From: Prasinococcaceae sp. CCMP 1430
Taxonomy: Eukaryota > Plantae > Prasinodermophyta
Length of the DNA stretch: 64,000 bases
NCBI GenBank assembly: GCA_013416795.1
Contig: RQSC01000028.1
Location: forward strand, 404,534-468,533
Direction of reading: 5' to 3'
The notes beneath the pieces are model-generated. The model was not told the DNA's origin. It worked only from the letters and a program-made list of their open reading frames with translations, and made no database searches. Position 1 is the first letter of the stretch; every line of letters starts with the position of its first letter. Both the position numbers and the translations under genes were made by a program. Below are positions 1-64,000 of the stretch, in pieces.

Positions 1-607
1 ATCCCAAGCCGCTGACCGCGCCTGCGATCGACATCGCCTGGTTTGAGTCTTGCGGCGTGAACGTGAACAGGCGGATCAACGAGCTCGCGCGAAACATCAC
101 CTCTGAGCCGGTCAAGATGATAAGCAAGGTACAGCGCGCTGCAGCACCGGCGGCGGCAGCGAGCGACCGCTCCCGTTGCGGCGGTGCCTGCACCCCTGGC
201 GTGCTGCGCTCGCACCTGCGCCCTCGTTTGATGCCACGAGCCCGCTTGCACGTCCCCGCGATCGCGCGCGAACGCTATCCCGACGCGTGGCTGACTGGCC
301 GACGATGCTGGTCGCACACGCGCCGCTCAAGCTGCGCGACCGCGCGACGCATGCGGTAGACAGGCTCGCCGAGACAACGCTGGCGAGCCTGCGCAGGGCG
401 TGTCCGGAGGCGTGGCCAGAGACGCGTGCACGAGAGGCCCTGCCCCCTCCTCTCCGGGAAGCTGCCCTGGCCACGACAGGGGGGGGCGACGGCGGCCGCG
501 GCGGCGGCGGCGGCGCAAGCGCAGCCGCGAGCGCCCCAGCGCCAAGAGGGGCCGTCCGAGCGCGTGACGCGAGCGCCGGCTCAGAGGCAGGCAATACCTT
601 CGGATGA
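1..607 (+). CDS. 3' end of an unidentified gene (exons <1-128 and 332-607)
   Basis: Open frame PKPLTAPAIDIAWFESCGVNVNRRINELARNITSEPVKMISK ends at donor AAG|GTACAG (129); branch CTGAC at ~291, acceptor CAAG at 331; phase-0 join to LRDRATHAVDRLAE...; no family recognised. Confidence 0.45.
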
Positions 608-855
608 GCCGGCGACGTGCGCGCACGGCTGTGCGCGCGCTGTGATCTGCGTCGCGCCCCGCGCGTGTGTGGGGCGGAACTCCCAAACGAGACCGAGTGT
701 AATATGGCAACTGGCGGGCGCGTCCTGCGGACCCGCGCCAACCTTGCGATGAAACGAGCGAGCGCAGCCGCCTGTCCTACACTGCACGCCCAGGAGAGCT
801 CGAGCACGCGAGCCCACGGCCGGCCTGGCTGCGAGTGCTCTCTCTGCGTGCTTCC

Positions 856-1260
856 TCACTGCTGCTTGAGCACCTGCGCGTACGCCTCGAGGTCGGACTT
901 GAGGTCAGAGAGGCGAACCTCCACGACCACGCGCACAGCCGCGCTTTGGACCGTCACGAGCGCATTGGCCGAAAACGCATCCGCCGCCATGTTCGGGTTG
1001 CAGAAGATCTCCAGGTGCGTGCCATCTGAGCCCGTAGCGCTCCAGTCCATGTTCTCGTACCGCGCGAGCGCGTCGCCGCCCTTGGCTTTATCGGAGAACG
1101 CTGCGAGCACCTCACGGAAGGCTGCTCCGAGCGTGCGCGCGTTCCCCTCCTCGAGCGGCAGCGCAACCACCGTCTCGCCGGCGTGCAGCGTGAGCGTCGC
1201 CGAGCGCGCGGGAGCGGACGCAGCGCCCGCCCCCGCCCCCGCGACCTCGGCGCCACCCAC
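856..1260 (-). CDS. Conserved cyanobacterial-type hypothetical protein, probably plastid-targeted; 5' part lost in N-gap
   Basis: Motif LEIFCNPN...AF.A..LVTV....VRVVVEVRLSDLKSDLEAY resembles a small cyanobacterial/algal protein family; reading frame runs into the gap at 1270. Confidence 0.65.
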   Translation of the reverse strand: MGGAEVAGAGAGAASAPARSATLTLHAGETVVALPLEEGNARTLGAAFREVLAAFSDKAKGGDALARYENMDWSATGSDGTHLEIFCNPNMAADAFSANALVTVQSAAVRVVVEVRLSDLKSDLEAYAQVLKQQ

Positions 1261-1269
1261 CGCGGCCGC

Positions 1270-1613
1270 NNNNNNNNNNNNNNNNNNNNNNNNNNNNNNN
1301 NNNNNNNNNNNNNNNNNNNNNNNNNNNNNNNNNNNNNNNNNNNNNNNNNNNNNNNNNNNNNNNNNNNNNNNNNNNNNNNNNNNNNNNNNNNNNNNNNNNN
1401 NNNNNNNNNNNNNNNNNNNNNNNNNNNNNNNNNNNNNNNNNNNNNNNNNNNNNNNNNNNNNNNNNNNNNNNNNNNNNNNNNNNNNNNNNNNNNNNNNNNN
1501 NNNNNNNNNNNNNNNNNNNNNNNNNNNNNNNNNNNNNNNNNNNNNNNNNNNNNNNNNNNNNNNNNNNNNNNNNNNNNNNNNNNNNNNNNNNNNNNNNNNN
1601 NNNNNNNNNNNNN
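1270..1613. other. Assembly gap (344 N)
   Basis: Run of N. Confidence 1.
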
Positions 1614-1888
1614 CGCGCGGGGGCGGGCGCGCCGGGGCCGCGCCACAGGGCGCGCCTCGCGCCGTGCACCTGCCGCGCCGCGCTCAGGGGCGTCGGAAGT
1701 GCACTCCTCCATCGCGCCGAGGCGCCGGGGCGGGCCAAGAGGGGGAGCGGGCAGGAGGGGCTGCTGCTCCCACCGCAGGGCCGCGTACGCGCCTCGCGAC
1801 TTGTGGCGAGCGGCCGGGAGGAGGGGGGGCACAGGAAGAGGGGGCCGACGCAGCAGCGGCCGGCTTCGCGCGGGCTCCTCCGGGTGCC

Positions 1889-2720
1889 ATGGGTGGACCG
1901 ATCGAGTACGTGCCGCAGGGCCCGGACGTGGACGACCACGCGCCCGCGGCGCTCGACCAGCGCTTCGCGCAGCTCGACTCGAAGCGCGGCGCGTGGACAG
2001 GCGTTGCCAAGCCCGGCCGCAACATCCGCGCGCAGCTCGGCACCAACACCGACTTCGCGCCGAGGGGGCACAGGGACAAGAGTGCCGGACCCGCTGCGCC
2101 CTCAGGTGCGCTGAATGCGCGCGCTCGGCCGGTGTTTGTTGGCGCCCGAGCGCCTGAGCGCTTCGATGCACGAGCGCGCGCCCACGGACGACAATATTCG
2201 CTGCGCCTGCTGACGCCCGCACCCCCGTGCCCTGCCGCGGGCGCGCTCCCGCCCGCGCCCGTGCTCGCTGCTGCGCTCGCGCGCGCCCCCCCCAGGTATG
2301 GAGGTGGCCCCGGTGCAAGTCGAGGGCGTCCCCGCCCCGGCCCGCGCCATCGACAAGCAGATTGGCCGCGTGTCCAACCGCAACTGGAAGGCCGAGCAGA
2401 AGCGCCCCGCTCGTGCCGCCTCGGCGGCGCTGGGGAGGAAGCCCACGTGGGAGGAGCGCATGGCGAAGCGCAAGGCTGCCAAGGCGTTCCAGGCGAAGAA
2501 GGCGGAGCTCATCGAAGCGCGGCGTGAGGTGGGGCGCGCGAAGCGGCGCCGCGAGCAGGAGTCGCGTGAGCTCAAGGAGAAGAGGGAGAAGGAGGCGATG
2601 GTCGTGCAGCGCGTGACCAACGCCGCCAAGCTCAAGAACATGAGCCGCAAGGAGAGGCAGAAACTCGTCACCGTCGACGAGGCGCAGGTGATCAATCCCA
2701 AGAGGAGAAGGGGGGAGTGA
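1889..2720 (+). CDS. Cgr1/CCDC86-family nucleolar rRNA-processing protein (exons 1889-2105, 2296-2720)
   Basis: GRVSNRNWK...TWEERMAKRK...VVQRVTNAAKLKNMSRK pattern; intron GTGCG...CCCAG with CTGAC, phase-1 join G|GT ATG. Confidence 0.8.
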
Positions 2721-2787
2721 CAAGCGCGCGGCATCCGGTGCCCCCTGCCGCCCTCCGCGGCGCGCCCGCCCCGCCCTGCGAAGCCCC

Positions 2788-2887
2788 NNNNNNNNNNNNN
2801 NNNNNNNNNNNNNNNNNNNNNNNNNNNNNNNNNNNNNNNNNNNNNNNNNNNNNNNNNNNNNNNNNNNNNNNNNNNNNNNNNNNNNNN
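2788..2887. other. Assembly gap (100 N, probably unknown size)
   Basis: Run of N. Confidence 1.
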
Positions 2888-3433
2888 GCGGCGCGCCGCC
2901 GCCCCGCCCCGCCGCGCGCGACGCCGTGTACCGTATGTACCAATTGGTACATACCTGGTACTCGCCGCCAAAACTCTGTCTGTCTGTGCTGCTGTCAGTC
3001 TGTGTGTGGCCCCAACGGGCGAGCGCCGGCCGGCGTGCGACGCGAAGCGGCGCGCCCCCGGTCGACCCAGATTTTTACCCACACGCGGCGGAGCGCAAGC
3101 GGAAGCGCCACACCAACCAACCGGGCAACTGCTGTGTGTGATCACTGAATGTTGAATGCTCACTGACCGCCGGGCGGGCGCGCGGGTGGGGGGCACGGAC
3201 GGAAGAAAAGGAGGAGGTCAGCAGCCAAAGGGGGGGGGGGGGGCAGGCAGGGAGTCGACACAGTGCACGCGTAGCGCGGCACGGGTGACCTTGGCAATCT
3301 ATTGCGGCGAGCGCGGCCCACAGGGAGCAGTGGCAGGCGACACCTGCGAGCCGAGCCGCGGCCACGTCCCTGGGGTGCGTAGGCCCCTGCACGTCACCAA
3401 GGGCCGAGATTGCTCGCCCACGCCGATGAGGGC

Positions 3434-5044
3434 ATGGTGCGCCAACGCAACGCGTACGACTTCGTGAAGGTGGGCGGCGCGTGGCAGCCGCTCTCTTAAG
3501 CACGCCACGCAGCCTGGACCGCGAGGGCTCCCGCCGGTGCGCGACGCGACGCAGTGCAGCGAGAAATAATCGTTTGCGCGACCCGTCCTGCCCCAACGCC
3601 TGCCTCGCTGACTGATGCGCGCCCCGCCGCCACCGCAAACGCTACCTGATACCGCTGCGCTCGCGCGTGCACGGATGCCATGCACATGCGCGTTGGCGTG
3701 CCCGAATACATGCGCCTACCGTTGTCACCTGAACTCGCTCTCGCACGCGCACAAACAGGTGAAGGTCCTGCTGTGCGCCGATGGCGCTGACGGCGGGGCG
3801 ACGCGTGGGTATGTCCTGTCGCGCTTCCTTCTGTGCCGGCAGCTCACGGCTATTGGCGTCCCGCATGCCAAGGCTGTAAAGATCGCGCTGGAGCTCAAGA
3901 AGCGCCTTGTGGATGAGGGGCGCCTCGAGGTTTCACATGCGGAGATGGAAGCGTGCCTGCTCGAGGTGCGATTCGCCACCGTGGCGTGTGCAGTCGCGAC
4001 AGCCCTCGCTTGATAGATGCTGGTCGGCCCGGTGTTGACTGTGGCGCCCGCCCACTTGCGCACGCCAGGGCTCGGTGCTGACAATCTGTCCCACATGCTA
4101 CACGAATCTGCTCGTGCGTTCTCGCCGCTGGTGCCACCTCGCAACGCGTCGTGCACACGCGGCACTGGCGGCATCGCGCCGCCTGTGCGTTCGATGATGC
4201 ATATCAGCTGTTGTCGGCATGTGGCTTCGGCAGCGCCGAGTATACGGACAACTATCACATGATGGCGCGCTTTCACCATCAACGGACGCCTCTCCTCGTG
4301 GTTGTCTGCGGTGTTCCGTGCACAGGAAAGAGCACACTCGCTGCCAAGCTCGCTCAGACGCTCAATTTCCAGAACGTTCTGCAGCTCGATGCGCTTGCCG
4401 ACGCTTCATCGGGCGATAGTGGCTCTGCTTGGGGGCGTTTGACTTCATTCAATGAGAACATCAGCGGTGCTTCCTCTTCGGCCACGCGAGCCGCTTTCGG
4501 CGAGCTCAAGAAGGCCGTCACTGAGGGCAAATCAGTAATCGTGGACGGCGCGCATGCGCATCCTCGCCTAATCGCCGAGGCTGTGCGGAGCGCCTGCGGG
4601 GCTCCGAAGCAGGCAGCAGCCGGCGCGGCTGGACGTGTAGGCGAGGCGCCTGATCGCGCACGTGCGGAAGACGGTGTCGATTGCACGCCAGGCGAAGCTG
4701 CCGCACCGAGACTGTCTGCCTGCGACGACGATGGGCAGGTCCTCATTGTTAATATTGCCGTGCAGATGGACCGTCAGGCGCACGCCTCACTCTTGCGCGA
4801 GTGGATTTCGAGGCGGCAAGGATGCCTAGCGGAGGGCGAGTTCTGCTCACTGCTGCAGAGCCTGCAAGGGGTGCAGGAGGCGATGTGTGACTACGTTGAG
4901 CGGTCAGGTGGCATCGTCGTGAACATGACCCCAACAACACACGGCCTACAAATGTGCACAGCCACGGTGCAGGCACATGTACTCGGGTTGATAAGAGCGT
5001 TTCTCAAACCTGCCAGCTCGTGCGCTGAACCACACCTTGCATGA
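3434..5044 (+). CDS. LPA1: P-loop NTPase LPA1 homolog (2-phosphoglycerate kinase-like); exons 3434-3469, 3759-3965, 4208-5044
   Basis: YDFVK|VKV, YVLSRFLLCRQLT, AVKIALELKK, YHMMARFHHQRTPL, Walker A GVPCTGKST; both introns GT-AG, phase 0. Confidence 0.9.
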
Positions 5045-5199
5045 TGCTTGGCAAGTTGTACCGCTGCGTAGTAATAGCGAGCTAAGACGCTTCTTACGAA
5101 ATCGTACAGTACCCACTACGCGACAGCCCCCGACAAGGCGCATACACAACGAGCGGAGGGAATTTCTCCATGCCTCAACGTCGCAAGACGTACGGACAC

Positions 5200-8100
5200 T
5201 TACACACCGGGGCCGTAGCTACTTGCGTCCTGGTTCGGCGCACTAGCACCGGAAAGATTCATTTGTGCATCTGCTTGCGGCCGTGCCGAAGGTTGAACAT
5301 GGCCAACCGCCGGCAAAGAAAGGTGTGCTGCGACAGGGCCACCGCCGACGTGTACGTGCACGCCGGGTCCAGTCGAGTGCATCACACCACCGGCTGCTGA
5401 GCCACTGTACTGACCGTACATCAGACCTTGCGGCCGGTGTTGAATCGCTTGCCCGAAGGGCGCGTGGGCCTGAATGACTTGCGCAGACGCACGAAACTCC
5501 GGGTGCGCGCCCTGGGTGTGTCCGGCGTACACACCTGCTTGCATGTGCTGCTGAGTTGAGGCATCTCGACCACCGCCAGTCCCCAGGACCGTCGACGGAG
5601 GCGCCGGCGCGTGCATGTTAGCGGGGGCTCGAACACCGCCCGCACTTCCAGCGCCACCCGAGCTCGACACGTCGCGAGCGTGCATAAATTGCACTCGCGC
5701 ACTGTCCGGGTGCACTGCTCCAAACATTGTGCCTTTCGCTCCCACATCTGGTACAGCATTGAATGCATGGGCACCAGGCAGGACCTGGGGCATTCGCAAC
5801 CCATAGGCGACGCCCATCTGTGGCTGCTGCTGCACAAGCTGCTGATGGTGCTGCACAGTAGCCTGGGTCAAGTCAGGCGCCTGCTGCTGCTGCTGCTGCT
5901 GCAGCAGCTGCTGCCGCTGCTGCTGCCGCTGTGCGTGCTGCGGCGGTTGCTGCTGCGGCTGCGGCTGCATCTGCCGCTGCTGCTGATGGTGATGCTGCTG
6001 CTGCTGATGCACACTGGCCTGCTGCTGCTCAGCCTGCGACAGTCTCTGCGTGCCCTCACCAGGTCGAGACCGCGCAGACTCAGAGCCTCGCGCCGTTGAA
6101 GACACGTCAGCGACCTGGTGCTGATGCATTTTAGCTGCGGAGGGCTGGAGATGGGCTGGGGGGTTCGCGACGCTTCCAAGTCCCGGGCCTCCAAAGAGCG
6201 AGTACGACGCACCGCCAGCCGTGGTACCGAAAGTGCTGGCACTTGTGCCCCCGCCAAATGACGCCCCGAGGCCACCAACGACTCCCCCGAAGAGCGAATA
6301 TCCATAATTCTGCGAAGCAGTACCAGGCTGGAGTTGGGGCATCGCATGCGAGGGCCCTCCGTCCGCATTCATTGGGACATTGGGCGTCGCAGCGTGCGAG
6401 CGGCCCGCCTGGGAGTTGACCTGGGTAGCAGACGGTGGGCCTCGGCCGCCACTGGCCTGCTGGACATGGGCACCACCTGCCATCGCGGCTTGCTGCTTTT
6501 CGGCGGCCTGCAAGGCTGGACCTGCAGATCTGGTACCACTGAGGCGCGCTGCTGGCTCACTGCGGCTCAAGTCCGTGGTGGTGCTCACCGGCATGTCAGC
6601 TGGGACCGTGCGAGCCGGAGCACTCCGTGGGTGCTGCAGTGACGAGAGATCGGTACGCGTCTTCTGCACATCTTGGGCGGCCTGCGAGTGATCAGCGATC
6701 TTCGTCCTGGAGTTTTGCTCCGAACCGGGTTGCCCATGCGAGCCGCCACCGAGATCGTGGCCGGCCGGCATTGTTGCAAGCTTGGTCATCGGCGGCACAG
6801 CTCGCCCACCTGCCTCGAGCGACAGGGGACGAGGCACCCCTTGCTGTTTCGCATGAGCAAGCTGATGCTGAGCGGCGACGTGCCGTGAACTCGTCGCCCC
6901 ACCGAGTGGCGGAACGGACGCTGCGCGGCCTTGGAACTTGCTTCCAGAGATGTCCGGCCCAGCTCGAGGCCCAAAAGCCGGAGGCATGGGTGCGTTGGGG
7001 GGCTTAAGATTGTCACCCGCGGCGTCGGTAACCCTGTTCTTGTTCTTCTTCTTCTTGCCGCGACCGACGGCTTCCCACTCATCCGAGTTGTCAGCAGCGG
7101 TGTGCACCGCGTTTGTCGTAGCCCCGAGGTTCAGCGCACCAATCTTGCTGATTGCTGCCGAAATTTGCGGAGCACTCGCGTGCGCTGGCGCGCCCTCATT
7201 GACCACGGCAGCTGCAGCCCCAGGCGCAGGTGCCTTCACTACCGCTTGAGCAGCGGGCTTGAGCTCTTCTGCGTCCTTCCGCGCCTCGGGAGCCTTCTCG
7301 CTGGCTTTTGCCTGGGCGGCCTCCGCGACCTTCTTTGCCTCAGCCGCAGCCTTCGTCTTCTCTGCCTCGGATTTCGCCAACTCGGCCTCCTTGGCCCGCT
7401 CGGCCTCTGCCTTCGCCCGCTCGGCCTCGGCTTTGGCCCGCTTCTTGTCCTTAGCTTTCTGCTGCTTGCGTTTCTTCTTGTCTTCAGCGGCTTTCTTGGT
7501 GTTCTCCTCCTCTGCCAGGAGCTCAGCGGCTGCAGCCTCAGCAGCAGCCTCGGCTGCTTCCGCTGCCTCGGCAGCGCGCTTGTGCCGACCAGTTTCAGCG
7601 GCACTGGCGGATCCACCGCCCGCTGACCCCGCCTCGACGGAGGCGTCACCGGCATTCCCATCTACGTCACCGCCGTTTTTGGCCTGCTTGCGCTGCTTGA
7701 GCTTCGCTTGAAGGTGGGCACGCGCCGATGACGCACGATCACTTAGTTGCTTGCCCTGAAAAGCTCCGTGATGCCAGACGCCCCATTGCTCCGTCAGGTC
7801 GGGCTTTGTGAGCTTTCCCTGGCCGTGGCGCTTTCCCTCCTTGAACTTGCCTTCGTACACCTCACCTGTGTGGCTCGTGAAAACACCGTGGCCATCTCGA
7901 TGACCGTCTTTGTACTCGCCCTCATACATGTCCCCATTGCCCCAGATCTCAAGACCACGTCCGTGCTTCTTGTCGTTGAGCCAGTCACCGTCGTACGAGC
8001 CGTTGTCGGAATGGTACACCTGCTTGCCGCGGCCCTCCCGGCGACTCGCCCTCCACCCGCCGCTGTACTTGTTGCCATTGGCAAAGATGGCGGTGCCCTC

Positions 8101-10103
8101 ACCCCACCATTTTCCTTTCCGCCACTCGCCCTCGTAAACGCGCCCGTCGGCATAGCGGCAGATGCCGTGGCCCTCCATCTGCCCCTGCACGTACTCACCC
8201 TCGTATACGTCGCCGTTGGGCCAGACCTCACGGCCAAGCCCCTCGCGCCTGTCAGACACCCAGCCGCCCTCGTACGAGCCACCAGCAGCGAAGGTCTCTT
8301 TACCAGTGCCCTCACGACGGTCATCACGCCAGCCGCCATTGTAACGTCCACCGTTCGGGAAGGTGGCAGTGCCCTCGCCCCACCACTTGTCGGCTTTCCA
8401 GTCCCCTGGGAGAGGGGTTTGGGAAGGGGGGAAAGGGGGGGGGGGGGGGGGGCGCATCCCGAGGCGCATGCAAGAGGCACGGTGCACAGGCGCAATGTGC
8501 CAGCGTCGCAGGATGGCACGGGTCGACAGTGCGGACCGTCGTCACAGCGCTTGTCAGCAAGGCGAGCAGCGCGCGCGCTTGCAGAGACGGAACGCAACGC
8601 TCGATGGCATGCAAGTCTCAATTTTGCCGCGGCCGCTGCATCGACGTACCGTTGTAAGTGCGCCCGTCTGCGAAAGTCATCTTGCCATGACCCTCACGCC
8701 TGTCCTCGCAGTAGTTTCCCTCGTAGACTGAACCGTCGGCAAACTCCTGTTTTCCGTGCCCATCGCGCTTGTTGCCCCTCCACCCCCCTGTATACTTGGT
8801 GCCATTTGGGAAGCACGCGAAACCCTGTCCGTCCCACTTCCCATCGCGCCAGTCGCCTTCGTACACCTTGCCGTTTGCGTAATTCTGGCGGCCCCAGCTG
8901 CACTTCTGGCCATTCGACCAGTACCCTTCGTACACGGCGCCGTCCTTGTACCGGTACACACCGTAACCGTGCTATCGCGCCAGCGGCGCCAGCAGAACGC
9001 ACACGCACACAACCAAGGGCAGCCAGACCAGGCGCGCGAGCGACATGTCAGCTGGGGTCTCATGAGCGGCCTTGGAAGGTGGGCGCAAAACGCAAGGTCG
9101 GGCGATCGCGCGGCTGCTCGCGTGCCATACACCCCGCGGAGCGGCCCCTTGATCGCTGCGTCAAGCCCTGCCTGCCCGAACACATGTCGCGGCGAAAAGG
9201 CTCACGTCGAGCGCTCGTGCGCCCCCTACTCGCTTGCGTGGCCGCACCCACGCTTGCACGCGCGCGCGCAACCTGCGCTCCCCCAACACACCCACCCCCC
9301 TTGGATGCGCACGCGATGCAGGCACGTACCGGCCGATTGTCGGCGCAACGCTCTCCATCGTAGCCCGGATAGGAGGGCTCGACCTCGTGGTCCGAAGGCC
9401 CTGCGTCACCGTCCTCCACGGCCGTCGCACCTTCTGCGGCCTCACGCACGGCTTTGCTGTCGCCCCCGGCGCTTGTGCTGGTGCTCTGAGTGTGCGCCGC
9501 AGTCGAGCAGCCACCACCCGGTGCAGCACCGGGCGGCGCGGTGTGACGCTCCACCTGATCTTCGAGGCTGTCGGCGTCGTTGCATTCTGACCCCGAGGCG
9601 CCGGGCCGGAGGCTATCCACAGCGTCCGCCACGATCGCGCAGTTGTCGGCGTGCTCGCCACCTGCCGCGCCTGCAGAGGCGCCCGGAGCGCCGGCAGCGC
9701 CCGCAGATCCACCGCCAGCGGGGGCGCCGTGGGCCGCACCCGCTGTGGCTGCTACGGCCACGTCTGACGCGCCCCCGCCTTGAGCGCCGTGCACCTCAAT
9801 TGCCTGCTGGCCGCCGCCCGCCTTGGCATCGCGCGTGCCAGCCCCCTCACCTGGCCCCGTGCCCGCCCTCGCGCCACGTTCGCGCTCCCACTCGCCGGGT
9901 GCAGCCGAATCGTCGTCGGAGCCCTCGTCGCCCGCGCCGATGTGCGAGAAGCGGCTGTAGTCGCTGCTGTAGCGGGTGCCGGCTGACGCCGACGTGGAAG
10001 AGGGGCGCCCGCCTGGCGCGCCCGCGAAAGAGGACGAAGAGCGGGGCTTCGCGTCGCCGGCACCGCCGCCACCGCCCGCCGCCGGACCTGCAGCCCCGGC
10101 CAT
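5200..10103 (-). CDS. MORN-repeat protein with charged coiled coil and long Q/G/A-rich low-complexity C-terminus; exons 10103-9330, 8971-8650, 8405-5200
   Basis: Roughly 14 Y.G.W...K..G.G MORN repeats continuing across splice junctions (YDGERCADNRP|HGYGVYRY; TYNG|DWK); first in-frame ATG at 10103, upstream 5' UTR exon possible. Confidence 0.85.
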
Positions 10104-10875
10104 CGCTGCCGCCGCCGCTGCGCCGCCACCGGTTGCTTGGGCCAATGGACCCACCGTCGCCGCCGCTGCTGCCACCGGCCGGCGAGCACGGTCACGTGGA
10201 CGGTGCGCGGTGCGGCCTGCGCGGTGCAGGGGGCGGGCGGTCTTGGGAGATGCTCCTCACCCCCCACCCCCACCTCTCCACGCGCCCGGTTCCAGTGCGC
10301 TCCCACCTGCCAGTCGCCCCCAGACCGCGCGTGGCCTGGCGCCCCGCCCGGTGCCGCCGCGCCGCTCCGCTCCGCGGTCGCCGAGGAGCGCGGCGTATCG
10401 GGACGCGGCGCGCCGACGATCGAAACGCTCGCCAAAAAAAAATTAAAAGGTGCGGTGCTCAGCAGCCCAGGGCGGGGGCGCCGCCCGCGGCACGCGTACG
10501 CCCGGGCAAACACCCGCCGCAGCTTGCGATGCGCGGTGCCTCGTGGCGAACTCCGTCGGGCCGCGGGTTTGTGGCCCGGTTCGAGGCCCACGTCAGCCCA
10601 CGACTGGCTGGCGCAGGCACGCGTGGTGCAGGTTGCCGTGGCGAGATGTTGATGTTGAAGGCTTCGGATTCCGCAGAATGCGGTCCGAATTAAAAAAAAG
10701 CGTTCATTTCGAAGACGATGGTGATATGTACCCGGAAATGCAAGGCGCCAAATTCACGCACCTTGGTAGGAGAGTAGTTGTGACTCGCTCCTGATGCCAG
10801 AACGCTCGCGCCGCACGCGCGAGGCGGTGCAGGGCTCAGGCACGGGCGTGGCAAGCGTCGGCGGCTCCGGCGGCG

Positions 10876-12552
10876 ATGCCGCAGCACCACCACCACCAGC
10901 ACCAGCAGGTGGCGGTGGGCGGGGGCGGCCAGGGCGAGTCGGCGCACAAGAACTCGCAGAACCTGATGCCGGACATCGCGCGCGTCGAGCCCGCCGCCGC
11001 CGAGCAGTTCAAGCGCGCCTGGCGGCGGCTCGAGGAGCGGCTGCACGCGGCCACGCCGGCCGTGCGCGGCGTGCGCAGCCCGCCCGCGTTCGTGGTGCCG
11101 CGCGAGATCGTGTGGCTCAACGGCGCCCCCGGCTCGGGGAAGGGCACCAACTCGGCCTTCATCATGCAGGCGCGCGGCTTCACCAGGGCGCCCATCGAGA
11201 TGAGCCACCTGCTGCGCAAGAACCCCGACGCGCAGGACAAGGTCCGCAAGGGCCAGCTGCTCGACGACGAGGACGTGCTCGACTACCTGCTGGAGGCGCT
11301 CTTCGCGCCGAGGGAGGAGCGCGCGGCCGACGCCGCCTCGGGCATGCTGCCCGACGACGGCGGCGAGGCCGGCGTGATCATCGACGGCTTCCCGCGCACG
11401 AGCACGCAGGTGGACCACATCAAGCTGCTGCACGAGAAGCTCGAGGAGCTGCACCAGGAGGCCGTCGCGGCCGACCCGCTGAACGTGCACTTCCCGCGGC
11501 CGATCTTCCGCATCCTGGTGCTGTACGTGAGCGAGGAGGAGAGCGTGCGGCGGCAGCTCGAGCGCGGGCGCAAGGCGGAGTACCACCGCGGGATCCTCAA
11601 GGACGCCAAGCTGGTGCCCGAGGACGGCGGCGCGCCGGGCGGCAGCGCCGCGCTCGGCGTGGAGTACTCGCAGCCGCGCGCCACCGACATGTCGGAGGAG
11701 GCGGCGCGCAAGCGCTACTGCATCTTCCGCGAGCACTACCACACGCTGCTGCGCCTGCGGCGGTACTTCCACTTCACCATGATCAACGCCATGGGCTCGC
11801 TCGCGCAGTGCGAGGCGCAGATCGCGCGCGAGCTGCGCTACCAGTCCAAGCTGGAGCTGCACGCCGAGGTGTACGACCGCGTGACGCGCATCCCGCTGGC
11901 GCAGAGCGTGGTGGAGAACGCGCGCTCGCAGCTGCTCAGCCGCCTCAACAGCTACCGCCACACGCACGCCGAGACCTTCAGCACGGTCATCCGCACCATC
12001 CAGGCGGAGGTGGTGCCCCACATCAAGCGCTGCGCGATCGCGGGCGTCGCCGTGTGGGAGACGACCGACCCGCTGTTCGACGCGCACGACGGCGAGGCCA
12101 TCGACATGGTGCTCGACGTGCTGTCGGAGCGCGGGTACGGGGTGACCTACCGGGAGGTGGAGACGTACATCCCCGACCGCGTGGACCTGGCGACCGGAGA
12201 GATCGCCACGCGCGCGGAGAAGCACCACCTGTTCCGCGTGACCTTCGAGCGGCCCAAGATCCGCACGCACGCGGCGCCGGCGCCCACCGAGGAGGTCCCG
12301 CTGGAGCTGCTGCGCACGGACGAGAGGCTGATGGACGCGTCGGCCAAGATGGTGGTGACGGCGGTGCCGCAGTACGGCGACGAGCAGGAAGGGGGGGGCG
12401 CCCAGGGTGGGGGGGCGCGCAGAGGCAGCGCCCCCGGCGAGCCGTCGTCGTTGGAGGGGGGCGAGGAGGGGAGCAGGGGCGGCGGCGGGGCCGGGTTCCC
12501 TGGCGGCGGCGGCCCTCCCCCGGCGCCGCCGGCCAGGCCGACGCAGCAATAG
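10876..12552 (+). CDS. Adenylate kinase-like protein (long, PVC/protist-type family), intronless
   Basis: IVWLNGAPGSGKGTN P-loop, IIDGFPRT motif; 558-aa single ORF with almost all third positions G/C. Confidence 0.85.
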   Translation: MPQHHHHQHQQVAVGGGGQGESAHKNSQNLMPDIARVEPAAAEQFKRAWRRLEERLHAATPAVRGVRSPPAFVVPREIVWLNGAPGSGKGTNSAFIMQARGFTRAPIEMSHLLRKNPDAQDKVRKGQLLDDEDVLDYLLEALFAPREERAADAASGMLPDDGGEAGVIIDGFPRTSTQVDHIKLLHEKLEELHQEAVAADPLNVHFPRPIFRILVLYVSEEESVRRQLERGRKAEYHRGILKDAKLVPEDGGAPGGSAALGVEYSQPRATDMSEEAARKRYCIFREHYHTLLRLRRYFHFTMINAMGSLAQCEAQIARELRYQSKLELHAEVYDRVTRIPLAQSVVENARSQLLSRLNSYRHTHAETFSTVIRTIQAEVVPHIKRCAIAGVAVWETTDPLFDAHDGEAIDMVLDVLSERGYGVTYREVETYIPDRVDLATGEIATRAEKHHLFRVTFERPKIRTHAAPAPTEEVPLELLRTDERLMDASAKMVVTAVPQYGDEQEGGGAQGGGARRGSAPGEPSSLEGGEEGSRGGGGAGFPGGGGPPPAPPARPTQQ

Positions 12553-12899
12553 CATCGGTGCCGCGGCGGCGCGATTGTATTGGTACGGTATTTTTCTCTC
12601 GTTTGGAGGCCGAGAAGAAGGACAGGGAGGAGTTTGTCCTTGTCGGTCGGCGCCCGCCTCGCGCAGCAGCCGCAAGCGTAGCCGCGGCGTCCATGGGCGT
12701 CCCGCCGCCGCCACTCGTCCTCGTCCTCGTCCTCGTCCTGGCCGGCCTCCGCCTCGAGCAGCAGCCGACGACGCACACCCGTCACCACCGGACCGACCGA
12801 CGAGGGACGACCACACGGGAACGGCGACGCGATCACGTGAGCCTCAGAATGATAATGTCAAAATTTTGCTCCTTCTGCGACATTGCGGAATGCATGCAT

Positions 12900-12980
12900 G
12901 TTGACGTGGCCGAGTGGTTAAGGCGATTGACTCGAAATCAATTGGGTTCGCCCGCGTAGGTTCGAATCCTGCCGTCAACG
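12900..12980 (+). tRNA. tRNA-Ser(CGA), no intron
   Basis: Acceptor stem GTTGACG/CGTCAAC, D-loop TGGCCGAGTGG, anticodon arm ATTGA-CTCGAAA-TCAAT, long variable arm, GGTTCGAATCC T-arm, discriminator G, downstream T-run. Confidence 0.97.
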
Positions 12981-12985
12981 CTTCT

Positions 12986-12994
12986 CTTTTTTTT
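12986..12994 (+). terminator. Pol III terminator (oligo-T) of tRNA-Ser
   Basis: T-run a few nt after the tRNA 3' end. Confidence 0.7.
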
Positions 12995-13626
12995 GTTGCC
13001 CCTTTTTTTCTTTTTTTTCTTTTTTCTTTTTGCTCCCTCCATCCGCCGCAGCCCCCGGCCGCCGCCGCCGCCAGCCGCCGCCGCACCCCTTTACGCGCGC
13101 GCCGCCCCTTCCGCGAAACGTGTGCGTTGTGCACATATCCGTGCATTTTTTCGCCGCCCGTCTCCGCAGCCTGTGCGCGCGCACGCGGGGGCGGTGCGCT
13201 CGAGGGCCCTCGCGCGCAGGCGGCAATGCATTCGCATGGGCACGCCGCATGGGCGCGCGCGCGCGCGGGGCGGGCGACCCAGGGCGCGAGGAGATGAAGC
13301 TGGCCGGCGGATGGCGAGCGGGGCGGAGCGCGCGCGATTCGATCGATCGATGCGCGGGAGGAAACCCCCCAACCAAACGTGGGTCGCGGCGCCGCCCGCC
13401 CACGCGCCCCGCAGCGAAGCACCCAAGAATTCCCATCGATTTCGGCATTCGACCCGGATTGCCTGGTGTAGGTTGTGGGGGCGGGGTATGGTCACTCGGG
13501 AGTTGGTTCAAGGGGTACGATCAGATGGTACGTACCATTCGATGGTACCTTTGCTGGACCATCCTGATGGTACCGGATACTGTGCAGTGTGTACAATATT
13601 TAGGGTTAAACCCGCGCGCAGCAGAC

Positions 13627-15507
13627 CTACTGCAAGTACAGGCCGTACACCATGCACACGCAGTAGGTCGTTTCGTTCTCGTAGTAGTCAGACGCGCAGT
13701 TGTCCGTGTTTGTGTCCTGTCGAGCACCCGCGCGGCCGCGCAAGCGAAGCAGACGCGAGGTGTCAGTACCGCTAGATACCCAAGGCCACCCATGGTCTTG
13801 AGAACAAGACACCGCTGCTCTTGTGCTCGCGTGTCCAATCGCTCCGCCGCATCGCAGCACGGCCCCCACTCGACACCTGCACAGGGCCCAATCTGACACA
13901 CGCAGGACCCTAGCACGTCCGTGCGACGCATCGCGAATGGCGCCTCCTTGGCATGCGGCAACGTACCCATAGACACCGCGACGCAATGCGCATGGCCTGG
14001 CCGACCTTCTGACCAACGGTCACCTGCACGATTAGCTTGTAGCGGTCGTAGCCGAGGTCCTTCACCTTCTCCTTGACAACATCGCTCAGCTCCTTCGCCA
14101 CCTGTTTCAGTGGCACACGGTACGCGTGTGCGGGTGGGTATTGCGCGGGCGTGGCAGCATTAGTTGTTTGGTGTGGTGTGGTGTGGTGTGGTGTGGTGTG
14201 GCGTGGTCAGTGAATCGGCGCGAGTAGGACACAACGAGCACCAGGCCAGGCAGCCATGGCGCTCCGGACACGCTCAAACCGCGCCCGTTCGACGAGTGTT
14301 GCCACCTATACCCACGCACTCGCGCGCCTGCTTGCTCCACCCAAGCTGCTCGTGCAAGGCAGAGCACAAGTCAACAGCAACGTTGTGTCTGCTCCTGGTC
14401 CCCTCCCAACAAGGCGTCAACGGCAATCCGTCCAGCACCACGCGAGTGCGCGTACGCACCTGTGCAGAACGAACTGGGTCATACACGAGCCCATCGAGCC
14501 GGCTCTTGACGAGTTCGGTCACGACCTTCTGCACGCGACCTTTCCGGAACTTCTTGTCCTGTTGCATGTAGAGCACCGAACGCACACCGCACATGCAGAG
14601 GTAGATAACGGAGGTGGTGTGCGTTTGCGTTTGTGTGCGTTGGCGTGCGAGTTTGTGCATGTGCATGTGTACGCGCGGTGGTGAGGAGAGGGAGGGGGGT
14701 CAAGGGGTAATCCACGCGCAGCACGGGCGAGTGGTGAATGCAGCAGGAGCAGATTGACCACGGAGGGGCAAGCCAGACGCGGTCGTGCAGCCACACAGCA
14801 GAGCAGCACGCCAATCGAGCCAGGGTAGATCGCCGCGTGCGGCAATGGTGGCAGCACAACCACGCACGACAGCAAGGATAGGTAATGAGACGGTCAGCAC
14901 GCATGAATTCATGCGCAGGTTTTCGCCCACGCTGCCACACGCGCCAGCACGGCACTCAAGCTTCGCCCCGCCACGGGCGAGTATGTGAGCGCAGAGGCCA
15001 TCGCGCTAACTGCAGCTGGCGGGGCGCAGGCGCCCACACAGCAGCGCGGAAGGCGGCGGTCTCCGCACATGCTAGCGGGCGCTACGGCAGCCCACCAGCG
15101 CTCGTCAAAGGTCCAGCCCCTCCCTGTGTCCCTCCGCACCGGGTGCTCAGTGCAAAGGCGCGCTGGGAGCCGACAACAACAGCGGCGGCAGCGGCAACTG
15201 GGGAAGTCGGGTCGGACATGCCCGCGTTGGTGTGCACGTGTGCACTGACCAGGCACTGCGCGGCGGATGAGCCCCTGCCCGCATCCTTGAGTCCTTCCGA
15301 TTCGCCCAACTTCCGGTACTGCCAGCCACTCCGACGCGAGGAAAGGCGCCTGGCAGGAGCGCAGCCAAGCACTCCCAGCGCGGTTTCGATCTCACGCGCG
15401 CGAGGGGAAGGGGACAGAGCAGCGTTGGGTCGCACCTGGCCGTATCCGTCGGGTCCTTGTATGTAGGTATTCTCGTACACTACCTCCCTCTCTGGCCCGT
15501 CCTCCAT
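13627..15507 (-). CDS. TCTEX1D2: Tctex-type dynein light chain (IFT dynein-2 subunit), 131 aa; exons 15507-15436, 14558-14460, 14101-13967, 13716-13627
   Basis: Spliced product ENTYIQGPDGYGQDKKF...LGYDRYKLIVQVTVGQKVGQAMRIASRCLWDTNTDNCASDYYENE; three phase-0 GT-AG introns. Confidence 0.93.
14169..14208 (+). repeat. (TGTGG)n microsatellite in TCTEX1D2 intron
   Basis: About 6-7 tandem TGTGG units. Confidence 0.9.
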
Positions 15508-17425
15508 TGCGGCCTTGTGCGCCGCGCGCGCGCCTCCCCTCTCTCTCGCGCGCGCCTGTGCCACCCCCTCGGCGCGCACGCGTCGAGTTCCCCAAAGGGG
15601 CGCCGAGGTGCCCGGACCGCGGGCGCGGCGGGGGCGCGCCCGCGCGCATGTGAAATGAAATGCACAGTAGTGACTAGACGAATGTTGGGGTACGCCGGGA
15701 GCGAACCGTCGGCGGCGCAGCTTCCGTGATGCGGTGATGGGCATTCTGATGGGCTCGCTTGGAACGCGCGGAAAACACGCGCGGCGCTCTTCTTTCTTTC
15801 CTTTCCGGAATGCCCGTCGGACTGACTGAACGTGAGTTTGACCCCATTCATGATTGTGAGTGCCAAGACCGACCCACCGACCGACCGCTGGCTGGTCTCT
15901 CTGTCTCTCTGTCTGTCGATCGGGCCGACCGACCGACGAGGCACCGTAGCCTACTCGCCTGCCCGATCGATCGCCAGCCCCGGGCGGTCGGACGCGGCGG
16001 TGGGCGACACTCCAACAACATGCATGCAAGAACAACGACCATGAGGAGTACCATCACTAGCTTTTTTAGCTAGTCAGCGTGGGGGTGAGCGACACGGAGC
16101 GCGCCGGGCAGGAGCGCCAACCCGCCAGCCGGCCAGCCTGCGCCCGCGCGTGGCCAGCCAGTCTGGCTCGGTGACTTGCGCTTCCGCTTTGGGCGCGCGG
16201 GTGGACGCCAACCAAACAACCGACCGAGGACAATCGGCTGGCTGGTCTGGCTGGTGGCGCGTTACGCAGCAGGCGGCGGCGCGCGGGTCGGCCGGTGCAC
16301 GCCACGCTTGCGTCTCTCTATCATTCCCTAGCTAGGGGGGGGGCGGGACCGATGCAGCAGCGTTAGCGCGCACTCGCCCGCGCCGCGACCGCGCGTGCCA
16401 CGGGCGGGCGCACCCCAGACCAGGCCGCGTGCGGACCGCTGCACAGACCGACGCCGCACGGGCACACGAGACACACAGGCAAGAGGTGGGAGAGACAGGG
16501 AGGGGGCGCACGCGCGCGCGTGTGTGTGTGTGGGGGGGGGCGGAGTTTAGAAGCCCTTAGACGAAAGGGACTCGGCGTGGAGGGTGTGTGGTGGTGAGGG
16601 TGAGGCCTGCGCAAGAGCAGGCACGTGGCGCGGCGCGCCACACGCCGCCGGTGGAACGCGCCCACCACTGCCCCCTTCTCGGAGCGAACAGCCCACGCGG
16701 CCGCCCGACGGCAGCAGCGCGGTGGGCCAGCGCAGTACGGCGTGAGCGAAGTGAGGATAGAGAGCACGGAAGGGCCCGTGCTTGTGGGCGCCGCACCCTC
16801 TTCCTCATCGTCTCTCTTGCACGCGTCCGCGGGTGCCTTGCTCCGCCGGCGGCAAGGCAACCAGCGAGCGAGGGCAGAGGCCGGCACCGACTATTGCCGC
16901 GGGGGACGCTACAAGCAGCGCACGCAAAAGCCAGCGCCGCTAGCCACGGTGGGCGACAGCCGTCGCGCAGTGGGCCGCAGGCGTGCGCGTCGTGCGCGTC
17001 GCGGGCTAGGGACGGCCGGGGTAGCAGAAGGCGGGCGACACACGAGAGTGGCGCGGGACGTCAAAGGTGAAAGACAGAGAGGAGCGCGCGGTGGACGAGG
17101 CTCTCACGCTCTCGTTGGTGGTGTGTGCACGCCACAGGAGTTGGAGGAGGCGCGTCGGCGCTGGAGCCGGGTAGGCGTGTGGCGCCAAGTGCTCCTGTGG
17201 GGTCGGGCGGGGACGCGCATAGTCCCCGCACGGCAAGGCCGGAGAGGTTGTGCAGACAGCGCGCACAGCTTGCTGGACTGTCTGCTGTAGTCAAGTCCCC
17301 CAGCAGCAAGTTGTCGCGGTGCCACCCTGCGCGTGCTAGAGCGCCAAGACTGCCCTTCAAACTCTGGGTCCAAATTCGCCGGCTGTGCTGCGCCGCTACA
17401 CTCTGGAGCGCAGCGCGTCTGTACC

Positions 17426-20400
17426 ATGGGGGAGCAGTCAATGGATGTGGACCTTACAGATGTGACTTCCTCGGCTGCGCTTGTGGCGGTCAAGGCAGCG
17501 GCGGAGGATGGGAGGCTGTCGTCTGAGAGGGCGCTCTTTCTGACCGAGAAGTACACGGCCTTGCACGATGCACTCGTCGCGACGATGGCGCGTGACGAGC
17601 AGCTCGTCTCGAAGGTAGGTGTGACCACACGCCAGAATGCCACCAGTCCTCGCCATAGATTCGCCAGCAGGCAGTAGGGGCAGGGATCGTGACCTCACTT
17701 GAAGCGCCCGACGCCTACACGACTTCCCGTGCACACATGTCTGGTTTTCGATCACGTGCGATTCGAATCGTTCGGACCTATCGTGGCAGCCAGCGGTGTT
17801 GCCGGTATTCCTCGCATCGCATGATGTGGCTGACACCAACCCCTCGACGCCTCTGTGCCCGCAACCGCGACGCGCTCGCGTGTGCGGGGCGGTGCTGGAC
17901 GGCGCTGGCCGCGGTCGGGGCGACTTCGCCACAACCCCTGACCCATCAAACAACCCCAACTTGCCACCCGCTCGCCCACCCACCCTACCGCACACAACCT
18001 TCTCCCACCCGACGCCACCTCACCTATGCAGGCCGAGGCGCTCAATAGCCAGGTCGCAAAATCGAGAGAAAAGATCGATGCGCAGGGCGCGCTGCTGCCC
18101 ACACCGTCGCCGTCGCAAACCCCAGCGGGCGCGGGCGACCACAGCACGGTTGAGACGCTTCGCGAGGACGCTGAACAGGCCGAGGCTGAGGTTACGCTGT
18201 GCCGTGAGCGCGAGCAAATGCTTAAAGTGGAGGTGGCCGAGCTGGAGCGACAGCGTGAGGAGTACAGGAGCAGCCTTGAGGAGGCCGAGCGCGAGCACGC
18301 TGCTGCGCTCGCTCCGCAAATTCGGGCGCTGCGTGACGAGATAGACGAGGTGTCCAAGGAAAGCACGGCGAGTGCCGAAAGGGAGCAGGCGCTGCGTGTT
18401 GAACTCAACGAGATCCTCGGTCGGACTGAGGCAGTGCTTGGCGATGAGCGCGCACGGCAGGCTGAGCTGTCGCGCCTGAAGGACACGCTTGCCAAGTCGT
18501 GCGCTCTCTCTGACAAGCTCCGCAAGCAGGTGGACGTTGTGTCTAATGCGGTGAAGGGCCTCGTGCAACACGAATCGCGCCTGGCTGACAAAGCGGCCTC
18601 TACAGACCGTGAGGCCTCCTCGCTAGACGCCAGCGCTCGCGAGCTTTCAGAGGAGCACGCGCGCGCCGCCGCCACGCTGGAACACGCAAGGGCTGCAATC
18701 GCGAAGAAGGAGCGCACTGCGGACGAGATCCGAAAAGACCTGGAGATCGCCGGTCTCGAAGCTGACCAACATCTGAGCGACCAGGTAGCAATAAACATGA
18801 AGCTCAAGGCAGTAGGGCAAGAGCTCAAGCGCGAACGCACAGCGCTGGCGCGCAGCCTAAAGGAGAAGGAGCAGGCGTTGAAGAAATACAAGAAGGAGGA
18901 CGTGGCGTTGTCCAACGCCCGTGGCTCCGCTCCGGCGCTGCAAACCACGCGTGATCAGACGAAACAAGTGCTGGGGCTCATCGAGTCGCAGTGCAAGCGC
19001 CACGCGCTCGCACTCGACGAGCTCAAGCGCGAGATCGACGTGCATATGAATAACTACCTGAAGGAGGAGGCTGTTGGCAAGGAGAAATCGGTGCTCTTCC
19101 AGCAGAGCTATGCGGAGGTCGCAGCGCTCGAGCGCGAAGTGCTTGCATTGAGAAAGGAGGAGGTGGCGAGGCTGGGGCTGATCACCGAGGCGTCGAGCCA
19201 GCGCGAGCGCATGAGCAGGGACGCGGCCACGAAGGTGAACAAAGTTCGTGAGACCAAGGAGTACATCAAGGTTAAGGATCTCGTCATACTAGATCTCAAG
19301 AAGAAGAGGAAGGAGACACACACAAAGGTACACAGCAAAGCCGCGCCCGAGCTTTGCTTGCCGTGCGCGGCACATGGGAGCCGGATCGCATGACCGCGAG
19401 GCCCTCTCTGTGTCACGCGATGCCTCCTCCTCTCTTCTCGCCCTCACACCCAGCGCTTCCCTCTATTGCCTTCGTTGTGCATCACTCGAGGGCTTACATC
19501 GTTCGCGTCTGCTGCTCATACGCCCCGTCCTCACCCCGCCACATACCCTATTCCACCACACACGCACCATCCCACCCGCTGGTCGTCGCCACATTTGGTT
19601 TTGCGTCCCCACTCCGCTACTGTACCTTTATACAGCTCAAAGACTGTACGCAGCTGTATGAGCTCGTGCGCAATCAGCGCAACAAGTTTGTAGCGTTGAT
19701 TCAGGCGTCCAGTCAGTCCATCGCCGAGATGAAGGAAAAGCTGAAGATTCTGAGCAATGAGACTGAGATCCTGCGAGTGGAAGCTGTTTCGAAAGACAGG
19801 CTGCTGAGCAAAGCGCGGCTTGACCATTCTGCCGCCGACAGTGAGCGCGACCATCTGCGTGCGAATCTCAATCGCTGCGCACTCCAGTTTCGCGAACGCC
19901 AGGCTAGCGTCGACGAGCAGATTGCAGAAGTTGACAAGCTCAACGCCATCATAAACATGGCGGAGAAGGACATGCTCCATCGCAAGAAGCAGTACGAGAC
20001 TGGCGTGGAGACCCGGAACCAAACAGGAATCACACTGATTGATCGCAACGATGAGCTATGTATTTTGTACGAGAAGAGGACCATGCAAGAGGAGGTCCTC
20101 AGACAAGGTGAACTCGAGCTGCAGCGGCGTGACGACGAGATCCGCATGCTCAAGCTAGAAATCCGCGAGGTAAGCCGGAGCACCGACGCCGCGCGCAAAG
20201 TCGTGCACCACATTCCCAAGTACGACGAAAGCGCCGTGTCCTTGCAGCAGCAACTACTCGAGGCTCGTCGTAAGGCACAAGAGCTTAGCGACGCGCTTGA
20301 GAGCCCTGAGAACAGGGACCGTTGGCGGCGGCTCGAAGGTAAGGTCCCCGACGAGGAGGAGCTCAGCGTGAAGATCGGGTATCTGGAAGAGCGATATAAC

Positions 20401-20955
20401 GACAAGAGAGAGCAGCTGCTCGAGAAGGAGCTCATCCTCGAGGAGGTGAGCGCGCTCAGTGAACGCCTGCAGCAACAAGCGGCGGAGGGCCGCGCGGACA
20501 CACTCGAGCTGGCCAAGCGTGTGAATGGCTACCAGGCCAAGATCCGTGCCATCACGCGGCGCATGATGGCCACAGTTTCGGAACTGAGCATGTATAAGGC
20601 GAGCTCCATGAAGCTCCAACAGGAGAGGGACGAGCTGGTTGAGCGGATTACAGAGGCAGCGGCACGCATGGACGCAGGGCTTGCGCCCACAGAGGACGCA
20701 GAGCGCGACTGGTACAGACTGGAGCGCGAGCGCTTAGAGCTCGAGGAGGTACCAACGGCCGCGCGCGACACACATCAGACTGATGACAAATCAACGGGGA
20801 TCCGCACTACGGCGGAACCGAGACCGAATGCGTATGTTCCCAGTGATCTAGGAATACCGAGGCCGTACGGCGGCATGGCGCCCTTTAAGCCATCGGAGGC
20901 CGGTTCGACCATGCGCTTCATCAGGAGACCAGCGCCCAAGGAGCTGCTGATCTGA
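17426..20955 (+). CDS. CCDC146: Axonemal coiled-coil protein CCDC146/MBO2; exons 17426-17614, 18032-19327, 19636-20955
   Basis: YELVRNQRNKFVALIQASSQSIAEMKEKLKILSNE, GITLIDRNDELCILYEK, TTAEPRPNAYVP...PRPYGGMAPFKPS motifs; phase-0 introns. Confidence 0.85.
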
Positions 20956-21103
20956 AGGTTTGTGCCTTTCAGAGCCTTTCATCCTTGCGACTTGTAGTCT
21001 AATCCATTTCTTTTGACATGCAGCGCCCGCCGCATGCGGCACAGACGGTAGCTGCCCGGACGGGGCGCCACAACACGCGAGCGGGGACGGCGCGCACAGG
21101 AGG

Positions 21104-22202
21104 ATGGCAAACGCTGCCGCGGCGCGCAGCGGGACAGCTGCAAGCAGCATGCGGTGGGCGGCACTTGAGGCCGCAGTGGCGCGGCGCGCAGCAGTGCTGC
21201 CGTCCACGTCGCATCTGAAGCACACACTAGTGCCGTACTCAGACGGCGGTGTGATGCTGTGCGGCGTAGGTACGCTTGCAGAGCACGCCCTGGCGCCGTC
21301 AGCGCTCGCGCCGCGCAGCGAGCACGGAGGGGAATATCGTTCATGCGAGAGTGTGAATCTCTGCTCCGCCACGCCGGAGGGCGCAGAGCTGACGCGCCGC
21401 CTTCACGTGTTCGCTTCGCGGTTCTGAACGTCACACGCACGAAATGCACGCAGCGGTTGCGTTGTCGCCGCCTGGCTCGCAGGACCGCTCCGTGGCGCGT
21501 CGCGGCGTGCTGGTAGTCCATACAGCTGCGGGAATCGGCGACGATTTCATACTCGCCCAGGCCGAGCGGGTGGCTCTGGCGTGCGGGAGCGAGACCGTTG
21601 CGTTCGTCGTTGACATGTACGGCGCGGAGGAGGGCTTCGTCACCCCGCCACGCTCCACGCAGCTCATGGCAGCACTGCGTGCGGACAGGAACGCACAGGC
21701 GCGGCGTTGCGCTGCTGCTGCCGACGCGCTCGACAGTCTCGCTTTCGGGCCGGAGGTGCAGCCGGGCCTGCACGATACGCCGGCTGGGCCGCTCGCTGCG
21801 GTGGGATATTGCTACGGGGGCCAGTGCGTGCTGGATCTGGCGCGGTCAAACCTGCTCGCAGACAGGCTGCGGTGCGCCGTGTCAATGCATGGCATCCTCG
21901 ACGCGCCCGCGGATATCAAGGTCACTCCAATGGGCACCACGCGCGTAGTGTGCTGCCACGGCGCCTGCGATCCGTTCGTCCCGCGCGAGGGCGTGGCTGC
22001 GTTCGAGGGAGACATGATAGCCAGGGGTGCGGACTGGACGCTGCACGCGTACGGAGAGGCCATGCACGCGTTCACGCGGCCTGACAAGACAGAAGAGGAG
22101 CACGTTGCAGCAGGCTTTCAATATTCGCCTCGACGAGACGCTGAGAGCTTCGCTGCGCTGCTCGCCACCATCGAGGCGACGTGCACGGCAGCGGTTGCGT
22201 AA
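21104..22202 (+). CDS. Dienelactone hydrolase family protein; exons 21104-21269, 21454-22202
   Basis: AVGYCYGG nucleophile motif, HGACDPFV (Asp), AMHAFTRP (His); phase-1 intron GTACGC...CGCAG. Confidence 0.9.
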
Positions 22203-22248
22203 ATTTTTCCTAAATAGGTATACATATAGCAAGCCCTACGACAGGTTT

Positions 22249-23057
22249 TCAGGGGTAGCCAAGAGGGCCGACGCCGCTCCTGCCACCCGCATTGGTGTGA
22301 GCGTCTCTGAGGTAGTTTCCTTCGGAGCCTGGACTGTCGACCATTTCGCTCTCCTCGGTTGTGACCGTGCCATCTGCGTGGTGCACAGTCGTGATCGTCC
22401 TCCTGACACGCTGGCCATTCTGGATGACGGTGGCCGAGCTGGTGGAGCGCGAGGTGTTTCCACCACCGCCAAGCGATGACGACGAGAAGGTCATCGATGA
22501 CGACGAGCTCGTGCCGCTCCATCCTCCCATCATCTGCTGGAGCAAGCCACCTGCGCTCAGCCCCTGCTGCGTGCTGCTGCTGCCCATGCCGCCGAAGAAG
22601 GGGTCCTCGAAAGGGACACCGCGCCCACCCCCACCGCTTGCCGCACGACGAAGCGCACCTGCGCCTCCGAAGACGTGTGCGAATGGGTCCGTGCCCCCGA
22701 AAAAGTGGGAAAAGAGCTCGAAAGGGTCGACAAAGTGGCGGCCAGCGTCAAAGCCTCTGTAAGCGCCACCATACCTGCCGTCTGCGCCTCCATACGCGCG
22801 CCCGCCGGGCGGGCCGCCCGCCTGCACACCCTCCATGCCATAGGCATCGTAAAGCGCGCGGCTGTCAGCGTCCGCGAGCACCTCGTACGCGCGCGCCACG
22901 GCCTTAAACATCTCCTCTGCGCCCGGTTCCCTGTTCTTGTCTGGATGGTAGCGCACTGCCAGCCTGCGGTACGCTAGCGGATGGTCTGTGTGTCGGCATC
23001 GCGCCGGACGCCAAGCACCGCGTACAGGCAGCCTGCAGGATCAGCCTGTGCCGCCAT
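22249..23057 (-). CDS. DnaJ/Hsp40 type II (DNAJB6-like) with a 1-nt frameshift at ~22975
   Basis: [17 protein letters not shown] in one frame, [14 protein letters not shown] in the next; G/F-rich region and S/T-rich C-terminal domain ([19 protein letters not shown]). Confidence 0.85.
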
Positions 23058-24069
23058 GGCGAATGCGCTGGCACGCACGGTGTTTGTAGGTGAGCGCGCG
23101 CGCCCAGCACACGCTACGAGATGGCAGCACCCGCGACGAGGGTGGATGCAGTGGAGGCCGCCGCGGCGCGCGTGCAGTACGCGCTATGCACGCGCTCGGT
23201 GTGGCATCGATGCCCCAACACCAACTTTCGAGTTCTCATAGTCCGACAGTTCCTCCGGTGAGTGAGAGGAGATATCATGGATGGAATCCGAATCCTGGTC
23301 AAAGTGAGACAGAAAAAACGCGCGAGCAAGCGAAGCGCTTACTATCCCGTTGGCTTGATCGCTTGCAAACGCCAGTGCTTGCTCGGGCGCGAACGGTCGC
23401 GACAACCCTACAAACGGCAACTCCGATCTCAAATTTTAGTGTTCACCATGCGCACGCGCACAACACCATGCATGTTGATTGCGGCGCGTCTCGCCGGCGG
23501 CCATGATCAGGTGGTGCATGGTGGACCAGAGCGTTCCCGGTCTTTCGCGAATGCCTTTGACGTTTGAAATGCTTCGTGAGCGGCCGGCACCGAGCAGGAC
23601 CGAAGGCGAAGACCATCATGTCATGTGCGTGCAGAAGAGGCGAGGGGGTGTTAGCAGCGCCGGCGGGGCGTGCGGCGGCCAAAGTGCGCACCAGCGCATT
23701 AGGGCCCCGGCCGTCTGAGGAGCCACTCCTCCGCGCGGGGTCGGTGCCACATCTCGAGCGGGCAGCCGCTCGCCACTGGCACTGCTCGAGGGCGAGCGGC
23801 ACGACTGGTATCTTGGCCAAGGAGCTATCCGGCAGGGCCGGAAGTCGGCCGGACGAAGGGGCTGTGTGAGTAGAGACTACGGTGCTGGTCACAATTGCCG
23901 GAGCAGTGACGGCACAACACCCACGGGGTTCGCCGCTGTCCTGCGCTACGACAGTGGCTACATAACGGACGGTGGCACTGACACGCGCGGCGCCTACTAG
24001 GAACGCAAGGCGACGCGCGCGTGCTTCTGGCGCTGCGCCTTTGGTGCGCGTGTTGGTGTGTGGCCGGCG

Positions 24070-27000
24070 ATGGGCGGATCCAGAAAACGCAAGAAAGGCA
24101 AGTCGAAAAAGGGCCAAACGGCGAGCCGTGGCCGTGAAGGAGTAGCTGAAGGCGATGCCGGCGACGCCGCCGTGGCCGCGTGTCTTCGCGATGAGGTCAC
24201 GCCCGCAATCAGTGCATCCTCCGCGTGCGGTTCGGAGCATGTGGCAACGTCGCCAGCCCCTTCAGCCAGCAAATCGCGCCCTCATGAAACAGAGCAATCC
24301 GACGCAGTTGGCAGCGCAGATTGCCGCCTCTCTCCGGGACGACCGGGCGCTGCTCACACCGTGACTGGTGCTCGGGCAGCTGGCGAAAGGGGTTCGCAGG
24401 ACATGATTCTTGCTGGCGTCCAAGCTCTTGGCCAGCAGCAAGACTTCGCACAGGCCGCCGCATCGCCCGCTCGCACGACCCTCGCAACCGACGTTGATGA
24501 TTCTTTGGGCGGTGTACAACTTGAACAAGCAGAGGCGTGCTGCCCTGCGGCCCCCGAGACGTATGCATTGCCGCCCCAGGGACATTCCGAGTCGGCACTG
24601 CCTCAACGGGGTGCGATGAAACCTGAGCGTGCTGTGACTGCTGGCGCGCTGGTGTGGCTCAGGCGGCCCGTGGGTGCGGAGGGTCCGTGGGTGGCCGCGC
24701 AGGTGCTTGCGACTGGCGAGAACGGCGCCATTGTGGCCAGCATCGTTGAGGAGGATGGCGGGGATGGCACCGCGGAGGAGGTTTACAGCGATGGATGGGA
24801 GCTGCGCGAGCCCCTCTTCTCCAAACGCAATGCGGACAGAAACAGCGCCGGGTGTGAGGACTGCTGCGAGCTGCACTACCTCAACGAGCCCTCGATCTTG
24901 GAAAACCTACAGTCACGCGCAGCCGCCGGTCAGATCTACACGCGAGCCGGCGAGATTCTCATAGCGATTAACCCGTATCGTGAACTCGACATCTACGATG
25001 CTGAGACGGTGCTGACGTACATGGATTCGGAGGACTGCGCTACCCAGCTGAGGCAGACCGCGGCTCTGCCGCCGCACGTGTTTCAGACCGCGATGGCCGC
25101 CTATCGCGCCATGGCACGCGACGAGCGTGCCCAGTGCATACTCGTCTCTGGCGAGTCTGGTGCAGGGAAGACTGAGACTACAAAAAAGGTCATGATCTTT
25201 TTGTCCAGCGTCGCCGCGGGAGCGAGTTTGCACCGCGGGCAAGACGCGGCCGTGGGCGACGTCTGCGCTCGGATACTGGCCACCAACCCCGTCTTGGAAG
25301 CGTTTGGCAACGCCAAGACTGTACGCAATGACAACTCAAGCCGCTTTGGCAAGTACATCGAGCTGCGCTTCAATCGCTCGGGCTACCTCACAGGTGGCTA
25401 CATTCGCACGTACTTGTTGGAGCGCTCTCGCGTAGTACGGATCAACTCACCGGAGCGCACATACCACATTTTTTACCAGCTGTGCGCAGCGGGCGTGTGC
25501 AGCCCCGCCCAGTCGGCCGCGGGAGGGTTCGACATGTTGCGTCAGTCTGAATGCACAGAGCTCAGAGACGTTGATGACGCGCGCGAGTTTGCAGCGACCC
25601 GCGAGGCAATGGAAACACTCGGCATTGACGAGCAAAGCGCGGCCGAGGCTTTCGGCATCCTGGCGGCTATCCTGCACCTCGGCAACGTGTCCTTCTCGCG
25701 CCACGTGGACGCAGCCGAAGAAAGTGCTCTCGACGTTGACGATGGTGCGTTGGCACTCGGTACAGGGTAGTGCGTCTAACGGCTGACAATCGCGTGCATT
25801 GATTGATCGGTGAAGGCAGCCCTGCCGTGCGTAGAGGCTTTTGCTGACCTGGCACACACGCGCACCTGGACCATTCCGCGCCCGCTCACCGACGGACGCC
25901 ACCGCGCACGAACACACTTTCACCGGGCATTTCGAACGGACGGGGAAACTGCGGATGACTGCCAATGTCCCGGTCTCTGCGCATTGGTACTCTTACACGC
26001 GCGCTGTGTGTACGTGACGTGACGTCAATTGTCGCCACACAGTCGCGCAGGCAGCCCTGCGCGCAGCGGCGTCGCACCTCGGGTGCGACCAGAGCGCGCT
26101 CAGAGCTGCACTGTCGACCCGAACCATCTACGCTGCTGGGGAGTCCTTTGTGAAGGAGCTCAATCCAGATGATGCCCGCTCAAGCAGGGAGGCACTGTGC
26201 AAGGTGCTCTACAGCAAGCTCTTTGGCTGGATCGTGTTACAGCTCAATCATGCGCTTCGTCGCGACGTCGCACCCGAGGCCGGCGCCGGCAGCGCGGCGT
26301 CCCTCGACAGTCTCGCTGCCGCAGAGCACGACCGGACATCGATCGGTATTCTCGACATCTACGGCTTCGAATGGTTTGACACATGCAACTCGTTCGAGCA
26401 GCTGTGTATCAATTGGGCGAACGAGCGCCTGCAGCAATTTTTCAACGCATTCGTCTTCAAAACCCAGCAGGCCGAGTACGAGGCGGAAGGGATTGAGTGG
26501 AGCTTCGTGACTTTCCGTGACAATGACGACGTCCTCGACGCGATAGAGCAGAACATGGTGCCATTGCTAGACGACCAATGCCGCATGCCCTCCGGGTCTG
26601 ACAGCGGCTATGTCGCGTCTCTTCGGGCCGCCCTGCTGCCTGCCAATCGATTTCGCGAGTCGCGCCGAGACCCGGACAGCACATTCACGGTCGTGCACTT
26701 CGCCGGAGCTGTCGAGTACACTGCGAAGGGATTTTGCGAGAAGAACAAAGAGGTGACGTGATGTGCGCGGCGTCCGGCTTGCGTCGCACGCATTGGTTGT
26801 CCGGGCTGCCTGGATTGCGTGTGCTCACGGCGATGGCATTTACACCCCTCATGCCTACTGACGCCATGCGCGTGCGATGTCTCTGGTCGCACGCGCGCGC
26901 GCGCGCGCGCTCTCTCGCCCGCGCAGTTCGTCGTCCCCGAGCACGCCAAGCTCATGCAAGAGTCATCGACCAAGCTGCTCACGCTTTTATTTGCACCTGC

Positions 27001-29287
27001 GTCGGGATGCCTTGGCAGGGAGCCCGACGTCGGCGATGGCAGCAAAACAGCCGGCGGCGGCTCGAGGCCAGCCACACACCATCAGCCCTCCACCAAATTC
27101 ACAAGCGTCGGCCTCTCGTTCCGGACTCAGCTTCGCGACTTGATGTCGGCGCTCGAGCGCACGGACCCGCACTTCGTGCGTTGCATCAAACCTAATAGCG
27201 AGGCATCGCCAGAGCATTTTGACTCGCGGCTCGTGCTTGAGCAGCTGCGCAGCGGTGGCGTCAGCGAGGCCGTGCGCGTCATGCAGGCAGGCTTCCCGGC
27301 GAGGCGCACGTATGAAGATTTTGCGTCGCGCTATCGGGTACTTGTGACCGGAGCAGCAGCCGCAGCACCAAACGAGGTCGCGAAAGGGGTATGCGAGGCA
27401 GTGGTACTCACGCTCGGCTTAAGCACGGCCGTACAGATGGGCAAGACAAAAATATTTCTGCGGGCAGGCCACCTGTCAATCTTGGAGACCACGCTCAGGG
27501 AGCTGCAGCGCGAGGCAGTTACTTGCATCCAAGCCTGTGCCAGGCGGGCCATGCACAGACGTGCATTCTCCGCGCTACGAGGAGCCACCATAGCCACACA
27601 GCGAAGATGGCGCGGCGTGCTCGCGCGGCGTGCGGCGCAGGCCCTGCGCGAGGAACGCGCGGTGCTACTGCTTGCTACGTGGTGGAAATTCCGGCGAAGT
27701 GTGCGACGAAAGCACGCCGCAGTGACCATCCAGATGGCATGGCGGGCCATATCGCTCCGCGGCCAGTACCTGCGCATGCGCGCCGCCGTTCGTACTCTGC
27801 AGGCCGCGAGTCGCGCCACCGCCGCTCGACGGACAGCTCACGACCTGCGTGCGTCGACGCGCGAGGCAGCAAAGCTGGCTGCCGAGGCAAAGGGGCTCAG
27901 ACAGGAGCTCAGCGATGCGAGAGGCCGCAGCAATCAGTTGATGCGCGAGGTGGCAGCCCTGACGGCGGCACTCGAAGCCGCAAGCGCGGAATCCGCGGAG
28001 GTGAGTCACGCGATTGATACTGAGCGCCAGCGGACAAATCAGGCCACGGAGCGCATCGAGGTGCTCGCAGCGCAGAACGCCGAGCTTCTGCGCGGGATCG
28101 AGGATGCCAATGCGCGTGCCGAGTTGGCTGCCCGAGCAGCTGCGAATGCCGCAACAGCGGCGCTGGAAGCGGCCGACGCCGCGATCCGTGAAGGTGACGA
28201 CAGCAGCGACAGCAGCGGTGAGGACGGTGATCCCAAAGCCTGCGGGAATGCTGCGAGTGAAGGTTCAGATTCAGCGAGCACGCAGCAGGATGCTGACACA
28301 TGCGCCTTGAGCGTGACGCGGGCTCGAACGACTGTGCACACGTCCACGGCTGAGAGCGCCGAGGAGGACGGTAGCACACGTGCGCTCATGGCCTGGCGTT
28401 CTGCTGCCAGGTCGTCCAAGGTAATGGGATGGCTGATGAAAGACAAGATGCAACAGCACGTTTCAGACATCGCACGCCTTCGGTGGAGGCTCGCATACCG
28501 CTTCGTGGTGCAGCCCTTCCGCACGCGGCGAGTGGTTGACGCACTTGCCCACGCATCTACACACGAGTGTGTGGACGCTTCCCGAGACCGACGCTGCGCT
28601 GAAAGTCCTCCGGGCGCCACTACCACTGCCGTCGCGCTCGGTTCGTCAATCGTCGCGGACGAATCGGCGCCGTCAAGGGACATCTCCGCATCTGCGCTCG
28701 AATTGCACGGGAAGCAGATCGGCGAGGCACTACCCGGTATCGCGACGACAAGAGAGAGCTCGAAACCGCCAAGCGCAGCGAGAGCACTGCGGGATGGTGG
28801 ACCGGTTGAGACGTATGCTTCGCCACAGCGGCCAGAGGCGCTCTCAGAGGACGACGCGTTGGGCACGCGCCTTAATAGCCCGCCCGCCGCGGAGAACTCA
28901 GGTGTGTCGCGAGGTACTGCAACCTGCACACCCTTGGCACCATTGGTGGAGACGACATGCACGGACAGCTCTGAGGGACAGGGAAGGCAATTGAAGTCGC
29001 CCAGGGTGGATGCCGCTGGGAACAAGCCTCCGGAGGCCCAGCGCACTTTCCAATCGCAGGAGGAGAGCGCTCCCAATAGGACCCGCGGAGACGCGGAACG
29101 GGTGCCAGGCAGTGCGGGCTTGGACGAAGGACACAAGGCCGAGCCCGAACACGTCCAGGACGGAGGGATGGGGTTCATAAGCTCCAGCGGGTCAGAGGAC
29201 GCCGACTCAACCGCCAGCGAAGATGATTTTGCAAGAGGGGCATTCACGAGTGCTTCCGAATGGTACACCTTCGGCCCGCGGGCGTAG
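24070..29287 (+). CDS. Myosin with class XI-like motor, ~5 IQ motifs, coiled coil and non-DIL low-complexity tail; exons 24070-25744, 26043-26752, 26927-29287
   Basis: GESGAGKT, NDNSSRFGK, LDIYGFE, KNKE|FVVPEH, HFVRCIKPN; GT-AG introns keep frame. Confidence 0.93.
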
Positions 29288-29614
29288 ACACACGAGGCCG
29301 CTGTGCATTTGAAGTAGTACGACACAATAGGTACTACCGCAGCCGTGTGTGTAGGGTCTTGGTGCCAGTGGTGGTCGCGCTGGGAGCAGGGACAATGCAA
29401 AGATGAGAGGAGTCTCTGTGACATGAAACGCGGAACCACACTTCCTGGGACGCGGCCCGGGGGACCGCGCCCCTCCGCGAAGTGCCGCGCGACAAGAGGA
29501 GAGTGCTTACATAAAGTGCGACGGTCGCCTGAAAAGCCGTCGCTGCACGTGTTCACACCATTATCGAGAGCAGCAGCGTTTCTTCTGGCGAGCTGCTGCA
29601 TGCATTCGTTCGCA

Positions 29615-29978
29615 TTAGCCCGTGTTGCGCTGGAGGTGTGCGGTCATTAGGCAGCAGAGTAGAATGCAAGGGTCAGCACGATGCGTCCTCTGGTAGTGCT
29701 GCCAGAGCGTGTGCGCTTGCACGGGGCGTGCAGCTCACCATGCCCGCCGCGATGCCGTTAATTGCCACCAGAAGCGCATCACGCAGTTGCTGGTCATCGG
29801 GCGTCAGCCTCAGTCTACGCAGAATCTCCACCTGCAGCATGTTGATAGGCGTGAGATAGGCCTCACGATTTTCAATAAGCCGCCGAAGGACCTTGTTGTT
29901 TTCGCCGAGCTTGTGGTGGCCAGTGATCTGCAGCAGCGTGTCGCGTGTCTCTTCCATCTGTCGGCGCAGCTCGACGCC
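29615..29978 (-). pseudogene. PPC: Orphan last two exons of a bacterial-type PEP carboxylase (29978-29739, 29629-29615)
   Basis: GVELRRQMEETRDTLLQITG...NREAYLTPINMLQVEILRRLR...ALLVAINGIAAGM|RNTG*; intron GTGAGC...CCAG; no upstream PEPC coding sequence found in the window. Confidence 0.8.
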
Positions 29979-30218
29979 CGTGAGCAATGCAGGTGATGAG
30001 TGGAAGAAAATCGCGGAATGGCCTCATGACTCATGCTAGGAAGCCGGTTTACAGTCAAGGCCCGCGCACGCGGAATTCCGACCCCGCTCAGTCCAACCTG
30101 CGCGCATTCGAACTCGTGGAGCGCGCCGCTGAAAGTGCGTCACGTTTTTGACACTTCTTTGGGCCGCCACAGTCGACCTGTTGAACAGTCGCAGCGCGCC
30201 ACCACTGTCAATGGAGAG

Positions 30219-33200
30219 TCACGCGTCGACAGTGCCGGGGGTTACGGCGCGTTGAATGCGCGCGCGGGCCTTCGAGTGCCTCAGGGCGACTTCCTCGGGC
30301 GACAGCTGTCGCAGGTGCTGGCGAGACACTCGGACGCTGGCGCTCCTTGGTCGAGAGGTGCCAACACCGTCGCCACCGTTCCTAGTGGAGGCTGCCGCTA
30401 GTTCGTCTTGCAAGCTGTCAAGCTCGCTGACAAGGCTGCGATGCACCTTGCTCGGCGTCGACGTAGAACCCACGAGCAGCGAAGGCGAGCCACCTGGTAG
30501 ATGAGTGCCAGCGGACTCGCGAGTGTGCGTCGCTGATATGAGCGCGAGGCAGCGCAAGACAGCACCGCCTATGTCCTCCGGGTGCAGGCCAGCAAGGCGT
30601 TTCGCGAGAGCATCCTCAACCTCAGGCAGAGACGGCGCCCCGGCATTCTCCGCCTCGGCCTCAATCGCTGCGGCCGCGGCACGGGCAGTCTCCTCGCGGG
30701 CTTCAAGAGCTTCTACTCGAGCTTCAAGGTCCGCGACCATCGCCGTGCGCATCTGCTGGTCCGCTCTCAAGCGAGGCGATGCTCTCGTCATGGTACCAGT
30801 CTGTAGGGCGCAAGCAGCCGCTTCGGCACCAGCCTGCGCCACGAGCGCACGGCCCGCGCTGTCGTCGTCGCCTCGATTCCTGGCAAGGGCGCGCTCCTGC
30901 GCCCACTTGCTCGCCTGCGCCTGGACGATGGAGAGGGCCCGATCGCTCTGGGCGGCAATGTCCTCGTGCAATAGTGTCTGTCGCTCAAGGTGGAGGCGCA
31001 GAGGCCGGAGCTTCTCCTCAGTGTCGCGGCGCTCGTCCGCAAATCGTCGTGCTCGGGCGCGCTCGGTCTCGACAGCCTGCGATCGCTTCATGGCAATCAG
31101 AACAGCTTCAAGGTCACGCAGAAGCAGCGCCTTGTGGCGCTCGGCATCTAGCGGACGCGGCCTGGAGGGCGTGCTCGAGGGTGTCGTTGCCGATGATTGC
31201 TGGCAGACTGGAGCAGATGTCGGCCGCTTGGAGGCTGGCGATAACTTGCGAAGATGTCCATGCTCGGATGAGTCAGCCGTTTCCAAACCAGCCCGACGCA
31301 TGGTCGCTTGTTGGTGTCTGATAGTGCGCTGCAGGTTTCTGACCTCGCGCTCGCGCTCCTCCGCAGCGCGACGAGCGGCTGCCGCTTCGTCGCGCGCAGC
31401 GGTTGCCTGGGCCTCCGCACGCTCTCCGGCCTCCTGCATCCGGCGCTTCAGGGAGGACGCTTCATTGCGGAGGCGCTGGGTTTCCGCGCGCATGGCTGCC
31501 ACGTGCGCGTCGTCCGCAGCCTTGGACTTCTGTGCACGGATGCGCTCCTTGCGCGCAACCTCACGCTGCAGGGCAGACAATTGCGCCTTCACCTTGCGAA
31601 TTTTCTCCTGGTAGACCAGCCTCATTCTCCTGATTTCGCCGTCATCGCGATCCGCTTCTCGAGAATCCAGGCTCTGAAGGGCGCCGCGTAGGCCGTCGAC
31701 CTCCGCTACGCGATCAGCCATCTCTGTCCTAAGGCCGTCACTGCGCCCCGACCGGCTCGTAAGACTCCCTTCCGTAGTAGTAGCTCCGCTACCGAGCGCG
31801 CTGATGCGCTCCTCCTTCTCCTTGATTTGACGTTGCAGCGTGCGCAGCCGACGGCCCATCTCAGCCCTGTCGAGCGCGTGTGCAGCAGAGACACCGGCTG
31901 CGGCGTTTTGCGCCGCGGCCGCGGTCTTTTCCGCTGTCGCGACCTTGGCCTGCAGCATCCGCTTCTCTTCTTCCACCTGCGCGACGCGGCTCTCGAGCTC
32001 GTCGACAGCCACTACAGCCGCCGCTGCCTCAGTCGCGGCAACCTGCAAATGCTCAGCGACCGATGGCATCTTTGATACCTCTTGCGTAGCTCCAAGCGGA
32101 ATAGCAGTCGTCGCGATTGCATCGTCAAAGTTGCGCATCCCGCTCTCGTCCAGCACAGACGCGTGATGCATAGAGTACGCATCGGCGTCGGTGTCGTCTT
32201 CGAGGGCCGGCGACGTGAGGAGAGCATGAATGCGCTCCGCAGCTGCATTCGTCCCAACCACCTCGGCCTGGATCGAAGCTCGCAGGAACGAGGCGTCCTC
32301 GTCCGCCACCACCACCCCATGCGAAGGAGACACAGTCGCGCAACCTCGTAGGGAGGCACATTGCTCGAGCAGCATCTTGTTCTCACTGCGTAGCGCAGCG
32401 TTAGCGCTCTTGAGTGACGAGATCGCCTCCACCTTGGAGGCGAAAATGCGCTCGTCTCGTTCGAGATCTTCCAACGCGTTCTTCAGGCTATCCTCAGCTT
32501 GCCGAGCTTCGGCGTCGCGAGCTACGAGCGCAACGCGTAGCGCCGTCGACGCATCTTCTTCGAATGCGGCAACACTGACGTCGCCGTCCACTTCGGCATG
32601 TGCAACCTCGCCCGCATCCGTCAGGGACCGACGAAGCATTGCAAGGCGCTCAGAGTCTTCGTTGATGGCCTCCCCGTCAAGTGCGGCGAGGACGTGGGAT
32701 ATCCCGCGTCTGTGCTGCTCGTAGCGCTCTCGGAGAGCATCGCGTTCTGCGATGGCACCGTCGCGCGCGCGCATCGCCTCAGTACGACGGCCCTCGAGGG
32801 CTTTGCATCGCGTCTCCAAGCGCTTGAGCCGATCTTCGAGCTTCTCACGCTCGTCTGCCCACTTGGATGCAGCGGCAGCCGCCCTGTTCTCCGCTGCCAC
32901 GAGGCTCACTCGTTGTGCCTCCAGCGCACGCTCAGCCGCGAGCAGCTCGGGGTCCCTATCTCGTGTCGAGGCGCGCGGGCCAGCAGTAGAGGCGCCTACG
33001 CCGACCATTTTCTGCACACTACGCCGCGCGATGGACGCCGCGCACGACAGCGCGAGCGACGCCCGCATGCGTTCGACCTCCTGGCGGCTTGAGGTGTTGA
33101 CTATTGGCATATTGATGATGCGGCGCGTGCGCCCGGCGTACTTGAGCGTGCTGAGCGTTTCTTCGAGCGTCAAATCGTGGGGGCCAACGCACGCGATCAT

Positions 33201-35185
33201 GCACGTATGCGCATTGCTCCCTAGAGAGTCCTGGAGCATGCGCGTGAGGCGACTGTCACGGTAAGGTATGTGTGCAAGGCTTGTGGATCTCCTGCCCTTG
33301 CCCTTGGAGGTGCTCAGTGCGGATATGACGTTGGACAACGCCAGAAGCCCGGAATTGATCTTGATGGCTTCCTGGAATCGCATGCCTGTGGTCTGCGAGC
33401 GCTTGTTGCGCTCGGATCCCGCCAGGTCCACCATGTGCAGCTTCGAGAGACGGCAGTGATGGTGTTCGCCCGGGGGCGACGCCTCGACAAGTACTGTGAA
33501 GATTGCGTGCGATCGCGAGCTGCGCGTGTTGGCGAGGGTGCTTCCAGTCGCACGCCGTGCCGCACCGCGCTCGAGGCACCACATGAGGTCGCTGAAGCTG
33601 TTGCATATCTCCTCCTGCGCGCCGGCGACGTATATGCCGCCCGCCGATGTCTCACGAATCGAGATTGCTGTCCCCTTGTGCCGGTCGCTCTGGTGGAGCC
33701 TCGCACTGGCAGACCATGCGCTGGCGCGTCGTGGCGTAGACGATGCCTCCGCGTTCGTGCTGGCTGGGCTGCCATTGTCGAGGAGGTCGAAGAGCTCCTC
33801 GTTGTATACCTCCAAAAACGTGCACCTGACCTCGACGCGCTCCCCAGCCGCTCGTCTCTCCTCCACGAGCTCAAAGAGGTCACCGATCGCTCGCGGCAGC
33901 ACACCAACATTTCGCAGGACTTGCTCGCCCTCCTGACTGCCAGAAGCGGCCGTGCCGTCCGCGGCGGCAGCAGCCTTTGCCGCTGCAGCGGCCTCGACAG
34001 CCCCACCGGTCCCTATGAAAGTGCGCGTGGCATCGGCAGTGCAGTGTCAGCCTGTGTGGTGTGCGGGTCGAGCCAGACGAGGCAATCCCAGAGGCCACCG
34101 CAAAAAGACTTGCACTCGCGCGCCGCGCGCGTTGCTTACCCTGTACCATGAGTGCGCGATTGAGGGCCACAGGCCATTTCCGTCAGCTACGTGCACAGCA
34201 CACACACACACACACACACACAAGAAGGCACAGTCTCGCGCGCGCACGCGCACGCGCGCCCCCCAGCCAGTGGGCGGGCGTGCACACACAAGTGCGCATG
34301 GTCACACGCGCGCACGCAAGCAAGCAACCAACCAAAGCCACACACACACAAGACAACGCCATGGTGCGCACACATTTGCACTGACGCGCCGCGCGCGTGC
34401 GCCGTACCCTGCGGATGGCACATGAGCGCACGGTTGAGAGCGAACGTCCAGGTCCGTCAGTCACGTGCAAAGCAAACACACACACTACAACGCACCACAA
34501 CCACACGCGCAGTCACACAAACGAACGCGCTCGCCGGACAGACCCCTGTCGTCCCGTTTCTTCCAATGCCACAGCCATATTTCGCTCTTCTGTTCACAGC
34601 GAGAATACCTGCACCGACCCCGAAGCCCCCCCCCGCCCCCCCCGCGCGCTCCCCAACTGTCGGCGCGTGCGCGCGCGCGTCATCGTACATTGTGTATGTC
34701 TTGCCACTGCCGGTCTGCCCATATGCGAGGCACGTAGCATTGTACCCATCCGCGCAGAGCTTCACGAGCGGCGCGACGCACGCGTCGTAGACCTCACTTT
34801 GCGATGCATCCGCTCCGAAGACATCGTCGAATTCAAAAGCCTTCGTCGGCCCCACGCGTACGAGCCTCTGCTCGGGCAGGGCGCGTACGGCAGCACGGCG
34901 TGAACGCGCCTCGATGCCGAGTGGGGGACGCACCCGCACTGCGACGCGCACAGCAACACCAGCCGCCGCCGCATCAGCTGCAATATCCGTCGATGACGCG
35001 CTTGATTGTGATTGCGTGGCCGCGCAGTCAGCCCCTGGCACGCTGTGCGCACTCCGCCCGCGAAGGCCGTCCAGCGCCGACGAGCGCCTCGCGTCAGCCA
35101 GACTGCTGCCGCATGCAGTTCGAGCGACCGCAGTCCCACTCTGTGGGAGTTGCGTGGGCATACCGTGCGGCTTCTCCTTTGCCAT
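30219..35185 (-). CDS. Kinesin-4-like (KIF4/KIF7/KIF27/FRA1 group); exons 35185-34689, 34408 (1 nt), 34140 (1 nt), 34012-30219
   Basis: VAVRVRP, FEFDDVF, AYGQTGSGKTYTMGT (after splicing), SSRSHAIF, MVDLAGSER, INSGLLALSNVISAL, HIPYRDSRLTRMLQDSLG; long coiled-coil stalk. Confidence 0.92.
34199..34222 (+). repeat. (CA)n microsatellite, i.e. (TG)n on the kinesin sense strand, in the intron between the two micro-exons
   Basis: About 11 CA units. Confidence 0.9.
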
Positions 35186-36364
35186 GAAGGCGCCCTCCTC
35201 CGCCTTTCCTCCTCGCACGCCTCCCCCACAGCCAACCCAACGCGCGCGCACTCTACCGGTGCCTGGTCGGTCCGCTTGCTCACCACTACGGGGCCGTCGG
35301 CGTCGACGTCCGCTGCGTCGCGGTGAGACTCCGTTCGGCGCTGTGCCGCGCCCGATATTCAAACGCGCTGTCGAGTACGCAATATCGCGCTCACCGCAAG
35401 AGCGCAATTGCTCGTGGGGTTGCCCCACACACTCACCACCACCCCCCACACACCTCCTTCCCCTCGATCGCGGCCCTTCGGGCGCCACGGAGATCTCAGC
35501 GCCGCACGGCCACGCCGGCCGTGCCACGCACGCCCCGTGTGGTCCTGCGTGCGTCGTTGCGCGCCACGCTCTGCGCGCGCGCGCGCCGGGGCGGGCTCCG
35601 CGCCGCGCGCGCGCGCGGCGGTTCGTACTTCGTCCACCATCAGGAGATGAAGGCGACGTTGTGCACACGCTGTTGTCGAATGCCCGCGGCCGCGGCCCGT
35701 CCCCCTCCAAATCCAGATCACCGCCCCGGCCCGCGAGCGAGGGGGAAGCGAAGCGCGGCAGGCCGCGAGTGCGTGTTCCATCAAAATGGTACGTACCATC
35801 AACCAACCAAGGACGAGAGATGCGGGCGGCACCAGTCCGCGCGCGCGCCAAACTCCGAAAGGTCTCTGCCGCGGGAGAGAGAGACGGCTCCTGACACTCG
35901 GCGGGGGTGACGGCTGCGGGATGGCCGAGAGGGGAAGCAGATGCATACACCGCGACGCCAGTGCGCGCGCAGACAGCGCTGCGAACGCGGCCGAGCAGCC
36001 CCGCCTGCCCCCCCCCGCCCGCACAGGAGCCACCGAAGCGGACACACCCACTTTGCCACGCCCGCGCGGCGCCACGCACCTCTGGACCAGCGTTCGCGCG
36101 GCGTCGCGCTGCGGCTCAGGCGGCACAGAGCAGGGCGCAGCCAGGACGGTGCCGTCTGGGGAGGAGGCGGGCGAGGGGGGAGGGGAGAGGGCCAGGAAGG
36201 GGGGGGTCTTTCGCGGATCCGTGTCGGAGGTTGAGGCAAGAGTTGAGTTGAGGTGCATGTGGGGGGCGCACGTGGAAGGGGGCGAGGGGTGTGTCACGGG
36301 AAGGGCAAGGGAGGCGACACTGCACTCTCAAAATATCTGAGCCGCGTGCGTGCCTTCACCAGCC

Positions 36365-38495
36365 ATGGAAGTGCTGCTGTCGCTAGTCGACCGCTGTGAG
36401 CGGCGCCCGCCTGAGCCCCCAGTGCTCGTGAATTTTGGACGCCACACACGCCCCCTGGAGGACCCGCTGCTGCGGGTCGCATACGGGGGCGTGTTGCAAG
36501 CGACGCTCAGCGAGGGCGACGTCGAGGGCGACACGCCCAAGGAGGATGACTGGGTGTTCCTGCATTTCACGGCCAGGAAAATCGGCGCGCTGGACGCTCA
36601 TGCAGAGGGCTCGCTCGCCTCAGGCGTCCCGTCAGTGCCATTTCTGAGCACCAGAGCTGAGTACGGCGGCAACGGCCGCCCTTTCCGCTTCGTGCTTGGC
36701 AAGTCAAAGATTATGAAGTCGTGGGAGGCTGTCGTAAGCCATATGCGCGTTGGCGAGCGCAAACTCATCCAGGTGCGCCCTGAGTATCACTACTTCGACG
36801 GGAGCGGCAATTTCACGCCTCCGCGCGGCAGCGGGGTGGAACCGTCGACGGTCGTCGAGTTCGACCTCGAGCTCGCCGACATTCAGAAAGTGCTGCCGCT
36901 CGACGACGAGCACGAGAGGATGAAGCAGTATCTTGCGGAGGGCGAGGGCTGGGAAACCCCAGGTGACATGTTTGAGGTCGACCTGGAGCTCGAGGGCCAG
37001 GTGATCGAGGGAAAGTGCGAGGAGGCTGGCGGCCCACCGTTCGTGTCGCACGCGGATCTGTGCGTCACCGTGGGGCGCGGCGCGCTACCGCCGGCCGTTG
37101 ACGAGTGCGTGCGCTCCATGACGCTGAACGAGGTGTCTCGCTTCACGCTGTTTGGCGGCAGTGCCGCAGGCCCCGCGACAGAGCTGGTGCCAGTGCCGGT
37201 GGGTGCTGCCGAGGTCGTGTACGATATCAAGTTGCTCGGCATGACACATATCAGGGACGTGATGGGCGACGGGCAAGTTATAAAGCGGCGGAGGAGGCAG
37301 GGCAAGGGCCAATTCCCTGTGGACTGTCCGATCCACGACAGCATCGTGCGCTTTTTCTGTCACTCTGTGCGTGCCCTGCCTGCCGGAGGTGCCGAGCCCA
37401 TCACGCTCCACGAGGGCGGGCACGCACTGATCGACACGCACACTGGCCAGGGCAGGCTGCCCGAGATGGTGGACACCTGCTTGCGCATCATGGTGCCGGA
37501 CGAGCGCAGCACGCTCACCTGCTCCCCCGCAACCTACCCGTTTGAGGACTGGCAGGGCTCCGACTCCTTCCCAGCCATTGACAAATCCAAGATTCCTGGG
37601 GGCGCTTCAATCGAGTTGGACCTCGAACTGGAATCGTTCGAGCGCTACAAGTACATGACTGAGCAGGCGCTCGATGAGCGACTGAAGGAAGCAAAGACCC
37701 AACGCGAGATGGGCAACAAGGTAGGACGCCGGCTCAGATTTTTCGCCCACGTGCGCACGACCATCTCAGCTCTTGTTGCAAAATAGAGGTACCAATGTGT
37801 GCAGCGCGGTGTCCTGACACACCCCTGGCCCGCGCACAGCTATTCCGACAAGGGAAGTACGAGCTCGCCAAGGACAAGTACAAGCTGGTCCTCGGCATGC
37901 TTGAGCAGGCTCGACCTGAGACTTTGGAGGAATGGAACATGAATGATGCAGAGAAGATCCCCACTTTGCTCAACTACGCCAACGTGTGTTCCAAGCTCGG
38001 TGATCAGCGCGAGGCAATCAAGTACTGCGACAAGCTGCTCCGCTTTGACGAGCAAAACGTCAAGGGTTTGTATCGGCGCGGCATGTGCTATCTGCTGCTA
38101 GATGACCATGAGAATGCTCAGGAGAACTTTGAGGCCATGCGTGACGCAGGAGGCGAGACATACACCGCGGATGTCGAGGCTGCCTTCGACAAGCTTCAGC
38201 GGTCGCGCGACGATGCTAAATTGCGTGAGAAGCGTGAGTACAAGGCCATGTTCGACAAGAAGAAGGAGATCGAGGTACGCTTGCACATTTCGCACTCTCG
38301 CGACACTGTGAGCGAGTGAGTTCATGCTTTTGCTTTGGAGCAAGGAAGTGCGAGGCTGCTTGCTGACCTTTGTTGCGTGACGCTCGTTCTTTGCGTTCTC
38401 GCGTGTGCACCGCGCACCCACCCGCATGTCCGGTGACTCCGCATCCGCAGGCGGCTAAAGCCAGGACGGAGAAGCAGGCTCTTAACATGAAGTAG
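36365..38495 (+). CDS. PAS1: PASTICCINO1-like multi-FKBP + TPR peptidyl-prolyl isomerase; exons 36365-37720, 37840-38274, 38451-38495
   Basis: STRAEYGGNGRPFRFVLGKSKIM and GKGQFPVDCPIHDS match PAS1-type FKBPs; TPR helices (LLNYANVCSKLG, KGLYRRGMCY); phase-0 introns. Confidence 0.8.
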
Positions 38496-38772
38496 TACTA
38501 CAGTAAATAGGTCGTGAATAAAGCCTGAATCGACTAACGCGAGCAGTAGTGCATGCCTGACGCGCGCGTACAGACGCGTGCCACGTGATACGTCGTGCTA
38601 TGAGCTGCCGTAGATCTCGTTGCATTCATGCACATGTGGCGAGCCATTGCAGAGAGCTGATTAAGACTAACTAGTACTACTATCTAGTCTAGCTAGAGAT
38701 AAAGTGTTAGGAGCTTGAGACTAGCCTAGAGGGCAATTGCTAAGCATGAACCACTCACAAAACGATACTAGA

Positions 38773-41359
38773 CTACTCTGTCTTACATCGCTCTTTCATC
38801 CGGATAGTCTGCTTGCACACTGCCTGTCGCATGCGATAAAAGCGAGCACTGGGCATGATCGTGCTTGCACCGAGATTGCTGAGGAAGAAGTCCTTCTCTG
38901 CCTGGACAAATTTCAAGTCGTTGTGCAAGTCCACCAGGCGCTGTCTGGCGCGCGCATGATTAAGTCTTTTCGGCAGATTGTTCTCGAGCTGCCTGCGAGA
39001 TTGAAGCAACTCACGGTACACCCTGACGTACATATTTATGCGCCTTGCAGGCCAGCGCAGGAGGCCATGCTTGCGGCATACGTACTTCAGTCTGGCCATA
39101 CTCATTTTGAGCTTTCTCGCGCATTCTTTTTGACTGATACCATTTGTAATCTGCTCCCGAACTGCCTCCCAGTCAGCTTCAGTTGAAGGACGCATGAGGA
39201 TATCCGCTGGCGTCGCAGAGCACGAAGAATCAGCCCGACTGCCTATGTGTACTTGGACGCCTTCGACGAGGTTAGGTTGAACGACCTCAAACAAGCCACC
39301 TGGCGCATGTAATGCGCAGAGGCCCTCGAGATTGGCATCGTGCGTCGACTTGAGAGAAGGCTTTAGAAATATGCCACGCTGTGATGGCATAGGGTTGACG
39401 TCACGGACGCTAGCGGGCACAGATTGGTCGATTCCCGAAGCACTCGCCATCTGCGGCATGCGCTCAGGCTCTCTGGACGGTGTACTGCGCGCGGTGGGGC
39501 CTCCGCCAACAGCACTGTCATCGTCATGCGGATCATCAGAAATGCACGATGGATGACCCGGAAGGTCAAAGTTGTAGCCCTTCTTCGCAGCAACAGCGTT
39601 TCTCAGGGGCGAGGTACTAGCGATGTCACGCATCCCAAGGGAAGCGCAACGAGCTGCGGTGCCGATAGGATGATCGACGTCGCTGTTCCACGCCTCAGGC
39701 CAGCACTTGGTGGCCGCTTGTGAGTCGAAGCGGGTCATATAGTGGTGGTGCACCAAGCTTTCGATGTCGTCTGCTAGAGCGCATAGTTCCGTCGTTGTGC
39801 CCAACCACGCCACTGGCATTCGGGATCGGGATACACTGGGAGCCGAACTAGCACCCGCTGCCATGTCGCTGCATCTGTCTCTGCCGTGACTACTCTCGTT
39901 GCAGTGTTCCCTGACGATTTTGACTATTGACTCAGCGAAGTCGTAGTCGCAAACGTCCCGTTGTGAGACACCCACGCCTACCTCGCAGCAGGCGGGGAAA
40001 TGTTGGCCGAGCATCGCGACAAACTCCGCCGCGGCGGCTCGGTGGCTCTTGCCTAGCCCTGCGAGGTCGAGGACGGATCCTGCGCCAGAGATGCAGTCCG
40101 AGGCGGCCTCCTCGCCAGCACGACCTCTCTCGTGGTCCACATTTATCGATTGCGTCGAGGAGGCAACGAAAAGCCATCGGCTCTCCCCACACGTCTTGTC
40201 GATCATATCATTGAGCCTTGACAGCGCCTCTCCAGGGTTCTTGACTGGCCTCGAGTGCATGCACTCACACTTAATCTCGCTGCCGAGGACGTAGCTACGC
40301 TCCACAATCTGTGAACGTGCCGTATCGAGGGTCGCACTTGGTCAGCAACTTTGAAAACGCACTGCGACGCAGCTGCGGTACTTGCAAAAATGGGTGTAAT
40401 GAAGGCACATTTCCGCCCTCCACACCGCCCATCACCACACAGCACACGCGCGCACACAGACGTTAGACACCACGGAAAGGGCGTGCTGATACGCGATGGC
40501 AGGATAGAGCTCGCTTCTTCCTCCGCCACAAGGTCTCCCGTGGGCTCCGGCGCGCGCAGGCAAGGCAACCCACAGTGCGCGGCGCGCAGCACGTTTCGCC
40601 TCGGGATGGCGAGGTGCAGCACAGCACGACACGGCGCGGTGAGGGAGCTCCGAGTCGCGTCTCAAAGTGGCAGCCCTTGCCTCGTCCGCACTGCGCAGAC
40701 GCGCATGACCTGCGACCGGTGTGTCAAGTGTGTCGCGGTTGCTGTGCCAGACCGTGCCTCGGGAACACGGACTGCACAGAGACCGCTGCGCACCCCGCGC
40801 GCCGCTCGGCTGGCGCGTTGACCGAGACGGTGAGACTGCGAAAAAGTTCGAGCGCAACGCACCTGCAGGCCATCGGGGGTCACATCGACCGCGTGTGTGG
40901 TCATGCGCACGCCACTGTCCGTGTCCGCGTCGCCATAGACTAGGCCGGGAGACATCGCTGCATGCACCACAGTATGCAGAGTGACGCGGGTCTGGTGCGC
41001 GAACGTGTCGCCTGGCGGCACCGGCTGCGCGCGTGTCCGGCGGGCGCCCGCAGGGAGACGCCTGCGTGAGCACGCAGCGCTCTGTCTCACCGCAGCCTGT
41101 CCCCTGCGCATGGTCAACGCGGTGTCCGCCTCCGTCACCAGTCTCGCCCGCGCACGCCTGCTGTGCCGCGCAACGCTGCACGCGTCCGCGCGCACGTGCG
41201 CAGCTGTGTGCCGCGCCGCTCGCAGCGCGCGTTGTCGCTAAGCCGAGCTGCGGGTGAGTTCACCGAGGCAGTGGCTTACGTTACCTTCTGACTGGGGAAA
41301 CGACCCGTGCACCACTCGTCCACTTCGGCTGTCGTAACGGACAATGAAGTCATCACCAT
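38773..41359 (-). CDS. RWP-RK transcription factor, RKD-like; main exon 40308-38773, probable upstream exons 41024-40863 and 41359-41285
   Basis: ECARKLKMSMARLKYVCRKHGLLRWPARR core plus C-terminal FYRMRQAVCK (RKD-type RLRQA.FK motif); upstream exons inferred from splice signals only. Confidence 0.8.
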
Positions 41360-43101
41360 GGTACCTTGCGTTTCGTTACGAGTTGAAACATTTTTGGACA
41401 TTTAGATGCCACAGTGTGTTACGAAGTAGATGTTCAGTGAGTGTGAGCTTTTGATGAACAACGGCCTCACAAAATGCGCGGGAAAGGGGGATCGTGAAAC
41501 ACCAGCTTTCGCGGCCCCTCGGCCTCCGCGGCCCCCGGCCCCCCAAAGGTTGTTGAGACTAATCCACGCGCAGGTGATATGCGTGCGCGGACGCGTGCCC
41601 CCTAGCTAGGCCATGGCGGCGGTTTTGTCGATGCGACGCACGGCGCGCCGCGGCCCGGAGGACATAGTGTTACGAAGTAGATCTTTGACTACCGCGCGCG
41701 ACGGTGCGAGGCGAGGACGAGGAACGGGCACCGGCAGTGCGCGGGGCGCGCCGCGCGGCCCGCGCTACGGTATGCGCGCGGCGTCCCCTGCGGCCGTCTC
41801 GGGGCGCGAGGGCCTGCCTCCAGACCCGGCAGGGCTGCGCACAAGGCGGCGGCGCAGAGAGAGGGCGAAAGTCAGCGCTCGAGCGTAAACTGTGAAACAG
41901 CTTCCTACTGTACCTCGCGAGTGTTCCTCATGGCGTGCCGCGCCCTTCTGGGCGAGCTCCCCATGAGACGCTACGCACTCGCGACACTGTGCGCGGGGCG
42001 CCGTGCGTTCCGCGTTTTGCGCGTCTTGTGCCGCGCCACTCGCGAATGCTCTCATGCACATTGCGCCGACACGGAGGGTGCCAGCGTCAGGCATCCCAGG
42101 TTTGGGGAGGCGCACGCAATGCAGTCTCTCTTGGCACCCGCGCCGCCACGCCCACGCAGCGAAAAAGCCGGGGGCTGCACTGAAGGTGCATGCGGCGCCT
42201 GCGGTGCGCACGGCGAAGGCGTTGGAAGCAGGGATACGCACACCCCTTGCGCCTCACTCCGCCTGAGGCGTTCGGGGTGAAGGCGCCCATGGCGCTCACG
42301 GCGCCTGCAGCACACGTCACGGAGGCACGCACGGTACCGCTGCTGAGAGCACCGTGGGCGTGGTTTGCGTTTTCCGCGCAGTCCCCCGTGTGCCGCGCTG
42401 GCGGCGCCGGCGCACATGGCGCGCACGCCCAGTGCACAGGAGCTCCTCCCTCGGCCGACCTACGCAGTCTGGTAGGCTTTCGATTGGGAGGAGCTATATT
42501 TAGCGAGGCTCAAGGTAGGAATCTAGCTAGGCAGCTTGCTTCGTTCACCGCGTCAGAGAGAGAGCACGAAGGTCACGAGGACGCCACCACTCGCGTCTAG
42601 CGGTCCGAGGACGACAACGAAGCCGCGGACCATGCAGACAGCCATCGCACGATGAAGACCAAGGGCACGGGCCTGCACTCGGCGGGGAGGCAGGGGCGCT
42701 GAACGTGACCGATCCCCTCGCGAGTGCTTGTGCGTGCTTGCACGCATGTGGGCGCGCTTGTACACGGGCGCCCGCGGTCGCGCGGGTGCGCACGCGTTTG
42801 TGCGCGCGCATGACCGTGCGCAGGCTTATGCTGCCCGATCGGGCACGCACCAAGCGGGGGCTGTGAACACGAAAGCGAAAGGACCCAGTACTGCCGCCTC
42901 CGTCGTGTAATCACGTGGGCGAGGGAGGACTATCAACAAAGGTCGGACGAAACCTCTCGCTACCGTTACAGATGTTCCGCCCAAGAGCGCGCGGGGGCGG
43001 CTAAGGGCCAAATGTAGCGTGCAGTCTCAAGCGCGCAGCGTGAGATGGAGCACTGCAAAGCAGCGCCGAGAACGCCGAGCGCTGCGAGGCTAGAGCATCT
43101 A

Positions 43102-44950
43102 TCACTCGCCGGTCCAGCGCTTGATGAGCACCGCGCTGTTATGCCCTCCGAAGCCGAAGCTGTTTGACAGCGCCACGTCCACCTCGTGGTCCTCCGCCGC
43201 GTCCTTGCCCACAAGCAGCCCCAGGTCGACAGCGTCCTCAGGTTCCTCCAGATTAGGGTTGGGGTGAAGCTTGCCAGTCACGCACGCCTGCACCGTCGCC
43301 ACAGCCTCAACGGCGCCCGCCGCGCCCAGCAGATGGCCCACCATCGCCTGCAGGCGCAGATTCGTACGTACAAGTGGGATGCAAGCGCGTGGCGTGCATT
43401 GGTGCAGGGAGTGCGGGGAGGAAGGAGGGCAGACAGGCGCAGGCAACAGGAGCGCCGAGCGGTTAGCGCACACGCGGATTTCATGTCGAGGCGAAGCGCT
43501 CGGGTGCGCGGATCAGCAAGGACGTGGACCCCTACGCCCATTCGCAAGACGCGTCCGCGCCTTGCCCGGAGCGCTCGCATTGCTCCCACCCGCCACAGCA
43601 CGAGCGCTCTCTCGCTGACCTTGGTGCCGTTGATCTTGAGGTCGTCGTTGTCCCCGAAGATTTCCACGATAGCATTGTACTCGGCCAGATCGCCGGCGGG
43701 TGTGGACGTAGCGTGCGCATTAATGTAGTTGACGCGACCAGCGTCAATGCCCGCCCTCTCGAGTGCGAGCTGCATGCAGCGCTTCACCCCTTTCCCCTCT
43801 GGGTGCGGCTCGGTCATGTGGTGCGCGTCGCAGGTCATGGCCCCTCCCAGGAACTCGGCGTAGATGGTGGCGCCTCGCGCCCTCGCGTGCTCGAGCTCTT
43901 CCATGACGAGCACGCCAGCACCCTCGCCCATGACAAAGCCGTCGCGCGTCTTGTCCCACGGACGGCTCGCGGTCGTCGGCTCCTCATTGCGCTGCGACAG
44001 CGCCTTGCACGCCGAGAATCCCGCCATACCCATCGGCACGATGGCCGCGTCAGCTCCGCCCGCAAGCATGACGTCCGCCTCGCCGCGCTGGATGTAGTCA
44101 TACGAGTTCATCATGCAGTAGTTGGCGGTCGCGCACGCGGTGCTCAGTGAGTAGTTGGGCCCCATGAAGCCGACATCCATGGCGAGCAGCGCACCGCTCA
44201 TGTTGGTTATGGAGAAGGGGATGCAGAACGGGTTCATCCGCTTGCCATGCACGGTCAGGTCGGCGCACGCGTCGGCGAACGTCTTCATGCCACCCATCGC
44301 GCTGCCCACCAAAATACCCGCGCGCGAAGCATCGAGCGCGTCGCGCGCGTCCCCCGACAGCAGACCCGCGTCGTCGAGCGCGTCCTTGCCCGCCACGAGC
44401 GTGTACTTGATCACGTCGTCCACGCGGCGCGCCTGCTTCTTGCTGATGCGCGCCGAGGTGTCCAGCTCCTTCACCTCCGCTGCGAATCGCGTCGGGAGCT
44501 CACCGGCGTCGAAGTGCGAGATCTCACGCACGCCGCTCACACCCGCGCATAAGCTGTCGTAGAACTCGTCCACACTATTGCCCACCTGCGATCGCACGCG
44601 CAGAAGACGCGCGCATGGGAGCGCATGAGAGAGCGAGGGTGAGTGTGCGCACGCGCAGGCGGTAGCGCGCGCGTGGGCACATGCTCGTGGTCCCAGGAGG
44701 GCACATGAGAGAGCACGGATGGGCACAGGCGCACGTGCGCGCGCTGCGATGAGTTGCGCGGGTATGTGCGCACGAGCGCGAACGAGCTCGAAGGGTCCGC
44801 GCGGGCTGTGCCACGATCACGCACCGGTGACACCACGCCCATGCCCGTGATCACCACGCGACGTCTGCCCTCGGCATCGCCCGCGGGCGCCTGGCACGCG
44901 CGCGCTGTGCGCCTCCGCTCTCCCGGCGCGGTGCGCGGTGCGCGCCGCGC
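43102..44950 (-). CDS. KASII: Plastid beta-ketoacyl-ACP synthase II (FabF-type); exons ~44950-44825, 44585-43620, 43347-43102; no in-frame ATG found
   Basis: RRVVITGMGVVSP|VGN, GSAMGGMK, MNPFCIPF, STACATANY (Cys), CDAHHMTEPH, INAHATST, SNSFGFGGHN; closer to KASII than KASI at the diagnostic positions. Confidence 0.92.
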
Positions 44951-47115
44951 AGCAGCAGTCGCAGCAGCGGCAGTTGCAGCAGCAGCAGCAGCAGTCGTCA
45001 AAGCAGCAGTTGCAGCAGCAGCAACAGCAGTCGTCACAGCTGCAGCATCCGCAACGGCAGTCGCCACCGCCGCCGCAGTCGCAGCAGCAGCAGCAGCAGC
45101 AGCCGCGGCAGCAGCAGCGCGAGCAGCGGCAGCATCCGCAGCGACCGCGCCCGTCACAGCAACATGGTGACCACCGAGGTTGCTTTAGAGGTTGCGCCGG
45201 CGATCTCTGCGTCTGCCGTGGTTGACCCTGCGGTGGCCATTTAGGATCCCCTTCCGTTGTACGCGGTGTGGTATGTTCTGGGCCTGCGGGGGAGGTTGAC
45301 GCTCTGCTCAGTGGGGCGACGTTTCCTGCGTTGGACCGAGCCAGCGGGGCGCACTCTAGTGGACACACTAGGGCCTCGCGGGCACCAAGAAGTGCAGGGG
45401 AAGCGCACTCTAGCGGACACGCTAGGGCTTCCCCCTTTACAACAATTCCAGCAGCGGTGGAGCTGCTGTGGAGCAGCTGTGGCGCTGCCCCAGATGCCTT
45501 GTCGGCCTTACCACCTTCGGTTTCTATGGCGCCTACGTCCAGTTTCTCCGTCGCTGCGCCTCTGCTGCCCGCGTGGTCGGACACCTTTGGTACGTTCTCG
45601 GATGACTGTTGTCGCCCCGTCAGCGGACGTGTCCATGTCGTGGGGCGATTCCAGCGTGACTCTTGTCGACCATGCAGTATGCCGGGCAAGGTTCATGCGT
45701 TGCTGGCTGTTAGTGCCGCGTCACCTGCACAGTGCCGTCGCCTGTCTCTGTGGCGCTTCTCGGTACGCCTGTGGCTTTCGTGGCGGCTACAAGTGCGCCG
45801 TCGGTCGACTAGGTCGCGTCGTCACGCGAGCTCGCCGCGCCGCCTACCGCTTCTGTCGCGCCGCCGTGCGATACCGTCGCGCTGTTGGCTGACTCTGTTG
45901 CGCCACCATGCGATGCTTTCGCGCCGCCGTGCGATGCTGGCTGACTCTGTCGCGCCGCCGTGCGATGCTGTCGCGCCACCATGCGATGCTGTCGCGCCGC
46001 CGTGCGATGTTGTCGCGCCGTTGGGCAAGCCTGTCGCACTACCGGGCGCGTCTCCTGTGCCGACGCGCGAGCTGGCCGGTCAGTCGCTCCCTCGCGCGGC
46101 CTTGCCGCACCACCGGCCGAGTCTACCGCGCGCCGCTGCCTGCTCTCGCTGTGCCGTGGGTCGCCCCTATGTATGCCATCGTCATCGCATGCCTGATTTT
46201 CTTGCGGATACTCTGTGTCCGCGCGGTTGAGCCGTTCCTCCAGCTCTTTGCCGGAGTGCGGTCACAACGACGGCATGGGGCTCGTCTCCTGGTCATCATC
46301 ACGTGTAGCACTTGGATTGAGCTATGTTGTACCTGCTGGTCCTGCCTCGTGCCATTCCCTGCCGGCAGACTTTATGCCAGGCAGTCAGGGATCCTGTCGA
46401 CGGGTGACGGGTAAGCCCTGCACCGATTGGTGGTGGACTAGCGTATACTTTGGCTCTCTCTGGGGAACTGGGACGTTGACTAGTTCCGTTATTGGCACGT
46501 GGGTGCGATGGGTGTCTTATTTCTACCGGGAGGCTCAGTTAAGGCGTTGAGTGGCCCCAGAGGCAACCGCGCTGGCAGGTGTACAGTGCCTGTGATTGTC
46601 GCTGCAGGAGGGCGCGGCCTGTGGTGGCTTGTATCATCTTGACTATGTCAGGACTCGTCCCTGTGTGGCGAGTTTCGGGGGAATTGGTTTTACTGGCCCG
46701 TTGGCGAACAAGGGTTGGGACATAGTACCCCTATGGTCGACTTGTGGCCGCGAGGATCAACGATCGCCTGGCTCATTAGGAATAGAACTGTGTGCTCTTT
46801 TCTGTTTGTGTGTCTTCATTTCTAGGACGGTAGGGACTACCGTCCCCCGGGGAGGGGGAGGAGTGTTGCGGACCGGCCCTGTTGTCCGGCGCAACAATGT
46901 AATAAATTGTGTATTTGGGCTTGCTTTTATAGTCCGCAGAACTTTGGGGACTTATTTGGTCCGTTAGTATAAGTTCGGGACTTTGGTAGGTAATTTGTGT
47001 GATGCGGACTGATTATTTTGGGCCTAGGATGAATTGACAAGATCTTCTAGGGGCCGGGTCGGCCCTAGGCGTCGGACAGGATCTTGTAGCAGCTGTATCT
47101 GTGGTTTCTGGAAGT
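44951..47115 (+). mobile_element. Degenerate LTR-retroelement-like 3' fragment (decayed polyQ-containing ORF, polypurine tract, start of LTR)
   Basis: One frame open 44938-46230 apart from a single TGA; 15-nt polypurine tract 46849-46863 immediately followed by TGTTG; lower GC; no RT or integrase motifs seen. Confidence 0.5.
45853..46020 (+). repeat. 21-bp minisatellite (CTGTCGCGCCRCCRTGCGATG; encodes VAPPCDA repeats)
   Basis: About 6-7 imperfect units, three in direct tandem at ~45947-46020. Confidence 0.9.
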
Positions 47116-47298
47116 GAGCAGCTTGCCGAGCACGTCATTCTCGCCACCCAAGGCCCAGAACAGGCCCGCAAGCGTGATGTCGATCGCAATCAACGTGCTG
47201 GTGAGGAACCCGACATCGGGCCCCAGCAAGCCGAAGCCGCTGTCGATGTACCGCGTGAAATCGGCCAGGAACCGGTCGATGACATTAAGGTCGTTCAT
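47116..47298 (-). pseudogene. trbL: 5' fragment (~61 codons) of bacterial P-type conjugative transfer gene trbL
   Basis: MNDLNVIDRFLADFTRYIDSGFGLLGPDVGFLTSTLIAIDITLAGLFWALGGENDVLGKLL matches the TrbL N-terminus of proteobacterial Trb/ICE systems; GAGG upstream of the ATG; homology stops abruptly. Confidence 0.85.
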
Positions 47299-49197
47299 GG
47301 CGTCGGATCCTCAAAGGGGTGCCGCAGGGCGCGGTTGCGGGGGGCGCGCACCGCGCCCTGCGGCGCTGCATGCCTGTGGCGCACGCAGCTGCGCGTCTAC
47401 GCCCTGCGCCGCCAGCCGGCCCGCCGGCCAGCGCGCGCGCCAATGATCACCATCACCCGGGGAGCGAACAGAGACAGCCCTCCCCGGAATGCGGGATTTT
47501 TGACCGGGGACACCCCACCAAGACCCGGGTTCAAGCGGCGAATCCTCGAGCCATCCACCGTGGTCGCGGCGGACGAGCTCTGATTTTGGGGTTCGGGTTG
47601 TTTTGGGTTGCGCGGGCGCCGGCGGCGGCTGCCAGGCGGGCGGCGGCGGCTGCCGCCACAGCGCGCGCGCGGACGCAGGCGGTGGGGGAGGAGCGCCGCG
47701 CGCTGTGCTGGCCAGCAGGGTTTCGGATTGGATTGCGCTCCGCGAGGCGCAGGCTGGCTGCCAAAGTAAATGCATCCGCTGGCTGGCCGTCCGATCCGGC
47801 CGGTACCGACCGACCGCCAGGTGATTCGTCTGATGCACGTGGTGATGGCAGCATATGGCGGAATGGTGTGGTTGGTGCTCCGACCGACCGATCCTGGCGG
47901 GAGCGGATGTGGATTGGGTGGGGGGCGCAACCGCCGGAAGGGGTGTTGCAGCCGCGCGCGGCTCGTGTGCGTGCATGCATGAGCAGGCTGCGGATGGGCA
48001 AATGGCAATGCGGCGGGCTCTGGCTGGCTGGCTGGCGAGCGCCCTCCCCCCCCAAACCAACCAAGCCAGCGACCGCCACAATCGACCGACCGACCGACCG
48101 GGGGAGGATGGATGGTGTGCTCGGGGCAAGGTTGAGTTAGACCGGTAGCTGCTGGTGTTGATCGACGGGCCAAACCCTGCATCCGTCCGTGCAGAAGTGC
48201 TGCTGCGCGGTCCGCCAGGCTGGGCATGCTCGGGCGGGGGCACACGCTGCGCCAGCCCCCATCCCACACCCACCGCAGCGCGGGCGGGCCATGCGCGGGG
48301 CGGGCGGATTTCGGAGGACGCACCCGGGCGTTTGATGTGCGCGTCGCATGCGCGCTGCGTGAGGGGTGCGACGCGCGCGCGCGCGGGCACCGAGGATTTC
48401 GTTTCCGCCGGGCGGATGGCGGCCACACGTTCCCGATCGCGCAGGTGCCGGCCGGGGGGCGAACGTGGGGGCGGGCGCGCCCGCGGGCGCGCCCTCCCGA
48501 CGACCATCGAATGCGGGGCTCGCGAGCGGGAGCGCGCCGGAGCGTGCGCGCGTCGACACGCGGTTTTGGATCTGCTCTCAAGAATGCGACACTACGATCG
48601 ATCGAAGCACACACGCTGCGCACGCTATCTATTATGGGTCGGCCTGAATGAAATAGGGATTTCCCTGCCCGCGTTGAAGGTTGGGCGCCGCTCGCTCTCT
48701 GCTCTCTCGATACGCGCCCCGTCCGGGGTGGTGCCGGCTGGGCGGCCGGCGTGTGCATGACGACGCGATGCGCGTGTGCATCTTGCTTGTGCCTTTTGTA
48801 CTACCCGCTGGCTGGGCAACCGGGAGCGCTCGGTCCGACTTTTCCCGTCTTTACCCCGGTCTGCGAGAGGATCGTGATCGGACTCTTCGGCGGATGCCCC
48901 ACGACCCCATCTGCGCACGCCACCGCGCGCCCACAGATGGCCTCGGCCCGGCCGACTGATGGACGTAGGCAGCAGCCATCGTAAGGCCCTCGTCGTTCGT
49001 GCGCCGCACCCCCAGCCAGTGCACGCGCGCCGTGCGGTGCGCGGCGGGTGCGGCGGAGGGGCTGTTCGCGTGCGCTGGCTGTGCGCACCGAGTCACGTCT
49101 GTGCGCGCGTGCATCAGTGCGCGTGTGTGTGCGCGTGGCGGCGGCGGCGGGGTCGGCGGTGGGCTCGGAAGAGGGCTTGGCTGAGGACTGGGCGGGT

Positions 49198-49230
<33 letters not shown>
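49198..49230 (+). repeat. Poly-G tract (~33 nt) upstream of KASIII
   Basis: Homopolymer run; length may be unreliable. Confidence 0.9.
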
Positions 49231-49231
<1 letters not shown>

Positions 49232-49309
49232 GGGGGTGTGAGCGGAAGCGGGCGGACGGCGGAGCGGGCTCGGAGAGCGCGGGTGGCCAGGTTGTCGCAG
49301 CCGATCGCG

Positions 49310-50575
49310 ATGGCGGGGCGCATGGCGCGCGCGGCGCCGCTGGCTCGCACAACGGCGGTGACAAGCCGCGGTGGCGGCTGTGCACGTGGCAGGGGAGTGG
49401 CAGCGCGCGGCGTGTCGGTGCGGCGGCGCGCGGTCGCGCGCGCAACAGCGCACCTCGCGCCGGTGAAGCTGACGGGCGTGGGCTCGGCCGTCCCCGAGGT
49501 GGTGATGACCAACGACGAGCTCGGCGAGTTTCTCGACACCTCCGACGAGTGGATCCGTCCGCGCACCGGCATCGCGCAGCGGCGGCTCCTCGGCACGGGC
49601 GAGACGATGACCGCGCTCGCGGCGGACGCTGTCGCGCACGCTCTCGAGATGTCCGGCTTGGAGGCGCACGAGCTCGACATGATCGTGCTCTGCACGTCCA
49701 CGCCCGAGGACACATTTGGTGGCGCGGCGGCCGTGCAGGCGGCGGTTGGCGCGGGCAACGCGGTAGCGTACGACCTCACCGCCGCGTGCAGCGGCTTTGT
49801 GCTCGGTCTGGTCACAGCATGCAACCACATTCGCGTCGGCGGGCCCGTGCGTCGCGTCGCCGTCATCGGCGCCGACTCGTTGTCTCGCACGCTGGACTGG
49901 GATGACCGCAGCACGGCCATCCTCTTCGGCGACGGCTGCGGCGCTGTCATCGTCGAGCGCGCTGACGATGAGGACGCTGAGTGCGCGCTCCTCGGGTACG
50001 ACATGCGCTCGGACGGCACGGGCAGTGACAACCTCCATTGCCGGTACGCCGGCGACGTGCGGGACATTGGGGCGGGGGGGGTGAGCGTGCACAACAAGGG
50101 CGAGTACAACTATCTGGCGATGAACGGGCAGGAAGTCTTCAAGTTCGCTGTGCGCGCGGTGCCACAGGTGGTGAACGGGGCGCTTGAGATGGCAGGGATG
50201 GTGAGGGCGCGGGAGGGCAGGCGCGCCGCGCGAGCTTGCCTTGCGGATGCACGCGCCGATGGCCTCGCGGAGTGCCGCGCTGACAGCTGCTGCGTGCCCA
50301 CCCTCGCGCTCTCGCAGGACGCTGAGGAGATCGACTGGCTCGTGATGCACCAGGCGAATGCGCGCATTCTGGACTCGGCGGCGAAGAAGGTTGGCATTGA
50401 TCCCGCCAAGGTCGCAAGCAACCTGGCCAAGTACGGCAACACGTCAGCCGCGTCGGTGCCGTTGGTGCTGGACGAGTACGTACGTACGGGCAAGATCAAG
50501 CCGGGAGACGTGCTGGCGACTGCGGGCTTCGGGGCCGGGCTCACCTGGGCGTCCGCCCTGGTGCGGTGGGGTTGA
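49310..50575 (+). CDS. KASIII: Plastid beta-ketoacyl-ACP synthase III (FabH); exons 49310-50200, 50318-50575
   Basis: R/A-rich transit peptide, DTSDEWI..RTGI, AACSGF (Cys), TAILFGDG, HQAN (His), YGNTSAAS (Asn), GFGAGLTW. Confidence 0.96.
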   Translation: MAGRMARAAPLARTTAVTSRGGGCARGRGVAARGVSVRRRAVARATAHLAPVKLTGVGSAVPEVVMTNDELGEFLDTSDEWIRPRTGIAQRRLLGTGETMTALAADAVAHALEMSGLEAHELDMIVLCTSTPEDTFGGAAAVQAAVGAGNAVAYDLTAACSGFVLGLVTACNHIRVGGPVRRVAVIGADSLSRTLDWDDRSTAILFGDGCGAVIVERADDEDAECALLGYDMRSDGTGSDNLHCRYAGDVRDIGAGGVSVHNKGEYNYLAMNGQEVFKFAVRAVPQVVNGALEMAGMVRAREGRRAARACLADARADGLAECRADSCCVPTLALSQDAEEIDWLVMHQANARILDSAAKKVGIDPAKVASNLAKYGNTSAASVPLVLDEYVRTGKIKPGDVLATAGFGAGLTWASALVRWG

Positions 50576-50813
50576 TGATCATATTTTCACGTAAATGGGT
50601 ATCACCTACTCGCTCTTGCATGGCTGGGCTTGAACGCTCTCGCAGTGCGCGCCATCTTTGCTGCGCTGCTGCCCCTACCACCGCGAGCGCGCGCCTGCAT
50701 AATAGAAACGATAGATCGATGCCAAGTGGTGCGTGTGGCAACATGGTGCATGGGAAACAAGTGTACTCAGTGCGGTTCATGCGCAATCAATCAGTCACTG
50801 TACGGGGGTTGCA

Positions 50814-53446
50814 TCACTCGCACCAACGCTCGGCAGTGTCTTCCGGGCACGGCTCAGCATCGGCCGGGCATTGCGGCGGCGGGGGCCTGCCACCTGCCCA
50901 AGAAGACATGGGAAACCAATCACCACTCACGATGCGTGGTGCTGCCACGGCAGTTGCGGCAATCGTTGGGGTTCTCCAGGCTCTGTAGGCGAGGACGTCA
51001 CGGCACGACGCCGACGCCAGCGCCAGTGGCTCTGACGGCGGCCTGTGCCAGGGTGCATGTCCCGTCTGCCCGTGCCGGTGCTGCCGCAGCGGGAGAGACG
51101 GCAGCGGAGGTTCAGACTCGAGTGCAGACAACTCCGGTGCTTGCCACCGCCTCATGGTCGCCGCCGCCTGACGAATGACTTTTAACGACGGGGTGGGAGG
51201 CAGCGGCGTGATCTTCCCTCGATGCCAGCCAGCACACCCAGAGCTGTCTATGAGATGGCTCGTGCCTTGATCAGCGGTGGGGGAGAACGATAGGTACGCC
51301 GCGCACGCCTGCGGGCCCTTGTCGACAGGAGGTACGGCGGCAGTCCGCCCCGCGTCTGACGCATCGCCGAGGCACGGTGCCATCGGTATGTCCCTCGCGT
51401 CCCCGCCAATTCGCATGCCGCACACAAGATCAGCTCCTGCATGCATGCGCCTCGCCTGCTGCGGCGGCGGAGTCGAGGGGACGAGGCGCCGCGCCGCGCT
51501 ACGAGCGGCAAAGAGCTGCGCCTGCGGGGCAGGCAGCGGCGACATTGCCGTCGGCCCCAGGCCGAGACCAGCTAGTGCCTTCGAGTCCGCGCGTGCCCTG
51601 CGCGCGTGCCCGACGCTGCGGGCACTCGCCCTCGGAGCAATATTGCTGGCAGCGTGAGCACTCGCCGCGTTCCCGCTGTTGCCGCCGTGGAGCCGCCTAG
51701 GGCCCATCCGTTGGGAGCGCACGGTCGGGCCGAGCACGCACGCGGCATCCATGCTCCGATAATGAACGAGACCAGCACCCACATCCTGCCGGTCCCTTTA
51801 GTTGTGACACGGGCTCCTGGTGGCGGCCTTCGTAGAGGCCGTGTGCACTAGCGCCCGTATCTTCCGATGAATTGCTCGTCTTGGCCTTGATCCTCGACGC
51901 CTTGCTGGTCGTCGTTGCTTTGCCGCCCTTGCTGCGGCGTTTGGCCCCGTCGCTGCCAGGCTTGCCACCCTGCAAAGGAGTGGAGTGAGGGGAGAATGCA
52001 AAGCGTACGTCCACGTGTGGCCCCGGATCGCACGAGCCCAGCAAGCTGCGGTGTCAGCGAGTGCGCTCTGGTATCCTACGTTTGTTCCGACACGCACGCA
52101 CGACAACGGGTGACCTGTCGCACTACGTGGCGAAGGTTGCTTCACCTGTCAGAGAGATGGCGCAATATCCACTCACTGGATTTCTGTCATGCCAATCGGC
52201 AGCACGCAAGTGCGCGCGCTTGCGCTCGCGCGCGCCGTCCCTTCTTGATGCAGACGACATCGTGCCTGAACCAGCAGAGGCTGCCCTTGGGACACGCTCC
52301 CTTGTCGCGCATGTGCGTGCACACCTCGCGACCGACGCGCTCAGGGTAGGCATTGCCCAACGCTGACGAGTGCGAGCGTACCCACTCGAGACGATCGTCC
52401 TCGGTCTCCAGCCACTCGGCAGGCACACCTCTGCGCGCATTCGCCGCCGCACGGTTGCGTGCGCGAGCCGCGGACTCATTGGTGTCGCTCGCGCCGACGG
52501 GATCCCCCGTAGGATGGGACAATGACAGCCCTGCGCTCATTGCGGTCGTGAGCGAGGAGCCGCCTGCCCTTGTGCCAGGCTTGTGGTGCCAATGCGGTGG
52601 CCACCAGAGCCGTCCAGGAGGGCGTTCTACGCGACGTCGGGGGGCACGCTGCCTATGCTGCCAGGCGCAAGAGGTGCGCACCCAGGCCCCGCCGCGCGCG
52701 CGCGGTGTGGCCGCACAGGGGATGGCGAGCGCAATGCTAGCTACTCGGCAGGGCACGGCCGTGCCGTCGCCCGGCGACGGACGCAGTCGCTGCGAAAGCG
52801 AAACATCGAAACACTCCGAATGTCATACGCAGCGGCATGCGTCTCGTGCACGTGCGTTTGCACGAGCGCGCGGCGACGACGCCTCCGGCGCCCAAGAGGA
52901 GTTTTGCTGGTAGAAACACTCATCAATCAATCAATGCATCGATCACATGCGCGTGCGCGAGCTCGATCGCAGCACACGCAATCATTGGGCGAGAGTGCGC
53001 CGAGAGACGGGGTCCATGTCAACATCACGTGGGACGCGGTCGAGATGACGTTTCGCGAGGTGCCGATGGGGCCGCCGTGCGGGGCCGCCGCCGCCGCAGA
53101 TACGCCCGCTGCGTGCTGTGCTGATGCAGATCGCGCCCGAGAAATTCGGTGGCCTCCCATTGCACCTGTAGAAGACGTCATGTTTCGATGGTTTGAGGCC
53201 GCGAGTCGTGCGGCATCCCAGCGGCGCACAAAGAGTTGCGCTCCCGGCCGGAGGCGCAGAGGGCACGGAAGGGTGGGATGCGGCGCGGCACGGGCCCGCC
53301 CCTGGCGAGAACTTCGGCCGTCCGTTTCCGCTGGCACTCAGGGCAAAGTTGGCCGCAGAGGAGGTCACACCATCACACGGCGCAGCGAGCTGCTGCGCGG
53401 ACGAGCAGTCCGTGGGCACCTCCGCGGGTGGCACCAGCACACCCAT
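50814..53446 (-). CDS. Putative multi-exon gene(s) including a CCCH zinc finger; exon structure unresolved
   Basis: CTHMRDKGACPKGSLCWFRH (C-x7-C-x5-C-x3-H) at ~52255-52320; protein-like segments at 53446-52982, ~51972-51760 and 51500-50814 with plausible acceptors. Confidence 0.4.
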
Positions 53447-53673
53447 CACTGCTACACTGTGTCGTACGAGTGCGCTCGCACGTCATGCGCGCCCGCTCAG
53501 CTGTTCGGTATTTCATATCGATACAAATTCGAACATTTACATACCTCGAGGTACTGCTTCGGACGCGCATGTGTGCACGCCGTAGCGCGTCCGCACGTGC
53601 AAGCGTGGCAAACGGCCGCGCCGTTGCGCGCACCCCGGGCGCACTGGCCACGCCCAGCAGGTTCGCGGGGTGC

Positions 53674-55329
53674 TCAGCCACCCTTGCCAGGAAGGACGAG
53701 GTCGATGCTGTGCCATGAGTTGGTCAACAAGCCGCGCATGTTCCACACATCTGCCGCCGTAGATGGCTGGGTGTTGTGTTCGTCGTCGAGCGCGCGCACC
53801 CGAAGGCGCAACGGCGTCGCCTCGCCACCCGCCGCCCGCTGCGCCGACTCGGGGATCGGTACGCTCGCCTTCCATAGAGTCCACGCGTATGTGCGCCCCG
53901 CGCTCTTCTGGGGCCGGTCCAGCTCGGCCTGTGTCCAGTTCTCGCCATCGAAGGATACGTCCACTCGCAGGATGCCTCTACCACCGCCAGCGAAGGCGTA
54001 GCCCGCGCACGCGACCTCGCCGTCGCGTGGGCTCACCGTCGCCCCGGGTACGGGCGAGGTGATCGCGCTCTGCAAGGGCGTGTCCTGAATAGGGATTGCG
54101 TGCTTCGCGCCCTGGGCGAGGTTGTCGAAGGAGGTGTTCGGCGGGTAGATCTTGTAGTCCTGCCGTTGCCAGAAGGACTCAGATTCTTCGTCCGCGACCT
54201 CGAGAGAGGCGACCCACTTGACAGAGCGTGCACCCGTCACGCCGGGCACGATCACGCGCACCGGTGCGCCGTGATCGCGCGGCATGGGCTCACCGTTCAT
54301 CTCGTACGCCAGCACGGCCGAGCCGTCACGCAGAGCGCGCCGGGCGGGCACCGAGCTGCCGTATGGGTCGCCTGAAGGGTCGAGATCCATTCCCTCGAAG
54401 CGCACGTGCGCCTCTCCTTCGCCGGTCGCGAGCGCCTCGACATCGATCCCCGCGGCCTCCAGCACGTCGCGCAGGCGCGCGCCGCCCCACACCGCGTTCG
54501 AGATGGCACCCACGCCCCAGTTGATGCCCTTGGTGGGCTTCACCTCGTTCGCCGAGGAGCGGCGGTTGCCCGTGCATTGCATCGTCGCCTCCACTTCCAC
54601 CTTAGGAAACTTCTTGAGGTCGTCCAGAGACAGCTCGAGCGTCCCGGAGCTTGCACCAGCTCGCGTGTCGCCCACGCTGAGCACGTAGTCCTTCTCATCC
54701 ACCAGGGGCACCGGCATGTGGTGACGAATGAAGAAGAGCGGGATGGGCGTGATGCGTGCGTCAGCCAGCGTCGCCGCAGGCGACTCGGCATTGAATGGCT
54801 TCGGTGACTGCACGACCAGCGCCGGGTGGCGCGGCGGGTCCTCCGCGTATGGGTCGTCGATGTCGGCGATGGCCGCGGCCGCGGCCGCGTCCTGCCGCAG
54901 GTTTCCAATCCGTAGCGTCTCGAGCAACTGGAGCGTCGCCAGCTTGCCGTGAGGCTCGGCGAAGAGCGCCCAGAACGGCTCGAGTGCTCCGCCGGCTGCG
55001 AGCATGATCTTCTCCGAGCCGCCGGGGTGGCCCTTCGCGAACTCGGTTATGTCATACACTCCCTGGCCGTACGAGACCCACACGCCTGACTTTGGCTCTG
55101 AGTGCGTCGACACATCGGCGGCGGTGTACTCGGGCAAGTCCTCGCGGCGAGAGGCGTATCCGGGCGCAGCCGACGCGGGATGCGCGTCGCAAGGCGCCGC
55201 GCCGGCGTCCGCCCTCAGGACTGCGCCTCTTGCTCGGAGCGCGTCGAATGCGAGCGGCGCGTGCCCCGACGCCCACGCTGCGAGGCCAGCTCCCACAGCG
55301 GCAGCAGCCGCCGCACCGAGCGCCGCCAT
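53674..55329 (-). CDS. SUOX: Sulfite oxidase with cytochrome b5 heme domain (animal-type architecture), intronless
   Basis: N-terminal targeting/TM segment, b5 domain (VYDIT...HPGG...FW...H), PFNAE, MQCTGNRR (Mo-ligand Cys), HGAPVRVIVPG, dimerisation domain (YAFAGGGR, AWTLW). Confidence 0.93.
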   Translation of the reverse strand: MAALGAAAAAAVGAGLAAWASGHAPLAFDALRARGAVLRADAGAAPCDAHPASAAPGYASRREDLPEYTAADVSTHSEPKSGVWVSYGQGVYDITEFAKGHPGGSEKIMLAAGGALEPFWALFAEPHGKLATLQLLETLRIGNLRQDAAAAAAIADIDDPYAEDPPRHPALVVQSPKPFNAESPAATLADARITPIPLFFIRHHMPVPLVDEKDYVLSVGDTRAGASSGTLELSLDDLKKFPKVEVEATMQCTGNRRSSANEVKPTKGINWGVGAISNAVWGGARLRDVLEAAGIDVEALATGEGEAHVRFEGMDLDPSGDPYGSSVPARRALRDGSAVLAYEMNGEPMPRDHGAPVRVIVPGVTGARSVKWVASLEVADEESESFWQRQDYKIYPPNTSFDNLAQGAKHAIPIQDTPLQSAITSPVPGATVSPRDGEVACAGYAFAGGGRGILRVDVSFDGENWTQAELDRPQKSAGRTYAWTLWKASVPIPESAQRAAGGEATPLRLRVRALDDEHNTQPSTAADVWNMRGLLTNSWHSIDLVLPGKGG

Positions 55330-56064
55330 CGCCACCTCGGCCTAGACACCCTTCGAGCGCAGCTGGTTGGGGGCGGGAAGGGGGGAGGGAAGGGGGGGGG
55401 AGTCGAGCGTTATCCGCTCGCCCTCTGCCGCCGCGCAGCCCGCGCGCGCGCACTCGCGCCCCACATCAAACCACATCCCACGCGGCGCTCATTGCACGAT
55501 AGGGTTTACAAAATTACCCCAACTCCTCAACCCTAACATCTATGCGCGCGCGCGCGCCCTGGCGCGTGCGCACTCGGGGCGCTTTTTTTTTTTTTTTTGA
55601 TGGGATGCATGGCGGCGCGCCCGCGCCGGCCGAGGCGGTTTGCAGTGCGACGGGCGCGTTTTTTTTTCTTTTCCTTTTTCCATGCGATGGCCGGGCGCTC
55701 ACGCATCCGCGTCCCGCCTTTCTTTCCATCCCCGCACTTCAGCCCCTTTGTTCGCCTTCGTACGACCCGAAATGACGGAGGAGGCTATTTCAACCGGCTC
55801 CCCCCCCTTTTTTAAAAAATTTGCCGCCAAAAACCGGCGTCGCCCGGCCGGCGGCCGGGGCCGGCGGCCCTGCGGCGGGGGGCGCGGGGCAGCGCGCGTG
55901 CGGTTTGACGTACGAGCACGGCGCTGATAAGCTCGCCCGTGGGTATATTTAACATCACTTTCAGAGTATTTGTGGTTGTTGGATGTATTTTGATGGTGCG
56001 TACCCAATCCGCGCGGCGATTGCACCGCGCGCGCCGGCGCGCGGGCCCGACTCCGGCCGCACGC

Positions 56065-57657
56065 ATGACGCAGCGCACGGACGTGGCGCTGGCGTCGCTG
56101 GCGGAGGCGTCTCGCGAGGCGTTGCTGGACCTACTGGCCGAGAACGCCGACTCGGTTGCCGTCGAGGAGCTTGCGGACGGAGATGCAGCCACGAAAGTTC
56201 CCACGGAGGCCACCGACGGCGCGCCGGCGCCGCGCGGCGAGGACGTCGACGCTGACGAGGAGTACTCCGACGCGAGCGGGTACATCCTCGAGGAGAGCGA
56301 CGAAGAAAGCGTCGTGGATATGGCGCAGCCGCAGGAGGATGCGGGCGCGGGCGTGCAGCAGCAGGAGAGGAATGGCCCAGACGAGGGCACAGAGGCGCCC
56401 GCAGCTGCGGTAGATGGCGCGGAGCGCTCCCTGGCGGCCGTGTGCGGCTACAAGGGCGTGGTGCCAGTGCCGGGCGTGAGGCCGGTGCCCACTCCCGCCG
56501 CTGTCGGACGCGGCAAAGGAAGCAAGCCGCGCCAGCTCGAGTCGGACTCGCGGCTTCTCGCTCCCACCCTGAGCGCGAAGATTAGGGCGCAAGAAAACAC
56601 GAGGGGCGGCGCACGTGGCGACGGCACGGACGCCGCAGCAGCCACGCTGGTCGCGCTCACGCTCGAGGGCGCCAGCGAGGCTTCGGAGGGTAGCATCAAG
56701 CTGCCAGCGCTCGCACAACGCGTGCTCGACCGCCACCCCACCCTTGTGGCTCGACTGAGCGCGTCCGCCGCTGCTACCGCGCGCAAGCGTCCCTCTGCAT
56801 GGGCAATTCGCGCGGCCGAGGACTTGTACGACGACCGCTACGCCGCGGAGGTTGCCGACCTCGAGGGTGCGGGTGCGGCAGCAGCGCGCTCGGCGTCCGA
56901 GGCCGGGGCAGTCAGCTCCGCGCCCATGGTTGCGTTCGTGAGGCGGCGCGCCAAGAAGGCCTTCGGCGTCCGCGCGCTGTGGGAGCGCCACGTGTGGGAG
57001 CTCGCGCTCAGCATGGAAACCCTCGCGAATGGTCCGCCGGGTGCCGAGGCAGACGCAGCCTCGCTGTTCTTTCAACTGTGGCACCCCGACACGCCGCGCG
57101 AGGCAATCACGTTCTTCCTGTTCGCCAGGCAGCACCTGCTGCGCACGCTGAGCCGCGCGGTGTCGCCCGTGCGCACTCGTCCTGCCAGCGGAGGCGCACG
57201 CACGGGGGCATCGGGTGTTCCGGTGGCGCAGGGCGGGGGTGCGGCGCTGCTGCTCGCGCGGCCATCGTTGCGCTCCGAGGTTGCGGAGGGCGTCGTGGCT
57301 GCTTCGATGGGCTCCGCTCCCAGGCTCATGCGGGTGGTCATGCGATTGGTCAAGGGCAGCAGCGACCAGCCACGCGGCTACGCCGGTGGCAACCGTGGCG
57401 GGTACATGGGTAGCCACACGTTGCTGCGTCTGATGGTGTCAGCCTTTTTGGGCGTCGAGCCAGTGCACGGCCCCAGTGACGAGGCTAAAGCGGAGGAGGC
57501 ATCGCCCAGCGCGTCCTCGCAGGGGCGTCATGAGACTGACGCGGCCGCGCACGCCGAGGGTGGGAACATTTCGCAGCACGAGACGGTGATGGGCGCAGTC
57601 TCGACTCAGGCCGGTGCCGTGCTCAAGGCGCTCGGCAATTGGGCGGTTGAAGCCTAG
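56065..57657 (+). CDS. Hypothetical protein, intronless
   Basis: 530-aa ORF with host-like codon bias, acidic N-terminus and helical core (FVRRRAKKAFGVRALWERHVWEL...AITFFLFAR); family not recognised. Confidence 0.65.
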   Translation: MTQRTDVALASLAEASREALLDLLAENADSVAVEELADGDAATKVPTEATDGAPAPRGEDVDADEEYSDASGYILEESDEESVVDMAQPQEDAGAGVQQQERNGPDEGTEAPAAAVDGAERSLAAVCGYKGVVPVPGVRPVPTPAAVGRGKGSKPRQLESDSRLLAPTLSAKIRAQENTRGGARGDGTDAAAATLVALTLEGASEASEGSIKLPALAQRVLDRHPTLVARLSASAAATARKRPSAWAIRAAEDLYDDRYAAEVADLEGAGAAAARSASEAGAVSSAPMVAFVRRRAKKAFGVRALWERHVWELALSMETLANGPPGAEADAASLFFQLWHPDTPREAITFFLFARQHLLRTLSRAVSPVRTRPASGGARTGASGVPVAQGGGAALLLARPSLRSEVAEGVVAASMGSAPRLMRVVMRLVKGSSDQPRGYAGGNRGGYMGSHTLLRLMVSAFLGVEPVHGPSDEAKAEEASPSASSQGRHETDAAAHAEGGNISQHETVMGAVSTQAGAVLKALGNWAVEA

Positions 57658-57753
57658 GAGCAAACCAGCGAGCGCGCCACGTCGCGTATAAATCGTCGTG
57701 CAATTAGTCCGATAGAGCGCCCCGGGCGGGACACAGGCATTGCGCACGCGCGG

Positions 57754-58836
57754 TCACATGTTCGGCACGTTCCGAAGTGCCGCGAGCACCTCGAGCGCGG
57801 TGGGCCTCTCGCCTGGTGTATGCGCGGCGCAAGTCTCGATGATGTCACGCAGCTCGCGCGGACAGCTCAGCGGCTGGGGCGGGCGCTCACCGGCGCACAC
57901 GCGTGTCTTTATGTCGGCAGGCTCGACTCCGTCCCACGGGCACTGTCGCGCCACGAGTTCCCACAGCACCATGCCCAACGCGTACACGTCGCTCGCGGGA
58001 GAGGCCGCCACGCCCTGACTGAACATTTCGGGCTGCGCAAGTGCCCGCGTGCGTACGCGAGGTGTCAGCGCCCGCTTCCCGCACTCCTGGCAGCTCGCCG
58101 CCTCGAATCGGGGCCCATCGCGCTCGCGCGCCCACGCGCGCGAGCGAGGCGCGCGCGCCCGCACCGCCATGTACGCTGGTGTGCCCGCACCACGCTTCTT
58201 GCCAGACGCGAGGCCGAAATCGGCCAGTTTGCAGCGCCACGCGCGGTCGACGAGCACGTTTGCGGGTTTCAGGTCTTGATGCACCACAGCGGGTTGCCTG
58301 TTGTGCAGGTACGCCAGCGCGCGGCAGATGTCCGAGCCGACTTCCTGCGCGGCAGCGCGGCGCCGCGGCAGCAGCACGCCGTGGGAGCGTCGTGTGTGTG
58401 TCGTGGTAAGTGCTCTTGGTATTGCACGGGGCACGACCCCACGCGCACGCTCAGTCACAGATGGGAGGCATGCGTGCGAGCTCACGCTCACCTTGATGCG
58501 CTTACGATCAACGTCGATCTGCGACGCGTGCAAGACCTCGTGCAGCGACTTGGGCAAGTACTCGAAGACGAGGCGCAGCTCTGACGGCGGCTCGGTGACA
58601 GCGCCGAGCAGCTGCACCACGTGCGGGTGGCGTAGGTCGCGCAGAGCGAGTAACTCATCGTCGAACTCCGCGCGCGCGGCCGCGGCGTCGTCGGCACCCG
58701 CGCCGAAGAATCGCTTCACCGCCACGGGTGTCGACAGCCACATGGCCCGGTGCACCGTGGAGTAAGCGCCACCGCCGACGCGCTCGCGCTCATCGAGCTC
58801 GGTCGCGTCGATCGCGAGGCGCGCGAGGGACGACAT
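57754..58836 (-). CDS. Small Raf-like/TKL protein kinase (kinase domain only); exons 58836-58492, 58344-58165, 58032-57754
   Basis: GGGAYSTV, VAVK, LRHPHVVQLLG, HQDLKPANVL, DFG, GTPAYMA|PE, SDVYALG..LWEL. Confidence 0.92.
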   Translation of the reverse strand: MSSLARLAIDATELDERERVGGGAYSTVHRAMWLSTPVAVKRFFGAGADDAAAARAEFDDELLALRDLRHPHVVQLLGAVTEPPSELRLVFEYLPKSLHEVLHASQIDVDRKRIKVSVSSHACLPSVTERARGVVPRAIPRALTTTHTRRSHGVLLPRRRAAAQEVGSDICRALAYLHNRQPAVVHQDLKPANVLVDRAWRCKLADFGLASGKKRGAGTPAYMAVRARAPRSRAWARERDGPRFEAASCQECGKRALTPRVRTRALAQPEMFSQGVAASPASDVYALGMVLWELVARQCPWDGVEPADIKTRVCAGERPPQPLSCPRELRDIIETCAAHTPGERPTALEVLAALRNVPNM

Positions 58837-59476
58837 GCCCGCGCGCCCGCCCGCCCCGGATCTGCGGGCCGGCAGCCGGCCACGCACATGCGCCGCAGCG
58901 CGCACGCGCTGTGGCCCACCGCATCCCGCCTGCGCCCCCCCCTCCCGCCCCCTTCCAATCCCCGCGCCCCGCCCCTGCCGCACCGCCGCCCCTCCCTCCG
59001 CCCGCGGGGAGGCCGCCGTGCTTGCTGCGTGCGCCCCACATCGGGATCGAGGCGCGCCACCGCATTCATGGTTTTTCGAATTCGCGTGGTATCGTCGCCG
59101 GCGGCGCCAGCCTCGCTCGCGCGCGCGCGCGGCGCGCGCGCGCGCGCGCGGGGGAACCAGAACCGGAACCATTTCTTCTCCGCGCTTCTGTCTCGGCGAT
59201 GCGGGTGCGGATTGAAAGACGCGGAAGCCGGGCATTTCGACGCGCGGGTGCGTGTCGCCCTTCGAGTTTTCGCGCGCGCGCGCGCGCGCGCGCCACACCG
59301 CGCGCGTGGTCGGGCGCGCGCGCGGAGACAGGGGGCAGCAGAGGCTCGCCTGGCCGGGGTCCCCGCGGCTTCGCCCGAGCGAGCAGAGGCAGGAAGAGGG
59401 GGCGCGGGCGAGCTCCGCCCCGCCTCCCCGAGCTCGCGCGACCGATGCCCGCGCGCGCGCGCGTGCCTGGGCCGGC

Positions 59477-62400
59477 ATGGCGCGCGGGGCGGGCGACGTG
59501 CCGCTCGTGCTGCGCGTGCGCGTGCGCGAGGGGCGCGGCTTCCCGGAGGCTCCGGGCGCACAGCTGATCGACCTCGCCTCCGGCTCGCCCGAGGGCGCGC
59601 TCGACGGCGCCGAGGCGTACTACGTCAGCTGCGAATTCAACGGCGAGCTCTGCGAGACGGCGGCGGTCGCGCGGCCACGGTGGGGCGGCGAGCGCGGCGA
59701 ACTTGAGTGGCGGCTCAGCAAGGGCGAGCTCCGCCGCTGCCTGGCAGGGGGCGGGCAGGCCAAGCTCGTGTGCTGGCTCAGGCGCGGGCCGGCTTCCTGG
59801 GAACAGCTGGGATGGCTTGTGCTCGACATGAAGAGCGCACGCGCCAACGCCGACCGGATGGCAACCGGCGAGGACGGTGCTGACTTCGGGCGGTGGTACC
59901 CGCTCACGGGCAGCGGCCGCCAGGGCGCCGCCCTCGCGCAGCTGCGTGTGTTTCACTCGCTCGAGGAGGACTCCCTCGCCATGTGTGAGCAGGAGGACAC
60001 CCAGCCGCTCGGCGGGAAGGAGGACGCCCCCGAAGCCGCACGAGGTGGCGCTTCCGACGGCTTCGAGATCGAGGAGGTGGCCGCGACCGAAGTTGACAAC
60101 CTGGCAGACGCGTGGTGCAACGCCTCGGTGGAGGAGTACGGCGACGAACCCGCCATGGCCGGAGATGACGCGGCCGCCGCTGCCGACGTCGTTACCGAAC
60201 GCGCGCACGAGGCTGCGCGTAGCAGCGACAGCGCGGCCGCGCACGCGCCCGAGAGGGTGGCCGAGGCCGAGGCAAGGGCTGAGATGACGGACGAAGCCGG
60301 TACGGGCGCTGAGGACGACGCAGACGCCGAAGCGGCGATCGTCGAGGCTGCCGAGACAGGCGCCATAATGGCCGCTGCAGCGACTGGGCCGCGCCTAGAG
60401 CCCGGCCCCGCCGCTTCGCCGCCGCCGCGCGCCAGCAGGCTGCCCGCACCCGGATTTCTCGCGGCGTCGGTAGACGTCGCAATCGCCGAGGTGTCCTCGA
60501 CCGTCGCTGAATTAGCATCCGAGGTCGCCGACGACGGCGTCGCTGAGGGGGCAGATGACAGCTTCCACGTTGAGTCCACGCCAAGGCTGAACATGCCACC
60601 CGAAGCGTTCCTCTCGATTCTCGACTCGGTGATGGGCGCGCCGTCGCCGGCGCTCGTTGCATCGCCCGCCGCCTCGCCGCCGGTAAGCGCCGAGGCCGCG
60701 GGCGACGAGGTCAAGGCCGATCCCGCCGAGGTTGAGGCGCAACCTCCGGCGCCGCCGCCCGCGGCTGTGGCTCTCGAGGTGGACGGCAGCGCCGACAGCG
60801 CCGTGCTGACAGGAGCGCTTCGCGAATCAGCAGCGGCCGCACTGAGCGCCCACGCAACTGTGACGTTGGGTGTGGTCGACAGCGCAGGCGAAGGTGGCGA
60901 GGGCCTCGCCGAGAGCGAAGGTCTCGTTGCGCCCGTCGTGGATGCTCCCGAGCCCGCGGCCGAGGCTGTTCCCGAGGTTGAGGCCGCGCCGGTGGCGGGC
61001 ACGAGCCTACCGCCCGCGCCTGGTCCGCCGATCTCGCTGCTGCCGCCCGCGAGCGAGATGGCGTCGGCGGCGCTGGTGCCGGAGGCACCCGACGCTATCG
61101 GCCAAGGCACCGCCGCGAAGACCGCCACGCCCGGGGACGACTCCGAGCTGGCCTTCACTTTTTCGGTGGCAGTGCCAACATTCCGCGCGTCCAAGAAGCT
61201 GCCAATGGCTTCCGCCAAGGTGTACACTCGCATCATTTTGCCGGCCGGCGTCGTGGGCAAGGGCAGGGCGCCCGTGCGCAGCGCGCCGCCGGCGGACTGC
61301 TCGCGCGGCGCACAGGTAGCGCTCCCAAACTCGGCCGCCTCGGTGGTCTTCGATTCGTCGGTGGTGCACGTGGCTCGCTCGATCGTGCGCGAGCAGTCGA
61401 TGAAGGTCGAGGTGTGGCACAGGGACTCGCTACGCGCGGATTCAATGCTCGGCGTTGCGTCGGTGAATTTACAGCCGCTGCTCACAGCAGCGAGCGCCGA
61501 GGGCTCGGCGGCGGTGCTCGCCAAGGACAAAGGGAGGGCTGTCGAGGTGGGCAAGCTGCACGTTGTGCTCGCCCTAGACGCTGCGCCCAAGGCGAGCCCC
61601 AGCACAGCCGCGACCAAGAGGACCAAGACGTCCAAGGCCGCAAGCGTCGCAGTGACGCCCGGCGCTGCGGCGAATCCCGCACTGTCAACGGCGGCACCCG
61701 CGCAGGCGGTCGCAGCCGCGCTGCCGACCGCCGCCGCGATGGCCGCCGCCGACGCAGTGGCTGCGTCGGCGCACACGTTCGGCGTTGCACCTGGTGCGGC
61801 TGCGCCTCCGCCGCCTGCACCACCCGCAGGCATCGCCTCGGCGGATTTCGGCGCGGCATGGGAGCTGGAGATGTGGAAGGACGCGGAAAAGGCGCGCTTC
61901 ACCGCAGCCATGCGCGAGCGCGAGCTTGCGCGCATGGACGCGCTGGAGAAGGCCTGGCGTGAAGGAGCTGAGGCGGGCGAGGTCGACATCGCGGAGCGGC
62001 GGGCGGCAGCGGCTGAAGTCGAGCGGCAGGCGCGCAAGACGCTCGAGCGGGCGCGGGCGCACGAGCGCGAGGCGGCCGCCCTCGCAGAGACCGCGCAGCT
62101 ACGCCACGATGCAGCCGAGCGCGAGATGCACGCACGCATCGCCGAAACCACGGCGGCCGCAAAGCGCGCCAAGGCCGAGGCCGCGAGCGCCGTGGACATC
62201 GAGCGGAGCCGTGCAAAAGAGGCCGTGCGCCTGCGCACAGCCGCGGAGGCGCAGCTCGAGGCGGAGCGCAAGCGCCTGGTTGCGCTCGAGAGCGAGTTCG
62301 ACGAATACCGTGCCAAGCAGCGCGCGACGCCCGAGGTGGCACTTCGCGCGGAGGTGGCCAGCCTCAAGGAGCGCCTGGCTGAGACTGAACGACGGCTCGA

Positions 62401-63439
62401 TACCACCGTCAAGGCGAAACGCAGGTACAAGGCGCACCTACGCACGGTGGTGCTCGAGCTAGGTCGCACGCAGCAGAAGGTGGTGGCCCAGGAGAAGGTC
62501 AAGTTGCGTGACCTTTCCGCGCGCGCGGACGTCGAACGCATCGCAGGCTACGCGGGCCGCCACGCAGATGGCCTCGAGGCCGAGCGCGTGGAGCTCTCTG
62601 ACATGCGCGAGCGCTTGCAGTCGCTGCGCAACGCCATCGAGGGCACGCTCGCCGACGATTCGGACAGCCGCGCTGCGGCGGCAGCCGCGATGGTGGCGGC
62701 CAAGCGCGGTGACACGCAGATGCCCACGGCTGCGGACGCGATCGAGGCCATGTTCATGCCGGAGCCCTCGCCCACGCCGGCTACCGCCTCTCCGCCGCCG
62801 TCTGCGCCGCCATCGGCCGTACCTCCGCCGTCTGCGCCACCGTGCGCCTCGGCTGGGGCAGATGAAGAATGTGCGGATGCGCAGCTGCGCGAGTCAGCAA
62901 CGGACGCCGAAGGCGTCGCAGGAGCGCTCGACGGTAGGTTTGAACAGGCCGAAGTCGAGGCGACCTCGGTGGATATCGAGGCCGCGTCCCATGACGAGGC
63001 CGAAATGGCAGAGAGCGCTGGCGGCGGGCAACCCGCGCCAGCGTCACCCAGGAGCCCTGTTCAAGCGGCGGCCGCCGGGTCGCCCTCGTCGTCGGTGCCG
63101 CCTACGCCACCGCGCAGCGCTCGCAGCAGCGTGGACGCCGGCGCGAGCGCAACCACCTCGAGCGCCGCCGGCGCTGCCGCACCAGCGCTGGCTCCGCTCC
63201 GGGGGAAGGCCGCCGCGCGCGAGGCCATTCGGCTCATGCGCGAGCGCTCCGCCTTGCTGGCAACCGGCGCGTACGCCGCCGATGACCCGCTCATCGTGGA
63301 GCTCGAGGGCAAAATTGCCGATCTGTCGGGCAGCGCCGAGGCGGCGTCACCGCCTGAGGGCAAAAGGCAGGGCGCCGCCAGAGGAAGGTCGGCTGCGCAG
63401 AGAAAGGAGCGCGGGCCGCAGCTGGTAGCAGGGGCATAA
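59477..63439 (+). CDS. CEP120: Centriolar protein CEP120 (UNI2-like), C2 domains plus coiled coil, intronless
   Basis: N-terminal C2 (LVLRVRVREGRGFP...EFNGE...LGWLVLDMKSA), later C2 (VEVWHRD...LGVASVNL), AWELEMWKDAE and KAKRRYK...ELGR coiled-coil motifs. Confidence 0.82.
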   Translation: MARGAGDVPLVLRVRVREGRGFPEAPGAQLIDLASGSPEGALDGAEAYYVSCEFNGELCETAAVARPRWGGERGELEWRLSKGELRRCLAGGGQAKLVCWLRRGPASWEQLGWLVLDMKSARANADRMATGEDGADFGRWYPLTGSGRQGAALAQLRVFHSLEEDSLAMCEQEDTQPLGGKEDAPEAARGGASDGFEIEEVAATEVDNLADAWCNASVEEYGDEPAMAGDDAAAAADVVTERAHEAARSSDSAAAHAPERVAEAEARAEMTDEAGTGAEDDADAEAAIVEAAETGAIMAAAATGPRLEPGPAASPPPRASRLPAPGFLAASVDVAIAEVSSTVAELASEVADDGVAEGADDSFHVESTPRLNMPPEAFLSILDSVMGAPSPALVASPAASPPVSAEAAGDEVKADPAEVEAQPPAPPPAAVALEVDGSADSAVLTGALRESAAAALSAHATVTLGVVDSAGEGGEGLAESEGLVAPVVDAPEPAAEAVPEVEAAPVAGTSLPPAPGPPISLLPPASEMASAALVPEAPDAIGQGTAAKTATPGDDSELAFTFSVAVPTFRASKKLPMASAKVYTRIILPAGVVGKGRAPVRSAPPADCSRGAQVALPNSAASVVFDSSVVHVARSIVREQSMKVEVWHRDSLRADSMLGVASVNLQPLLTAASAEGSAAVLAKDKGRAVEVGKLHVVLALDAAPKASPSTAATKRTKTSKAASVAVTPGAAANPALSTAAPAQAVAAALPTAAAMAAADAVAASAHTFGVAPGAAAPPPPAPPAGIASADFGAAWELEMWKDAEKARFTAAMRERELARMDALEKAWREGAEAGEVDIAERRAAAAEVERQARKTLERARAHEREAAALAETAQLRHDAAEREMHARIAETTAAAKRAKAEAASAVDIERSRAKEAVRLRTAAEAQLEAERKRLVALESEFDEYRAKQRATPEVALRAEVASLKERLAETERRLDTTVKAKRRYKAHLRTVVLELGRTQQKVVAQEKVKLRDLSARADVERIAGYAGRHADGLEAERVELSDMRERLQSLRNAIEGTLADDSDSRAAAAAAMVAAKRGDTQMPTAADAIEAMFMPEPSPTPATASPPPSAPPSAVPPPSAPPCASAGADEECADAQLRESATDAEGVAGALDGRFEQAEVEATSVDIEAASHDEAEMAESAGGGQPAPASPRSPVQAAAAGSPSSSVPPTPPRSARSSVDAGASATTSSAAGAAAPALAPLRGKAAAREAIRLMRERSALLATGAYAADDPLIVELEGKIADLSGSAEAASPPEGKRQGAARGRSAAQRKERGPQLVAGA

Positions 63440-63765
63440 TGCACGCGCTCTATCATTGACTACTCATACCCCAACAGGCCACACGGCACGCGCGCTTCTC
63501 CCTGTGGCGGATCGTACAGAACACGATCGTGTTACGCGCTCACGCGACGCGACGCGGCGACGCGTCGCGAGAGGCATGGATCCCACCCAGATCCCACCCA
63601 GCCGTGCGCGGCCGCGCGCGGGTGCGGCAGTGCTCGTGAAATGCCGCCGCGCGCGGCAGATACAGCTGTAGCTGCTAGCTGCGTGGTCCCCCCCCCCCGC
63701 CCCCCCCCGCCCAGTGGCAGACAATCGCACGAAACAGGAGGGCTGCCCAGTGCCGCGTCCCCACC

Positions 63766-63946
63766 TTAGTAGAGGCTGCCGATGCTGGTGAAGATGTTGT
63801 TGTGCGTGGGGTCGGCAAGGTGCTTGGTAACGTTGGCGTACGCACCCTCGCCAGTCACGGTAGCCTGGAAGACGCAGCCCAGCCACGCCACCATCGCGAG
63901 GCGCGCGTGCTTGATCTCCTTGAGCTTCAGGTCGGCCTCGTCGTAC
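63766..63946 (-). CDS. Last exon of a light-harvesting chlorophyll a/b-binding protein (LHCA- or LHCB4-like); rest lies beyond the window
   Basis: LKLKEIKHARLAMVAWLG..FQATVTGEG...HLADPTHNNIF helix 3/4 motif. Confidence 0.92.
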
Positions 63947-64000
63947 CTTCACGGGCGGTGCGCGCGCGCGCGGCGCGTGTCAGCGGGCGGCGGCGCAGCA

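What the first reader, a model, noticed from the sequence alone, without database searches (positions are those of the whole stretch)
34013..34688. Two consecutive single-nucleotide exons rebuild the P-loop region of a kinesin-4
Seen: on the minus strand exon 1 ends ...AAG ACA TAC ACA AT|GTACGA (donor 34688) and the large downstream exon starts TAG|GG ACC (34012). Joining them directly is out of frame by 2 nt. Inside the 676-nt interval are two sites of the form CAG-G-GT: ccgCAG|G|GTACGG (G = 34408) and gtaCAG|G|GTAAGC (G = 34140). Each of the three resulting introns (280, 267, 127 nt) has its own CTGAC branch motif about 30-50 nt before its AG (34460-34456, 34186-34182, 34050-34046), matching other introns in this window. 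AT+G+G+GG ACC = ATG GGG ACC gives GQTGSGKTYT-M-G-T, the usual kinesin-4 sequence; including only one G stays out of frame. Established: a single-nucleotide internal exon is known in Arabidopsis APC11, and tiny micro-exons are routinely missed by annotation. Inference: tandem 1-nt exons would be an extreme splicing architecture, requiring ordered or recursive-like intron removal, and could gate kinesin expression because skipping either G frameshifts the mRNA. The (TG)-rich tracts in these introns are candidate enhancers.
Basis: partly seen in the sequence, partly recalled or inferred. Interest (0 to 1): 0.92.

Follow-up and report, generated by a model that had tools for sequence, protein, structure and literature searches.

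The report
Two one-base exons in a kinesin
In the green alga Prasinoderma coloniale, a cell-division motor gene seems to keep its reading frame only if two separate single-G "exons", 268 bases apart, are spliced into the message; that would be the first back-to-back pair of the smallest possible exons, but no RNA data could be checked here.

Summary
The window is Prasinoderma coloniale nuclear DNA. The gene is a kinesin-4, published as PRCOL_00000875.

Joining the P-loop exon (ends AT|GTACGA) directly to the large exon (TAG|GG ACC) misses the frame by 2 nt. The 676-nt interval holds exactly three CTGAC branch motifs. Each is followed by an AG-free run up to a YAG. It also holds exactly three GTA-type donors. 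Together these define introns of 280, 267 and 127 nt, separated by single Gs at 34408 and 34140.

It extends exon 1 by 74 nt to a GTGCAG donor. That extension crosses a hypervariable (CG)n/(G)n tract and is frameshifted in 12 of 20 independent environmental contigs. In those haplotypes no single GT-AG intron is in frame.

The two-G product reads TYTM-G-TGG. Glycine follows T/S-M in 212 of 216 homologues; the published Tyr occurs in none.

Intron 2 is a chimera: its 5' end resembles intron 3 and its 3' end resembles intron 1. This points to a 268-nt tandem duplication across a one-base exon.

No transcript was available, so splicing remains inferred (about 0.6). One-base exons are known (APC11, VPS55, Fusarium CYP621A); I found no report of a tandem pair.

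The parts
34689..35185 (-). Coding part of exon 1 of the kinesin-4 gene. The ATG is at 35185-35183. It encodes MAKEKPHG...GQTGSGKTYT and ends with AT, the first two bases of the Met codon.
   Evidence: Translation. Pfam Kinesin positions 33-91. Identical to the N-terminus of the published protein P0121.
34409..34688 (-). Proposed intron 1, 280 nt. 5' splice site GTACGA (GTGCGA in two contigs), branch motif CTGAC at 34460-34456, 3' splice site CGCAG.
   Evidence: The A/G polymorphism at 34686 keeps a purine at position +3.
34625..34650 (-). Hypervariable (CG)n/(G)n tract inside intron 1. Length alleles are 0, +2, -3, -9 and -10 nt relative to the window. The published CDS reads through it.
   Evidence: Alignment of 20 contigs. 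The ORF variants P0135, P0137 and P0143 are frameshifted.
34613..34614 (-). GT of the alternative donor TCG|GTGCAG used by the published model PRCOL_00000875. The exon would end at 34615, leaving one 602-nt intron.
   Evidence: The P0121 sequence mapped to the window.
34408..34408 (-). Proposed 1-nt exon G1, the third base of the Met codon of TYTM.
   Evidence: CGCAG|G|GTACGG. Invariant in 20 contigs.
34141..34407 (-). Proposed intron 2, 267 nt. 5' splice site GTACGG, (TG)n tract, branch motif CTGAC at 34186-34182, 3' splice site TACAG. It is a chimera: its 5' end resembles intron 3 and its 3' end resembles intron 1.
34140..34140 (-). Proposed 1-nt exon G2, the first base of the Gly codon that follows TYTM.
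   Evidence: TACAG|G|GTAAGC. Invariant in all contigs that cover it.
34013..34139 (-). Proposed intron 3, 127 nt. 5' splice site GTAAGC, branch motif CTGAC at 34050-34046, 3' splice site CATAG.
30219..34012 (-). Exon 2. It starts GG ACC and encodes the rest of the motor domain, the coiled coil and the tail. The stop codon is at 30221-30219.
   Evidence: Translation. Pfam Kinesin positions 99-327 and KIF21A_4th. No indel or stop in up to 3789 nt in the other contigs.
34376..34534 (-). Copy 1 of the duplicated junction module: the 3' part of intron 1, then G1, then the 5' part of intron 2.
   Evidence: BLAST gives 73% identity over 114 nt. Local alignment z 12.5 for the 3' parts and z 5.2 for the 5' parts. 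Register of 268 nt.
34110..34255 (-). Copy 2 of the duplicated junction module: the 3' part of intron 2, then G2, then the 5' part of intron 3.

Best explanation
The kinesin-4 pre-mRNA of Prasinoderma coloniale carries three ordinary GT-AG introns of 280, 267 and 127 nt at three neighbouring positions of the sequence AT^G^G^GG. Two single guanosines, at 34408 and 34140, are therefore internal exons. Removing all three introns gives ...ACA ATG GGG ACC..., which reads GQTGSGKTYT-M-G-TGG. This is the P-loop and alpha2 start typical of kinesin-4.

Each acceptor lies 1 nt from the next donor. The three introns therefore cannot all be committed to splicing at once and must be removed one after another. 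Any order gives the same product. After intron 1 is removed, for example, the donor reads AATG|GTACGG.

The second one-base exon and intron 2 probably arose from a 268-nt tandem duplication of a module made of an intron 3' end, a G, and an intron 5' end.

Shown here: the sequence anatomy, the frame arithmetic, the population variation, the residue conservation and the paralogy of the modules. Inferred: that the spliceosome uses these sites, the stepwise order of removal, and the duplication history.
For: 1. All motifs and coordinates are as described.
2. The interval contains exactly three branch-like motifs. All are CTGAC, and each is followed by an AG-free run to the predicted acceptor. The only three GTA-type donors sit at the predicted intron starts.
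3. The same grammar is seen in other introns. The FKBP/TPR gene intron 37721-37839 has AAG|GTAGGA and a CTGAC 26 nt before the end of CACAG. Myosin intron 26753-26926 has a CTGAC 69 nt before the AG. The intron in the relative L005 fits too.
4. In 20 independent contigs of the locus the interval is 676, 678, 666 or 669 nt long. All of the frame-relevant length change sits in the (CG)n/(G)n tract that the published CDS reads through. That CDS is frameshifted in 12 of 20 contigs. In the 678-nt and 666-nt haplotypes no single GT-AG intron is in frame. The three-intron model is in frame in all of them.
5. Exon 2 has no indel or stop in up to 3789 nt in those same contigs. The variable tract therefore behaves like non-coding DNA inside an intact gene.
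6. Of 216 homologues with the P-loop motif, 212 have Gly directly after T/S-M. The two-G model gives that Gly. The published model gives Tyr, which occurs in none.
7. The nearest environmental relative (77% identical before the junction) has no intron here. Its protein runs straight from TYTM to TGD, with no counterpart of the 25-residue published insertion.
8. One-base exons flanked by GT-AG introns are experimentally established in green plants and in a fungus. Their flanking introns are removed consecutively (PMC4674806, PMC8831610, PMC12940212).
Against: - There is no RNA evidence. No transcript-derived protein spanning the junction exists in the searched collection, for lengths from about 85 to 2210 aa. 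The JGI scan found nothing.
- In the reference haplotype the published single-intron model is also in frame and uses a plausible GTGCAG donor.
- Donor sequences of the few confident introns in this window are degenerate (GTGCGT, GTGACG, GTAGGA). Donor strength therefore cannot rank the models.
- Other canonical paths are in frame in every haplotype class modelled. Some have one internal exon of 23-119 nt. Another uses a GTTGGG donor plus one G.
- Contigs differ by only about 1-2%, so the invariance of the splice elements has no statistical weight.
- pN/pS in exon 2 is not clearly below 1 at this divergence.
- The immediate ancestor, with one fewer duplicated unit, would have been out of frame given today's exon 2 start. 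The history therefore needs an extra one-base change in the G run.
Confidence: 0.62

Rival explanations
1. The published gene model is right, at least for the reference haplotype. Exon 1 runs 74 nt further and encodes YDDARAHAPTVGERAGGAGGGFGVG. It ends at TCG|GTGCAG, or 6 nt later at CAG|GTATTC. One intron of about 600 nt is then removed, and the CAG-G-GT sites are inert relics of an intronic duplication.
For: It is in frame and stop-free in the window and in the 669-nt haplotype. It is the model in the published annotation, P0121. The insertion would fall in the loop after the P-loop helix, which is already expanded by 33 residues encoded in exon 2.
Against: It is frameshifted in 12 of 20 independent contigs, including the commonest environmental haplotype. 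That haplotype has 678 nt, 11 contigs and many Tara samples. Of the four length differences from the window in this tract, two are not multiples of three, whereas exon 2 has no indels. The model replaces a Gly found in 212 of 216 homologues with a Tyr found in none. The insertion has no counterpart in the nearest relative.
Confidence: 0.14
2. A different canonical path is used, with a larger internal exon. One example runs AT|GTACGA ... CGCAG| + 23 nt |GTCAGT ... TAG|GG. Others have internal exons of 26-119 nt. Another uses the donor ACA|GTTGGG plus a single one-base exon.
For: Eleven or twelve such paths from the first donor are in frame and stop-free in every haplotype class tested. The GTTGGG-plus-one-G path also holds in all of them.
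Against: They must read through the GTACGG or GTAAGC donors and use GTCAGT, GTGTGC, GTTGTC or GTTGGG instead. They insert Arg/Cys/Val-rich peptides with no homology. They lose the conserved Gly. One such internal exon carries a SNP at 34389 in four contigs.
Confidence: 0.08
3. The same mRNA, ...ACAATG|GGGACC..., is produced by excision of one non-canonical intron spanning 34687-34014 (TA...TA). No one-base exons are involved.
For: By sequence the product is identical to that of the three-intron model. This follows from direct reading. A junction read alone cannot tell the two apart.
Against: No spliceosomal intron class has TA-TA termini (established knowledge). This reading also leaves the three complete donor, CTGAC and AG sets unexplained.
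Confidence: 0.03
4. The locus makes no full-length protein. It is either a young pseudogene or a gene whose transcripts are mostly frameshifted and degraded.
For: No transcript-derived protein was found. pN/pS in exon 2 is not clearly below 1.
Against: An open frame of 1275 codons is intact in all contigs. All motor motifs are present: GQTGSGKT, SSRSH and DLAGSE. The divergence is too low for pN/pS to be informative.
Confidence: 0.06

Closest known systems
One-nucleotide exons of plant APC11 and VPS55 and of Fusarium CYP621A (PMC4674806, PMC8831610, PMC12940212)
   Same: A single base, flanked by two canonical GT-AG introns, is needed to keep the frame and restore a conserved residue. It is missed by genome annotation, which substitutes a wrong in-frame model. 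It occurs in the green lineage.
   Different: Here two such exons lie back to back, 268 nt apart, so the missing piece is supplied one base at a time. The introns are lineage-specific and young, since the nearest relative has none, whereas the plant cases are conserved across land plants. The published cases have RT-PCR or RNA-seq proof. This one has none yet.
Recursive (ratchet-point) splicing with zero-nucleotide exons, as described for Drosophila Ubx and long vertebrate introns (from general knowledge, not checked here)
   Same: An acceptor lies directly next to a donor, so that one splicing step regenerates a 5' splice site and removal must be stepwise.
   Different: Recursive sites are AG|GT and leave nothing in the mRNA. 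They serve to remove very long introns. Here AG|G|GT leaves one coding base at each step, and the introns are short (127-280 nt).
Intron gain by tandem genomic duplication across an AGGT (PMC3265369, PMC4974935)
   Same: A local tandem duplication supplies a ready-made donor and acceptor. Intron 2 is a chimera of the 5' end of the downstream intron and the 3' end of the upstream one, as that model predicts.
   Different: In the classical case the duplicated piece is exonic and is spliced out, leaving the mRNA unchanged. Here the duplicated piece is intron, G, intron. It adds one base to the mRNA, so a second one-base change in the exon 2 G run has to be assumed.
Introner elements of Micromonas, Aureococcus and other algae (from general knowledge, not checked here)
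   Same: Related introns occur within one genome. Earlier unchecked notes of this scan report introner-like intron families in this alga.
   Different: No dispersed copies of these intron modules exist in the 64-kb window. No terminal repeats or target-site duplications were seen. The copies are local and tandem.

Membership tests
One-nucleotide internal exon (microexon of 1 nt) | A single base bounded upstream by a YAG acceptor and downstream by a GT donor, each belonging to a complete intron | tested here: met
   CGCAG|G|GTACGG and TACAG|G|GTAAGC. Each flanking intron has its own donor, its own CTGAC and an AG-free run to the acceptor.
One-nucleotide internal exon (microexon of 1 nt) | Inclusion of the base is required for the reading frame and restores a conserved residue | tested here: met
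   Joining with neither G or with one G is out of frame. Joining with both gives M-G-T. Gly follows T/S-M in 212 of 216 homologues.
One-nucleotide internal exon (microexon of 1 nt) | Transcript evidence (cDNA or RNA-seq) that the base is spliced in | not testable with these tools
   No raw reads are accessible. No transcript-derived protein covers the junction. The JGI contig scan was empty.
One-nucleotide internal exon (microexon of 1 nt) | Conservation of the microexon and its splice sites in orthologues | tested here: inconclusive
   The sites are invariant in 20 contigs, but at only about 1-2% divergence. The only closer relative found (77% identity) is intronless at this site.
Kinesin-4 (KIF4 / KIN-4 / KIF21 group) | Kinesin motor domain with P-loop, switch I (SSRSH) and switch II (DLAGSE) | tested here: met
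   Pfam PF00225 scores 1e-19 on exon 1 and 3e-70 on exon 2. The motifs are read.
Kinesin-4 (KIF4 / KIN-4 / KIF21 group) | Family-specific tail domain, and best matches to named kinesin-4 proteins | tested here: met
   PF25764 KIF21A_4th at 9e-10. The top named hits are KIN-4A/C and KIF4/KIF21 proteins.
Introner element | Many dispersed, near-identical intron copies in unrelated genes | tested here: not met
   The modules are found only at this locus within the 64-kb window.
Intron created by tandem duplication | The new intron is a chimera whose 5' end copies sequence downstream of a junction and whose 3' end copies sequence upstream of it, in tandem register | tested here: met
   The intron 2 5' end resembles the intron 3 5' end (z 5.2). 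The intron 2 3' end resembles the intron 1 3' end (z 12.5, 73% over 114 nt). The register is 268 nt.
Recursive splice site (zero-nt exon) | Acceptor and donor directly juxtaposed (AG|GT), leaving no base in the mRNA | tested here: not met
   One base separates the AG from the GT at both sites.

The most novel reading that the evidence does not exclude
Two consecutive one-nucleotide exons are constitutively spliced into an essential motor-protein mRNA. The second one-base exon and a whole new intron were created in one step by a 268-nt tandem duplication spanning an existing 3' splice site, G, 5' splice site junction. That step would have been followed, or preceded, by a one-base change in the neighbouring G run. 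This would be a natural example of a duplication creating an intron and an exon at once. It would also show a spliceosome working purely by intron definition, forced to remove three introns strictly one after another.
Probability: 0.4. Interest if true: 0.8.

Novelty: new variant of a known kind. Interest (0 to 1): 0.62.

Why it matters
One-base exons are the lower limit of exon size. Only a handful are documented: APC11 and VPS55 in plants, and CYP621A in Fusarium.

A tandem pair would have several consequences.
- It would show that the spliceosome can place an acceptor and a donor 1 nt apart twice in a row. It would give a compact natural substrate (676 nt) for studying ordered intron removal and intron definition.
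- It would give a dated example of how new introns and exons arise. The introns are young, since they are absent from the nearest relative, and the duplication footprint is still readable.
- On the practical side, the published protein model carries a spurious 25-residue insertion immediately after the P-loop motif. Frame-breaking natural variants can be used to expose such annotation errors.

Tried and rejected
1. Transcript evidence. Three protein searches covered candidate lengths of 85-2210 aa. They returned only genomic read-through ORFs of this species. The cluster listings showed no named transcript-derived member; two members of the exon 2 cluster were not listed. One JGI DNA scan with an exon 2 anchor found nothing.
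2. Closer relatives in JGI metagenomes. The closest were other algae at 57% identity or less. L049 turned out to be an unrelated AT-rich organism.
3. An intron consensus for this genome.
   - An automatic enumeration of GT-AG pairs between coding-like ORFs was far too noisy.
   - Only three or four introns in the window are confident, and their donors are degenerate. No splice-site scoring matrix could be built, and the models could not be ranked by donor strength.
   - Exact look-up of window ORFs to retrieve more annotated proteins failed for 8 of 10.
4. Dispersed introner family. No other copies were found in the window.
5. RNA structure or known RNA in the interval. The fold z-score is 0.1 and there is no Rfam match.
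6. Selection test on the splice elements. One of about 20 SNPs hits the 44 signal positions, against 1.3 expected. The test has no power.
7. One enumeration script had a frame bug from a tail length of 31. It was discarded and redone.
8. The idea that each intron insertion added one G (three introns, three extra Gs relative to the relative's TM-TG) was rejected. The wider family has TM-G-S/T-G, so the relative more likely lost a codon.

Full report
**What is there**

On the minus strand the P-loop exon of a kinesin gene ends ...GGC AAG ACA TAC ACA AT at 34689 and is followed by GTACGA. The next long open frame starts GG ACC GGT after CATAG, at 34012.
- CGCAG|G|GTACGG with the G at 34408, and TACAG|G|GTAAGC with the G at 34140.
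- CTGAC at 34460-34456, 34186-34182 and 34050-34046.
- Introns of 280, 267 and 127 nt.

Exon 1 matches Pfam Kinesin positions 33-91. Exon 2 matches positions 99-327 and also the KIF21A_4th domain. The best named relatives are KIN-4, KIF4 and KIF21 proteins. A cluster look-up identifies the organism and gene: EukProt EP00793 Prasinoderma coloniale, PRCOL_00000875-RA, 1454 aa (P0121).

Joining AT directly to GG ACC is out of frame, and so is using one G only. In this haplotype, however, exon 1 can be read on without a stop. Eleven single GT-AG introns are then in frame. The published model uses one of them. Its exon 1 is extended by 74 nt, encodes YDDARAHAPTVGERAGGAGGGFGVG, and ends at the donor TCG|GTGCAG, with the exon end at 34615. 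The real question is therefore which of the two models is spliced.

**Population test**

I fetched 20 independent assemblies of this locus, about 99% identical, from Tara Oceans and other ENA metagenomes and from Logan assemblies.
- The interval between the two exons is 676 nt in the window and four contigs, 678 nt in eleven, 666 nt in one and 669 nt in one.
- All frame-relevant length change lies in a (CG)n/(G)n tract at 34625-34650. This tract sits inside the published exon extension.
- The published CDS is frameshifted in 12 of 20 contigs. These include the commonest environmental haplotype, which was assembled independently from many samples.
- In the 678-nt and 666-nt haplotypes no single GT-AG intron is in frame.
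- The same contigs show no indel and no stop in up to 3789 nt of exon 2.

The tract therefore evolves like non-coding DNA within an otherwise intact gene. The three-intron model is unaffected by any of these variants. Its splice elements are invariant except for an A/G change at position +3 of the first donor. At this divergence that invariance carries no statistical weight.

**Protein test**

- The two-G model gives GQTGSGKTYTM-G-TGG. Green-algal kinesin-4s read TM-G-S-G.
- The published model gives TYTM-Y.
- Homology predicts both missing bases to be G (ATG, then GGG), and both candidate one-base exons are G.
- The nearest relative found is an environmental contig, 77% identical over the 92 residues before the junction. 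It has no intron here and runs TYTM-TGD-AEHPGVMPRAI. The introns are therefore lineage-specific.
- That relative's next intron uses the same grammar: GTGCGC at the donor, and CTGAC about 45 nt before the end of CACAG.

**Splice-signal anatomy**

- The 676-nt interval contains only three CT[AG]A[CT] motifs, and all are CTGAC.
- For each, the first AG downstream is the predicted acceptor. The AG-free runs put the acceptor 52, 46 and 38 nt from the start of the motif.
- Across the window only 17-28% of CTGAC motifs have runs that long.
- The only three GTA-type donors in the interval are the three predicted intron starts.
- Confident introns elsewhere in the window also carry CTGAC: the FKBP/TPR intron 37721-37839 and the myosin intron 26753-26926. 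Their donors are degenerate (GTAGGA, GTGACG, GTGCGT), so donor strength cannot rank the models.

**Other paths**

With lax rules (any GT, a YAG acceptor, a CTRAY motif within 85 nt), several other paths are in frame in every haplotype class modelled:
- paths with one internal exon of 23-119 nt;
- a path using a GTTGGG donor plus one G.

They require reading through GTACGG or GTAAGC, they use poor donors, and they lose the conserved Gly.

Formally the same mRNA could also arise from a single TA...TA excision spanning 34687-34014. No spliceosomal intron class is known with such ends. This equivalence probably explains why transcript aligners and annotation pipelines would miss the true structure.

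**Origin**

- The last 120 nt of introns 1 and 2 are homologous (73% over 114 nt; z 12.5).
- The first 30 nt of introns 2 and 3 are homologous (z 5.2).
- The other end pairs are not significantly similar.
- The repeated unit is therefore an intron 3' end, a G, and an intron 5' end, in a 268-nt register. Intron 2 is a chimera.
- This is the footprint expected from a tandem duplication across a splice junction (compare PMC3265369 and PMC4974935).
- The modules have no other copy in the window, so they are not a dispersed introner.
- One puzzle remains. Each unit adds one base to the mRNA. The immediate ancestor would have been in frame only with one more G at the start of exon 2. This is inference only.

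**Mechanism**

An acceptor and the next donor are 1 nt apart. Factors that recognise the 3' splice site of one intron would therefore overlap those that recognise the 5' splice site of the next. I infer stepwise removal, as reported for introns flanking plant microexons (PMC8831610).

I found nothing for or against either idea. The interval has no unusual fold (z 0.1) and no Rfam match.

**What is missing**

There is no RNA evidence. The protein collection holds no transcript-derived product spanning the junction. The JGI scans gave nothing useful. RNA-seq data for this strain exist (PMC7455551, PMC11884799) but could not be queried here.

**Comparison and verdict**

One-base exons are established in APC11 and VPS55 of land plants and in Fusarium CYP621A. 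The Fusarium paper of 2026 calls its case the second example known. Literature searches found no report of two consecutive one-base exons.

I rate the three-intron, two-G model at about 0.62. The published model is at about 0.14. The remainder is spread over other microexon paths, a non-canonical excision, and a non-productive gene. If confirmed, this is a new and extreme variant of a known kind. It would also correct the published gene model.

Noticed in passing
window 29676-30023 (-): A 116-codon open frame directly behind the kinesin stop matches only the last 86 positions of Pfam PEPcase (830-915 of 919, E 2e-19). The same fragment is called on the Tara contig L001. It looks like an orphan C-terminal piece of PEP carboxylase, as another first-stage note on this window also says.
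   Followed up: partly
window 34625-34650 (-): A (CG)n/(G)n tract has five length alleles (0, +2, -3, -9, -10 nt) among 20 environmental contigs that are otherwise about 99% identical. One allele replaces (CG)n with (TG)n. It could serve as a strain marker for Prasinoderma coloniale populations.
   Followed up: yes
window 24616-29284 (+): The published myosin model PRCOL_00000876 (P0270, 879 aa) removes 27302-27802 as an intron. Yet the frame 26762-29284 is open throughout, and the Myosin_head match lies in it. The model also stops long before the end of that open frame. It looks truncated or mis-spliced.
   Followed up: partly
window 10876-12552 (+): A 558-codon ORF with an adenylate-kinase-like domain has GC3 of 0.98-0.99. 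The other genes of the window have 0.62-0.83. Codon bias is extreme for one gene only.
   Followed up: no
whole window: Third-position GC of the kinesin (0.69) and the myosin (0.68) is well below the genome-wide 85.7% reported for this alga (PMC11884799). Window GC is 55-73%, against 69.8% for the genome. This may be a low-GC region of the genome.
   Followed up: no
L005:700-1084: A Tara contig from an unidentified relative (77% identical in the kinesin N-terminus) lacks the three introns. It has another intron further on, with donor GTGCGC and a CTGAC before CACAG. The CTGAC branch grammar is therefore shared beyond P. coloniale.
   Followed up: partly
window 25745-25790 (+): The myosin intron that starts at ATG|GTGCGT contains GGTACAG-G-GTAGTG 21 nt inside it. 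This shares an 11-mer (GGTACAGGGTA) with the second kinesin one-base-exon site. It may be chance.
   Followed up: no

Follow-up and report, generated by a model that had tools for sequence, protein, structure and literature searches.

Does the piece of a bacterial conjugation gene that lies among algal genes in this assembly record a transfer of DNA from a bacterium to the alga? The window, by which we mean the whole stretch of 64,000 nucleotides that was analysed, carries the start of trbL, as the original prediction had proposed: about 61 codons of the TrbL N-terminus with an ATG and a Shine-Dalgarno sequence, cut off after KLL. It lies on the minus strand. Reading of the open reading frames placed the ATG at 47298 and codons 1-61 down to 47116, followed after GKLL by 16 codons unrelated to TrbL and a stop at 47065; GAGGA lies 8 nt 5' of the ATG. 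The fragment and the surrounding bacterial sequence comprise the following features.

47116-47298, minus strand: trbL codons 1-61 (MNDLNVIDRF...DVLGKLL); NCBIfam NF010449, E 1.3e-26; 82-85% amino acid identity to Sphingomonadales TrbL.

47115-47367, minus strand: bacterial fragment (tile C), running from the trbJ-trbL intergenic region (past the trbJ stop) through a hairpin and the Shine-Dalgarno sequence to trbL codon 61; 100.000% identity over 253 bp to the bacterial contigs L101/L102 and L103.

47321-47364, minus strand: bacterial intergenic hairpin with a perfect 15-bp stem and a 14-nt loop (-42.6 kcal/mol); sphingomonad loci carry a hairpin at the same position.

In the NCBIfam profile search, residues 1-61 aligned to positions 1-61 of the TrbL profile NF010449 with a score of 93.8 bits, far under the whole-protein cut-off of 442, and TIGR02783 (TrbL_P) matched with an E value of 3e-5. 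A Pfam search with the 77-aa open reading frame, too short a piece, gave no match. By blastn against plasmids, matches were confined to ~47119-47302 and fell in annotated trbL genes at 70-79% identity. A full-length P-type TrbL has ~430 aa with a membrane-spanning body; here 61 of 434 codons are present, without a membrane domain. The operon context trbE-trbJ-trbL-trbF is found in the donor contigs, and no homology to TrbJ or another Trb protein was detected in 44900-48600; nor does an oriT, a relaxase or a larger piece of a conjugative element lie beside the fragment. Exact look-up did not find the chimeric 77-aa open reading frame in public contigs. The fragment has a G+C content of ~60% against ~70% in the host. 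As had also been predicted, the assembly has no N gap here and eukaryotic genes lie on both sides, with the spliced KASII gene on the left (minus strand) and KASIII on the right.

The donor was sought with a degenerate pattern for ADFTRYIDSGFGLLGPD over JGI metagenome contigs, which returned one contig, L101 (Ga0164294_10036427, JGI sample 3300013006). Window positions 47115-47367 match it at 253 of 253 bases, which sets the bacterial boundaries and confirms TrbL as the gene; L101 has a G+C content of 66% and encodes TrbE, TrbJ and a 434-aa TrbL. A Logan contig (L103, SRR24111688) likewise matches the window at 253/253 and shows 100% identity with the JGI contig across 2,531 bp. In L101/L102 and in L103, trbL continues past the point of truncation as GKLLKKILYVG. 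The identical TrbL protein occurs in three datasets (3300013006, 3300059473 and Logan SRR24111688), and the 3300059473 contig, 26.8 kb long, holds a full traG-trbBCDEJLFGI set. Among the 185,579 species genomes of GTDB, the best amino acid relatives of the fragment are from Sphingomonadales (82-85% identity), and the full-length donor gene reaches only ~72% identity with the closest species-representative loci fetched. The trbL piece is truly bacterial and derives from a Trb conjugation operon of Sphingomonadales type. Judged by these identities, the donor Trb element appears to recur widely across datasets, and the zero divergence points to present-day free bacterial DNA rather than an old insert. 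The clonality of the donor trb genes between datasets suggests that they belong either to an ICE or plasmid of very wide distribution or to a bacterium that recurs in reagents or laboratories.

We compared the locus with environmental Prasinoderma contigs, which were fetched via the KASII open reading frame product and are mostly Tara metagenome scaffolds and Logan contigs. The comparison showed that the trbL fragment, far from being a clean insertion, forms a single tile within a larger mosaic.

44970-47677, no strand: assembly-private mosaic block of 2,708 bp in place of ~343 bp of native sequence, defined by the environmental contigs and by contigs of the sequencing runs X2 and X5.

The limits of the block are exact, between 44969 and 44970 and between 47677 and 47678. 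All seven independent environmental contigs (L089, L090, L094, L097, L098, L099 and L100) have the native form: their path follows the window from 54000 to 47664, passes through 330 bp and resumes from 44969 to 42000, the fillers being nearly identical among them. Aligned over ~22 kb, these wild contigs follow the window colinearly at 95-99.5% identity, with the block as the sole large difference. In X2 and X5, one unbroken contig each puts 365 nt, the native length, between 44947 and 47678. The tiles of the block have no second copy in the window or in the KASII-locus contigs.

The native stretch has a G+C content of 84% and carries G-quadruplex motifs on both strands (e.g. GGGGGGTTGGGGGTGGGGACGGGGGAGCGGGG; L090:7754-8097). 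The native KASII 5' region is likely a trouble spot for sequencing and perhaps for replication too. Among the short-read contigs L081-L088, several stop just short of this region. The Tara scaffolds and Logan contigs L083-L100 cover window positions 33230-55324 at 95-99.5% identity and encode several KASII protein variants (P0001, P0121-P0130). Further oddities of the assembly could readily be checked against them as a population sample. A G-run of about 40 bases at 49190-49236 (window 49163-49251), where the alignments of the wild contigs break (49163/49213), is probably variable in length or poorly resolved.

At the junctions, tile C shares 22 nt with its right-hand neighbour (tile D), which in turn shares 14 nt with the native right flank; the left junction falls within a shared run of CAG. 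The size of these overlaps argues for template switching by a polymerase, or for annealing, and a chimera made by blunt ligation was rejected on these grounds. A transposon insertion was also rejected, as the block has neither a target-site duplication nor terminal repeats, and native bases were lost. A de Bruijn or polishing artefact was rejected as well, since polishers such as NextPolish and Arrow are not known to write a 2.7-kb insert from multiple sources. The loss of 343 bp and gain of 2,708 bp from several sources at one locus, with overlaps at the junctions, is the pattern of filler DNA or template switching, a pattern that does not distinguish an event in vivo from one in vitro.

The remainder of the block is made up of three pieces.

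44970-47034, plus strand: tile A+B, the end of a Q-rich open reading frame (stop at 45225), then ~1.8 kb of GT-rich sequence without open reading frame matches; delimited by the depth profile of X23.

47035-47114, no strand: 80 bases with an imperfect palindrome (CAAGATC...GATCTTG around GGCCGGGTCGGCC), by direct reading; outside the X23 coverage and the bacterial match.

47346-47691, no strand: tile D, a copy of another algal locus (~310 bp in the block), from X2/X5 contigs; overlaps tile C at 47346-47367 and the native right flank at 47678-47691.

Tile A+B contains 21-bp tandem repeats at 45792-46075 and a TGTAA motif at ~46898. In X23, a run of 2013 recorded as "RNA?" (a guessed label), depth on this tile climbs 5' to 3' from 46 to ~280 and stops near 47034, with zero depth on both flanks. 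The tile resembles a cDNA-like mRNA 3' end, from an abundant transcript. The original prediction had placed the bacterial piece next to a retroelement relic; the eukaryotic neighbour is there, and a cDNA-like transcript end describes it better than a retroelement does. Tile B is abundant in X23 in at least two sequence variants, is present at 12-27x in X1 and is almost empty in the DNA of X2 and X5; the block differs from X23 contigs by 0-1 mismatches over several hundred bases. Searches for the origin of the tile returned nothing: no protein relatives were found for a 320-aa open reading frame of tile B, no relative of the Q-rich frame among 1.84 billion representative proteins, and no exact 30-mer match for tile B in JGI metagenome or IMG/VR contigs. 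An Rfam search of 44800-47800 gave sub-threshold matches only, in the CAG repeat. Tile B (45327-47034) may come from another eukaryote in the laboratory or culture, or from an RNA element.

Tile D lies inside separate contigs of 38-40 kb in X2 and X5, at algal depth and with 2 mismatches, and in X1 it forms a 291-nt unitig (47376-47666). A bacterial upstream gene was excluded as its source: the proteins of 80 bacterial loci, TrbJ and upstream open reading frames included, had no match there, and plasmid blastn found no other bacterial homology.

The block falls at the start of KASII, and the genes on its two sides are as follows.

43278-44969, minus strand: exons of KASII (3-oxoacyl-ACP synthase II), without a start codon in the assembly; the replaced 343 bp hold the ATG and the presequence MRGAVRGTPAATPVAARRAAATAAARR...

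~49257-50594, plus strand: KASIII (FabH-type), in the colinear native right flank; the PF08545/PF08541 gene of L089, L090 and L099, mapped by alignment.

On the KASII strand, the native stretch supplies the start codon and presequence MRGAVRGTPAATPVAARRAAATAAARRAPRT..., leading into RRVVITGMGVV. P0132, a spliced environmental transcript product, reads through the presequence. The published gene model PRCOL_00000873-RA (EukProt EP00793) starts with MRGA followed directly by APAGDAEGRRRVV, that is, MRGA and then APAGDAEG. On the native sequence this start corresponds to an exon ATGCGCGGCGCG, a 120-nt GT..AG interval and an exon GCGCCCGCGGGC...; the ATG exon ATGCGCGGCGCG occurs nowhere in the window. 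Because the model is readable only from the native sequence, the annotation was made on a sequence of the native form. The 120 nt (GT..AG) that the model splices out are probably coding presequence (window 44800-44969 and L090:7754-8083). Since P0132 reads straight through the 120-nt interval, the real N-terminus of KASII is probably MRGAVRGTPAATPVAARRAAATAAARRAPRTAPGERRRTARACQAPAGD... KASII (minus) and KASIII (plus), both condensing enzymes of fatty-acid synthesis, are divergent neighbours, and every wild contig examined keeps this arrangement.

Logan contigs of four runs were placed on window positions 43800-49700 (5,901 letters); such contig depths are rough, and holes in them prove nothing. 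X1, a run of 2020 and the best holder of the stretch, had a depth of ~900 on the flanks, 12-27 on 45407-46950 and ~2 on 47149-47345, so that by these rough depths trbL stands at ~0.2% of its flanks. The X1 value of 590 at 45125-45367 was disregarded, as it averages over an 865-nt contig composed mostly of CAG repeat. The X1 unitigs break at 45367, 47376 and 47666, and among the Logan contigs, as distinct from reads, no piece spanning a junction is listed. The flanks in X2 and X5, both from 2024, have 0 and 2 mismatches to the window. X2 and X5 had trace depth on trbL (0.5 and 4.3) despite carrying the native allele only, and a bacterium with trbL or a similar gene therefore seems to accompany Prasinoderma DNA preparations, unintegrated. 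The trace of trbL in X1 may also be free bacterial DNA.

A heritable transfer would be expected at the same locus in independent samples, at a depth equal to that of its flanks and with divergence from its donor or adaptation to the host. Instead, the seven environmental contigs and two runs are native, the rough X1 depth is ~2 on trbL against ~900, and the fragment is 100% identical to its donor, with zero trbL depth in X23 (RNA label guessed). The original prediction had left a choice between a recent insertion and a chimera with a contaminant. The depth jump that it proposed to look for was found in X1, at the resolution of rough contig depths, and speaks for a contaminant chimera. The chimera is much closer to what we found, the block being missing from seven wild contigs, two runs and the sequence behind the gene model; an insertion is less probable and would be a rare event in culture.

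We conclude that trbL is not an inherited gene transfer, and hold, with a probability of roughly 55%, that the block stems from a chimeric or minority long molecule which the assembler built in; the fragment is most likely not a real feature of the Prasinoderma coloniale genome. The genome was made with PacBio Sequel reads, NextDenovo, Arrow and NextPolish, from a culture reported to be axenic and a line founded from single cells, and the raw data were deposited at CNGB only (PMC7455551). We favour a chimera because the ingredients are all in the preparations, because the bacterial tile recurs identically in unrelated datasets, because the culture was reported as axenic and because the block destroys the start of plastid KASII, a core enzyme of fatty-acid synthesis. 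A polymerase may have switched templates among the DNAs in the preparation, namely algal DNA, trace bacterial DNA and a foreign transcript or cDNA; NextDenovo would then have threaded the chimeric or minority molecule through the hard stretch of 84% G+C, and polishing would have been unable to remove it afterwards. Template switching is preferred to blunt ligation because at least three sources contributed tiles and because two junctions have overlaps, of 22 and 14 nt. The block is not a simple two-piece chimera, since both of its ends return to the same locus.

Several observations argue against a chimera, and most of them suit a real cellular event in the laboratory culture, in a minority of cells or in the reference clone, in which a break in the G-quadruplex-rich promoter was patched with cDNA, conjugative-element scrap and sequence copied from another locus. 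We regard such an event as possible and rather doubtful. Its more specific form, which we hold to be slightly less probable still, is rare and confined to a minority of CCMP1413 cells. In these, the G-quadruplex-rich KASII 5' region would have suffered a break or a stalled fork, and repair by microhomology-driven template switching or filler capture would have taken up cDNA, scrap from a conjugative element present in the cell and sequence copied from a different locus; a read from one such cell would have been assembled. Both ends of the block rejoin the same locus in the same orientation, 343 bp apart, which is unlikely for a random in vitro chimera and typical of in vivo break repair with filler DNA; two junctions have overlaps of 14-22 nt, and G-quadruplex motifs lie on both strands of the lost segment. 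The accuracy of the block (253/253 bases; 0-1 mismatches to X23) is high and suggests that more than one noisy long read stands behind it. A random bacterial fragment is seldom from a conjugation operon, the very DNA that a conjugative element would deliver, and the genome paper mentions no amplification step (PMC7455551). Against a repair event in culture, an axenic single-cell line (PMC7455551) offers no bacterial donor for a minority event after cloning, and tile B is absent from the algal DNA of X2 and X5, so that a second foreign source would be required. The trbL depth of ~0.2% of the flanks in X1 is explicable by free bacterial DNA as in X2 and X5, and the affected cells would have lost the KASII start codon.

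Were the insertion instead fixed in the sequenced single-cell clone, as a very recent heritable transfer private to that clone, with X1 derived from another stock, the gap-free assembly of the block and its high base accuracy would follow readily, and the founding of the axenic line from single cells could have fixed a private event. Every cell would then lack the KASII start codon; the project's own gene model requires the native sequence, and X1 carries the block at no more than 3% of flank depth. On account of the gene model and the X1 depth, we consider fixation in the clone improbable. An older, species-level horizontal transfer of trbL into Prasinoderma has nothing in its favour beyond the presence of the fragment in the assembly. 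The absence of the fragment from all seven environmental contigs and from X2 and X5, its 100% identity to present-day bacterial contigs and its G+C content, ~60% in a host of ~70%, all count against such a transfer; the native environmental contigs and the complete bacterial identity refute it, and we give it next to no probability. Whether the block is a chimera or was captured in culture, the trbL fragment has no function in the alga, since it holds only 61 of 434 codons, has no promoter context and has no depth in X23, whose RNA label is a guess.

Compared with known systems, the fragment agrees in its 61 residues, Shine-Dalgarno sequence and hairpin with the P-type Trb operons of Sphingomonadales (ICEs and plasmids, in which TrbL is VirB6-like), being identical to an environmental trbE-trbJ-trbL contig, and differs from them in having neither trbJ nor trbF alongside, only 61 of 434 codons and no membrane domain. 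Conjugation across kingdoms into algae is known from RP4-based transfer to diatoms. The fragment likewise comes from a Trb-type conjugative element, but without the oriT, relaxase or larger element piece there is no sign of transfer here. In the tardigrade Hypsibius controversy, apparent horizontal transfer in a eukaryote assembly reportedly derived from contaminants or chimeras. The present case is similar in that a bacterial sequence sits in a eukaryotic contig at trace depth and is missing from independent data of the same species; unlike that case, it involves a 253-bp tile in a multi-source mosaic with the same native locus on both sides, and not a whole contaminant contig or an end-to-end join. 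Filler DNA and template switching are exemplified by Ty1 cDNA capture in yeast, insertion of NUMTs and NUPTs, junk-DNA insertions in Chlamydomonas transformants and MMBIR. The block resembles these in combining a deletion with a multi-piece insertion, in its cDNA-like tile and its tile from another locus, and in its junction overlaps, whereas its tiles need bacterial DNA and a sequence missing from other Prasinoderma DNA runs, and it has no appreciable depth in the runs examined. The phenomenon belongs with contaminant-derived "HGT" in eukaryote assemblies, and its form is that of break repair with filler DNA.

The reference of a phylum-defining green alga thus holds a 2.7-kb block, false or present in a minority, which removes the start of KASII and places bacterial DNA in a nuclear chromosome. 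The genome paper itself invokes an absence of bacterial contamination from the assembly in support of one of its conclusions (PMC7455551). Screens for horizontal gene transfer, or gene models for fatty-acid synthesis, that are built on this assembly would be misled. Should the block stem from a genuine cellular event, it would offer a rare and direct look at how foreign DNA is captured at a chromosome break in an alga, and the first step of gene transfer from bacterium to alga would have been caught as it happened.
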